63,770 nucleotides of DNA, filler included, from Octopus bimaculoides (GCF_001194135.2; 4 parts of 4 records of this genome joined end to end with filler, not necessarily neighbours in it); one strand, 5' to 3'; positions 1 to 63,770 are shown, counted from the first letter of the whole stretch. Notes: generated by a model not told the origin, from the letters alone. Numbers and translations are program-made.

Positions 1-320
1 TGGTGGTAGTGGTGGTGGTGGTTGTGATTCTGGTGGTAGTGGTGGTAGTATCGATAGCGGCGTTGATGGTAGTGGAGTCGGTGGCAGTGGCGTTGACAGC
101 AGTTGTGGTTGTGGTGGTAGTGTTCCTGCTATTGTTTGTAATTGTCGTAGCGGTGGTGGTAGTAATGGTGGTTGCGATATGACTATTCTGATGCTGGTGA
201 TAGTGGGAGTGCAAATAGTAGTGGTGATAGTGGCAGTTGTGACGGTGGTGGTCGCGGTGGTAGTGGTGATTGTGGTATTGGTGGCAGTATTGATGGTTGT
301 GTTGGTGTTAGTATGAGCCA
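1..320. repeat. Degenerate (GGT/GTG)n low-complexity tract
   Basis: Trinucleotide periodicity with no supported ORF. Confidence 0.8.
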
Positions 321-417
321 ATGAGGGAGAACTCTGTACGGTAAGCTTTACGTGGTAGAAATAGCAGTCAAACTACACTCTTCTGTGTTATGTACATATG
401 TATGTGATATATATATA

Positions 418-474
<57 letters not shown>

Positions 475-485
475 CTGCATATGCG

Positions 486-870
486 CAAGCGTGGTAGTGT
501 GGTAAGAAGTTTGCTTCCCGACCACATAGCTCCAGGTTCGGGCCCACTGCGTGGCACCTGAGGCTAGTGTCTTCTGCTATAGCCTCAGGCCAACTAAAGC
601 CTTGTGAATGGATTTGATAGGCAGAAACTGGAAAAATCCCATCGTATATGTATTAATGAGTGTGTGTCTGTGTTTGTCCCTCCACCATCGCATGACAACC
701 AATGTTGGTGTGTTTACATGCCCATCACGTAGCGGTTCGGCAAGAGACTCAGATAGAATAAGTAGTAAGGTTACAAAGAATAAGTCCCGGTTTCGATTCC
801 TTCGACTAAAACCCTTCAAGGCGGTGCTCCAGCATGGCCGCAACCAAATGACTGAAACAAGTAAAAGAAG
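486..870 (+). mobile_element. tRNA-derived SINE family A (internal microsatellite)
   Basis: Head gtggtagtgtggtaagaag...ggttcgggcccactgcgtggcacc; tail ccagcatggccgca...gactgaaacaagtaaaaga; many similar copies in the window. Confidence 0.85.
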
Positions 871-989
871 TAATGAATAAATAAATATCTTTCGGTATAT
901 CCTTCTATGCTGTAGTTGTCTCCCTTTGATCGCTGCAAAACCAACCAGATTTTTGTGATGTATTTCCTTCCTGGATATTGTCCTCTATG

Positions 990-1365
990 TAAGGTGGCGG
1001 AGATGGTAGAAATGTTAGCACGCCAGGCGAAATGCTTAGCGGTATTTCGTCTGAGTTCAAATTCCGTCGAGGTCAACTTTGCCTTTCATCCTTCCGGGGT
1101 CGATAAATTAAGTACCAAATGCGTAGTGGTGTCGATCTAATCGACTGGCCTCCTCCCCACAAAATTTCAGGCCTTGTACCTAGAGTAGAAAGGATTATTA
1201 TTATTATTAAAGTGGCAAGCTGACAGAAACGTTAGTATGCCAGGTGAAATGCTTGGAGGTGTTTCGTCTGTCTTTACTTTCTTAGTTCAAATTCCGCCGA
1301 GGTCGACTTTGCCTTTCATCCTTTGAGGGTCAATAAATTAAGTACCTGTGAAACACTGGGACATG
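990..1365 (+). mobile_element. Two tandem copies of tRNA-derived SINE family B
   Basis: aaggtggcg...gttagcacgccaggcgaaatgcttagcgg...gagttcaaattccg...gactttgcctttcatcc, occurring at 990-1200 and 1210-1365. Confidence 0.82.
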
Positions 1366-2287
1366 CCCTAGTCCAGTGCCCGAGTATTGCTGACCTGTGG
1401 NNNNNNNNNNNNNNNNNNNNNNNNNNNNNNNNNNNNNNNNNNNNNNNNNNNNNNNNNNNNNNNNNNNNNNNNNNNNNNNNNNNNNNNNNNNNNNNNNNNN
1501 NNNNNNNNNNNNNNNNNNNNNNNNNNNNNNNNNNNNNNNNNNNNNNNNNNNNNNNNNNNNNNNNNNNNNNNNNNNNNNNNNNNNNNNNNNNNNNNNNNNN
1601 NNNNNNNNNNNNNNNNNNNNNNNNNNNNNNNNNNNNNNNNNNNNNNNNNNNNNNNNNNNNNNNNNNNNNNNNNNNNNNNNNNNNNNNNNNNNNNNNNNNN
1701 NNNNNNNNNNNNNNNNNNNNNNNNNNNNNNNNNNNNNNNNNNNNNNNNNNNNNNNNNNNNNNNNNNNNNNNNNNNNNNNNNNNNNNNNNNNNNNNNNNNN
1801 NNNNNNNNNNNNNNNNNNNNNNNNNNNNNNNNNNNNNNNNNNNNNNNNNNNNNNNNNNNNNNNNNNNNNNNNNNNNNNNNNNNNNNNNNNNNNNNNNNNN
1901 NNNNNNNNNNNNNNNNNNNNNNNNNNNNNNNNNNNNNNNNNNNNNNNNNNNNNNNNNNNNNNNNNNNNNNNNNNNNNNNNNNNNNNNNNNNNNNNNNNNN
2001 NNNNNNNNNNNNNNNNNNNNNNNNNNNNNNNNNNNNNNNNNNNNNNNNNNNNNNNNNNNNNNNNNNNNNNNNNNNNNNNNNNNNNNNNNNNNNNNNNNNN
2101 NNNNNNNNNNNNNNNNNNNNNNNNNNNNNNNNNNNNNNNNNNNNNNNNNNNNNNNNNNNNNNNNNNNNNNNNNNNNNNNNNNNNNNNNNNNNNNNNNNNN
2201 NNNNNNNNNNNNNNNNNNNNNNNNNNNNNNNNNNNNNNNACTCATCCCCTGCCCCAAATTTCAGGCCTTGTGCCTATACTAGACAGG

Positions 2288-2343
<56 letters not shown>

Positions 2344-3187
2344 TACTTGTTTCAACTAATCGGCTTAAACGCCTGCCACCCCCTTATAATTGCCACCCTC
2401 CTTGTACTCCCAGATTTGAAATAATATTAAAGATGGCGATGTTAGTAGTTGTAATGGTCGGGTCGCGATGTAGTAAATTGTAATTAGATCGCTGCGTGGG
2501 ACGGGGATGGTATAGTACTGGATGGCAGGGAAACCAAATGCCGTTGTCCATCGGAGACGGAGTGATGCGGTTGTGAGATGATGAAGGGGAGGCGGGTGCA
2601 GCGGTGTTGGTGGTGGTGATGCTGGTGTCGGCGGCGGCGGGGATTATGTCCGTTTTACAGAGCCTGGTCTTGGTTCCATTTCGGAATTTCGTTCTCGCTG
2701 TGAAACCGGTTTCACGTGTAGTTCTTATTCATCGTTATGTTCGTCGTCGTATTGTTGTCCATCTAGTTGCTGCTGCCGCCACTACTGCTGAAGTTGTTGT
2801 TGTTGTTGTTGTGATCGGTCTGGCCATTTGTCTTTCATTTCTTTCCTTCTTTCTCCCGCGATGTGCCTGTGTGTATGTATATGTGCATATGTATAGGTCT
2901 GGATATGGGCGTACCATAAATTACATATGTATAAAAGTATACATACGTGTGTAACTATCTCGCCAATAAAATCTACACATATCGTGAAAGAAATCATGGC
3001 TCATAGCATCATGCAGAGCGAAGTATGAATTGATATGCGTACATGCATCTACGCATACATACATGTGTGTATATGTGTGTGTGTGCGTGTGTGTGTGTGT
3101 GTGTGTGTATGCGTGTGTATACATATATATATGTAAACATATTTATATGTGTATATATATGTATGCATGTATGTAGGTGCTTATATA

Positions 3188-3228
<41 letters not shown>

Positions 3229-3328
3229 CATATAAGTTTGTATTTATAAATATATATAGATGCGTATATGCATAGATAGATATCTATATAGGCACGTATT
3301 TCTTTCTCTCGCTCGCTCTCTGTTTCTG

Positions 3329-3373
<45 letters not shown>

Positions 3374-3386
3374 GTATATATATATG

Positions 3387-3422
<36 letters not shown>

Positions 3423-3953
3423 TACATACACTCACGACATAGATAAAGGTTTGGCAGAGATCAGCTTGGAAAATGCGAAGACGTGGGCAATATTCATATT
3501 CGCTTCAATCTAGTTAAGCGTGTCAATAGATCTCGATACATCCATGTGTGTGTGTGTGTGTGTGCACGCACGCACGCACAAGACGTATCCTTACATTGAG
3601 TTCTTCATATCTGTCTTCTTCCCTCGTCTGCCATCTCCACACACCCTAATCGCCGTCCTGTTAAATGGTTGATCAGTTCTTAGGAGGAAACCCCTTCGAT
3701 AACAGCCATATTAAGCCCTTATATGTATATGGGCATATATATACATATATGTATGTGTGTGTGTGTATGTGCGTGTGTGTATGTGTTTGTGTGTAAAACG
3801 CGCACATAAATGCACACATGTATATCAATATAGAAACATATCTATACGTCTTTGTGCACACATATTCTCCATATGAACTTATGCTGTGTTCTTATATATG
3901 TGTTCTTATGTATGTATGTATCTATCTATTCTATTCTATGCATGTACGTATGT

Positions 3954-3995
<42 letters not shown>

Positions 3996-3998
<3 letters not shown>

Positions 3999-4157
3999 TG
4001 CAGCTGTGACTGTGTGGTAAGCAGCTTGCTTACCAACCACATGGTTCCGGGTTCAATACTACTGCGCGGTACCTTGGGCAAGTGTCCTCCGCTATAGCCT
4101 CGTGTCGACCAAAGCTTGTGAGTGGATTTCGTTGGCGGAAACTGAAAGAAGCTTGTC

Positions 4158-4205
<48 letters not shown>

Positions 4206-4282
4206 ACATACGTTTGTGTGTCTGTGTTTGACCCACCCCCAACATCGCTTGACAACCGATGCTGGTGCGTGTACGTCCCCGT
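3996..4282 (+). mobile_element. SINE family A, 3'-truncated
   Basis: Head and internal (TA)/(TG) tract; stops at cgtccccgtaa, where the hairpin element begins. Confidence 0.85.
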
Positions 4283-4500
4283 AATCGAACTCAGAATCTT
4301 GGGGTTAGTAACCCGCGCTCTTACTCCAAGATTCTGAGTTCGATTCCAGGCAGTGACCTGAATAATAATAATAATAATAATAGTAATAACATCGAAAAAT
4401 ACCTTAGGAATGAGAACCCAGGTTCGAAATTTCCCCCAAGACACCTGATGAAGGCTGGAGGGTATATCAACCGAAACGTGTTAATATCCGTCAAATGTAA
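4283..4500 (+). mobile_element. Short element with inverted 5' duplication and hammerhead-like core
   Basis: 20-bp perfect inverted repeat (4283-4302 / 4326-4345), gagttcgattcc B-box-like motif, (TAA)n, then gacac-CTGATGA-...-GAAAC-gtgtt at 4440-4482. Confidence 0.55.
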
Positions 4501-4671
4501 ATAATATACTGAAATTAATTGTAAAAAAGAATGAATAGTTTCCCAATAACTTGACACTGAAGTACAAAGCGGTCACTTACAGTCACTTTTGGTTTGTACT
4601 TTTACTTAATTTTCACTTAATTTCTACGAATATATTTAATATGAAAGTATGAACATCGTTTCATATCTATT

Positions 4672-5036
4672 CTTTTATTCTTATGTTCTTTTACTTTGAT
4701 TCAGTCATTTAACTGCGGCCATGCACGAGCACCGTCTTTACTCGAGGAAATCGACCCCCAGGATTTATTCTTTGTAAGCCTAGTACTTATTCTATCGGAT
4801 ACTTTTGCTGAACTGCTAAGTTGCGGGGAGATAAACACCAGCATCGGTTTTCAGGCGATGTTGGGGGGGGGGGACAAACTCAAACACACACACACACACA
4901 TATATATATACGTTGGTCTTCTTTCAGTTTCCCTCCACCAAATCCACTCACAAGGCTTTGGTCATCCTGAGGCTGTAGTGGGTCTGAACCCGGGACCATG
5001 TGGTTGGTTAGCAAGCTAGTTACCACACAGCCACTC
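4672..5036 (-). mobile_element. SINE family A
   Basis: Reverse complement of head (accacacagccact) and tail (cagtcatttaactgcggcc). Confidence 0.85.
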
Positions 5037-6584
5037 TTGTCTATATGTATTTATTTTGTACGTAAATTCTTTTCAATGAATGATAAAAGACTGTATTTTT
5101 AAATCCTTTATTCACTGCATTTGCTTGTATTCAAAATAAAAATAAAAAATAAACCCCTCGAGGTCGATAGAATAGAGTAACAACCAAGCTGCGAACGGAA
5201 TGGTAACTAATAATCACAATTCATACAGATGTTTCTTATATCTTTAATTAAATGTTACAATTTTTTAATATTCCAACTGCTTTAAAACTGTCGTCTGTAC
5301 GTTTAAAATTTTCAATTAAAAATTTTCAAAGCCGATCAAAAATGATCGCTATGGTCCTCGTAGGAATTAAAATCTTTATTATGATCAAAACATACAATGA
5401 AACAATACAGGACAAACAATATACAAAAATGTTATGAGAGTTCGAATAAGACATTTAAAAAAAAATTTAAATATGATATAATTTAACAGAAATAATTTTG
5501 GCTTACTTTTGCCTTTACATGAGAACATTTTTTGTTTTTAAACCAATAGTCAAACAACACAAAAGTAACAAAAGAGGTCCTCGTAGGAAGAAATGTTGGT
5601 ACTTTTTAGGGTTAAAGAATGTATTTTATTTCCGGAAAATAAATTTAAAAACAGCTTCACTCCGCAGTTTAATTAACCGGCAGTGCTCTCGTCAAATTTG
5701 AACTTCCCTCTCTGAAAGACACCCTTCAGTTTTGATCACACGTCGTTACTGGAAGGAGTGGGTCGTCACACATTCCATATATTGATACTTTCTGTGAAAA
5801 AAAATTTCTAATTTGCTCATGTGCATGGATATATACGTGTTAGAACATGTCCCTATATACACCGGCTGGCAGACGCTATTCTTATGGATATTAAAATACC
5901 TTGATTCGAACGAATGCTACAAGTAAGTGATAATTATATATATTTATAAATATATATATATATATAAGTTCAGAAGAGTGGTACAACAACACACCGATAT
6001 TTATATACCCTTATAGGGCTAGGTTTTGCTGGAAATTAATACATTTGTATTGAAATATTTTTCATTTTTATTTATATATATATAATATGAACGATAGTTT
6101 TCCGAGCTAGTAAGTGGAGTGATAAGACAAACTATAAAAAAAAAAGATAAGAGACTGTATAAAAGAACAGTAAAATGGAACTGCGAGCTTTGGCGGGCTC
6201 GTAAGCCATTTCATCCTTCCATTGTCAATATTTAATTTCATACTCATCATTCGTTATATGTACCCCACGTTTTGTGTTGTCCGTCTTTTTAATGTCCATT
6301 CTATCTTGGGGCTTTGTGTCTAAATAAAGATAGTAATAAGTGGAGCTTATTTTAAATTATTTACATTTAATTAAACATTTTTGCAAAGCATATTTATTTA
6401 CGTATTCATGTTTACCTCTATAAGAATCTTTTACTGTTCGTTTCTCTGTCCATTTGTGTTTTATCGCTGTCTGCCATTTCTGTACTTTTGGTTAGCATTG
6501 GTGTTTTATTTCTCTTGACTTATTGCTGCTTTCTGTCCCCGCCTTCGATATTTTTCGACGAATTGTTGTGCATTTTGTAATTCC

Positions 6585-6895
6585 GGGCTCACAGTCATGA
6601 GATAGTGAGTTCAATTCCCGGGCCGGCTGTGTGTTGTGTTCTTGAGCAAGACATTTTATTTCACATTCCTCCAGTTGACTCTTCTGTAGAAATGAGTTGC
6701 GATGTCACAGGTGCCAAGCAGTGTCAGCCTTTACCTTTCCTTTGGATAACACTGGTGGCGTGGAAAAGGGAGGCCGGTACGCATGGGTGACTGCTGGCCT
6801 TCTACAAACAACTTTGCCCAGACTTGTGCCTCAGAGAGTAACTTTCTAGGTGCAATCCCATGGTCATTCATGACCAAAGGAGATATTTACACTTT
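6585..6895 (+). mobile_element. tRNA-derived SINE family E
   Basis: gagttcaattcccgggccggc B-box-like motif followed by gtgttcttgagcaagacattttatttcac. Confidence 0.65.
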
Positions 6896-7616
6896 ATCCT
6901 TTATAATTCATAGAAAGTTTAACTAATTTCATAATTATATTTTTTCTGTTGTTTTTTTTCTTTGAAATTTCAAACTGTGATGGTACATGATATTCTATCT
7001 AAATCTGCATCTAGTAAGGTCAGAATTGTCTCTGCCTTTCATGCTTCCGGTGCCGATAAAATAAGTCACATTTGAACACTAGGATCGAAAAAAAAAAAAA
7101 AGATACCAGTTGATCACTGGAGTCGGTAAATAGTTAGCAGTTGAACATTGGGGTTGATAAAGTTGTTATCAGTTAAACACCAGGGTCGATAAAATATGTA
7201 CTAGTCAAGTGCTGGAGTTTATAAAATACGTATCCGTCAAGCATTAGAGTCCACAAAATAAATACTAGATGAGCATTCAGATCGATAAAACAAGTACCAG
7301 TTGAGCACTTAGGTCGAGGTAATCGAGTAACTCCGCTCCCCGTAAAATTGTTAGCCATGCCACCAATTATGAAGCAATCATTATGAAGGTGTCCAGCTGA
7401 CACGATCAATACCGAAAGAATAAAAGGCAGTATTTGAACTTAAAGAAGAGGGGCCACTCCAGTACTCAACTGGTACTTATTTTATCGACCTCGAATGGAC
7501 GAAAGACAAAAGTGACCTCTGCAGTACTTCAACTCGGAACTTAAGGCATCAGAACGAATATTGTTAGTCTTTTTCATGTTACTTCAACGATTCTGTTAGC
7601 TTTTATTTACTAATAT

Positions 7617-8225
7617 TAAAATGTAAATGTTTACATAGAATATCATGTACCACCACGTTTTAAAATTTCAAACATGCAGACGACAGTTTTAGAACGGGAG
7701 AAAACAAGAAAAATTATAACAATTATGAAATAATTCAAGTAATTTGTCTATGAATTGTGAATTATAAGATGTATACAAATTTATAAGTACAGAAGGATAA
7801 TTTAAAAAACAAAAAATGTCTACAGTTTTCTGCGATATCATTGCCATATATAGGCGTATAGACGCGCAGACGACCGTTGAAAACACGTTGAAGTATGTGA
7901 AAAATTGTGACAATTACAGCGTAATTAATTATTAAAAATGTAAATGTTCATATACAGTGTCACCCGACAACATATTTTAAAACTTCAAACAAGCAGACGA
8001 CAATTTTAAAACGAGGAAATTCGAGAAAAAATTGTTACAATTATGTAATAATTTTAGAAATATTTGTGTGAATAATTATTCATAAGATGTTTTCTAAGAA
8101 ATGAGCGTAGGACAATATGTTTTACAGTTTTATACGATGTTATCGCCCAATATTAAGATTCTAAACATGCAGACGACAGTTTTAAAATAGTTGAAATACG
8201 AGAAATTTTGTAATAGTCATATATC
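7617..8225. repeat. Diverged tandem duplication (~310 bp x2) with four gcagacgac cores
   Basis: aaaatgtaaatgtt starts both units (7617, ~7935); gcagacgac cores at 7676, 7866, 7993 and 8169. Confidence 0.75.
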
Positions 8226-8234
8226 TTTTTTTTT

Positions 8235-8495
8235 TTTTCTTGTTTGTCATTTGACTACGGCCAAGCTAGGGTACCGCCTAGAAGGGTTAGTCAAACAAAT
8301 CGACCCCAGGATTTGACAACCGTTGTTGGTATGTTTACGTCCCCGGAAACTAGCGCTTCGATAAAAAGACTGATAAAATAAGTACGAGACCTTTGAAAAC
8401 AAAAAGACTGCGGTCGATTCAGTCGATTAAAAATTCTTCAAAGCAATGCCCCCGCATGGCCGCAGTCTAAAGACTAAAACACTTAAAACAATAAA
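8235..8495. mobile_element. Two oppositely oriented family A 3' halves
   Basis: Minus-strand tail at 8235-8310 abuts a plus-strand 3' half at 8312-8495. Confidence 0.65.
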
Positions 8496-8944
8496 AGATA
8501 AATAATGATTTATAAGTTGTATACACGACCATGAGTTACAGAAAGAGAATTCTTTTAAATATCTGACAGACGATTACCATCACCGCACATAGACATTTTG
8601 AAGCAAGCAGGCGATAGTGGTAAGCATGTTGATAATACGAAAAGATTTGTAACAAACGTGTAATGTGAATAATGGTTTCTGATTGAGACAACAAGCCAGC
8701 AATTTTAAGTGGGGGGNNNNNNNNNNNNNNNNNNNNNNNNNNNNNNNNNNNNNNNNNNNNNNNNNNNNNNNNNNNNNNNNNNNNNNNNNNNNNNNNNNNN
8801 NNNNNNNNNNNNNNNNNNNNNNNNNNNNNNNNNNNNNNNNNNNNNNNNNNNNNNNNNNNNNNNNNNNNNNNNNNNNNNNNNNNNNNNNGGGGGGGGGGGG
8901 ATTAATCGATAGCATCGGGTGGGCTTTATAATGATTTATTGTTT

Positions 8945-9318
8945 TTTTTTTTGTTGGTACTCCGTCACTTACGACGTCGAGGGTTCCAGTTGATCCGATC
9001 AACGGAACAGCCTGCTCGTGAAATTGACGTGCAAGTGGCTGAGCACTCCACAGACACATGTACCCTTAACGTAGTTCTCGGGGATATTCAGCGAGACAGT
9101 GTGACAAGGCTGACCCTTTGAAATACAGACACAACAGAAACAGGAAGTAAGAGTGAGAGGAAGTTGTGGTGGAAGAGTACTGCAGGGTTCGCCACCATCC
9201 CCTGCTGGAGTCTCGTGGAGCTTTAGGTGTTTTCGCTCAATAAACACTCACAACGCCCGGTCTGGGAATCGAAACCGCGAGTCCGCTGCCCTAACCACTG
9301 GCCCATTGCGCCTCCAAT
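8945..9318 (-). mobile_element. tRNA-derived SINE family D
   Basis: Minus-strand head ggaggcgcaatgggccagtggttagggcagcgg...ggtttcgattcccagacc has A/B-box-like motifs. Confidence 0.75.
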
Positions 9319-10269
9319 GATTTATAAGATGGGTACAAAGAAGTACAAATGAATAGAGGACAACTGAAGAAAAGAAAAACACATAATCTAAATACACATC
9401 GGTATTTTAAAAATGCAGACGACAGCTACATAATCCTGACTGCTTTTCAGATATTTCAGGATGTTTTCAACTTATTCGTGGGAGCTTTGACTGCTATTTC
9501 TAACACTCTCACCTGCACAGTTTCTCGTCACTTAGAGTTGTTCAAGATTTGTGTTATTGCATCCCTTTGCATTATATATTTTAAATATGAGATATATAAA
9601 TAAGATATGTCTTTAACAAGACATATCCCCTCTGGGGGTCGATAAGAGGGAGACCTCTATATGGTAGCTAGATCTGCTAAAAATAAGTCAGATGTCTTCA
9701 CAACCACATCCTAATATTTTATACATGTATGAGACAACGAGGGTGACCGCTACATGAGAGCAAGGCCTGGTAGAAATAACAACCAAATCTTTCTCAAATC
9801 ACGTCCTACTATCATATATATGCTGTCATATACCCCAGCCTTCCCGTTGTCTCTTGCAAGCGCTGGACTCCAAATCTCGTCCTAGCCCTTGCATTCACTC
9901 GCGAGATCTTTCGCTACCACCAGCCATTTTCTGTTTATATATTAACCCGGACTGAGAGATCAAGTTTAGACTTTCATCCGACCTCCGAGACTTAGTTTAT
10001 ATTTCACTGAACCCTGTGTCCCACTGATCCAAACAAGTGTGTCACCCTTGTTTTAACGGGATCGTCTTTACTGCGAGTATAAAGGCTAAACTCGTATCTG
10101 ATCTAAGAACATCTTAGTCTCTTCTTAACGGCGTTCTCGTATATCATGATGATGGTTTGTGTGGGCGGAAGGGTCATAGCAGCTTGTTTCCTCTTCTAAG
10201 TAAAACAAGCAAAGAAACAAACAAAAAGAAAAGCAAAACAAGACGAAGCGATTGCTGTGAAATAGTAAC

Positions 10270-10390
10270 AAAAATGGCCGACTGAACGAACGAGCAAATA
10301 AAAGCGAGCGATGAGCCTGACGTTATGCGTAACTTAAATCGCCGTCGTTCACACCTTCAACCGCATAACCGGAAGTCGCTGCCAAAAATG
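10270..10390. promoter_or_regulatory. Possible housekeeping-type promoter
   Basis: Clustered aaaatggccg (YY1-like), tgacgtta and ttatgcgtaa (bZIP-like) and accggaagt (ETS) motifs in a CpG-retaining, repeat-free segment. Confidence 0.35.
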
Positions 10391-10740
10391 TGACCGTCTA
10401 CTTTCAGAAGTGCTTAACAAATCTCAACAATAATTAATTTCTCTTTTTTTTCTCCTGGGAATTTTACCATTGATGAAGAGATCCAACGGAACCGTACCGA
10501 TTTCTCAAGACTTCTTTCGTTTCGGTCCTTCTTGTCTTTTCTACTTAGACGTCGTGTTAAGTCTGTTTAGCAATTTTTTTTTTTGTTTAAGCAGAGCAGA
10601 CGATCGACTTTCCAATTCCCATGTGTTCACACTTCTTTGCTATGTAACACCCTCGGTCTTCCATATTTCATAACTATTCATTAGCTTCTCCGCCTCCTTA
10701 TCTTTTTTCTCCTTGTTCTTATCTTTCTTTGCTTTCCTTT

Positions 10741-10927
<187 letters not shown>

Positions 10928-11160
10928 CTCGGTCTATATATTTGACTCACTTTCTCCTCCTCCTACTTACGCCTCGTTCAACCATGTCTATTCTCTCTGT
11001 CTCCCACGAGACCTTGCTCACTGGTTAAGTTCCTCTCTCTTGATATATATATCCGCAAAAACACCTCCCTCTCTCTCCCCCCACACATACAGACACACTT
11101 ATATGACTGCGTGATAAGAAGCTTGCTTCCCAGCCACATGGTTCCGAGTTCAGTCCCACT

Positions 11161-11260
11161 NNNNNNNNNNNNNNNNNNNNNNNNNNNNNNNNNNNNNNNN
11201 NNNNTTAATTAATTAANNNNNNNNNNNNNNNNNNNNNNNNNNNNNNNNNNNNNNNNNNNN
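11161..11260. other. Assembly placeholder: N44-TTAATTAATTAA-N44
   Basis: Exactly 100 nt; the same structure occurs at 35852-35951 and 54480-54579; the 12-mer is palindromic with stops in all six frames. Confidence 0.95.
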
Positions 11261-11792
11261 TGGTTGGTAAGCAAGCTCCTTACCACACAGCCTCTTCTGC
11301 ACCTGTTTATATATTTATCTACTACATGGACAAGAGTTATATTTGCTGTTATTATTTTTGTTATTTGTATTACTATGTTCTTAATTCGTTACAAGTGATA
11401 ACCCGAGAAAAGAGATTTGCGATGAGTTTGCAGAAGACTTGAAGTCGATGGAAAGGTAGAAATTTAGAGAAAAACAAATAGAGAAAGAAAAAAAAAATAA
11501 ACGTGGAAAGCAGAGTGATGAGTGTGTGAAAGAAGGAAAGGCTGAGAAAATGAAGGAATGAGTAAGGGAAAAACGAGACAAGGAGATAGAGAAAGAGTGT
11601 GAAGAAAAAGAAGCAAAAGCGATGCGGCTAGTAGAATTGTGATGGCGCCATAGCGTGAAAGAGAAATTAGCAATTTGACAGAAGGAAAATGGCGGAAATG
11701 AAGTTCCAAGTACATCATGCGCACATGTATACAAACACAGACATATACATCCGCACATTCAGTGATACATGCATACATACCTACATACATAA

Positions 11793-11856
<64 letters not shown>

Positions 11857-13125
11857 NNNNNNNNNNNNNNNNNNNNNNNNNNNNNNNNNNNNNNNNNNNN
11901 NNNNNNNNNNNNNNNNNNNNNNNNNNNNNNNNNNNNNNNNNNNNNNNNNNNNNNNNNNNNNNNNNNNNNNNNNNNNNNNNNNNNNNNNNNNNNNNNNNNN
12001 NNNNNNNNNNNNNNNNNNNNNNNNNNNNNNNNNNNNNNNNNNNNNNNNNNNNNNNNNNNNNNNNNNNNNNNNNNNNNNNNNNNNNNNNNNNNNNNNNNNN
12101 NNNNNNNNNNNNNNNNNNNNNNNNNNNNNNNNNNNNNNNNNNNNNNNNNNNNNNNNNNNNNNNNNNNNNNNNNNNNNNNNNNNNNNNNNNNNNNNNNNNN
12201 NNNNNNNNNNNNNNNNNNNNNNNNNNNNNNNNNNNNNNNNNNNNNNNNNNNNNNNNNNNNNNNNNNNNNNNNNNNNNNNNNNNNNNNNNNNNNNNNNNNN
12301 NNNNNNNNNNNNNNNNNNNNNNNNNNNNNNNNNNNNNNNNNNNNNNNNNNNNNNNNNNNNNNNNNNNNNNNNNNNNNNNNNNNNNNNNNNNNNNNNNNNN
12401 NNNNNNNNNNNNNNNNNNNNNNNNNNNNNNNNNNNNNNNNNNNNNNNNNNNNNNNNNNNNNNNNNNNTATATATATATATATATGTATGTATGTATGTTT
12501 GTATGTATGTATGCATGTATAAATAGATAGATAGATAGATAGAAATTAATGAATAAATTTACAATAGTTATACATGCGTATACATCCGTGTGTCCATCTT
12601 TGTATGTGCATATTTAAGAGTTAGCTTGACTGTATATGTGTGCGCGAGCGCATCTCTATGTGTGTGTATGTGTGTGCGTGTATATGTGTGCGTGCGTGTG
12701 TTTGGTTGAAATTTCCAGTGTGGTGGAACGAGATTCCTTTTGGGTAGAGGCTAGGAATCAGCAAAGTTGTGCAACAACAAATGCCATCAACAATATTGAT
12801 GAGACTCGAAATAAATGTCTGTTGTAATAGTTAAAAGTTAACAAGACAATCATTAGGACGTTGAACAGATGATGTTCGGAAGATGTCGAAAGGAAATTGC
12901 TTTGAAACAGCCCCACAAATGAATTAAAATGGAGAGCGGTGATAAAATGCACAAAACATTCGCTTTCGTTAACATCTCGCCCAATACTGCAGATATGTGA
13001 TGTAATGCATCAATAGATTGCATATATGTATGTATGTAGGTATATTTGCATGTCTGATGTTTGTACGTACGTATATATATAAGTGTTTTTGTATGTATGT
13101 ATGTAGAGATATATGTATGCATATG

Positions 13126-13178
<53 letters not shown>

Positions 13179-13504
13179 GCATATATGTATGCATATGTGG
13201 ATGTATATATAAGCATTTCTGTACACCTTCAATAAACACTAGCTATATTCACATAAGTAGGCAGGGTTTTATAAGCACACACGTATCGTAGATATACACA
13301 TGCATATGCAAGTCGGTTAGTAGATACATTCATATATTATACATGCACACATGCATATATACTTACACACACACACACACACACACGCATACAGACACGT
13401 GCTCACACATGCACACGCATATACATATATGTATATATATATATATATATATAGTATACATATGCATATATATATATATAAATATACATACATATACATA
13501 TATG

Positions 13505-13553
<49 letters not shown>

Positions 13554-13978
13554 NNNNNNNNNNAGACTATCGACACAATTACAACAAATGTGTGTGTGTG
13601 TGTAAATACATATACATATATATATATACGTATATATTTACATGCATGCATACATACACACACAGATATATATATATGTATATGTATTTACACACACACA
13701 CACATTTGTTGTAATTGTGTCGATAGTCTGGATAGGATATGGTGTAAATTGCATTTTATAAGACAGGAAGAACAAATCTATCGATACTTCCGCTTTCGGT
13801 GTTGTTATGCATTTCAGCGTACGCCATCTTGTATGTTTACCAATATGAAGATCGTCGTTGTTGTTGCTCTCGTTGTAATTGATGTTCTTGTTGTTTATAT
13901 TGTTATTGTTGTTATTATTATTATTACTATTATTATTATTATTACTATTATTATTATTATTACTATTATTATTATTAC

Positions 13979-14030
<52 letters not shown>

Positions 14031-14505
14031 GAGTGAGAGCAATGCACGCCATCAAAGTGACAGTGGGGTAAAATATACGAAGTCCAGTATACTCATCATG
14101 ACTACCCGTCTGATAAGGGTTCACGAGGCACATGCATCACAACCACATGTGTGTGACATAGTGAGCTTATATGAGATGAGCAACGCATCACCTGGCAGGT
14201 GGGACCCAGTTAGAACTTTCTTCAGGTTGAGTAGCCCATTCCGTTCAAAAGGTCCCTGAATAAAGGTTGTTTAAGGATGTTTCCAAAAGATGAATTATCC
14301 AAACCCCAAAGAATTCCTCTCAACACATGGCTATGATTCTCTCCCCACTACTTCTGCTCGTGACCAGAGATGCACATATCGTCCGTCATTAAGGGACATG
14401 CTCAACTGGCCATGGTCAAACAATTGACAAGCAAATCTGTGGTATTGAGCAAAATATTTGTTGTAGCCCATCTTTTATACCAAGACAAAACAATGTACAT
14501 GATAA
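14031..14505. mobile_element. ~470-bp non-coding element embedded in (ATT)n
   Basis: Block of complex sequence with sharp edges, bounded by (ATT)n arrays at 13915-14030 and 14505-14620. Confidence 0.5.
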
Positions 14506-14518
14506 CAATTATTATTAC

Positions 14519-14555
<37 letters not shown>

Positions 14556-15563
14556 ACTATTATTATTATTGTTATTGTTGATGCTATTATTACTATTATT
14601 ATTATTATTATTATTATTATNNNNNNNNNNNNNNNNNNNNNNNNNNNNNNNNNNNNNNNNNNNNNNNNNNNNNNNNNNNNNNNNNNNNNNNNNNNNNNNN
14701 NNNNNNNNNNNNNNNNNNNNNNNNNNNNNNNNNNNNNNNNNNNNNNNNNNNNNNNNNNNNNNNNNNNNNNNNNNNNNNNNNNNNNNNNNNNNNNNNNNNN
14801 NNNNNNNNNNNNNNNNNNNNNNNNNNNNNNNNNNNNNNNNNNNNNNNNNNNNNNNNNNNNNNNNNNNNNNNNNNNNNNNNNNNNNNNNNNNNNNNNNNNN
14901 NNNNNNNNNNNNNNNNNNNNNNNNNNNNNNNNNNNNNNNNNNNNNNNNNNNNNNNNNNNNNNNNNNNNNNNNNNNNNNNNNNNNNNNNNNNNNNNNNNNN
15001 NNNNNNNNNNNNNNNNNNNNNNNNNNNNNNNNNNNNNNNNNNNNNNNNNNNNNNNNNNNNNNNNNNNNNNNNNNNNNNNNNNNNNNNNNNNNNNNNNNNN
15101 NNNNNNNNNNNNNNNNNNNNNNNNNNNNNNNNNNNNNNNNNNNNNNNNNNNNNNNNNNNNNNNNNNNNNNNNNNNNNNNNNNNNNNNNNNNNNNNNNNNN
15201 NNNNNNNNNNNNNNNNNNNNNNNNNNNNNNNNNNNNNNNNNNNNNNNNNNNNNNNNNNNNNNNNNNNNNNNNNNNNNNNNNNNNNNNNNNNNNNNNNNNN
15301 NNNNNNNNNNNNNNNNNNNNNNNNNNNNNNNNNNNNNNNNNNNNNNNNNNNNNNNNNNNNNNNNNNNNNNNNNNNNNNNNNNNNNNNNNNNNNNNNNNNN
15401 NNNNNNNNNNNNNNNNNNNNNNNNNNNNNNNNNNNNNNNNNNNNNNNNNNNNNNNNNNNNNNNNNNNNNNNNNNNNNNNNNNNNNNNNNNNNNNNNNNNN
15501 NNNNNNNNNNNNNNNNNNNNNNNNNNNNNNNNNNNNNNNNNNNNNNNNNNNNNNNNNNNGGTG

Positions 15564-15635
<72 letters not shown>

Positions 15636-17074
15636 ATTGCTGTTGTTGTAGTATTGATTGCGGCACGAGTGCTCGTACGTGCAATACAACAAAGTTTTAA
15701 GACAGTCCCGAATATAATGGCTCATTTCTTCTGGTTCAGAAAATATTGCAGTTCCTACCCCATCCCCATGACAGCTGTTGATACTCCACGTGGTTAAAAT
15801 GAAAGCTCACAATGGAGAAGCGCTCCAACATCTGGGATATCGCTGCTGCTATGAACACATCCTGGATCCCATCGATAGCACTCGACTGATTGATATCCAA
15901 TCACTAACAAACACAATACACCTCCTTGTACACTGTTGCTGAGTTGATCTCTTACTGCTACCACTAATCAGTTGTCCTAACCCACTGGTTTCTCCTCCTC
16001 CCGTCACTGATTTTGTGACCAATCTCTTGGCCTGCACTAACCACTTATACCAACCCTTCTTCCCCAGAACTTGTAGGGTCATCCACCAACATCCCAGTGG
16101 AAGCCACAGGCAAAATTGAGTAATTGCAACCCCTATTGCACTACTATCCCACCATCTCTTATCCCGAACCCTATTGCACCGAAAGACTCCCTGGTAACAT
16201 CTTGCAATCTGGGTGGATTAGCAAATTTACAGACTTCTTGTGTTGGTTTTTTTTAATATCCTTGTATTGTATATATAATTTAACAAAGCAAGGGCGAAAT
16301 AAAGTATTAGTATGACGCACTACTATTACTATTACACGAGACTAAACGCTCTATATCACGGCTCACAGTGAACTGCTTACCAACCCGAACCGCCAATCAC
16401 TCACAGTTCTTTAATTTATAACGATGAGTCAGTTCACATTTAGTTACTTGGCGGGTGGTCGGAATCCTTCTACAGTTGTGTTTTTCAAAACTTAAGACCC
16501 CTGCCAATTCGATTATGCACTGCATCACCTCCGGTAATCCAGGCGACTTTGACCCCCGCAGCCCCAAAGTTGTCTTGTGGGAGAGTCCACACTCTTTTCC
16601 TTGAACGTCTGTTGGGCTCTCTCATCCTATTTTAGAGGTAGTGATGGTGGTGTGTACGACATTTTTATAAACATTTAAAGCAGTCTTGTTATTTTATTTC
16701 CGAGAAGATTTCGAACGCGGGATATTCTCTTCCTAAATCCTATTTGGTTTCGTCTGGATCTTCTTGCAAAATTTCGTAAAGATACGTTCAGAAAAGATGT
16801 CTCTTGTTTCAAGATGAACAATCTGTTACGCTTGTATGTATGTATGTATGTATGTATGTATGTATGTATGTATGTATGTTCTCTTTCTCTTTTTAATTTT
16901 GAGTAAATTTGGATCAGCATGCTAGTGAGGTTGTGAAGGAAGGTGTCTTGTTTTAACCATCATCCTTTCAATATTAAGAAGGTCTTGTAGACTTTTATGG
17001 TCCGAATAATCGCGATCAGTTGCCGCATATCAATTAAGGATTTGCATTCTCTCTCCCCAAGATCCTATACTGTT

Positions 17075-17376
17075 GCCCTGGAAATAGAGGTAACTCGAAT
17101 GTGGAATCTAAAAACAGAAACAATTCCTATTATAGTAGGTGCCTTAGGTATAATAAAAAAATATTCAGACAAATACATAACAAAAACACCAGGACTTACA
17201 AATATATATAACATACAGAAAATTGCACTACTGGGCACAGAACACATCCTACGCAAAACACTTTCAATACAGTAACCATAAGAGCACCACAGCAAACCAC
17301 AGCACATACCCAAGGCGCACAGAGCTGCGCTCGGTAGTGAAGTGAAAGCACGTTATAAAAATAAAACTACTGAATG
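17075..17376 (+). mobile_element. RLE-type (R4/Dong-like) LINE 3' end followed by (TAA)n
   Basis: LEIEVTRMWNLKTETIPIIVGALG...IQKIALLGTEHILRKTL is the restriction-like endonuclease C-terminus; a short 3' UTR leads directly into (TAA)n at 17377-17452. Confidence 0.85.
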
Positions 17377-17440
<64 letters not shown>

Positions 17441-18699
17441 TAATAATAATAGGTATGAAGATGAAAATGTACCTTGAGAACAGGATTTGCAAACTCCTTC
17501 GTAATGGTCCATAGATGTTCTCTTTCTCTTGTATTTTTCTAATCACATTCGTGTCCAGAGGGCAGCTGATTTCCATAAAAGAACATATCTTTTATTCGTG
17601 GTCCTATGCATGCATGTATGTATGTATGTATGTATGTATGTATGTATGTATGTGAATTTATATATGTTTATATATGTGTGTGTGTGTGTGTGTGTATGTA
17701 CAAATATTCATACATATGTAAACATACATATATATTTATAGATAGAGACGCATTCATATTCATATATATGTGTGTGTATATATGTATGCTCGTATATGTA
17801 CGTGTGTATGTGCATGTATGTACGTATATCTTCACGAAGAATGCATAACAAATGAAATAGATGCCAGAACAGGTTCGATACCAGCGTCTATTCTGGCAAT
17901 GTCAATCTATATACGTGCTGGCGGGGCGATGAATCACTGCTACGTCTAGCAGTCGAGTGTCTATCATTGATAAGACCAAACAAGGTCGAAATCCCATGAT
18001 CTGGTGGTCTTGGTGCTGGAGGTAGCGAGGACTTATCTCCCCGGTAGCGATTTAAACAAGAGTGAATTTTGCAACGAAAAGAGCCAATATTAGAGTTTCT
18101 CTCATGGTATCCACCACAGTATAGCTTGTTCTTACGGAACATCCACGTTTAAGAGAATATAAATATTACTTCGCAGTATTAATACTGCTTCTGTCACTAG
18201 TATAGAAATGAAATAGATATTTAAAAAAAAAATAATAATCCTTTCCAATCATGGGAACTATCAGTGATATTATTGTATTAAGCCCCACGCGAATTTGAGG
18301 CCATATGTAATGCAACTACTTTGTAAGCTATAATAGAATATTGTAAAATATTTTTCATTATAATTGCTGTTGTTGTTGCTGCGACTATTGTTGTTGTTGG
18401 TGTTGCTGTTGTTATGTTGTTTCCTTCTTTTTTAGTTTTATTTTTTAAACTTTTTTAATCCTAAAGATATCAGTAACGATTGCGTAAAATATAAATTAAG
18501 TATTTGGTAATAATATTTCTTCCCATCTCCTCATTTTAGCTAATTTAACTCAATTAACCAAGCTAATATAACGTCTGGTTTCACATAATTAATCTTTTAG
18601 CACCAGCGTACAAGAAATATTTAAAAGTGTAAATAAATGAAAAAGAAAATATGAAAAGAAAAAAAAGTCCATAATGCAGATGATAAAAGCAATAAGAAC

Positions 18700-18755
18700 A
18701 AAATCGACATTAATGATAACAACAACAACAACAATAGTAATAATGATAATAATAA

Positions 18756-18794
<39 letters not shown>

Positions 18795-18859
18795 TAACAA
18801 TAATAATAATAACAACAACAACAATAACAACAACAAAAACAATGACAATAGTAATAATG

Positions 18860-18929
<70 letters not shown>

Positions 18930-19160
18930 TAATAATAATAATAATGACAACAACAACAACAATAGTAATAACAATAAAAACAATAATGATAGCAGCAGCA
19001 GCAGCAACAACTACAACAACAACAACAACAATAATAACAGCAACAATGATAATAATAATAATGATATTCACGAGTGTGATGGTGATGACGATAATGATGA
19101 TGATGATGAGGATTTTGTTGATGAAGAAGCTGATGATGTTGACGGTGATGATGGGGTGAA
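18700..19160. repeat. Compound (TAA)/(CAA)/(GAT) microsatellite
   Basis: Direct observation; the source of the poly-I/L/N ORFs. Confidence 0.95.
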
Positions 19161-20616
19161 AACGAAAGTAAACAATATGGCTGCTATATTAGCGGTTGTC
19201 GTTAATGTTGCTTTTAGTTACAGGTTTACGACTGTTTTTGTCATCAACGGTGGCCATATTGTCATATCGTGAAAACGTTGCTGTCATTATGATAATATGC
19301 TTGCTAAATGCAACCGACGATAAATGCTAAAATACACTTAGTCTATCAAGCATATACATTTACAAACACGCATAAATATATATATATATATATATATACA
19401 CTCATATATATATACATGTATATATATATANNNNNNNNNNNNNNNNNNNNNNNNNNNNNNNNNNNNNNNNNNNNNNNNNNNNNNNNNNNNNNNNNNNNNN
19501 NNNNNNNNNNNNNNNNNNNNNNNNNNNNNNNNNNNNNNNNNNNNNNNNNNNNNNNNNNNNNNNNNNNNNNNNNNNNNNNNNNNNNNNNNNNNNNNNNNNN
19601 NNNNNNNNNNNNNNNNNNNNNNNNNNNNNNNNNNNNNNNNNNNNNNNNNNNNNNNNNNNNNNNNNNNNNNNNNNNNNNNNNNNNNNNNNNNNNNNNNNNN
19701 NNNNNNNNNNNNNNNNNNNNNNNNNNNNNNNNNNNNNNNNNNNNNNNNNNNNNNNNNNNNNNNNNNNNNNNNNNNNNNNNNNNNNNNNNNNNNNNNNNNN
19801 NNNNNNNNNNNNNNNNNNNNNNNNNNNNNNNNNNNNNNNNNNNNNNNNNNNNNNNNNNNNNNNNNNNNNNNNNNNNNNNNNNNNNNNNNNNNNNNNNNNN
19901 NNNNNNNNNNNNNNNNNNNNNNNNNNNNNNNNNNNNNNNNNNNNNNNNNNNNNNNNTGTGTGTGTGTGTGTGTGTGTGTATGTGTGTGTGTGTGTGTGTA
20001 CGTGCGTATTTTCTCCGTGGTAGTATGTATGAGTTTGTGTGCATGTATTTGTGCGACCATCTAATACACCAGTTAAATGCTTATCCTGGTTTTATGGAGA
20101 TATCCCAATATAACTGGAATTTTCCTCAGTAGATTTTTTCTCTCTAAGTTAGTAGTTTCCAGTTCAATTCCACATTTCTGCTTCACATTCTCTGAGGATG
20201 ATTTACATTCATTCAAAAATATGTATCAGTAACTATTCATGTGGGGAGATTTGGTTGTTATTTCTAACCAAGGCGGTCTGAAGGAAAGTAAATAGGCATG
20301 GCAATGTGATTAAGGAGGTCGCTCAGTATCTACATATATGTATATGTGTGTATGTTTGTGCGTCTATGTTTGTCCCCCACCATCGCTTGACAACCGATGT
20401 TGGTGCGTGTACGCCGCGAAAAATGCTTAGCGGTATTTCGTCCATCTTTACGTTTTCAGTTCAAATTCCGCCGAGGTCCACTTTGCTTTTAATCCTTTCA
20501 GGGTCGATATAATAAGTACCACTTAATGGATAAGTAAGGTCGATGTGGTCGACTCAGCCCCTCTCTTTTAATTGCTGACCTTGTACCAATATTTTAAACT
20601 AATACATAAATGATAT

Positions 20617-20810
20617 AAGGCGGCGAGCTGGTAGAACCATTAGCACGCTGGGTAAAATGTTCAGCGGCGTTTCGTTCGTCCTTACGTTCTGAGTTCAAAT
20701 TCTGACGAGGTCGACTTTGCCTTTCAGCATTTCAGAGTCGATAGAATATGTACCAGTTGAATACTGGAGTCCCTCGAAATTGTTGGGCTTGTGTTAAAAT
20801 TTGAAACCAA
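20617..20810 (+). mobile_element. SINE family B
   Basis: aaggcggcgagctgg...gagttcaaattctgacgaggtcgactttgcc. Confidence 0.82.
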
Positions 20811-20844
20811 TACATAACTAGGATATAATTCTCTCTCCCCTGGT

Positions 20845-20990
20845 TCTGTGGTACGAAGCTTGCTTCCTAACCACACGGTTCCGGGTTCAGTCCCGCTGCG
20901 TGGCACCTTGTGAAAGTGTCTTCTGTAGCTTCGGGCCGACCTAAGCCTTGTGAATGGATTTAGTAGACGGAAACTGAAAGAAGCCCTTCG

Positions 20991-21037
<47 letters not shown>

Positions 21038-21245
21038 GTGTGTGTTTGTCCTCCTGCCACCCCTTGACAGCTGGTGCTGGTATGTTTACGTCCCCGTAAC
21101 CTAGCGGTTCGGCTAAGAGACTGATAGAATAAGTATAAGGCTTAAAAAAAAAAGAAACTTAAGTCTTGGGGTCGATTCATTCGACTAAAACCCTTCAAGG
21201 CTGTGCCCCAGCATGGCCGCAGTCAAATGACTAAAATAAGAATAA
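20845..21245 (+). mobile_element. SINE family A
   Basis: Full head-to-tail copy with internal microsatellite. Confidence 0.88.
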
Positions 21246-21526
21246 AAGATAGAAGGAAAATGTGGAAATAGGAGATTGAAAAGATTTGAACTCAGAACCC
21301 AGACAATGAATCCTGCGCTGCTAAACAGACGTTGACTCCTTTATTATGAAGGATGCTCACAATTTCTTTTAGGGGCCGCTGTCAAGTGATCCTTGATTGA
21401 GACATTGTATAGTTTGTCACTCCCTCTTAATACAGAAGTAAGTATGACTGACGCGTGTGTTTACTAAACAGAAGCAAAGCACAGACAAAATGACTGACAA
21501 GCATACACACAGAGAAGCAGTAAGAC

Positions 21527-21821
21527 GCGCCGCCGCCGCCGCCGCCGCCGCTGCTGCTGCTACTGCTGCTGCTGTTGTCGTCGTCGCCAGCACCGCCACC
21601 ACAGCAACACCCGCCCTTTATTTCAGTCCCTCTCTCTTGTCCTACCGATCTACGCCGAGGCCTGTATTTCTGGCCTACATTCTCTGTCTTTCGGACGAGC
21701 GTCGAGGAAGTAGATCACGATGGTGGTGGTGGTGGTGGTGGTGAAGATGGTGGAGGAGGAGGTGGCGGCGGCGTTGGTGGTGGTGGTGGTGGTGGTGAAG
21801 ATGGTGGAGGAGGAGGTGGCG
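21527..21821. repeat. (GCC)/(GCT) and (GGT)/(GGA) trinucleotide tracts
   Basis: Direct observation; runs into a gap. Confidence 0.9.
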
Positions 21822-22854
21822 NNNNNNNNNNNNNNNNNNNNNNNNNNNNNNNNNNNNNNNNNNNNNNNNNNNNNNNNNNNNNNNNNNNNNNNNNNNNNNN
21901 NNNNNNNNNNNNNNNNNNNNNNNNNNNNNNNNNNNNNNNNNNNNNNNNNNNNNNNNNNNNNNNNNNNNNNNNNNNNNNNNNNNNNNNNNNNNNNNNNNNN
22001 NNNNNNNNNNNNNNNNNNNNNNNNNNNNNNNNNNNNNNNNNNNNNNNNNNNNNNNNNNNNNNNNNNNNNNNNNNNNNNNNNNNNNNNNNNNNNNNNNNNN
22101 NNNNNNNNNNNNNNNNNNNNNNNNNNNNNNNNNNNNNNNNNNNNNNNNNNNNNNNNNNNNNNNNNNNNNNNNNNNNNNNNNNNNNNNNNNNNNNNNNNNN
22201 NNNNNNNNNNNNNNNNNNNNNNNNNNNNNNNNNNNNNNNNNNNNNNNNNNNNNNNNNNNNNNNNNNNNNNNNNNNNNNNNNNNNNNNNNNNNNNNNNNNN
22301 NNNNNNNNNNNNNNNNNNNNNNNNNNNNNNNNNNNNNNNNNNNNNNNNNGCGTCGGAGGATAAGTTTACGAACTACTTACAATTTTTGTGAGACGCTGCG
22401 TTCAATCATGTAAAAACAAAAGTAAATGAGTATATGCATATATACGTACAGGTATGTGCATACCGACATCCACCTGTATGTATAGGTGCATATCTGGGTA
22501 CAGGACATTGCAAACAAACATATATATATATATATATATCAGTTAATGAATGACAAAAGTGCAGGGATTATGTCATCACCATCATTAGCTTACAGCTGTT
22601 TCTGCTTTAAGAAGCAAGGCGCTCAGAGTGTAGTGCTTGTGAAACATCCTACAGCTTCCTCGGAGCAATTAATATGAAGTCTATGTCCACTTCGGAGAGC
22701 ATTTAAATACATTTGAGGAAGCAATAGGATGTTACTCAAGACTTCTTTTTATAAGCTAATGAATTTCATTACATAATTCCTGTTCTTCTGCCTTTTATTA
22801 ATTCATATTGCGCTCTATACTCGTCTAACATTTTACTCTGAAGCTTATGTATTC

Positions 22855-23066
22855 TCTTTTCTTTTATTCTTTTACTTGTTTCAATCATTTGACTGCGGCC
22901 ATGCTGGGGCACCGCCTTTAGTCGAGCAAATCGACTCCAGGACTTATTCTTTATAAGCCTAGTACTTATTCCAACAGTCTCTTGTGCCGAACCGCTAAGG
23001 TATGGGGGCGTAAACGCACTAACATCGGTTGTCAAGCGATGGTGGGGGTGACAAATACAAACATAT

Positions 23067-23075
<9 letters not shown>
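22855..23075 (-). mobile_element. SINE family A 3' half
   Basis: ttttacttgtttcaatcatttgactgcggccatgctgg...tcggttgtcaagcgatgg. Confidence 0.85.
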
Positions 23076-23103
<28 letters not shown>

Positions 23104-23149
23104 TAAACACACACACACACACACGCACACACGCACATATATAGGAGGG

Positions 23150-23400
23150 GTATTGGTTCCAAATTTTCAATTTTGGTACAAAACCTGCAATTTCACGAAA
23201 GGGTCCAAGTCGATTATATCGATGAAAGTGTTCAGCTGGTATTTATTTTATCGATCTGAAAGGAATGAAAGGCAAAGTCGACCCTGGCGATTTTGAAATC
23301 AGAAACGTAAAGACAGGTGAAATGGCGCAGACAGATGAAATGACACTCAGCATTTTGCCCAGCATCACTAACGTTTCTGGCAGCTCACTTGCCTTGATAT
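23150..23400 (-). mobile_element. SINE family B
   Basis: Reverse complement: ggaatgaaaggcaaagtcgacc...tcagaaacgtaaagacag...cagctcac. Confidence 0.75.
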
Positions 23401-23419
23401 AGATGAACAATTGTTATGT

Positions 23420-23800
23420 CATCCATCCATCCATCCATCCATCCATCCATTCAACCATCCATCCATCCATCTATCCATCCACACAAATATTTGTTTGCAA
23501 ATACTTCTATGCTTACATACGCATATACAGTGGTTCACATATATGCACCTACATACATTCGTACATACATGGCGTATATGCATTCGTACATTCATGTACA
23601 AATACATACACATACATCTTATGCATACATACATGCATGCATACATACATCAATACATATATACGTGCAAGCATACGTGCATACATACATACATACATAC
23701 ATACATACATACATACATACACACATACATACATGCATGCATACATACATACATATATACATACATGTATACATATATACATGCATGCATATATACATGC
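23420..23800. repeat. (ATCC)n and degenerate (CATA)n microsatellites
   Basis: Direct observation. Confidence 0.9.
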
Positions 23801-23874
23801 ATGGATGATGGCCGTCCACTCGTGACCGAGGAAGATCATTGATGACCTTTAGGAACATTGTGTGCTCTAGGACT

Positions 23875-24340
23875 AACTTATATTTTGCATTTGCGGTTCC
23901 GTTCGTGGCTAATGAGCCCTGCTCTTGACAAGCATACACGACTGCAAACATTGCAGACCAAGCTTTCTTCATTCACTACACCAGCAGCGCACTTTCGAAC
24001 AACACACTTAAATTCTTCATGCAGAATACGTGCTCTCTCAAAGGTGTCGATCCCCTCCTTAACCTGCTTCTTCCATCTGTGACAATCACAGGCCTTGTGC
24101 TCCCAGTCGGTCTCCTGCATACTACAGGCCATTAATGAGAACTTGACACAGTCCTCAAATCGCAGCCTTGGTTTCTGCCGGGGTGGGGTCTCTTTCCACT
24201 AACAAGTTCCCCATATAGCATCTGTTTAGGGATCCTGTTATCCTTCATTCTAATAAGGTGGCCAGTCCAATGTAACCGGTGTTTGTGCACTATGGCCTGT
24301 GTACCGTGTATGTGTACTGAAATCTCTCCTTTACTCATGT
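23875..24340 (-). mobile_element. RTE-clade LINE 3' end
   Basis: RLHWTGHLIRMKDNRIPKQMLYGELVSGKR ... PRLRFEDCVK ... CNVCSRVCLSRAGLISHER, i.e. the RTE C-terminus with terminal zinc finger. Confidence 0.88.
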
Positions 24341-24524
24341 GAGACATGAACCCTTTACAAAGGGTCCTTGAACGCTTTCGTCAGAGACATCTGAGACTCT
24401 TTCTGAATGTTGGCTGGACCTTAAAAAACTCCAGACACACAGGTCCTGAGGAAAGCTGATATCTTGAATATTGAGACATGCATGGATACATCCATGTATA
24501 CATACAAACATACATACATACATA

Positions 24525-25010
24525 AACACCAACTCAAGGAATACTGGTGGAACATTCCCATCAAAACTTCTGTCAAATGTAAAGATAACACGTAGGATAT
24601 TGATGTTTGGGACAGAGGGGCAAAGGTATGTACCTTCATAGAGGTCAGCTGCCATGCAGATATAAATGTCTCTTTGAGAAAAAGAGCATATCTATATCCA
24701 ACTTCTATATCCAGACTATGAATTCATATTCATACCAATAATAATTGGAGCACTAGGTTTTGTTAGAAAATGCCTAAAGGAGAATCTGGATAAACTGGGA
24801 TTTTCAGAAAGAGAAATCGACTAATTCGTACATTACAAGTGCAATCTGTGAGTGGAACAGTAAAAATATGAAAGACTTTCTTCAAGTTCCAAATGTCAAT
24901 AAGTCTGTGTTAACTATATCCCAAAGATGGATCCCTGTGTCTTTGTTGGAAATCGGCTTCCTCCTCAGTGGAAGATTTATAATAATTAAAAAATAGCAGA
25001 GATATACATG
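24525..25010 (+). mobile_element. RLE-type LINE 3' end, flanked by (CATA)n
   Basis: EYWWNIPIKT...VWDRGAKVCTFIEVSCHADIN...LLYPDYEFIFIPIIIGALG...LDKLGFS, with (CATA)n on both sides. Confidence 0.82.
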
Positions 25011-25052
25011 CATACGTACATGCATACATACATACATACATTCATACATACA

Positions 25053-25084
<32 letters not shown>

Positions 25085-25280
25085 CACACACACATATATG
25101 TAAAGGGTGTGCCGTATTCATTCATACATCACGTTTGAAGTAATTTGTCGACGCAGTGGGAAAGGGAAGACGAAACAAGAAGACCAAGGGTAAAGAAGAC
25201 GGATAACGAAGTAGTAGTAGTAATATTATTATAATTATCATTATTATTATTATTATTACTATTATTATTATTATTATTAT

Positions 25281-25334
<54 letters not shown>

Positions 25335-26456
25335 NNNNNNNNNNNNNNNNNNNNNNNNNNNNNNNNNNNNAGAAGAAGAAGAAGAAGAAGAAGAAGAAGA
25401 AGAAGAACTACAACAACAACAACAACGTTGACATCAACGACGATGAGGACAGCATCAATGGCGACGACGACGACGACGACAGCAAGAATGATTAGAGGAA
25501 AGAAAGAAGACAAAGAAAAAGAAGACCCCCGCTCCCACCAAAAAGGAGGGAATCAAAGTTGGGAAAGTGATTGTTACTGTTGTTGTTGTTGTTTAGCCCT
25601 AGGTCTGTCCAAATGGAAGTACAATGAAACTTCCAACAATGGCCATTCCATCGAGGTTTCAAACCTAAAATTTCTACGGCTTAAGACATTTATGACATGT
25701 TTGCTGGGAGTGATATGAGGGAGTGTCGGCTGCTACTTCTAGCAGGACGGTAATAGGGGTGACGTTGGTTAACCCCAGGTCGAGCCTGATCTAAGTAGAC
25801 TTAGGATCAAAGGGATTCCTGTGGTGATAGTAGTGGTGGTGGTGGTGGTGTTAGTAGTGGTGGCGTTATAGGTGGTGGTGGTGGTGGTGAGGTGGTGATT
25901 ATTGTAATGGTAGAGTTTGTTGATGTTAGTAGTAGTAGTAGTGGTGGTGGTGGTGGTGGTAATGATGGCGGTGTGTCGCTGTTTATTCAATTCACGGACG
26001 ATATGTCAATTAGTCGGCTCAATAGCCACGTAATCACGGTTCACCGGGCACATATTCAACTGTTACCTCTCTTTCTGAAAACACACATTGTATGTATGTA
26101 TGTATATATATATATATATGTATATATATNNNNNNNNNNNNNNNNNNNNNNNNNNNNNNNNNNNNNNNNNNNNNNNNNNNNNNNNNNNNNNNNNNNNNNN
26201 NNNNNNNNNNNNNNNNNNNNNNNNNNNNNNNNNNNNNNNNNNNNNNNNNNNNNNNNNNNNNNNNNNNNNNNNNNNNNNNNNNNNNNNNNNNNNNNNNNNN
26301 NNNNNNNNNNNNNNNNNNNNNNNNNNNNNNNNNNNNNNNNNNNNNNNNNNNNNNNNNNNNNNNNNNNNNNNNNNNNNNNNNNNNNNNNNNNNNNNNNNNN
26401 NNNNNNNNNNNNNNNNNNNNNNNNNNNNNNNNNNNNNNNNNNNNNNNNNNNNNNNN

Positions 26457-26488
<32 letters not shown>

Positions 26489-26884
26489 TACCTATGCGTG
26501 CGTGAGTGCGTGTGAATTTGTGTGTGTATGTGTGAGTGTGCTTGAGTTTATATGCGTGTGTGACTCTCACACCTCTTTTCCGCAGGAACGCTACGACGAC
26601 TCTGTACCCTAAGCGTCTCGCTCACTCTGTGTCTGTCTGTCTGTCTCTCTTTCTTTATGTACTTTTCTCAACTCCCTCACTACTCGTATGTTTCCCTCGT
26701 CTCCCACTCTCACTACTCACACTCACGCTCACACTCACACGCTCACACGCTCAGACTCACAGTTTATATTTGCCTCATACACCACACACACACACACACA
26801 CACATCCACACATCCACACACATACACACACACGCACACGCCTCAATGAATTTTCCGCAAGGGTGACTCGGTGTGGTCGTTCGT

Positions 26885-27344
26885 CCTACGAGAAACAGCA
26901 ACCAAAATATTCTTCAAAAAGAAGTTGAGCACATTTAATAATATAGACCGAGGTAAACTATGCTTTTGCTGATTGGTCTGATCATAGGACGAAACAACAG
27001 CATAGATGAGCATCACACATTAACACAGTCACACACCACACACACGTATATATGTATACAGTAATACCTCACTTTACGAGGATCCGCTTTATAGGACCCC
27101 GGATTTACGAGTTTTACCACTATAACAAATATTCCTGCGTTTTACCGAGAAACTTATAGAGAGCGATAAGAAGCTTCTAAGCAAACAATTCTAGACTTTT
27201 TTTTAAAAAAAAGAGATCTACAATGAGCAAAAGCGCTCTGCTCACGACAACTACGTCTTACTGGTGGCATAGTTTACCTCGGTCTATGTTATTAAATGTG
27301 CTCAACTTCTTTTTGAGGGATATTTGGTTGCTATTTCTCGTAGG
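26885..27344. repeat. ~80-bp inverted repeat with ~300-bp spacer
   Basis: 26885-26963 is the reverse complement of 27267-27344 with a few mismatches. Confidence 0.85.
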
Positions 27345-27740
27345 CACAGGTGTGGCTGTGTGGTAATTAGCTTACTTACCAACTACATGGTTCCAGGTTC
27401 AGTCCCACTCCTTGGGCAAGTGTCTTCTACTATAGCCTCGGGCCGACCAAAGCCTTGTGAGTGGATTTGGTAGACGGAAACTGAAAGAAGCCCATCGTAT
27501 ATATGTATATATATGTATGTGTGTGTATATGTTTGTATGTCTGTGTTTGTCCCCAACATCGCTTGACAACCGATGCTGGTGTGTTTACGCCCCCGTAACT
27601 TAGCGGTTCGGCAAAAGAGACCGATAGAATATGTACTAGGCTTACAAAGAATAAGTCCTGGGCTCGATTTGCTCGACTAAAGACGGTGCTCCAGCATGGC
27701 CGCAGTCAAATGACTGAAACAAGTAAAAGAGAGTAAAGAG
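27345..27740 (+). mobile_element. SINE family A, near-intact
   Basis: Full head-to-tail copy ending gactgaaacaagtaaaagag. Confidence 0.9.
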
Positions 27741-27889
27741 TATCTGTCGCGTCTTCGCTCCAGGAAGTAAATTTGATCTTTTTTTCAGCTTTTCCCTGTA
27801 GTTCGTCTGCTGCACTGTTACAATCTTGTTAGATTAGTGACGTTGGACCGTTTCAAGCTCCGCCGTTAGCTTGACACTATATGGTGGCC

Positions 27890-28400
27890 ATAGCTAAGAG
27901 GAGTAGTCCAGGCGGCTGAGAACAAAAGTCCTCCCCAGGATCAACATGACTTCTCGGTCTCTTGTCTTGAAGGTCCTTAGTAGCCATCTTGCCAGTTGCC
28001 TGCACTTGGTTGCCATTTTGGTAATCTGTATATTAAATGATGCATCATTACATGTAATGACCTCAAATCTATGATTCTGGGATTGAAGTGCCTTCAGGTC
28101 CTGTATATGCAGGTCGCGGTGCATTTGTGAGCTGATAGTGCTGTGTTTGAAATTTTGCAGAATTAAACTGCAAGTTGTTTTCTTCAGCCCACTTGCATAT
28201 TGCACTTAAGTCCCGCTATAAGCTTGCAACATTGTCAGGGTTCTTCATTGCCTGTGATAGCTTTGTGTCATAAGTGTAGTTAGTGAGAGTGGCCGTCTGA
28301 ATGACCATGAGTATGTCTAAGGGAGCTACTATAAACAGTAATGGCTCCAAAACAGTTCTTTGAGGTACGTCACTTAGAATGTGTGTTTCTTTAGAGAGTG
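27890..28400 (-). mobile_element. CR1/L2-type LINE RT fragment, decayed
   Basis: SDVPQRTVLEPLLFIV (cf. SGVPQGSVLGPLLF), YDTKL (cf. ADDTKL), and RWLLRTFKTRD...LSRLDY. Confidence 0.85.
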
Positions 28401-28414
28401 CATCATATATATAA

Positions 28415-28509
<95 letters not shown>

Positions 28510-28652
28510 TGTGTGTGTGTGTATATATGTATGTATGTGTATTTGCATGTATAGGTGTATCCTTCTCGTTCCCAATCGGTATCACTTCCTACCTTTGACT
28601 CTTTTTCTCATTCAGTCTCTCTCTCGATCCTCGTTCTCTTTCTGTCCGTCCG

Positions 28653-28743
<91 letters not shown>

Positions 28744-29667
28744 ATCTATCTATCTCTCTATCTATCTATCTATTTATGTTTTGTATATGATTTATATATC
28801 CATGCATTCTATTATACATACTATTGCATTATATATAACATATATATTGTATTATATCATATTAAATATATGATATATATCATATTACACACACATACAT
28901 ATATGTACAAAGAAAGAGAGAGAGAGAAAGACAGAGAGAGAGAAACTCCGACGCAAGCTAGCAAACACACCACACAAATATATATCTCGTTTATTGTTTA
29001 ATTCGTTCAGAAATATAAAAAAAATCATAAAAAGGCCTAACCCACGGCAACTCTACCTCAATTCTCATGGCACCCACAGTTCTACTTTTTTTTTTAATGT
29101 TACACTCACCTTCAACCGCATTCTCTCCCAGTCTCTCTATCACCTTCTCTTAACTCCATTTTAACTTTCTCTCCTCATCTTTTCCGTCTAGTTTTCTGAC
29201 TGCTCCTTTCTCTTTACAGTTTTCTTTTTGCTTCTGTTCCTCTCTTTTCCTTCCCACTTCTTACCGTCACTCTCTTCTTTCCCACTATCTCTTTCTCTCT
29301 GTCTGTCTGTCTATCTATCTATCTCCCTCTCTGAACATCTGGAGTGGTGAGGCGTTTTCTTCTTTCTTTCTATGAAGCAGACGATACTGTAAACAATTTG
29401 TCGGCCATATTGTTCTATACAGACGATGTAATCGGCTGAAAAGAAGGAGTTTCCTAAAGTAGGAAAAAATTACAACTAAAGAAATGAAAAACGATTGAAT
29501 AAATCAGAGTAAATTATATTCAATTAGATATGTTTATGTACATGTAGGGTTTTCAATGTGCACAGTATGTACGCTTGTAGTCGTATGGGTGCTTTTGCTG
29601 TGTGCGTGCCTTTTTTGTTTGCCTGTGTGTGTGTGTGTGTGCGTTTGCGCGCGTGTGTGTGCGTGTG

Positions 29668-29708
<41 letters not shown>

Positions 29709-32132
29709 TTGTATGAGTGTGTGTGAATGAATAAATCTGTTTATATGCATACGCTCATATCTATCTATGTATGTGTATGGGTGTGTGCATATATGTATAT
29801 AGATATGTATATATGAATATATATGTATGATTGCATNNNNNNNNNNNNNNNNNNNNNNNNNNNNNNNNNNNNNNNNNNNNNNNNNNNNNNNNNNNNNNNN
29901 NNNNNNNNNNNNNNNNNNNNNNNNNNNNNNNNNNNNNNNNNNNNNNNNNNNNNNNNNNNNNNNNNNNNNNNNNNNNNNNNNNNNNNNNNNNNNNNNNNNN
30001 NNNNNNNNNNNNNNNNNNNNNNNNNNNNNNNNNNNNNNNNNNNNNNNNNNNNNNNNNNNNNNNNNNNNNNNNNNNNNNNNNNNNNNNNNNNNNNNNNNNN
30101 NNNNNNNNNNNNNNNNNNNNNNNNNNNNNNNNNNNNNNNNNNNNNNNNNNNNNNNNNNNNNNNNNNNNNNNNNNNNNNNNNNNNNNNNNNNNNNNNNNNN
30201 NNNNNNNNNNNNNNNNNNNNNNNNNNNNNNNNNNNNNNNNNNNNNNNNNNNNNNNNNNNNNNNNNNNNNNNNNNNNNNNNNNNNNNNNNNNNNNNNNNNN
30301 NNNNNNNNNNNNNNNNNNNNNNNNNNNNNNNNNNNNNNNNNNNNNNNNNNNNNNNNNNNNNNNNNNNNNNNNNNNNNNNNNNNNNNNNNNNNNNNNNNNN
30401 NNNNNNNNNNNNNNNNNNNNNNNNNNNNNNNNNNNNNNNNNNNNNNNNNNNNNNNNNNNNNNNNNNNNNNNNNNNNNNNNNNNNNNNNNNNNNNNNNNNN
30501 NNNNNNNNNNNNNNNNNNNNNNNNNNNNNNNNNNNNNNNNNNNNNNNNNNNNNNNNNNNNNNNNNNNNNNNNNNNNNNNNNNNNNNNATATCGACTTTAC
30601 CAGTACATGAACTCTCTCTGACAAAGAAAGCAATAGCTTACACCGCCAGAAAAAAATAAAACAACTGTATGCATACCACACAACTACATCAATTGTAATG
30701 AGGTAACATAATGTGTTCTCCCCAGAAGCATTATGACTTCTCCACAGAATCATAACGGATACTAGCAGGGAATTTTAACTTAGAAGAAGAGAGTGAACAA
30801 TCCAATACACTATTCAGTCGATTGTTTCACCTCGCTGCATCACATCATATGCGTAATAAATCATTTCATCTGCTGTGCGATGTAGTGCATAATTACAAGC
30901 AATAATTTTACATCATCTTTTAACAAAAATGAGAGCTGAAATTGTTTGATCAAAAAAAAAAAGAGATTCTTAAACTTATTTTTCGAAATGGCTTACTGAT
31001 ATCGATTTTGAAATAAAGGCTCGATATCATATGCTAATTCCTACCAGCCCACTACGACCACAAAAAGGAGAAATACAGGAAGCCTACTGGCAATTTTTGT
31101 GTGGTTAGTTTACGTTACCATACGACCCCGACCTGATCTAAAGGTCGTCGAAAATTTGACCTTAAACTGTCAACTTTAAAACCGCTTTCAGCATGGTGTT
31201 CTTTATGATGTAATAGAGACTTTATATGACATATCACATTCCTGATTTGCCGTGTCTTCTGTCAAAAAAAAAAAAAAAAGAAGAAAATGAAAGAAAAGAA
31301 ACAAACAAGCTAAAGAGCCGACCGTAAAATAGAAAACAACTTGAAGATACGACCAACACAACCAATGAAAAACGAATTAACATTTTGGAAAATGAAGATA
31401 ATTATTTGACTTGATGCCTCTCAGATCAGTAATCTTTTTAGATGTGTTGTCAAGGCAGTAATCTTGACCATATCAGCTGCAAATTCTAGCCCTATGACTT
31501 CTGTCAAAGACGGTCGTCTAATTTAGTATCTTCCGTCAATAATTTTTTCTTTACGCCCGCATATGACAAAATGTTATGGCGTTAGAGGTGGAATCGGAAA
31601 AGATGAGAACAAGTAAGAAATAAATTTGATAAAAAAGAATATATTGAATGTTGTTTTCACTGTCCAATTTTTCCTGTCTTGGTTTGTGTTTGCCACCTTG
31701 GAATCCTCTGTGTAGTGGGTTGATCCACTACTCAGGAAGAGACTATTCTAGAGTACGTTCTGTCTTATCTTCGAAACATCAGGTTAGAATAGAGACAGCT
31801 GATGAAGGAATATTCCAAGTGGCTTTCCATTTTCCTATGTGTTCGTTCCGTTGTCTGTAGTTCATTGTTCTAACGTCCTGTACCCTGATATGCATATATA
31901 TACACATGTAGATGTAAGTATGTACATATATGTGTGTATACATGTACATATATTCTTTGTATTATNNNNNNNNNNNNNNNNNNNNNNNNNNNNNNNNNNN
32001 NNNNNNNNNNNNNNNNNNNNNNNNNNNNNNNNNNNNNNNNNNNNNNNNNNNNNNNNNNNNNNNNNNNNNNNNNNNNNNNNNNNNNNNNNNNNNNNNNNNN
32101 NNNNNNNNNNNNNNNNNNNNNNNNNNNNNNNN

Positions 32133-32165
<33 letters not shown>

Positions 32166-32344
32166 GTATGTATGTATTTACATTTAAGCCTTTTTCTTTC
32201 TTTTCTTTTATTCTTTTACCTGTTTCAGCTTGTTAGCACTAGACAAAAATTCTGATTTTGAAGATAAAATTCACTCAAGTTTTATATGACCCCATTCCGA
32301 TAATCTTCCCACGACGCTCAACTTCTCGTAAATATACGGATGTC

Positions 32345-32550
32345 TTTTATCTTTTACTTGTTTCAGTCATTAAACTGCGGCCATACTGGGGCACTGCCAT
32401 AAAAAAACTTTAGTCGAACATATTTGACCCCAGTACTTATTTTTTTTTTTTTTAAGTATGGTACATATTCATCGGTGTTTTTTGCCGAACCACTAGTTAA
32501 CAGGGACGTAAACACACCAACACCGGTTGTCATACAACACAGCCACGCCT
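32345..32550 (-). mobile_element. SINE family A, decayed
   Basis: ttttacttgtttcagtcattaaactgcggcc...gccgaaccact. Confidence 0.75.
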
Positions 32551-32763
32551 GTGCGTATGGGTAAGTAATTTGAATATATATGCTTATATAAACATGAATG
32601 TATGTATATATTCACACATATATTTGCTGAATGAAACTTTGTGTGAATGAGTGCATGCACATATATCTATTTCTCAATGTATTTTTCTATATATTTATTC
32701 ACACATTTACTTGTATATACAATCTAATTAATTACTATGTGTATATGTATGTATGCGTGTGTA

Positions 32764-32801
<38 letters not shown>

Positions 32802-33642
32802 TTTTGGATTTGGTTTGCAAGACTCTATATGTGATTTCATATATATATATATATATATATACATACATGCATGCATGCATACATATATGTTTATATACAC
32901 ATATATACATATATACGCACACATACGCGTGCACTCATATACATGTATATACATATGTAGGTAAAAGCTCACGCTACACTCACATACATACACACACGTA
33001 CACACATATACACTAACTTATATATTAATTAGACATTGAACATATGTTTTTTAAAGCATATAATTACGATAAATTGATATATTTAGCAAATGATGCATTA
33101 GGATTTAAACCGTGTGTGATGGCATGCAAGACGAGAGCGTGTTTGTAAGGTGAAATGTTGTGCAGTAAGTGCTAAGTATAGTTTAGAGATCAAAATTATT
33201 AAATTCAATTTAATGGGCGAATTAAGGAACGGTTTAGTAATGCAAGATTTGAATAAAATAAATTAAATATTTTAATGAAATATTCTAAATTAATTAGATA
33301 TATTTTATGAAAATATTCTATAATGGGAAGATTGTCACAAAAGTCAAACATAGAGAATGTATTGTAGGTTTATTGTAGATGTATTAAGGAAAATTATATT
33401 AGTGTAAACAGCATATCTAAAGTTTATAGAGACATGCATGAACATGTAGCATCCACAAGCACAAATGCTCACACACATACACTTGAACACGCACACACAC
33501 TCATATACGTGTGCATGATTAGAGGTTTGTGTACATACACACAAATGAACACATACACGCACATACACATACGGCCTTTGTTGTATAGATATTGAAGATG
33601 GCAAAAATTTGTAATATATACATACATATATATGCATATCCA

Positions 33643-33717
<75 letters not shown>

Positions 33718-34144
33718 GTGCGTGTCTGTACGGGTGTGCGCGCGCGTATGTATGGATACTGATTGGTATGTTTGCATCTATTTGTCTACAGTGCGAAATT
33801 TTCTCCATAACAAAACACAGTGAATGGTTTTCTTACGGGTTCGAATACGTCTTCAGTTTATTTGAACTAGTAACAAATTTATATACACTCACTCACACAC
33901 ACATACACACACTCCCACGCTCACACACAAATATATACATTTACATACACATACATATGCGCATATATACATATACATATATATATGTATATATAAAAGA
34001 TACCACTAAGTGGACTGTTAATGTGCTAGAAAAAGATCACACGTAATATGTCTATTAAGACCGAATTGTTCTCAAAGAAAAATTTAGCGAAGCAAAACAT
34101 GTATCTATGTATTTGTGTGCGTATGTGTGTAATATACATATAAA

Positions 34145-34183
<39 letters not shown>

Positions 34184-34267
34184 NNNNNNNNNNNNNNNNN
34201 NNNNNNNNNNNNNTATGTATGTATTCACACATACATAAGTATATTATTACATGCTAGAATGTATGTA

Positions 34268-34310
<43 letters not shown>

Positions 34311-35246
34311 ATATAAATACTGAAGATTAGTTCAATATTTTCTTGGTGTCTTGTCCGGAATAAACCTCGAGATCATAAACTTCAGTGTAAAATAAATCAT
34401 GAATAAAGTACATAAAGTTCCAAGTTACGTTCTGGACGCCTGAAAATCTTTAATCAAACATGGTCTTGAAACTTTGCACGAAGCATTGCTTTTATGTGTG
34501 ATCACATCTCTACTGTTGTCATCTGAATTTAATCAAAAAGTGCCAAACGTGTACATTTAGCATCCGGTGGGATGTACTTGTAAAGATGAACTGTCTCGAT
34601 GGAAATACACCGCAAACGACGAAAGAAAAAAATATACCATGGCGTGACCATGTACGGAAGAGAAGCAAAAGCGATCTGCAGGTAGAGGGAATTATCAAAC
34701 ATCTGTCAAACTTTGGATTGCCATCAAATAGTAAAGCGTAATTTCCGAAAACTGGTGGGTAAGACGAGCGACTGAAATGCTCGCATTAGTTCTAGATAAC
34801 AAAACACTGAAAGATATCATGTATCTAGAAATCAGATTTCGTCTAATTGTCATCATAAAAAGAAAATTTATCCCGGATAACTTATAGACGACTGGTAACT
34901 CAGACCCACAGCTATTATATATAACACACGTAGCGGTCTTGTGACAGCTTGAAAATCATCCGTCTGGTTTGGGCAGCATTGTTTATACAGTAAGAGTCCA
35001 GCTAGATAAGTTTCAACTGGCATATTATAGGCCTACTGAATGAGATAACGACATAGATTCATTCATCACATTTAGTGCAAGTAATCACACTCTCATGCAT
35101 GAGAAAATGGAATGGGGAAAAAAATAGCTGATCCCTAACGGGTAAATAAGTTGAATGAGCTTCCCTCTCGATTGGCATATATGTGAGTGTGTGTTGTGCG
35201 TGTGTGTGTGTGTGTGTGTGTGGAGAGAGAGAGAGANNNNNNNNNN

Positions 35247-35282
<36 letters not shown>

Positions 35283-35334
35283 GAGAGAGAGAGGCATACA
35301 TATAAAATATAAAAATGTACCTATATACGAGTAA

Positions 35335-35590
35335 AGGTGTGGTTAAAGTGCTGCACTCACGAATGCGAGATCGTGGGTTCGTGTTGTGTTTTTGAGCAAA
35401 GCCTTTCCATTTCACGTTGCTCTACGATCACTTCGGTATCTGACATGTGTCACTCCGTTGCACCTCTGCAGGCAATGTCGATTTGACGAAAGGAGTGAGA
35501 TTATGTCTACACAAACATTTGATCACTATAAACAAATCATCTGTTTGGTTGTTCGATAAGGAACCCTCATACGTCGTGTAACGATGTGAG
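35335..35590 (+). mobile_element. SINE family F
   Basis: Shares catttgatcactataaacaaatcat with the minus-strand copy at 49010-49270. Confidence 0.65.
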
Positions 35591-35604
35591 AGTTCTTTGT
35601 TAGA

Positions 35605-35851
35605 TTACTCTTTTACTCTTTTACTTGTTTCAGCCATTTGATTGCAGCCATTTCACTGCAGCCGTGCTGGAGCACCGATTTTAGTCGAGCAAATCGACCC
35701 CAGGACTTAGTCTTTGTAAGCCTAGTACTTATCCTATCGGCCTCTTTTGTCGAACCGCTAAATTACGGAGACGTAGACACACCAGCATCGGTTGTCAGGC
35801 GATGTTGGGTAGACAAAGACAGACACACAAACACACACACACACACACACA
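35605..35851 (-). mobile_element. SINE family A 3' half ending at a gap
   Basis: Tail motif plus gtcgaaccgctaaattacggagacgtagacacacc. Confidence 0.82.
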
Positions 35852-35951
35852 NNNNNNNNNNNNNNNNNNNNNNNNNNNNNNNNNNNNNNNNNNNNTTAAT
35901 TAATTAANNNNNNNNNNNNNNNNNNNNNNNNNNNNNNNNNNNNNNNNNNNN
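35852..35951. other. Assembly placeholder: N44-TTAATTAATTAA-N44
   Basis: Identical layout to 11161-11260. Confidence 0.95.
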
Positions 35952-36183
35952 GGCACATAAAAGACACCATTTCGAGCGTGGCCGTTTTCGTGCGGGTGAC
36001 ACGTAAAAGCACCCACTACACTCTCTGAGTGGTTGGCGTTAGGAAGGGCATCCAGCTGTAGAAACTCTGCCAAATCAGACTGGAGCCTGGTGTTGCCATC
36101 CGGTTTCACCAGTCCTCAGTCAAATCGTCCAACCCATGCTAGCATGGAAAGCGGACGTTAAACGATGATGATGATGATGATGA
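35952..36183 (+). mobile_element. SINE family C with RTE-like 3' end and (GAT)n tail
   Basis: ...ttggcgttaggaagggcatccagctgtagaaac...ccatgctagcatggaaagcggacgttaaacgatgatgatg; further copies at 41523-41566 (+), 50662-50890 (-) and 54250-54479 (-). Confidence 0.82.
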
Positions 36184-38012
36184 AGGTTTTGATCAGCATG
36201 ATGCTATAGTAAAAGACTTGCCCAAAGTACCATGCAGTGGGGCTGAATCTGAAATCACATGGTTGTAAAGCAAGCTTCTTAACTACACAACCATACCAGC
36301 ACCATAAAAATTGATGTTCCCTTGTCAGCAATCAAACCTGGACCACCAGGGAGAAAGACTGGAATCATCACTACTTGACTATAAATTTAACATAGCAATA
36401 CTAGTCCAGGTAACTGTCTAAAAAGAAGATAGATTGGATTGTATAAGAAAATGTGGATAATAAACCACTACATAAAATTAGCTTTTGTTTGATTAAGACA
36501 ACCTGCTTTTCCCAAATTCTGTTCTTTGGTTTTTTGCAGAAGTGGGTGGCATGCATTTGTAAAATGCCATTCAGTGAAAAGGGGAACTGAGCTACAAAAG
36601 GTTGAGAAAGAACTATGGCTCTAAAGTATAAGAAATGATAGTCAATAGAATATAATAATTATAGAATATAATAACTAACTCCTGAAATTCTGATAAAGCA
36701 ATTTCACCTATTGTTTGTTACTGGTTATTTTATTGGTCCACCTAAGATTTGAACTGAAAAACTAAAGGAACAAAACGAAATACTGTGACACATTTAATTT
36801 GGCTTCCTGCTGCCTTTATGTCTCCACAATCTGAAGTAATCACGAACTGAACTAAATACTATCCTTAGAAGAAACTGCTGTAGAATGTTTTTGTAAAAAG
36901 AAATAACTAACTTTATATCATTATTAAATTCCAGAACACACTATAATTATGAAAAACTGATATTTGTTATAAAGCAAAGCTAAGTGCAACATTCATATCA
37001 CTAAAGGAATCTAATTCAACGCCCAGTGTTTGCTTTTCATCAGCAACTAAATACAACACTCCATTCAATCAACATTTCAAATACACATACAACCTGTACT
37101 GTAATGGTAGTTTTAACTGTCATAACCAAAAAAAATTTTATATCTCATGAGGAAACACTTTTGTTTTGTTTAACATAATCATCATCATCATCACTTAAAG
37201 GGGAAAGGGTAGTGCTCATAATGCTCTTTTCAGGGCTTCTGTTACAGGTGGGAGAAAGTTATCCTCAGATTGGAAATCTGGTAGGAATATTTGCAAGAGC
37301 CTGCCATCAGAAATGCAACATTATGTCTAGTTAACATTTCAAATATACATACTATCATATGTTTAATTACATAATGAGCTCCGAGAAAGAAAAACAAACT
37401 GTTGTAACTGTAGTCTATGATCTCAGTACAACAGAATGACATTTTTCAGCCTAATGAAACAAAAAAGTCTATAAAACAAAAATAGATAAATTAAAAAACA
37501 AAATTAAATAATTAAAAGTGAACTATATGAGATTAGAGTTGAGGGCACATTGCTCTCCATCTGAAGTTACTAGAGTAGACTACATTACAAACAATAGATT
37601 AGATCTAGAAAACAAGATAGAGAACTATCATACCCAGAATTCACATAAAAACAAAGCCAAATAAACTGGTATCAGTGAATCTAATTTCATTGTACAAAAC
37701 AAAATCTATATCATTTTTAAAATATTATTTTAATTAAAACAAAAAAAAAAAAAATTGGTACTATAAGTGTCAATCAGCTGTGTAAAATTATCGACACAAG
37801 TTTAGAGCATGACAGCAAAACATGTATCAGCAGTGAGTGAGAGACAGTGATGGATTTAAAAATAACATTTTATTACAAGAAAATTAATGGAGAATAAACA
37901 GATCAAGAAATGACAAAAAAGAAAGGGTAGGGTGTCTATGAATGCAGACTTGAAACTCAAAATCCTCCACTTCATTTCCCATTCATGATACGCATATAAA
38001 AAATTTATATAT

Positions 38013-38241
38013 TTAACCCTTTAGTGTTTAAACCAGCCATATCCGGCCCAATATATTCTACATGTTTTATATTCAAACTGGCGATATCCAGCCTCTCACA
38101 CCTAACCTACATTGACATTCTAAAAATAAACAATCACATCACTGAAACCTCGAAGCTATAAGATAATGCATGATTAATTCAAAACAATTTGAGTGAAAAA
38201 ATATTACATTTAACAGAGTAATCTGAACACTAAAAGGTTAA
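38013..38241. mobile_element. piggyBac-like MITE with TTAA target duplication
   Basis: TTAA-ccctttagtgtt ... aacactaaaagg-TTAA; ~12-bp imperfect TIRs around a 221-bp non-coding interior. Confidence 0.75.
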
Positions 38242-38477
38242 CGTATTCGTTGACTGTAACTTACAGTATTTGCCTTCAAACTGAAATAGCTCTTGCTACT
38301 TACAGAACTCTACAGGCCTGTGGTAACAGAACTTTTACAGACATTGATCTCTCAATGACACAAATTTGTAGGTGCAGTATATATATAGTTTATAGATGAG
38401 AGATATTCTTTGTAGTACTCAAGATATTTAAACTTGAGCCGGTCGAGGAGTAAATCTAAAGACAAGCAAGATAGGCA

Positions 38478-38903
38478 AGTTGATATACAAAAAATATGAA
38501 ATACATTTAATACAAAAAATGTGTTATGTTTACATATGAAAAGGTCTGAATTACACAGAATCGAAATATCAGGAATTAAAGGAGCTGAATGAGAGTTTTA
38601 CAAGTCCAGCAGCTGTTTCTGGGGGCTTGGTGGTTCACAATAATGATTGTAAATTGATTCCATCATCGGATAATACCAGCCTCCATCTTCAGGGAAGAAT
38701 TTTACATTTGAGGTGTTGACAGAAAGGAGATTAAAGATGGAATGATTTTGTGGAAAACTAAGTGTATTAGAAGGTATTTAGATAGAGAATTGTGGGAGGA
38801 AAAAATAAATTTCAGGGTTAGGGGTTACTAAATTGGAACTTTTTATATGTAAACATGCACATTTTTTGTATTAAATGTATTTAATATTTTTTGTATATCG
38901 ACT
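38478..38903. repeat. ~65-bp inverted repeat with ~290-bp spacer
   Basis: 38478-38545 vs 38838-38903, about 5 differences; the right arm runs into N. Confidence 0.85.
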
Positions 38904-39798
38904 NNNNNNNNNNNNNNNNNNNNNNNNNNNNNNNNNNNNNNNNNNNNNNNNNNNNNNNNNNNNNNNNNNNNNNNNNNNNNNNNNNNNNNNNNNNNNNNNN
39001 NNATATATATATATATATATATATACACATACAAATTTGGATCAACCTCAGTATATTGTTGGTGCTTAGTTTATCAACCCTGGACAGGTGTAAATCAAAG
39101 TTGACCTACACAAGATTAGCACAGGAAATGCAGAAGAATATAACTAAATAATGAAAGGCACAGTACTAATTCTAGCACATCTCTATCTCTTTTTATCATT
39201 CTATAGCTATGAAATATTGACATCATAAGCCAAACAATGAGTAAGAAAAAGAAGAAATTAAAAATTAACTGCAGTCTAATATTGACAGCAACACTTCAAA
39301 CTCAAAGACAATGAAAAAAAGATTCTCAGTAAAAAGAAATATGAGCCATTTTCAGAGTGAAACAAAGCAGGATATAGTTAGTGACAACAGAAATAGTTAT
39401 GAAGGGATATATCAAGTGTCGTTGAGGAAATGTGGACAATAGAACAATTGTATGATTCTAGATAATCCTCAAATTTGAATACTAGTGAAAAAATGTTTTA
39501 ACTGATAATCAAATAAGAGTATATGGAAAGGAATCAGTAACTAGATACTATAAAAGATATTTTACAGATTTTGTAATTTTAGTAAATTCATATAAAAGAG
39601 GTTGTTTTGTTCATAACAAATCATACAGTCCACCCTCTCCAACACTACCTCAATCCATCTTTTGGCAGAGGTTGTTGTGCCTCTTGCAAGACTAAAGAGG
39701 ATCTACTTTTCCTTTGTTGATTCCAGTTATTTGCTTCTTCCCATACAACTGGGGGTGTAGAAACATTTCTATCAAAAAACCCAGGACTGAGAGGGAGG

Positions 39799-40545
39799 TC
39801 ACTCAGCCAAAAAAGTTCTTTCCTCCTGTAGTTGATCGGTTTGGTTTGTAGCAGGCACTACATCTACGTACCTCCGTTTTGGGGCAGGTGGTGCGTAGTC
39901 CTTTCCTTTTGGCAGGTGGTTTCTGCCCTGTTTCATGTTTATGTGGCGGGGTCTTTGGTGTGCAAAACGGCAGCCTGCACTTCCTCTCAATGCCAGCAGA
40001 CACCTTTCAAATAGAATTTGCATATTTGTGTGTGCTGTCTCTTTTCTCTTTCTATCCTTTTTGTTATATGAGTAGTCAGGTTTGCTTCTTTCTTTGGCTG
40101 TTTCATCTTTTGTTTTTGTTTTAGTTTTTCCTGCTTTTAATTCTTCTTTCTTGGCCCTTTCACCTCCATGGTTTTTCGTTTTGATGGTGGTAGGGGCACT
40201 TTCACTTGGGTTTACTTTCCGGGCAGGTTTCTTGCTTGAATCTTCTTTGTTTTCTTGAGTGTCTACCAAGTGGGGGTAACATCTTTCATCTGCATCCGTG
40301 CTCCCATCCTTGTCATCTTTGCTGTGTTTATTATCAAAGATGGCATCAAGAGTGCTGATATGGGATCGTATGAGAGCATAGGAACATGCAAACTCCTGCT
40401 TCTTTCGTTCTATCTGTGCTAATATTCTCGTGTAACCATTGCTCTTCAGCGCAGCAGTGATTATATTATTTGGGTTTTCTCCTTCAGCACAGTGCCACGC
40501 TCTCAAAAACAATGCCAATTCCATGTTTCTCCAGGTTCTGGACAT
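39799..40545 (-). CDS. Intronless 248-aa ORF: Myb/SANT-like N-terminus, Lys-rich linker, frameshift-disrupted CCCH zinc finger (gene or pseudogene, possibly TE-derived)
   Basis: Longest non-repeat ORF in the window, with start context aaaaATGt. WRNMELALFLRAW...IITAALKSNGYTRILAQIERKKQEFACSY fits the trihelix/MSANTD pattern W-x3-E...GY-x-R-x3-Q-x3-K-x3-L-x3-Y. QICKFYLKGVCWH lies in the +1 frame (40022-39990) and GCRFAH in the main frame (39975-39958). Confidence 0.6.
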   Translation of the reverse strand: MSRTWRNMELALFLRAWHCAEGENPNNIITAALKSNGYTRILAQIERKKQEFACSYALIRSHISTLDAIFDNKHSKDDKDGSTDADERCYPHLVDTQENKEDSSKKPARKVNPSESAPTTIKTKNHGGERAKKEELKAGKTKTKTKDETAKERSKPDYSYNKKDRKRKETAHTNMQILFERCLLALRGSAGCRFAHQRPRHINMKQGRNHLPKGKDYAPPAPKRRYVDVVPATNQTDQLQEERTFLAE

Positions 40546-40688
40546 TTTTGTGGTTAATTTATTAATTTATCTATCTATTTATTTATTTATTATTATTGTT
40601 TTTAAATTTTAAGTGTGATGGAGGGTAGTGAAGAAATAAAGAAAGAAAGTGTTTATATTTAGAGAGATTGACTGGCTGAGAGAAGAGA

Positions 40689-41141
<453 letters not shown>

Positions 41142-43339
41142 AGAAAGAACAGTGGAAGAGAGATTAAGGGTCTGAGAGAAGAATTATGGGATGATGGAAT
41201 GAAGTAAAAAGATAGAGAGAGAGGGTATCTACATATTTAGAGAGAAGCAATAGAGAAAGGGGAAAAGACAGTATGATGGAGAAGAGAGCGAGAGAGAGAA
41301 GTTATGTAAACTCTTGAAAAGGATTCAACTTGGATAGGCAAAAATAAATAAAGGAACAAACAATTATATACCTATCTATAACTAAAGAAATTCTCTTAAA
41401 TCAGGAATAATGAAAGTTAAACNNNNNNNNNNNNNNNNNNNNNNNNNNNNNNNNNNNNNNNNNNNNNNNNNNNNNNNNNNNNNNNNNNNNNNNNNNNNNN
41501 NNNNNNNNNNNNNNNNNNNNNNATGCTAGCATGGAAAGCGGACGTTAAACGATGATGATGATGATAGACATACGGTAAAATTGTTAAATACTTGGTAAAA
41601 TTAATAATTACCAATTAATTATTAATTTTTACCCTATGCCTGTATGAGTATATATATATAAACTCCTAAAAACAGCAAGTCGTAATTAGAGACGAGGTGC
41701 AACTTTACCTTGTCGCGTCATGCTGAAAAACAGCACTTGATTACATAAATATTTTCCCTTAATGAAAGCTCTTTTCTCCTTTGGTAGAAACAGGTGATTT
41801 TCTCTAAAGAATTTGTCAGGTATCCTACATTAGAGATAATTGCGTGTCCTTATGTGTAAGCGAAACGTAGAAGAATCTAAGAAATTCCCCCAACGTGCTT
41901 AAAGAAAACCATGAGAATTTCATAAGAGCATTATATTAGAAACGAACAGGTTTTGAGAAAAGCATCGTTGTATAGACACAAAGAAAACAGGGAAAACGAA
42001 GAGTGCCAATAGTTGGTCACATTCTGCAGTCTCGAGATATCATCAGTATATGAAAAAAAAAAGTGGGTGGGGGCATTAAGATGGACACATACAGGCGGAA
42101 GAAGGAAAGGGGGGGGGGGACCATAGGACATTTCTGAGAACAGAATTACAGACGAACACACATACTATCGAGAACACAAGACTGTTGGTGATGCAGTAAC
42201 ATGTGCAGGATGAATTGTCTATAAAATAGACATTCACTAGCCATGAAGGAAGGTAACTATGTGGTCGCTTGATCTGCTAGAAATAGCTGCCAGACTTTCT
42301 TCAAGTCTTAATCCACTGTTACAAAAAAAAAAAATTTTTTTAAATAAGAAGTGGGGATTGGATAATATAGTAAAAATAACTGAGTTCTCCTTAAATAAAT
42401 TTCGTTCACTTACAAAGGTATTCATCACACAATCTTGTTTCTAATCCTTAATAAGCTTTATTAAAACGCCGAATGAAAATACAGAGGCATCAATAAAGTG
42501 ATTAATCAAACTGCTAACAAGCAGCTTGTCTGGCTTAGTCAATAAATGAGCTCCGGAGAGGTCATTTGTCCTTTAGCACAAGGATATTTTAGAAGGCTCT
42601 TAAATATCTTTATAACTATATACATAAACGTGCGTGAGTCGTCTAAGTCATCGAAGATTCCGTTCGTTAAATTATAGCGTACAAATTACGATAGGAAATT
42701 TCAGATATTTATACCCTTGCCAATCGATCGTACACTTCAGACTATACGGCTATATGTTTATGAGAGAAAAAGAATACCAAGTTAGAATGTCTGTGTCTTT
42801 CACAAGGACATGATCGATTAATGTGTTTGGTTATATAATGCTTGGAACGGGCAAAGCAAGATGAAGATATTGCAACAAGAGAATACTTCTGCAATTCGTC
42901 AAAAATCCTTAAAATTCTCATATACATACATATATACACATGTATTTCTTTCTCGCTCTAGTTGTTTACAAATGTAAAACTATTTTAACATATAAGACTA
43001 ATGTTTCGAAAACATCTGCACAAAATTGAAAAGTTGGAAAGTAAATACAGTTTAAAATACTAATCCCCAAAACCCACTTTTTAAAAATTTAAAGATAGAC
43101 TCTGCTCTAAGGTTGGCATTAAAAAGAAGGCAAGAACACAAAAGAATAGAGTGTCGAAATATACAATTATCACGCCAATTTAACAAGTTTATCAATTGTC
43201 GTTTCCTTAGTAGGATGAAGAGACTGAGAGATCGTGAGGTTCATGCGACATACGACTTCTATAATAAAAGCCTCAAACACACGAATAAATTAAATTGTAT
43301 GTCGAGACGACATAAAATTAAATTATCTAGCATCAAGCT

Positions 43340-43411
43340 AGCTCTGACCAAGCAAACTTATTTATGATCGAGCTCTGACCAAGCAAACTTATTTATGATC
43401 GAGCTGTGACC
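43340..43411. repeat. 31-bp perfect tandem duplication
   Basis: agctctgaccaagcaaacttatttatgatcg x2 plus a partial third unit. Confidence 0.9.
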
Positions 43412-44078
43412 ATCCAATCTTATTGAATACCAGTGTCCTTTCAATTTAAGATGGCAGTGTATGAATTGAAGGAATTTGACTGTTCCTTTTAGAAGAGTGA
43501 ACGATCACAAAGTCTCCCATGTTGGCTCGGTCTCTTACCATTTGCCGACACAGGGAATCACTAGATTCCTTCGGTTCTACTATCTTCTATTAATAACTCT
43601 ATTCACATCAAGGATGCTTTACAAGTATAGTAAATCGATGCCAGTACTTGACTTGTACTCTTTTTATTGACATGAATTGTGATTCAGATTTCAAATAAAT
43701 AAAATATTTTTTATAGATAAAATTCCTCAGAGTGAGTGAAAAGGGGTTAGGTTTGTTATACGATTAACATTTTAAAGTAAACATTGTGAAACGATGATCG
43801 GAACCGGGTTGCGAACTCGGTTTCACAAGAGTTTACTTCTACTGGTATGGACACGCCTCAGTAACCACTAGATTTCATCAGAAATCGATTTCGGTTGCTA
43901 TTTAGTAATAATATTTGACATTGCCCGGGTATTAATTGCAAACATTAAAAATTACCGATGCGAAACAGAACTGAGAAATGAAGGTTCTTATGAAGAAAAT
44001 GTAATTTTCTACTGATATCTTACTATTTTATTACATATGTTTAAAAAGGAATCAAAAGGATAAAGAATTTCGACTTAC

Positions 44079-44110
44079 TGGAAAGTGTGTTCAGATGTCC
44101 ATATCCTCAT
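44079..44110 (-). CDS. PRELID3B: First coding exon of a slowmo/PRELID3-family (PRELI domain) gene
   Basis: Minus strand reads atg agg ata tgg aca tct gaa cac act ttc ca | gtaagtc = MRIWTSEHTF plus a phase-2 donor. Matches the family N-terminus M(K/R)IWTSEHxFxHPW (human MKIWTSEHVFD, fly slmo MKIWTSEHIFN). As I recall it, the family's first intron also falls after 32 coding nt. Only 10 codons are visible. Confidence 0.8.
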
Positions 44111-44164
44111 GATTCGGACGAGTGGTCAGCAGCGACGGAGATGTAGATAACGCTGAAACCACAC

Positions 44165-44210
44165 TCGGCAAAATGACGCAACAGTCATGTGACCAGCTCT
44201 ATTTATAAGG
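44165..44210 (-). promoter_or_regulatory. Putative core promoter of the slowmo-like gene
   Basis: On the minus strand: TATAAATA (44207-44200), GTCACATGAC E-box/M-box (44193-44184), TTGCGTCA bZIP-like site (44181-44174), and TCATTT initiator-like motif (44176-44171) about 30 nt after the TATA and about 60 nt before the ATG. Confidence 0.5.
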
Positions 44211-45024
44211 CTAACAGTAGAGGAAGGTAGCAAATAAGCAATATCTGCTACTTGTACTCTTATATATCTATATATTGATAACTTAGACTGAATTTAGGGG
44301 TATTTTCTGCATTAACTTCACATTTACTAACGGCTGACTTTTCTACAGGATACAGAATACAGTTAGCACCTCATTCACACAGTCTTTCTCTTTCAATGAA
44401 TGTTAAAGAAAGAGAGGAAAGCAGAAGAGAGAGAGAGAGAGGGAGAGAGACAGACAGACATTGAGAGAGAGAGAGAGAAACAGGGAGAGGAAAAACGGAG
44501 GAGAGAGATTCTTTTCTATCAATGTATTCATTATTTTCGCTTTCCGCACATTGTCAAAATACATTTATCGACCTGATGAGTTTGGGGAGCCGGTTTCTCT
44601 TCCTGATTGTCACTAATTCTCTTCATTTGTATTGTTAATGTACGTATTTCCACCGATGTCTACTTTATCTTCCATCCTTTCGAGATCAATAAAATAAGAA
44701 CTGGTTAAGTACTAAGGCTGATATTATCAACCAACCCTCAACCCCAAAATTTCAGGCCTTGTGCCTATAGTAGAAAGGATTGTTTGATGTACGTGAAAAG
44801 GGTATGAATATTGCGTAATCTAATCTCATTTCTTCTGTACGTGAAGCCAATTTAGCTGCACTATTTACCTACAAACAGCATACCCACACTCCACCTACAT
44901 CCACGTGGATAAGACCTTCTTCATACTCGTTCAATTTGTTTAGCAGGGAAACCAAAATCTTTCTCAAAATAGAAACCATTCGGTCTTACGATTCTTGTTT
45001 TGAAAACAAACATTCAGAATCAGA

Positions 45025-45600
45025 TTGGTCTCCTTGTTTAAGTTGGTGAATGCTGCCATAATCCTTACCTTTAGTTCATCTTTGGTGTCACAAGGAGTTT
45101 TGTTGGTCTCTTGCTCAACTGCACCTCACATTATAATCAAGGGTGCTGCAGTCTGGGGAGTTAGCTGGCCAGATGTTAAGAATGATGTGATCGCAGAAAT
45201 TGTCTGACAGCCATGACTGTGTTCTCCTGCATGTGTGCCATTGTACAGAGTCCTGTTACCAGACGTAGGGTCTTCCAGCAGCCACCCTCTTGACCCAGGG
45301 CAGCACTACCTCCTCCTGACACTTGATGTAGGCCTCCGTGTTGAGTCTAAGGCCGTGTGAGAAGGTGAATGGAGGCATAACGTCGCCATCACTAGTGATC
45401 ACTCCAAACACCATGATGTTGACTGGATGTTTGATTTTTATCACTCTCAGTACATGCCCTCAGATGCACTATCCTCAGAAATGTTTGTATTGGAGCTTCC
45501 AGCGCAAATGCTAGTCAGTACAGCATGTCATTTCCAAATTTCTGGCAGAGTGAATTGCATCATGGTGCTGTTTTTCTCACAGATGGTGGTCAAATGACCC
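45025..45600 (-). mobile_element. Internally deleted Tc1/mariner-group (maT/DD37D-like) transposase remnant
   Basis: KHPVNIMVFGVITSDGDVMPPF...LNTEAY...VLPWV...YVW*QDS..WHT...IWPANSPDCSTLDY; a short N-terminal-like segment at ~45560-45470 is joined directly to the catalytic part. Confidence 0.82.
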
Positions 45601-47594
45601 TACTATATACTGTGTAGTTGACAAAATCAAAAACAAATAATGCACAGTGTGCGAAATTAAAAATATAAAATGGCGACAATTTTCCCATCGCACCATGTGT
45701 ATAATTATATGTAAAGGTAAGATCCCAGGATCCAGGTGTAGGAAGTTAGTAAGCTTTGGGCAGTCCATAGAAGGTATAAAAAAACAACTTTTGGAAACAA
45801 TAGTGGTTTATTGATGTAGAAGGTTGTAAATTTTTCCCATATCGAAGTTCGATAATCTGAACAAAGTTATTTTATAGTTCACAGTTAGTATACTGGAGTA
45901 TGTGTGTGCGCACGCACGTTTGCTTTCCATTACCAGCATTGACAACCTGTCTTGGTTTGTTTATGTCCCTGTAACTTAGCAGTTCGTCAAAATGTTCTGA
46001 TCGAACAAGTACTGCATTTACCAAAATGAGTATTGGGTTGATTTGTTCTACTAAACCCTACTATGAGGTGCCCTGGAATGGCTCCAGTCCAATGGCTGAA
46101 CTTGTAAAAGATAAGAGACACCTAGCTAAATGCATACATACATACATAAATGTTGATTACCTTATCTTGTCAAATGATAACCATATAACTTTAATTAAAC
46201 TACACACAAAAAATTAATGGAGACCCAGAATGTGTTAGTGAAAGATTTATTTAGTTGAACATATGAGGGCGACAACTGCCAGTCAACTCCTGTTTTGTAG
46301 AAGCCTGCTTAACCGAGAGTCAAATTCGCTGCAGACCAGCTCCCTAGCTAGCCTGCAGCAAAGTTCCTGTCTACAGGTCATAAATCCTTGGGCAGTACCC
46401 TACAACCATCTCAATTGAGACATCTATACTTCACTGGGTTTAAAGTGAGAAAAGCTTATACAACATTTTTGTCACTCTCTTAGTTGCCAGGGCAGGTTCC
46501 AGAGGCAAGCATTGCAAGATAACTGGTATTATTTTTACTGTAAGTTTTATGTCAGAGTACCTTTCTTCTAGAAGAGATGCCTTACCACTTTGTCAAAAAT
46601 GACAGGAACTTCCTCTAGCCCTGGGAGATCTATTTAACCCATAGATGAAATCCTGACTAGTATTACCATTCTGGAGGGTCAGAACAGGTCTGGGAGAAAT
46701 GCTAATTAAGGGATAACTCTACTCTCCCATTAAATCCAGAGCTCCCAAGTATGTATGTATGACACACTGCCTAAGTAGCAATCTTATTATAATTCTGCTT
46801 GTCATTGCGTTACTTAGCCCATCGTTAATTCTTTCATGTGGTTAGAGAAAAAGAGGGAGAGAGAAATGTCCATGACATGAGGTAAAGGGAATGTAATTGT
46901 AATGTTTTCATGTGATTAGTTGAAGCGAAAAAGGAGAGAGAAGCATTTATGATGTGAGGTAGGGGGAATGTAATATTTATTACATAGTTTAAAAAGTTAG
47001 TTGAAGGTAGAGGAGGAAAGTTAAAAGCATTATTTTAGCAGAGGGGTGATGTTCTGATGGTGAGGTTAATGAAAGGCAGAGAGAGAGGGAGAGAGAGAGT
47101 GGGGGTGGTGGAGAGAGATGATGGTGGTGGTGGTGAAGATGGTGATTGGATAGTGAAAAGTGTATTTTTTAAAATTGAACAAAGGTTTTTATATCACTAA
47201 TCACTTAACACATGCGCATAAGAGCAATTCTTTGAAATATTCACGCTTATTTACATGACAGATATATGTAATTTAACTAAAGATTTTATCATATGTATGG
47301 CGTTTTTTTTTTGTTTATGAGGAAAATGGGTAAATAAGAGTGAATATTTATTTTATGAGTGCTGTGTATTAAATTTGTGAAATTGTGCATAAAGTAAATA
47401 AAGTATATATGTATAAAGTGCATTAAGTAATCATTATATTCCAATTTCCTTCATTTTTTAATAGCAGATGAGTGACTATCTTTTGATACAGACATAACAC
47501 AGGCTATGCTTTCAGGTTTTTTGGATAAAGTTTACAGAAATAACCCAATAGGTTTACCATTAATTCTGTGAAATATTCACGGGTTCTGCTAGTC

Positions 47595-47945
47595 TTAAGA
47601 AACTAGGCTTCTCAAAACCAGAAAGGAGAAAGCCGATTCAAAGACCACAGATTCAAGCCATTTCTGGAACTATAAAAATTTGTAAAACTTTCCAGAAGTT
47701 TATCATTTAAGTATATATGCACATGCCTAGACATGCAACTATATGCATGAGAATACACATATAAAACAAGCATACAAGTCTGTACATGCACTGACTCCAA
47801 ATACTGTATATATACAAACATACATGCAAAAATATCCTGCTGATGTTGAAATTCCAATGAAGAAACCTTGGATCTAAGTTAGAGACTGACTCCTCTCTAT
47901 TGGCAAGAAATTTTGAAATAAAACTGAATAATGACATACATACAC
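47595..47945 (+). mobile_element. Second, shorter copy of the RLE LINE 3' end seen at 49.7-50.0 kb
   Basis: Colinear similarity with 49700-50012 (aggcttctcaaaa...aaaactttccagaagtttatcat...ctagacatgcaactatatg...ctattggca...ctgaataatgacatacatac). Confidence 0.8.
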
Positions 47946-48835
47946 ACATGTCTGAAAAAAAGGAAGAATTGTCATCACTTGCAAGAGAGATAAGTTGGTA
48001 ACAAACTATGCTTTCATTAACTGAGGTGTAGCGAGATCAATTTCTATTATGACATATTAGAGTCAACTAGCCTTTTATATGCTCCACACGCTAAGCTTTA
48101 ATGATTAGTTGTTTGACTTATAATGTGAGTTTAGAACATTTGGTTGAGTCCTGTATTTTGATTGGTTGAGTATTGCACAGGATATGGAACTCAGATCCAA
48201 TCATGTTGTGCACAATACATTCTAGAATAACTAATCTGAATCATTGCTGGAGCCTACATCTTATATATTGAGTTAACAAAACCTCTAAAACAGAAAGGTG
48301 AGAAGATTCCAGTGGGGACGAGTCATGATATTTTCCTGCTGTTATAATGAAGAACATGTAACCAATGACAGCCAGAACTGAATTATCCAAATGATAGATG
48401 AACTATACAACCACCAGAATCCACGATGTGTTTATTTGGTCCACTGTATAATTTAGCAGAGGAATAAAGTCATGCTGTTATTTTAAAGTTATTTCTTGTG
48501 TGATTTCTACAAGTTAACATGCAACACATTATATAATGGTATGCAAAATTTTGTAATAAACCAAGAATGACTTTATATTCACTCAGCTAAAGAGGTACAT
48601 ATGTAGTCGCAAGCAGACATAACTACCCTCTCGGCCCTCCCACCCTTGAGCCAGTGGAACAATCAGAATGTGTCATCTGGAGGAAGAGAGAATTGCACCA
48701 GCATTTGGTTGGTACTCAATTCATCTGAGAAAACTGGAACACTGTAAAATGAAGTGCATTGCCCTGTGTCATAATGCGCTGCCTAGACCAGTAATCAAAC
48801 CTGCAACTTTATGATCGCGAGTCCAGTTGCCATCA

Positions 48836-48855
48836 TACATACATGAGTGCATACA

Positions 48856-48889
<34 letters not shown>

Positions 48890-48923
48890 CATACATATAT
48901 ACATACATACATACATACATACA

Positions 48924-48957
<34 letters not shown>

Positions 48958-49008
48958 CATACATATATACATACATACATACATACATACATACATACAT
49001 ACATACAT
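48836..49008. repeat. (ACAT)n microsatellite
   Basis: Direct observation. Confidence 0.95.
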
Positions 49009-49009
49009 G

Positions 49010-49270
49010 TGATGGTAGTCTCTCATAGTTTGAGAAAGACGGTTCTACAATTTCTTGCTGAAAAACTAGCACAAATGATTTGTTTATAGTGATCAAATGC
49101 ATGAGGTGAACATTAGCTCACTCCCTCCATCAAATCAACATAGCCTGAACAGGTGCACAGTGTTCCACACATCAAGTGTTGAAGTGGTTGCAGAGCAATT
49201 GGAAATAAAGTGTTTTGGCCAAGAACACAACACAACATACGAGCCAGGAACTGAAACCACAACCTTGTTG
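49010..49270 (-). mobile_element. SINE family F
   Basis: Reverse complement homologous to 35335-35590. Confidence 0.65.
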
Positions 49271-49484
49271 TTATGTTTCCCTCGGACTAACAGTCCATAT
49301 AACACTTGTGATCGTTGAGTGTAACACCCTAAACACTAGGTCATATCTATTGGAAGGATAACCCCCAAGGACAAAGAAATAAGAACCCACTGTAGGGTGG
49401 AAGCCATAGCACTCATAATAAAAAGGAGTACTGGTGAAATGTTCCAGTGAAAACCTCAATAAAATGTAAATACAAAAGACCTGA

Positions 49485-50012
49485 CATAATGATTTGGGAT
49501 AGCAAAGAGAAACTGTACAGTTATAGAAATCAGTTACCCAGCAGATGATAACATAAAGCTAAAAGAACAGTGGAAAAGAGAATACCTATGCTGAACTATT
49601 GAGAAATTTACAGTTACTCTTCCCTGATTACAAGTTCAGTTTTATACCTGTAATTATTGGGGAACTGGAATATGTAACACACTACTTAAATACCAATCTT
49701 GAGAAATTAGGCTTCTCAAAATCACAAAGGAGAAAGCTGATTTGAAGACTACAGACCCAAGCCTTCATTGGAACTGTAAAACTTTCCAGAAGTTTATCAT
49801 TTCCAGAAGTTTATGAGCATGTCTAGACATGCAACTATATGAATGAGAATACATACATAAAACAAAACATGCAAATCTGCACACATACATATGTATATGC
49901 AAAATACCCTGTTGATGTTGTTGAAATTCCCAAGAAGGGGCCTTGGATTTAGGTTAGAAACCAGCTCTTTCTCTATTGGCATGAAATTTTGAAATAAAGC
50001 TGAATAATGACA
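49485..50012 (+). mobile_element. RLE-type LINE 3' end ending in (ACAT)n
   Basis: TVIEISYPADDNI...YAELLRNLQLLFPDYKFSFIPVIIGEL...LEKLGFS; the 3' UTR ends ctgaataatgacatacatac. Confidence 0.82.
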
Positions 50013-50479
50013 TACATACATACATACATTATATATAGGTGTGTGTATGTATGTATGTATGTATATATGTATGTATGTATGCATGTATATGTGGGTATAA
50101 ATATGTGTATATATCTTTTTAATTTTGATTTACAGCTGCAGTGTCTATGTGTAAAAGAGAGAGAGAGAGAGAGTGAGAAAGGGAAGGGAGAGAGAGTGAC
50201 TGTTTTCTTTTCATGTATGTATGCTAGTATGTGTAATTCTATGTAAGAACATATTCCTTTCAACCTCTAGCTGACGACATGCTGTGTGAGCTTCCCTTAC
50301 CTGTGTAAAAATGGTGATTTGATGTAATGGGAATGGTTAGCACTATTATGTCTATAATATATTAGTTATAATCTGATTTGTTTAACCACTAAACGAGTTT
50401 AATACAACAAACTGCAGAAATACATCTGACAAAAATAATTTACTGTCGCATTTTAATGATATTATTATAAGTTGCTTCA

Positions 50480-50650
50480 TAAGGTAGTGAGCTGGCAGGA
50501 TCATTTGCATGCTGGGCAAAACGCTCAGTGGCATCTCACACAGCTTTACATTCTGAGTCCAAATTTCACCGAAGTCAACTTTTAGAGCACTGGAGTCGAT
50601 GTAATCAACTGGCACCCTTCCCTGAAATTGGGCTTGTGCTAAAATTTAAA
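50480..50650 (+). mobile_element. SINE family B
   Basis: aaggtagtgagctggcagg...ctgagtccaaatttcaccgaagtcaac. Confidence 0.75.
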
Positions 50651-50661
50651 ACCATTATTAT

Positions 50662-50890
50662 AATTTCATCATCATCATCGTCGTTTAACGTTCGCTTTCC
50701 ATGCTAGCATGGGTTGGACAATTTGACTGAGAACTGGTGAAACCAGATGGCTACACCAAGCTCCAATCTGATTTGGCAGAGCTTCTACAGCTGGATGCCC
50801 TTCCTAACGCCAACCGCTCAGAGAGTGTAGTGGGTGCTTTTACGTGCCACCGGCACGAAGGCCAGTCAGGAGGTACTGGCAACGATATTG
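50662..50890 (-). mobile_element. SINE family C
   Basis: Reverse-complement copy of 35952-36183. Confidence 0.82.
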
Positions 50891-51349
50891 GATCTCGGGC
50901 ATTAATTGGGCTAATTGGAGACATCCTGATGCTCATAAAAGTTAAAGGCAGTTAATATCATAAGAGTAGCACATACTATTTTTACTACTAGGTGACTTTA
51001 GTGCAGTACATGATGACAATTGGAAATCAAATCAATTAAAATAATGTTAATGTAAATGTTATCCACTTTTCATTGCTTCAGATGAGATATCATCCAGAAA
51101 ATAATTAAACTTCCTAAAAATTCTTCTGACAAGATATTATTCAGAAAATAATCTTACTAAAATTTCTTCTCAGATATTTAAAGTTAAATATTTATCATGG
51201 ATGACCTTCAATAGTTATAAGGAATCACAAACTTAGTTCTGCCAAAGTCTATCCCAATCAAAGTTACATAATATGTGGATAACTTGAAAGGATCTTTTCA
51301 GTTACTAATGGTGACATGAGAATCTAGATACTTTCAACAGCAAAAATAT

Positions 51350-51870
51350 ACATTCCTTACTCACATCAAAGAAACACTCCAGCCTGCCACTCTTGGTCAA
51401 GACGCAAATAAGACCAAGTTCTTATTTTCATGAAGAGGCTCTGTCACCAATGTCGCGTGGATGCTTGGTCAACATTGTTGTGGTGGTTATCTGTAGGATG
51501 TGTGTTGTATTGTTGAAGACCTTCGTTGTGTGGTCTGGCTGGCTGCGCATATAATAAATGAAGTAACTCATAAACTTCTAATTTTTAACTACTTATTGCT
51601 GGACATGATTTACTGTGTTGGCTGTTTACAAAAGAAAGATGCTGATAATATAAACACTGATTGGGATGAAAGAACTGTGCTGCATCTGGTTGAAGGCTAG
51701 TTGTGGTACATCATTTATAAGTGTCCAAAATCATCTTTGCTTTGAGGTGGTCTGAGTGCCCAATTTGATCTGGTCTTAGCAGTCTACCTTCTGTAAGTGG
51801 ACTACTTGAGTGCCCGAGGCTGCCTGCCTTACTCACTTGCCTGAGGCTGTGTAGTGAATTAGGCGCCAAA
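51350..51870 (-). mobile_element. Possible highly decayed Gypsy gag/protease remnant
   Basis: tggcgcc PBS-like motif at ~51868, then RLLRPDQIG, HPRDIGDRA (cf. gag H-x-x-FG-x-x-A) and KSGRLECFFD; many stops. Confidence 0.3.
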
Positions 51871-52689
51871 GGGTTTTTATAGGGTGAAAAGAGGACAACA
51901 ACCAGGAACGTGTGTGACTCGTAGGTTAAATGGAGTGAGAGAGGGGTTGATTTAAATGAAATCTTACACAAATAAAAATGTAACAGGTAGCTTCTTAGAT
52001 TCTAAGCTAGGATTCGAAACTGAATCTACATTTTTCTATAGATTCTCTTCTTGTTGTTCTAGGCTTTTGCACTTAGAAATTTATGAGAGTCAACTGTAAC
52101 ACTTAGGTTCTATTATTTAACTTAACATTTTTAGGTTAAATATAGTGCAAGGGAGATAAACCCATTACTTTCCATTTTTCTGATGTACATCCAGCTTTCC
52201 AGCATATGTAAGTAAAAGTAACCAAATTTGGCTTTTCCTTCTTTCTTTCAGTGCCAATGGAGGGAACACCTTATGCAAGGAACTGCACAGTGTTTACCCT
52301 CTCTACTTGTCTATACTATCTTACTCTTTCTCTCTCTCCTTTTTCCACCAGTCTTCTAGCAGTCAATAAAAGATGAAGTTAACTACCTACAGAATGGATA
52401 ACAAAATAGCAAATAACCTGTGTACAACAACAGCTTAAGGTTGTATTTTACATTGTAACAATGAAAATTAAGGACCATTTCAACCAATTAATATTTTTCT
52501 TCTCATTTTAATTGCTACATACCATTGTTAAAAAAACACAAATAACAATTTGTAAATCATTTTTTATCAATTAATGATACAAGTTGACACAAATTACAAT
52601 ATGAAATTTTAAAATATTATTTTCTGCCTTTTTTCACCAGAAAAATATCAATTATTTGTCAACATTTTCATCATCTGACATGTTGGATT

Positions 52690-53935
52690 ACTTTCTTTCA
52701 ATGCTACACTGCTTAGTTGTATTCAACCTATTGTACTCCTCAGAAATGTGTGCATTTGTCTGAAGCTGCTGAAAACACACTGCAGATTACATAGTGTAGC
52801 AGGGATGGTTGCCAACATACCAGCGATTGTGTTGAAGACCAACAGAAGCAAGATAATTTTCATCAATAGTTGGCTGTGAACCTAATAGATACATATTGTC
52901 CGTAAAAATGTTTGCGTAGATTGTCTTTTTCTGCCTTTAGAAGACCCATAACAACACGATAATGTACTGCAACAATTTGAATGTGCTCGTCTGATGTATT
53001 AGAATTGATAATGACTCATCTGCATGCAAAAAAATATATCTTAATCATTACAATTCCATAATAATCTTTTCAAGATATGTGATGGCAATCTTTGATTGGT
53101 TGATCCCATGGCACTTCCATTGCTCATTCATCAGCTAGAGCTTGCAAACGGCAAGATATTTTTCCTCTGCTTTCCTGAATGAAAATTATGATATTTTAAC
53201 TTAATTTCAGAGCAGTTTCAGACTATTTTCAAGTTATGACATTTCTAAGAATTTCCTTGGTTGCTGTAACCATTCTTTTAGCACATATAACGTAAAGTTT
53301 TCCTATTAAATATTTGCTAATGTTGTTTGAATTTACAAAACTATTTTCCAAGCACTCCAATTAAGAAGTCAAAATTGCACACGGCATTAAATAATACACT
53401 GATATCCATAAATGTATTGAAGCCTTGGTTACATTTTTTACTTCTACATTATTTTACATCTACAAGACCACCTTGTTACAATTTGAATTTTAAGGGTTCA
53501 TATTTATTCTCTATCAAATGTGATTTCAATGATTGTATGCCGTTTGGGACTGGCATTTAGAAAGTATTAGACACTACACATTATTTCTGAGGCAATGCAG
53601 AGTGGTTCAGTATCTGTCATTCTATTTTGGACAGCAAGATTTAGAAGGTGTACATGGCAATGGGCATAGCTGGCAAGTGGAGAAAATTTCTTTTACTGTT
53701 GTTGCCAACCTTCCATCAACTTCAGTCATATTTGCTACATTATCAACACATTTTCAATTTCAAGTATTTCCTGAATATATTTTTGACTAACTCACAGAGA
53801 AAACTTCTTTCTGAGAAAAGCATGGCACAAAATCTGAAGAAAGACTCTCCATTTTCTTCTTCAGCTTGACCCTACTAGTATCTGATGTTTCATCAACGAT
53901 AATAAAATATGCTTCACATGATTCTTTTACATGTT
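52690..53935 (-). pseudogene. Fossil hAT-superfamily transposase (ZMYM1-like type)
   Basis: Ordered motifs across frameshifts and stops: YFIIVDETSD (~53915-53885), CVDNVANM, YAHCHVHLLNLAV (~53665-53629), FLNASPKR, TRW, NISKYL, and the dimerization region LATIPAT...FSSFRQMHTFLRST...RLN...SIE. Confidence 0.85.
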
Positions 53936-54084
53936 TCAGTCATTTGACTGTGGCCATGCTGGAATACCGCCTTCAAAGATTTTTTAGTCAAAGAAATTTA
54001 CCACAGGGCTGAAATGGTAAAAGTGTCAATTGAATTAGATTAATGTTGTTCTTGTGACCGTTTTACTGTTAATCCTAAATCTGC

Positions 54085-54250
54085 AAGGTCATACAGGAAT
54101 GGCTGTGTGGTAAGAAGGTTGCTTCCCAACCACATGGTTCCAGGTTCAGTCCCACTGTGTGGCACCTTGGGCAAATGCCTTCTACTATATCTTCGGGCCG
54201 ACCAAAACTTTTGTGAGTGGATTTGGTTGTTGGAAACTGAAAGAAGCCCG
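54085..54250 (+). mobile_element. SINE family A 5' half
   Basis: atggctgtgtggtaagaagg...ggttcagtcccactgtgtggcacc...ggaaactgaaagaagccc. Confidence 0.85.
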
Positions 54251-54479
54251 TCATCATCATCATCATCATCATCGTTTAACGTCCGCATTCCATGCTAGCA
54301 TGGGTTGGACGATTTGACTGAGGACTGGTGAAACCGGATGGCAACACCAGGCTCCAGTCTAATTTGGCAGAGTTTCTGGATGCCCTTTCTAACGCCAACC
54401 ACTCAGAGAGTGTAGTGGGTCCTTTTACGTGTCACCCGCACGAAAACAGCCACGCTCGAAATGGTGTCTTTTATGTGCC
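54250..54479 (-). mobile_element. SINE family C, very similar to 35952-36183
   Basis: Near-identical reverse complement apart from a short deletion; ends at a gap. Confidence 0.85.
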
Positions 54480-54579
54480 NNNNNNNNNNNNNNNNNNNNN
54501 NNNNNNNNNNNNNNNNNNNNNNNTTAATTAATTAANNNNNNNNNNNNNNNNNNNNNNNNNNNNNNNNNNNNNNNNNNNN
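54480..54579. other. Assembly placeholder: N44-TTAATTAATTAA-N44
   Basis: Identical layout to 11161-11260. Confidence 0.95.
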
Positions 54580-54905
54580 CCCTTCACACCTTATGGCATA
54601 AAGTAAATTTTTTGATGCGCAGGTGAAGTTATTTTTTATGACAAAAGTATGTCCCGACTGGAATCTGTATGTTGTTCCTTCCATGAGGTGGATGCAAGTC
54701 CTGCAGTTGGAACGACCACATTTTTTGACGGTAGGTGGTGGGCTTGTGTTGGGCAATTTTGCATTCGTGAGTAGGTTTTTAGGGATTTGGGTTGTCTTTT
54801 GCTTTTTATTATTTTATGGGTTGCGAGTACTCTTTTTAGACGTGGGTCTTGATTCAGTAGTGGGATGTTTTGTATATTATTGTGTAAGCTTCTGCATTTC
54901 TAGGA
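54580..54905 (-). mobile_element. Penelope-like element fragment (RT/GIY-YIG junction)
   Basis: NIPLLNQDPRLKRVL...IIKSKRQPKSL (frameshift) KNLLTNAKL...KKCGRSNCRTC...FTCASKNLLYAIRCEG is the typical PLE Cys linker leading into GIY-YIG; the read runs into a gap. Confidence 0.85.
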
Positions 54906-55404
54906 TTGTGTGTTGAGAGATATGGGAGACTATTTAACGTACCGTGTATGTGTTTCGGTTTATATATATATATATATTCGTCTTTAATCTATAACAGAAG
55001 TAACAGTGTTTCAGGGCCGTGACTTTCGTGCGTTGGCACATATATATATATAGTAATCCTAAAGTGTAGAAATTACTGGCTATATTACTTCATTAAGTAG
55101 TCGATGGTGAAACTGACAGTTACAATAATGTTTTGAATTTTATATTGTAACAAAAACATTTCTACAATCATATTGGAATTTTTTTTTTTTTCTAAATGCT
55201 ATCCATTGGCGATTACTTCTACAGAACATTTGAGTACATGTATATTGTTGTACAAGAGTACGACGTCCTCTGGTGAGAATAGACTAGACGGCTACATATA
55301 GATAGTAGCGGTCTGAGTAACTGAGATAATTCTAAGACATTAACGGCGTACACTAAATTAAAACTATTTTTTCCCACTCCGCTTCCAAATTTTTCACACC
55401 GCGA

Positions 55405-56950
55405 AATCTAGGGTATGGAAAGTCAATCCCAGCATATGCGCTGATGATGTCACTGTAATCGTATCCAGGGACCAGAACCTACAGAGGGTAGATGAGACCC
55501 TAAATGATTACGAAGCGGTGGTAGGAGCAAGCATTAACCGGGATAAGTCGGTAGGCTTGCAGCTCGGCTTCTGGAGAGGCAAGCCAATGCCATCCGACAG
55601 TGTCATCGGACGCTGGGCAGACAGTCCGGTGAAAATGTTTAGAATCTGGTTTGGTCCAAACCTTCAGATATAGAAGAACTACAGCGAGGTTACGGGCAGG
55701 GTGGTGTCTATAACTCAGACCTTGTCTGGGCGGAGGCTATCCCTGAAAGGGAGGGTGGAGGTGGCAAATGTGTTTATTGCATTACCTACCACCCCGATTC
55801 GTGATTAAACTTGTTGGAACGCATGCTCTTTCACTTCTTGTGGGCGTGCAGGCGGCCTCTTGTACAGCGCTCTAGCTGCTGCCAACAGCCGCTAAAGGCT
55901 GGGTTAGGGATGCAGTGGCTAAAGATACGCAGGCATGCTCTGAGGGTGAGGCATCTCTGACTTTACCTGGACGGTGAGCGGATGTGGTCTCCGTTCGTTG
56001 ATGAGATATTTCCCAGGTTCAGCTCTTTTAGTGAACTGGAATGCTGGATCAAGCGTAGGCCAAGGCTGAGAGCTTGGGGAGTAGAATATCGACAGGCGCT
56101 CGTGCATCTCTCCCGAACGAGCAATGCCGGCGAAGGGGATACCACCTCAGCGTACTATAGAGAGCTGGTAGAGGGCAAATGTGATGACGGCCTGGGGGAA
56201 ACTCTGGTCTTCTATGAAAGTCAGCTTGTCAACCTGCATCGAAGAGTGTTCGGTTCTGGACCTATGGACAACTTCCAGAGGTCTCTGGCTAGGCTGTACT
56301 TCCGAAGTACCTTGCCAGTTTGGTGTCTTGCCTACGTATCCACGTTGCGTGTAGAGCAACGAAACTGTCCTACATGCTATCGTACAGTGTCTGAGTCTGT
56401 TGGTCCTGTGGGTTTCTACCGAACGGGAACTATCACAGCTGGGGAGAGTACAGCTGTAAGCCGAATCGATTATTAAGATCGTTCGCCGTCTCCTCTAAAA
56501 GGAGAAATGAAATACTGTTTTCTAGCCGTATTAGCTATAGCGAAAGAGGTGATATGGAAGATTCATGGAAGAGGTATCGCATCAGGCACCATCGTTTCCG
56601 GGCATGCGTCGATTAACCTCTTCTTCTATCACCTAAGAGCGAAAGTATGTCTGGAGAAGAAATGCCTGACGGCAAATAGTACGATGGGAGATGAAAGAAA
56701 GTAACCAGAATGTTGGATATGATAGCGCCTAATTAAGCGGAGTAAAGAAAAGGACGAAGTAAACGGTTCAACGCAGGAATGTGCTTGGTGGGGTCAAACC
56801 CGTTCGGTGTCCATTCGTTGTTTGTTTTACATCTTTATTCAAAATTATAATGTATTTATTCATATATATAATATAATTCGATAAGTCTCCGACCCCATTT
56901 GTTCCTTTATTGTCCCCTTCTTGTTTAACCCTTGTAGTTTCAATAAAACC
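55405..56950 (+). mobile_element. 5'-truncated Tx1/L1-clade LINE (ORF2 RT C-terminus and 3' UTR), decayed
   Basis: AYA(frameshift)DDVTVIV at ~55432-55460, then YEAVVGASINRDKS...WRG and GRRLSLKGRVEVAN; the track ORF 55982-56476 and KEVIWK follow; aataaa at ~56943. Confidence 0.85.
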
Positions 56951-57239
56951 ATTTGGCCAGTTCCGAAGTTCGTGTGTTGATAATTCAAAGTTGGAGTTCA
57001 AAGCTTACAGCTCGAGTTAGCGTGTTGGATTGTTAGTTATTAAAAGAATGTTGTGACAATCCGTTTGGTTACTGCCGTTTGTTTCGATTATATTGTTATT
57101 ACACTATTGCAGTGTATTTGTTTATTCATAAGGATGTAACATATATGTGTATATATACATATATAAATACATACATACGTACATACATACATTCATACAT
57201 ACATGCATACATACACACATACATATATATATGTATATA

Positions 57240-57274
<35 letters not shown>

Positions 57275-57666
57275 NNNNNNNNNNNNNNNNNNNNNNNNNN
57301 NNNNNNNNNNNNNNNNNNNNNNNNNNNNNNNGTATGTATGTATGTATCTATGTATGTATGTATACATATGTGCGCATTGAAAGTTTCTACGCTATGTGGT
57401 GTGTATGAAGGCATCCACGTCCCGAGAATGTCGGTTCCATCCCTATTTTGTAAGCCACCGCTTGTTTAAGATGATAAAAGATTTTCGGTTGTGAAATAAT
57501 TTCATCCAGACTTCGCTTAAATCTTTTTGATAAAAACATTCGTTTTATCATTCATTTCATTTATAAAGCCATACGAAGCCATATATATATTTAAATAGTA
57601 ATATATTTAAAAGTCATACTAAATGTGTTTAGTGCCTCTTTCCTTTTTCATCCACCCACTGACTAG

Positions 57667-57716
<50 letters not shown>

Positions 57717-59182
57717 CAATTTTTTCTCTCTGTTGGAAGTCATCACTCTAGTTTCTGTTTTGTACTTGTTGACTTCCTTGAAGGTAGAAAATAATATTTT
57801 CGTTTATCTTTCATATTTTGTAGCTATTGATATTAATTTCTCATTATTTTTCTCTAGATCGTTTTATATTCCCACTGTGAATATTATCTGATAGTAGTTT
57901 AGTTGCAGAAGGTGTCTACTTCCTTGGAGATAAATATAATTTTTCTGTTGCAAATTATGCTGGTGTACTCTAAATTTATTCATCATTACTTTTGCTTTCC
58001 TTCTCTTTTTTCTTTCTAAACTTGGTAATTCATATAAATTCCAGTTGAAAAACAAAAATAACATATTACTTGGATAGTAAGAATGTTAATAACTATTAGA
58101 ATTGTTTTCAGGTTTCGCTCTGTTTTATATATTAATCTAGAACATCTATAACAATCCATTCTAATTCACTAATTCCCAAGTTTTTACATGTCTGGGTTTT
58201 GTCTAATGCCCCTTGCACGATTTAATTTATGACATTAATAATTTTTAATTCATTTTCTCTTCTGAATGTTGTATCAGCACATATTTCTAATAACTGTATC
58301 TCTTTGATTCTGCTAGTTAATCCATGTAATGTCTCAGTCAATGCTTCTAGTTGTTTACCCTGCAACGTATAACTTGACGCCATTTATTTAGGAAAGTTAT
58401 CTTTTCATATTAGTTGAATCCGGTGTAACATGATGGATAAACCTATTAACACAAGTCAAATATAAAGTGAAGTGAGGGAGTTCACTTTGACGATACATTT
58501 CTTAATAGCTAGAGTTTTTTTTATTGTTTCCTCCGTTATGTTTGTCTGCAGAATTGTTTGCTACTGTTTTTTTCATGCAATGGTTGATGTAACTGCTGTT
58601 TATTAGTGTTATATTACACGGGTTTAATGTTTCTATAAATCACAGCATCTGATAATGAATCCTGTCATGCATAAACTTTTTTTCCTGGTACAGTTTTCAA
58701 TAATGGCTTTGCAGATTATTAATTGATTTAATCATCTCTTCGGTTAATTTAGAAAACATTTTTTTTATGTAAGACTATTTTCCAGAACGAAATGCATTTT
58801 TTTCTTCCTAGATATAAACTTACGAATGATCGGATATGATGTAAAGAAATATACACCCACTTTACTCAACAATCGTGTTATGATTTTCTTTTCTCTGGTT
58901 TATAAATTCATTTCGGAAAACATGATTTTAAATTCAAAAGCAATAGCGTCACCTAATCACTACTTAGTTACATAAGGACTTCGTGTGTGGGTGTATTGAT
59001 ACTGCACTGAAGTTTCAAGTTTGAATGTTACTTATATTTTCGATAAACTTTTAAAAATAAAGGAAAAAGATAAAAGAACAAATAAAAAAGATAAGCTGCA
59101 AATGAGGGAGAGAAACAAGTGAGAAAATGGCAAGATAGCACTGCATTACTGTTACAAGCAAAAAGTGCTCCTGAAGCTGAAA

Positions 59183-59227
<45 letters not shown>

Positions 59228-60211
59228 CTGATTGTTATGGCCCGTCATAGAGTAACCATTGGTTCCGCACCTATATAGAGCTGGCTGTATATGCGACTCG
59301 TCAGACGCAAATGGCCGAAGGCACATAACCTCTGTACAACTGAAAGGAGTAAAACGGCATAGTCAGTTAGTTTCGTGAATTTCGTGAACTAAAAATATAT
59401 TAATACATCCGGAATGACCTTGTAGTTAGATGTGGGGATGGAGTTATCTCTCTTACATCAGTTCCAACTGACTGTGACAATTTACGAAGTTGTTGGCGTG
59501 GTTCTAATCAGCGAATGGGAAATTCTAAGCTTGCAGCAGGAAACACTTCCTTTTTGGAGTTTAAAAAGGAACCCGGGTCAAGCGAATTGTTTATTATTCT
59601 TGCTCTCTGTGCCAAAGAAAGCTTACATTGATTTTTCCTGTTGATATATAATCCCGGTTGTTCGAAGAGCCTCCATTTACTTATGTACGTCGTGCCATAC
59701 TCTTTTAAACGCCATACGCAACTGACCGGGCCGGGTACATTATGTGACTCTCCGCTATCCTAAGAGAAGACTTGCGGTTACTCAGACGTTGCTTAACGGG
59801 GTCGACCATGGAATAGGCTTATTTCTAAGTCTGTGCACTGGATGTGATACAACCGCTGTTGTTTCTTTCGTTAACTCCGGGCTCGATGTCGTTGTTGTTG
59901 CTGAAGTCACTGCTGTTGCTGCTATTCGTTGTCGTGTTCCTGATGATTCGGCTGCATTGTTGGTGTTGTTATCGGTGGATGCGTCGTTGGTGCCGTTGCT
60001 GCCTACGCTAATGCACTGGCTACCATTACAGGTCACCACCTCAGCCTCATACACAATCCTCGGGCCTTCGCATCGACCTCCTTTGGGCACTCACTGTACA
60101 CCCCACATGAGCATCCTGCCTTTAAATGTATATATATATATATATATATATATATNNNNNNNNNNNNNNNNNNNNNNNNNNNNNNNNNNNNNNNNNNNNN
60201 NNNNNNNNCTC

Positions 60212-60259
<48 letters not shown>

Positions 60260-61144
60260 TAGCAAAGAAGCAAAATAACATATACATATGTAACATATAC
60301 CAGCCAATCTACCTCAGATCAATTTCTACTAACCAACACATGGAAAAATATTTTAAATAATATATTAGATATAAAATTTGGGAAGAAAAGTTGTTACGGT
60401 CACAACTTGTACGTTGTTCTCAAGCAAGTCAGATTTTGAATATAACAATAACAACAACCACAAAAGTATCAAAACTACAATATATAAATGTAACACATGT
60501 AGAACGACAGACGTAGAGCAACAAAAAAGGACCAAAAGAACTACGAAGAGTAACTAAAATCGTATTCCACCATAACTACAGATTATCGATCATCAAAAGC
60601 AGAAAGACCGAAAGAGAACTATATGAACGAAAATATGAACAGTATTGAATATAACAAGATCAAAGTCCAAGCAATAAATAAGTTAAAAATGTTCGACTAG
60701 ACTATGGCACGAATATTAAAGTGGAAAGAATTAAAGAATTCAAATCGATGAATTTTCTCTTTTACCATTCAAAGACTTGTTACAGATATAATTTTATATA
60801 GCTTCGTGTATGACTGAAATTGTCGCGGTGAGAGTAATATCGAAAATTTCAGACCGGGTCCTTCAGAGTAAAGTTCACTATAGAGAAATAGAAGAGTATT
60901 TCATTCTACTCTTCCTGTACAAGTTATGTAATGCAGACCACCAAAGTCACCACCACCACCACCACTACCACTGTTCTCCTTGCGTTCTGTGTTGTCTCGT
61001 ATATCACTAACTATCCTCCATCCCTACAGGACGGGCGAAGGGTCGTTCTGTTGAAATTAGAATTAAGAACACTAACGTACGCATTTAAATTTCGCAATAT
61101 CGTTTGCTAGGCGCTCTATATATTCTACGAATCCTATGCTGCTC

Positions 61145-61175
<31 letters not shown>

Positions 61176-61787
61176 GCAACACCACCACCACCAACAACAA
61201 CAACAACAACAACACTCGTTTCTATATTGGCTGCGAAAACTATAATATACAAAAATGTACTATAGACTGTATCTCTTAGAATTTTTATCCAAAATTATTT
61301 TGCAAAGAGTGCAAATATTACGTCTGTAATACATACTATGTTTTTGCAGACAGAGAAAGGAGAAATGTTGCTTTTTCTCTTTCCCTCTTTTTCTCTCTGC
61401 ATTTTATGTATAGTAGTTTGGCTAAAAAAATTTAGATGCGGTATAAAGTATATTATATAACAACGAAATGAAACGTTGTCAACACGTATTCGATGTATGC
61501 AATACGTACGTACGAGATGGGACCTACAAGTCATACGAGAGAAAAAGGTGGTGAAAATGTTACACCGTCAAAGTTTTAAAAGCGAAGGGAAGTTAAACAT
61601 TGAAAAAAATACAAACATTTATTTGACGTCATAGGAAACTATAAACTTAGAGGGAACGTAAAATAATTATCATCGTTCTTTTGGCGGGGCAGAGACTGCG
61701 GATATCAAATCAGACAAAGCGATAAAAAGACTTGGTCTGAAAGGGGATTTTTAACACAATGTTTATAGCTTTAATATTCAACACTAT

Positions 61788-62000
61788 TAAAGCGGCGAGC
61801 TGGCAGGATCGTTTGCACGCCGGGAAAAATGCTAAGTAGCATTTAGTCTGTCTTTACGGTCTGAGTTCAGAATTCACCGAAATTGACTTTAACTTTTATC
61901 CTTTCAAGGTCGATAGAATAAATACCATTTGAACACTGGGGTCGATGTAATCGACTAATTCCTGCCCCGGATTTCCTGTTCTTGTACCAATATTTGACGA
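61788..62000 (+). mobile_element. SINE family B
   Basis: aaagcggcgagctggcagg...ggggtcgatgtaatcgac. Confidence 0.8.
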
Positions 62001-63384
62001 TAATATTTAAACCTTTACTTGCTTTGAGATCTACTGTTCCAAAGAAAAAAAAAAAGAAAAAGCGACAACATATATTTACATTTCAAAGTAAAAATGCATA
62101 ATAAATCACGACGGCAAATTGGCGGAGTCCTTATGGAGTCGCAAAGAATGCCTTGCAGTATTTATTCGTACTGTTGCAGATTGCGTTCAAATATTGTCGA
62201 GGTCAGCTTTGCTTCTATCTTTCCAGTTCCGATAATGTACCAATGTAGAACAGTAGACAGAAGGAAAACTTGTAGTGTAGATTTTGATACTTTGCATTTT
62301 GAGTTCACTGGGGTGGCAGACCATACCCATCACCGCTTTAGCGCCATCACCTAACTATTTCGTACATTTAGCGGATGAGTCTAGTCTGTTATTAGCATAT
62401 TGGTCAAGTATTCGGTTTGTGGATCCCTTCTCCCGCCTTTCTGCGCATTGTGAAGGCTTGCAAAGAATCATTCAAAGTATCTTCTTTTCAGATTAGAATA
62501 TAAAAATACTAATAAAAACATCATTCAGTTTGAAAATAGACAACTATTTGCATATGGGTGTATCAACCTTCTGCGTTAAGAAGGTTTTTCCTAATTAATA
62601 ACCTCTCTACTACAACTCAGTACTGTTCATAGCTGCAGATTCAAACTCATCATCGAGGAACTCTTGGGTTACTAAGAGGAAGTTAAAGCCCTTGACCGGT
62701 ACACGTTATGAAGATTGAAATATAAACACACCTCCTTCTCTGTATTTCGCCTGGAAATTGTTATCTTTACGAAGGGTATGTGTTTCACATTTCATTCAGC
62801 AAGGAGGCAGGTTTCCCCAGACAGGAGATGCTTCAGTTTCTTCGTAGGACATGGATACTCACTTAGTTGTGAGCGTCTCCTTATTCATGGTTAAGTACCA
62901 CTCTTCGAGATATTGTATTGCCACGCCTCGTTTTGAATTTTTCTCCTTATTTGAGATGAGCTCTGTTTAACGGAGACAGGCTCCTCCATTACAGGCTGTC
63001 TTTCAAAGGTTTTGACGCCTGCCAGGAACACACCTTTTTTTATTGCTCATTTGCATATGTTACGAACAAATCCACCGATCCGCTTCAGCTTTCATCTACT
63101 CCCTATCTTCATATGTAGATGCGGCTATATTGCTGAGAGAAGCGGTTTTCGGATCATTTAATTATGGCTGTTGTTGCCGTTACTATGGATGAACGTCACT
63201 ACCTACACTGAGTGATACTGAGGAAGGATGTTCTTTGTTCTTAACTATTGGCAATGAGAATGGGATGTCTTTTGACAGTTCAAGAATTGTGCGTTCTTCT
63301 ATCTAAGGAACAACTTCTATTTGCTGCTGTTGTTGCTTTTGGAATTTAAAACATTCTGGGCGTAAAGTTCTTAAATGTTTACTC

Positions 63385-63594
63385 CCTCTTTTACTTGTTT
63401 CAGTCATTTGACTGCGGCCATGCTGGAGCACCGCCTTTAGTCGAGCAAATCGACTCCAGGACTTATTCTTTGTAAGCCTAGAACTTATTCTATCGGTCTT
63501 TTTTGCCGAACCGCTGAGTTACGGGGACGTAACCACACCAGCATCGGTTGTCAAGCGATGGTGAGGGGGGGGGGACAAATACAGAAACACAAAT

Positions 63595-63627
<33 letters not shown>

Positions 63628-63770
63628 CATATATACGACGGGTTTCTTTCAGTTTCCGTCTACCAAATCCACTCACAAGGCTTTGGTCGGCCCGAGGCTA
63701 TAGTAGAAGACACTTGCCCAAGGTGCCACGCAGTGGGACTGAACCCGGAACCATGTGGTTGGTAAGCAAG
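63385..63770 (-). mobile_element. SINE family A, near-intact, running to the window edge
   Basis: Reverse complement of the full consensus. Confidence 0.9.

What the first reader, a model, noticed from the sequence alone, without database searches (positions are those of the whole stretch)
39799..40545. Intronless Myb/SANT-like ORF with a hidden CCCH zinc finger, nested downstream of the slowmo first exon
Seen: a 248-codon open frame. Its first ~70 aa fit the trihelix/MSANTD pattern (W..E.L.LF...W ... GY.R...Q...K...F...Y, then LDAIF), followed by a Lys/Glu-rich linker. At 40022-39990 the +1 frame reads (TQI)CKFYLKGVCWH, and the main frame resumes with LRGSAGCRFAH. Together these give C-x7-C-x8-C-x3-H. 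PKGKDYA further on may be a second decayed finger. Known: Myb/SANT-like proteins are the DNA-binding partner of PIF/Harbinger transposons and the source of domesticated MSANTD genes; CCCH fingers bind RNA and resemble motifs I recall from some invertebrate LINE ORF1 proteins. Inference: a DNA-binding plus RNA-binding chimera with no transposase or RT nearby, in which two compensating frameshifts keep the ORF open while destroying the finger. It could be a domesticated TE gene, a retrocopy, an assembly error, or a protein whose finger needs a frame change. I know of no described family with this architecture.
Basis: partly seen in the sequence, partly recalled or inferred. Interest (0 to 1): 0.78.

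Follow-up and report, generated by a model that had tools for sequence, protein, structure and literature searches.

The report
Broken LINE retrotransposon ORF1 fragment
The 248-codon reading frame is the decayed front end (5' leader plus first gene, ORF1) of an octopus LINE retrotransposon that has lost its reverse-transcriptase gene, so it is ordinary repeat debris and not a new host gene.

Summary
A 248-codon ORF lies at 39799-40545 (-), far longer than chance allows. The half finger CKFYLKGVCWH sits in another frame at 40022-39990.

Related copies explain it. In seven of seven homologous loci from Octopus vulgaris, O. sinensis and unnamed read or metagenome assemblies, the same protein lies directly upstream of an endonuclease plus reverse-transcriptase ORF. 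It is therefore ORF1 of a LINE.

Intact relatives carry the N-terminal domain and an in-frame C-x7-C-x8-C-x3-H finger.

Against four copies of its own subfamily, the window copy has a 7-nt insertion (~40046-40052) and a 1-nt deletion (~39979/39980). Together these keep the frame open but scramble the finger. It also has a TGA in the old finger frame and an in-frame 18-nt deletion.

Homology ends at ~39808, so the stop codon comes from unrelated flank. No endonuclease or RT remnant exists anywhere in the piece.

The Myb/SANT call is weak. Pfam hits are sub-threshold only, and a confident four-helix model has no structural match.

Verdict: a dead, 3'-truncated LINE copy. The only mild novelty is that this ORF1 type (helical domain plus atypical CCCH) was not in the ORF1 classifications I could read.

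The parts
39799..40545 (-). 248-codon ORF. It is a decayed ORF1 of a LINE; the last two sense codons and the stop come from the flank.
   Evidence: homology to ORF1 of LINE copies
40318..40545 (-). N-terminal conserved four-helix domain of ORF1p (aa 1-76)
   Evidence: Family alignments A1/A4. AF2 gives pLDDT 86.2 and helices 3-19, 25-35, 42-60, 63-75. PF13837 is sub-threshold only, in 4 of 24 members. No Foldseek match.
40046..40052 (-). Copy-specific 7-nt insertion (GAAAGAG next to AAAAGAG). This is the first frameshift; its placement within the short repeat is ambiguous.
   Evidence: Absent from L010, L004, L006 and L003
39958..40022 (-). Remnant of the CCCH finger (C-x7-C-x8-C-x3-H), split between two frames
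   Evidence: intact in-frame finger in P0017, P0021 and L010
39987..39989 (-). TGA in the ancestral finger frame, where relatives have GGA (Gly)
39979..39980 (-). Site of the copy-specific 1-nt deletion. This second frameshift returns the reading to the ancestral frame.
39856..39876 (-). Conserved ORF1 motif RRYVDVV, matching the family motif [RK][KRW]Y.D.V
39799..39808 (-). End of LINE homology, i.e. the 3' truncation point at ~39808. The codons A-E-stop come from unrelated sequence.
   Evidence: MAFFT alignment; blastn extents; no APE/RT hit in the whole piece at E<=1 or by tblastx; no LINE 3'-end motif downstream of the ORF (single weak hit at 53952-53968 only)
40546..41310 (-). LINE 5' leader. 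It holds an AT-rich (ATAG/ATAA)n stretch, a (CT)n run at 40678-40794 and four or more CT-rich monomers carrying TTCTCTCAG.C..TCAA. The upstream limit is approximate and is interrupted by N at 41063-41089.
   Evidence: Shared with L010 up to 40793; motif found 4 times at 40684-41180 on this strand only; sequence; CT-rich leaders precede ORF1 in L001 and L002 and in the translated upstream part of P0025

Best explanation
The feature is the 5' part (tandem-monomer leader plus ORF1) of a non-LTR (LINE) retrotransposon of octopods. In working elements, ORF1 encodes a protein of about 330-370 aa. That protein has an N-terminal four-helix domain, a Lys/Glu-rich linker, one atypical CCCH zinc finger (C-x7-C-x8-C-x3-H), a [RK]KY.D.V motif and a C-terminal helix. 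Its end overlaps the start of ORF2, which encodes an apurinic-type endonuclease and a reverse transcriptase. By analogy with other LINE ORF1 proteins, it would bind the element's own RNA and form the particle that ORF2p copies into the genome; this step is inferred and not shown. The window copy is dead. A 7-nt insertion and a 1-nt deletion 65 nt apart put 24 codons, including the first half of the finger, out of frame. Together they leave the long frame open. The old finger frame has gained a TGA, 18 nt are deleted in frame near the end, and everything from ~39808 onward (the ORF1 tail, ORF2 and the 3' end) is missing. The frame therefore runs two codons into unrelated DNA and stops. The long ORF is best read as a young or lucky pseudogene, not a selected gene.
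For: The exhaustive phmmer search found 25 relatives, 10 of them at E<=1e-10. They come from O. vulgaris, O. sinensis and O. bimaculoides and lie on different chromosomes. Seven of seven loci examined (L001-L006, L010) carry APE or RT ORFs directly downstream on the same strand. Pfam Exo_endo_phos_2 and RVT_1 score above cutoff. L005 shows an intact 371-aa ORF1 overlapped by 13 nt by ORF2. L010 reads from the N-terminal domain to an intact finger in a single frame. The window-specific +7 and -1 indels are seen against three or four paralogues. Window homology to four copies of its own subfamily stops at 39808-39846, while those copies continue into APE. No APE/RT signal exists anywhere in 35952-54479. 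The 5' leader is shared with L010. Distant full-length relatives (RT about 47% identical; L011, L012, L013) also have an ORF1 whose first CCCH finger aligns with invariant C, F, C, H, C, H.
Against: LINE copies are usually truncated at the 5' end, not the 3' end. This copy therefore needs a secondary deletion or rearrangement that I could not document. No target-site duplication or 3' tail can be shown for it. Two indels that exactly compensate within 65 nt, leaving a 248-codon ORF with its original ATG, could in principle reflect selection to keep a frame open. A paralogous copy supplies the first exon of an O. bimaculoides gene model (P0026), so some copies are transcribed. The genome-wide copy number and the LINE clade were not determined.
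Confidence: 0.9

Rival explanations
1. It is a domesticated or otherwise functional ORF1-derived host gene or exon. The N-terminal helical domain would be kept, the finger discarded, and the frame held open by a compensating indel.
For: The ORF is open for 248 codons with its original ATG. The two frameshifts compensate. A paralogous copy is annotated as the first exon of LOC106870161 in O. bimaculoides. Another copy is exonised in an O. sinensis LPIN3 model.
Against: No gene with this product is on record. The only close relative, P0026 (87% identical over 88 aa), is frameshifted relative to this ORF after residue ~87. The stop codon comes from random flank. The 24 out-of-frame codons have roughly a 0.3 chance of staying open by chance, estimated from the stop frequency. 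All other copies are visibly decayed.
Confidence: 0.04
2. The indels, or the truncation, are assembly or sequencing errors, and the real locus holds an intact ORF1 or a full LINE.
For: The piece contains N gaps at 38904-39002, 41063-41089 and 41423-41522. Repeats of this kind are hard to assemble.
Against: No gap lies at the indels or at the ~39808 junction; about 800 bp of unique-looking sequence follow before the first gap. A 7-nt duplication and a G-to-T change are not typical sequencing errors. The other copies carry their own, different lesions.
Confidence: 0.04
3. It is the Myb/SANT-like partner gene of a PIF/Harbinger DNA transposon, or an MSANTD-type derivative, as the reader first suggested.
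For: Sub-threshold but co-linear PF13837 hits appear in 4 of 24 family members. The G[YF].R...Q...K...F...Y pattern is present.
Against: Every homologous locus is attached to APE+RT, not to a DDE transposase. No inverted repeats flank the ORF. The window ORF itself has no Pfam Myb hit at E<=10. There is no structural match.
Confidence: 0.01
4. The finger is made by programmed ribosomal frameshifting or editing, so the protein is functional as encoded.
For: Both halves of the finger are present in adjacent frames.
Against: Paralogues encode the finger in one frame. The indels are specific to this copy. The finger frame contains a TGA between its second and third cysteines.
Confidence: 0.01

Closest known systems
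ORF1 of CR1/L2-lineage LINEs (Jockey superfamily), especially the PHD-containing 'type III' and the unclassified 'type V' of Khazina & Weichenrieder / Metcalfe & Casane (PMC4120745)
   Same: It is the first ORF of an APE+RT LINE and overlaps ORF2. It has a modular zinc-binding nucleic-acid-binding architecture. Distant relatives of the same RT group (L011, L012) have a PHD-like N-terminus followed by CCCH fingers. A tandem-monomer 5' leader is also reported for CR1-group elements (PMC13343379). In L001 and L002 the 3' end is followed by a short repeat or TA-rich tail, not poly(A), with (AATC)n clear in one copy.
   Different: The octopus ORF1 has a four-helix domain in place of PHD and only one finger, of the CCCH type, not the CCHC type. 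CCCH does not appear at all in the text of PMC4120745 or PMC13343379. Clade assignment by RT phylogeny was not done.
HAL1 (half-L1) elements of mammals, which are ORF1-only LINE derivatives (from my own knowledge)
   Same: Both are a LINE unit that retains the 5' region and ORF1 but lacks ORF2.
   Different: HAL1 is a propagating family with its own 3' end. Here only this one copy is known to lack ORF2. It shows no 3' end or tail, and its four subfamily relatives all keep ORF2.
CCCH (C-x8-C-x5-C-x3-H, PF00642) RNA-binding zinc fingers, e.g. the PARP12/ZAP type (PF25261)
   Same: The Cys-Cys-Cys-His order matches, as do the aromatic after the first Cys, the Gly-rich loop and the C-x3-H ending. 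The best Pfam hits are to these families.
   Different: The middle spacing of 8 lies outside the usual 4-6. All hits are below Pfam cutoffs (E 0.001-0.07). No metal- or RNA-binding data exist.
Myb/SANT-like domains (Myb_DNA-bind_4, PF13837; trihelix, MSANTD, Harbinger Myb-like protein)
   Same: It is an all-helical domain of similar length with a G[YF].R(T)..Q...K...[FL]...Y motif. Sub-threshold co-linear profile hits occur.
   Different: The second and third signature tryptophans are missing. No member reaches the cutoff. The AF2 model (pLDDT 86) finds no Myb/SANT structure in PDB. The genetic context is a LINE, not a DNA transposon.
RTE-2_OV, the octopus brain-expressed LINE (PMC9115989)
   Same: It is an octopus LINE with APE and RT.
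   Different: RTE-2_OV has a single ORF with a C2H2 finger and belongs to the RTE clade. It is a different element.

Membership tests
Non-LTR (LINE) retrotransposon, ORF1 region | Homologous copies lie directly upstream of, and on the same strand as, an APE endonuclease + reverse transcriptase ORF | tested here: met
   Met in 7 of 7 loci (L001-L006, L010). Pfam RVT_1 and Exo_endo_phos_2 score above cutoff.
Non-LTR (LINE) retrotransposon, ORF1 region | Dispersed, multi-copy, with variously decayed copies | tested here: met
   25 clusters at 50% identity. Copies lie on four different O. vulgaris chromosome records, two O. sinensis records and one O. bimaculoides record. Each copy has its own frameshifts. 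No genome-wide count was possible.
Non-LTR (LINE) retrotransposon, ORF1 region | This copy itself carries ORF2 and a 3' end or tail | tested here: not met
   No APE/RT hit in 35952-54479. The 3'-end motif is absent downstream. Homology stops at ~39808. The copy is a fragment, not an element.
Non-LTR (LINE) retrotransposon, ORF1 region | Clade assignment (CR1/L2 lineage) by RT phylogeny | not tested
   No reference RT set was available. The only indirect hints are the non-poly(A) 3' ends of L001/L002, with (AATC)n in one copy, PHD-like ORF1 in relatives and the C-terminal ORF2 motifs.
CCCH zinc finger | Ordered Cys, Cys, Cys, His ligands conserved across homologues | tested here: met
   C, F, C, H, C, H are invariant in alignment A5, which includes distant relatives.
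CCCH zinc finger | Score above Pfam gathering threshold, with canonical C-x4-15-C-x4-6-C-x3-H spacing | tested here: not met
   The best hit is PF25261 at E=0.0011, 19.5 bits against a cutoff of 27. P0017 and P0021 are sub-threshold too. The middle spacing is 8.
CCCH zinc finger | Finger encoded in frame in this copy | tested here: not met
   It is split by the +7/-1 indels and carries a TGA.
CCCH zinc finger | Binds zinc and RNA | not testable with these tools
   Needs biochemistry.
Myb/SANT-like DNA-binding domain (PF13837 and relatives) | Profile match above threshold | tested here: not met
   The window ORF has no hit at E<=10. Four of 24 members hit at E 0.004-0.1, 13.5-17.9 bits against a cutoff of 27.
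Myb/SANT-like DNA-binding domain (PF13837 and relatives) | Three-helix Myb/SANT fold | tested here: inconclusive
   AF2 gives a confident four-helix domain. Foldseek finds no PDB match better than E=2 and no Myb/SANT entry among the hits listed. A profile search of PDB sequences finds none.
PIF/Harbinger Myb-like partner gene | Terminal inverted repeats and a DDE transposase ORF in the same element | tested here: not met
   No flanking inverted repeats. Relatives carry APE+RT instead.
Domesticated TE-derived host gene | Single orthologous locus with a conserved intact ORF under purifying selection | not testable with these tools
   No cephalopod genome could be searched by DNA. The exact product is not on record. 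The nearest relative, P0026, is frameshifted relative to it.

The most novel reading that the evidence does not exclude
The double-frameshifted ORF may not be debris. It could belong to an expressed, ORF1-only, finger-less lineage that octopus genomes use as a promoter or first coding exon or as a small helical-domain protein. This would resemble the paralogue that starts the O. bimaculoides LOC106870161 gene model. Separately, and more probably (about 0.35), the intact family may represent an undescribed LINE ORF1 class: a Myb-like four-helix domain plus an atypical CCCH finger, derived from PHD plus triple-CCCH ORF1s.
Probability: 0.04. Interest if true: 0.5.

Novelty: new member of a known kind. 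Interest (0 to 1): 0.17.

Why it matters
For the window, the result removes a candidate. The ORF should be masked as LINE sequence, not annotated as a gene. The same family has already leaked into public gene models: hypothetical proteins in O. vulgaris and O. sinensis, a chimeric first exon in O. bimaculoides and an LPIN3 terminal exon.

More broadly, published ORF1 classifications list RRM, CCHC, coiled-coil/CTD, PHD and esterase modules. An ORF1 built on CCCH fingers, with a helical domain swapped in for PHD in octopods, is another example of modular ORF1 evolution. It belongs to a group with more than 6500 RT relatives in public data. That interest is modest and specialist.

Tried and rejected
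- The word-indexed protein search with the ORF found nothing, and the exact-product look-up found nothing.
- Pfam on the ORF gave no meaningful hit.
- A whole-ORF AF2 model was poor (pLDDT 59.7), and its Foldseek hits were meaningless.
- The domain-only model was good (pLDDT 86) but had no significant PDB or viral-structure match. A profile search of PDB sequences also gave nothing relevant.
- I looked for a slowmo/PRELI exon in the piece by motif and found none.
- I looked for ORF2 remnants and for the LINE 3'-end motif downstream of the ORF, to test an 'internally deleted, HAL1-like' structure. Neither was present.
- DNA for the P0026 locus could not be fetched because the gene range is too long. 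The closest copy could therefore not be compared at the indel sites.
- The RT search gave no names that inform the clade.
- Literature searches for CCCH in LINE ORF1 returned only host restriction factors such as ZAP and ZCCHC3.
- Retrocopy of a host mRNA was rejected: there is no poly(A), and the copies are joined to ORF2.

Full report
**1. The observation**

The minus strand of 39799-40545 carries an ATG-initiated ORF of 248 codons.
- It is the only long ORF in the piece (35952-54479). Apart from translated simple repeats, the next open stretches are about 110 codons.
- None of 20000 shuffles of the ORF stays open, and composition gives P of about 5e-7.
- The second frame reads TQICKFYLKGVCWH-TGA at exactly 40022-39990, and the main frame continues LRGSAGCRFAH.

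**2. Relatives exist, and they are octopus repeats**

The word-indexed search found nothing. An exhaustive phmmer scan of 1.84 billion representatives found 25 relatives, 10 of them at E<=1e-10. Most are short and 40-54% identical.

The named ones are 'hypothetical' or 'uncharacterized' proteins. They come from Octopus vulgaris (four different chromosome records), O. sinensis and O. bimaculoides. The rest come from read-archive or metagenome assemblies.

The finger is therefore a real family feature and not a chance pattern.

**3. What the family is**

I fetched DNA for seven loci:
- L001: O. vulgaris.
- L002 and L010: O. sinensis.
- L003, L004 and L006: Logan read assemblies.
- L005: a metagenome scaffold.

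In every one, the homologue is followed on the same strand by an apurinic-type endonuclease. Where the contig is long enough, a reverse transcriptase follows too. Pfam RVT_1 (E=8e-31) and Exo_endo_phos_2 (E=1e-13) score above cutoff.

L005 looks intact. ORF1 (P0017) occupies 75-1190, and ORF2 starts at 1178 in another frame, a 13-nt overlap. The L001/L002 family ends in ...GGCGGTGCCCCAGCATGGCC...GGCTGAAAC. Short repeats or TA-rich sequence follow, clearly (AATC)n in one of three copies, and there is no poly(A). 5'-truncated copies are present.

The family is thus ORF1 of a two-ORF LINE. More than 6500 RT relatives at E<=1e-20 exist in public data. The closest named one is from Argonauta hians.

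**4. Anatomy of the window copy**

Four loci belong to the window's own subfamily: L003, L004, L006 (its duplicates L007-9 come from other samples) and L010. They are 65-72% identical in DNA.
- Their homology with the window begins in the leader (up to 40793 for L010) and ends at 39831-39846 by blastn. In the multiple alignment it ends at ~39808.
- All four copies then continue into the ORF1 tail and the endonuclease.
- The window continues into unrelated sequence. No APE or RT signal exists anywhere in the piece, even at E<=1. The LINE 3'-end motif is also absent downstream of the ORF (single weak hit at 53952-53968 only).

The copy is therefore 3'-truncated, and its last two sense codons and stop (39799-39807) come from the flank.

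Upstream of the ATG lie an AT-rich stretch, a (CT)n run and at least four CT-rich monomers carrying TTCTCTCAG.C..TCAA on this strand only. L010 shares this leader. CT-rich leaders also precede ORF1 in L001, L002 and P0025. The fragment spans roughly 39808-41310.

**5. The frameshifts**

Pairwise alignments with L010, L004 and L006 show two lesions private to the window:
- an extra 7 nt (GAAAGAG beside AAAAGAG, ~40046-40052);
- a missing nucleotide in GAGGAAG-TGC (~39979/39980).

The 24 codons between them are read out of frame. This is why the first half of the finger appears in another frame.

In L010, one frame runs from the N-terminal domain through CRFYLRGACRHGEEDVGCRFAHP, so the ancestral state is a single frame. 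The old frame in the window has also acquired TGA where relatives have GGA. An 18-nt in-frame deletion removes the AAAEQE segment near the end.

The out-of-frame stretch had roughly a 0.3 chance of lacking stops, estimated from the stop frequency. A second indel restores the frame about one time in three. The open frame therefore does not need selection to explain it.

**6. The domains**

N-terminal region (76 aa):
- It is the most conserved part of the family, with 55% mean column identity.
- AF2 with the family alignment gives a confident four-helix domain: pLDDT 86, pTM 0.69.
- Foldseek finds nothing better than E=1.5-2 in PDB or BFVD.
- A profile search of PDB sequences finds nothing relevant.
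- Pfam gives no hit for the window ORF. Four of 24 members hit Myb_DNA-bind_4 co-linearly but below threshold: E 0.004-0.1, at most 17.9 bits against a cutoff of 27.

The Myb/SANT reading is plausible but unproven.

The finger scores only sub-threshold against CCCH models, even in intact members, because the middle spacing is 8 instead of the usual 4-6.

The suggested second finger (PKGKDYA) has no Cys/His counterpart in intact octopus members.

**7. Wider relatives**

Three full-length elements (L011, L012, L013) have RT about 47% identical to L001. L011 is from another metagenome; L012 and L013 are from Logan runs. Their ORF1s are 406 aa (L011) and 361 aa (L012 and L013).
- Each ORF1 has a PHD-like Cys/His N-terminus, sub-threshold in L011 (PHD_4 E=0.009) and undetected by Pfam in L012, followed by three CCCH-like fingers.
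- Their first finger aligns with the octopus finger, with C, F, C, H, C, H invariant.
- The second finger of L011, GCSKGKDCDKFHP, resembles the window's HLPKGKDYAPPAP. The octopus lineage may therefore have lost further fingers long ago, in the working element. This is speculation.

The octopus ORF1 thus looks like a module swap (helical domain for PHD) on a CCCH-based ORF1. That fits the modular ORF1 evolution described for CR1/L2/Jockey elements (PMC4120745). CCCH does not appear in the text of that paper or of a 2026 CR1-group survey (PMC13343379). Literature searches for CCCH in LINE ORF1 returned only host factors such as ZAP. The octopus LINE described in brain, RTE-2_OV, is a different, single-ORF element with a C2H2 finger (PMC9115989).

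**8. Mechanism**

Shown:
- The family is joined to APE+RT.
- ORF1 overlaps ORF2.
- The finger ligands are conserved.
- This copy is broken and truncated.

Inferred from what is known of LINE ORF1 proteins:
- The intact protein binds the element's RNA through the CCCH finger and the basic linker, and forms the particle used for target-primed reverse transcription.
- The helical domain may bind nucleic acid or mediate assembly.
- The window copy can do none of this.

How ORF2 was lost (deletion, rearrangement, or a large insertion reaching beyond the piece) is unknown.

**9. Verdict**

This is an ordinary decayed LINE fragment.

The residual interest is twofold. The ORF1 architecture is not covered by the published classifications I could read. 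Copies of it also contaminate octopus gene models (P0026, P0014, P0001, P0004, P0021).

No step had to be withheld.

Noticed in passing
window 35952-36183, 41523-41565, 50656-50884, 54251-54479: There are four copies or fragments of a ~230-bp SINE-like repeat ending in ...GCTAGCATGGAAAGCGGACGTTAAACGATGATGATGAT. They form long inverted pairs across the piece (94-98% complementary). The same repeat occurs in the O. vulgaris and O. sinensis loci at 75-95% identity.
   Followed up: partly
P0026 (O. bimaculoides LOC106870161; no DNA fetched): This is a 462-aa gene model spanning 225 kb. Its first ~88 residues are a paralogous copy of this ORF1 N-terminus (87% identical). It then reads a shifted ORF1 frame and splices into DUF4600 coiled-coil exons. 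This is either LINE-driven exonisation or alternative-promoter use, or an annotation artefact.
   Followed up: partly
L010 45468-48757 (O. sinensis VCDQ01000708.1): The partial LPIN3 model (P0014) ends with ~70 residues translated from the ORF1 linker of a LINE copy of the window's subfamily. The lipin model has absorbed repeat sequence.
   Followed up: partly
L011 658-1878; L012 953-2038; L013 291-1376: Distant relatives of the same RT group encode ORF1s with a PHD-like N-terminus and three tandem CCCH-like fingers. None is recognised by Pfam at threshold. This ORF1 type was not in the ORF1 surveys I read.
   Followed up: partly
L005 ~300-560 (P0017 residues ~63-155): The intact ORF1 P0017 contains an internal tandem duplication of ~45 aa (PHMK.LDEI.GNT..VETSKNGPTCSVE.QGGAANKGAGKA) just after the helical domain.
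   Followed up: no
window 47593-47951 and 49697-50031: A ~430-bp segment is present twice about 2.1 kb apart, in the same orientation, at 80-100% identity in blocks (repeat families D7, D10, D11, D13, D17). It is either a local duplication or two copies of an unidentified repeat.
   Followed up: no
window 43340-43432: A 31-nt unit (AGCTCTGACCAAGCAAACTTATTTATGATCG) is repeated three times in tandem. The first two copies are identical and the third is 71% identical.
   Followed up: no
window 48834-49010 and 50030-50121: A (CATA)n microsatellite and a (TATG)n-type run about 1 kb away form an imperfect inverted pair.
   Followed up: no
window 38017-38241, 44674-44784, 45026-45219, 49055-49259, 54099-54254: Further short interspersed repeats are shared at 75-84% identity with unrelated positions of the O. 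sinensis contig L010. Their families were not identified.
   Followed up: no
L001 9900-17050: Two LINE copies of related subfamilies lie head to tail. The first has ORF1 and the second is 5'-truncated at the endonuclease, with an N gap between them. A 145-bp 3'-end fragment lies at 5096-5239 and carries an (AATC)n tail.
   Followed up: partly
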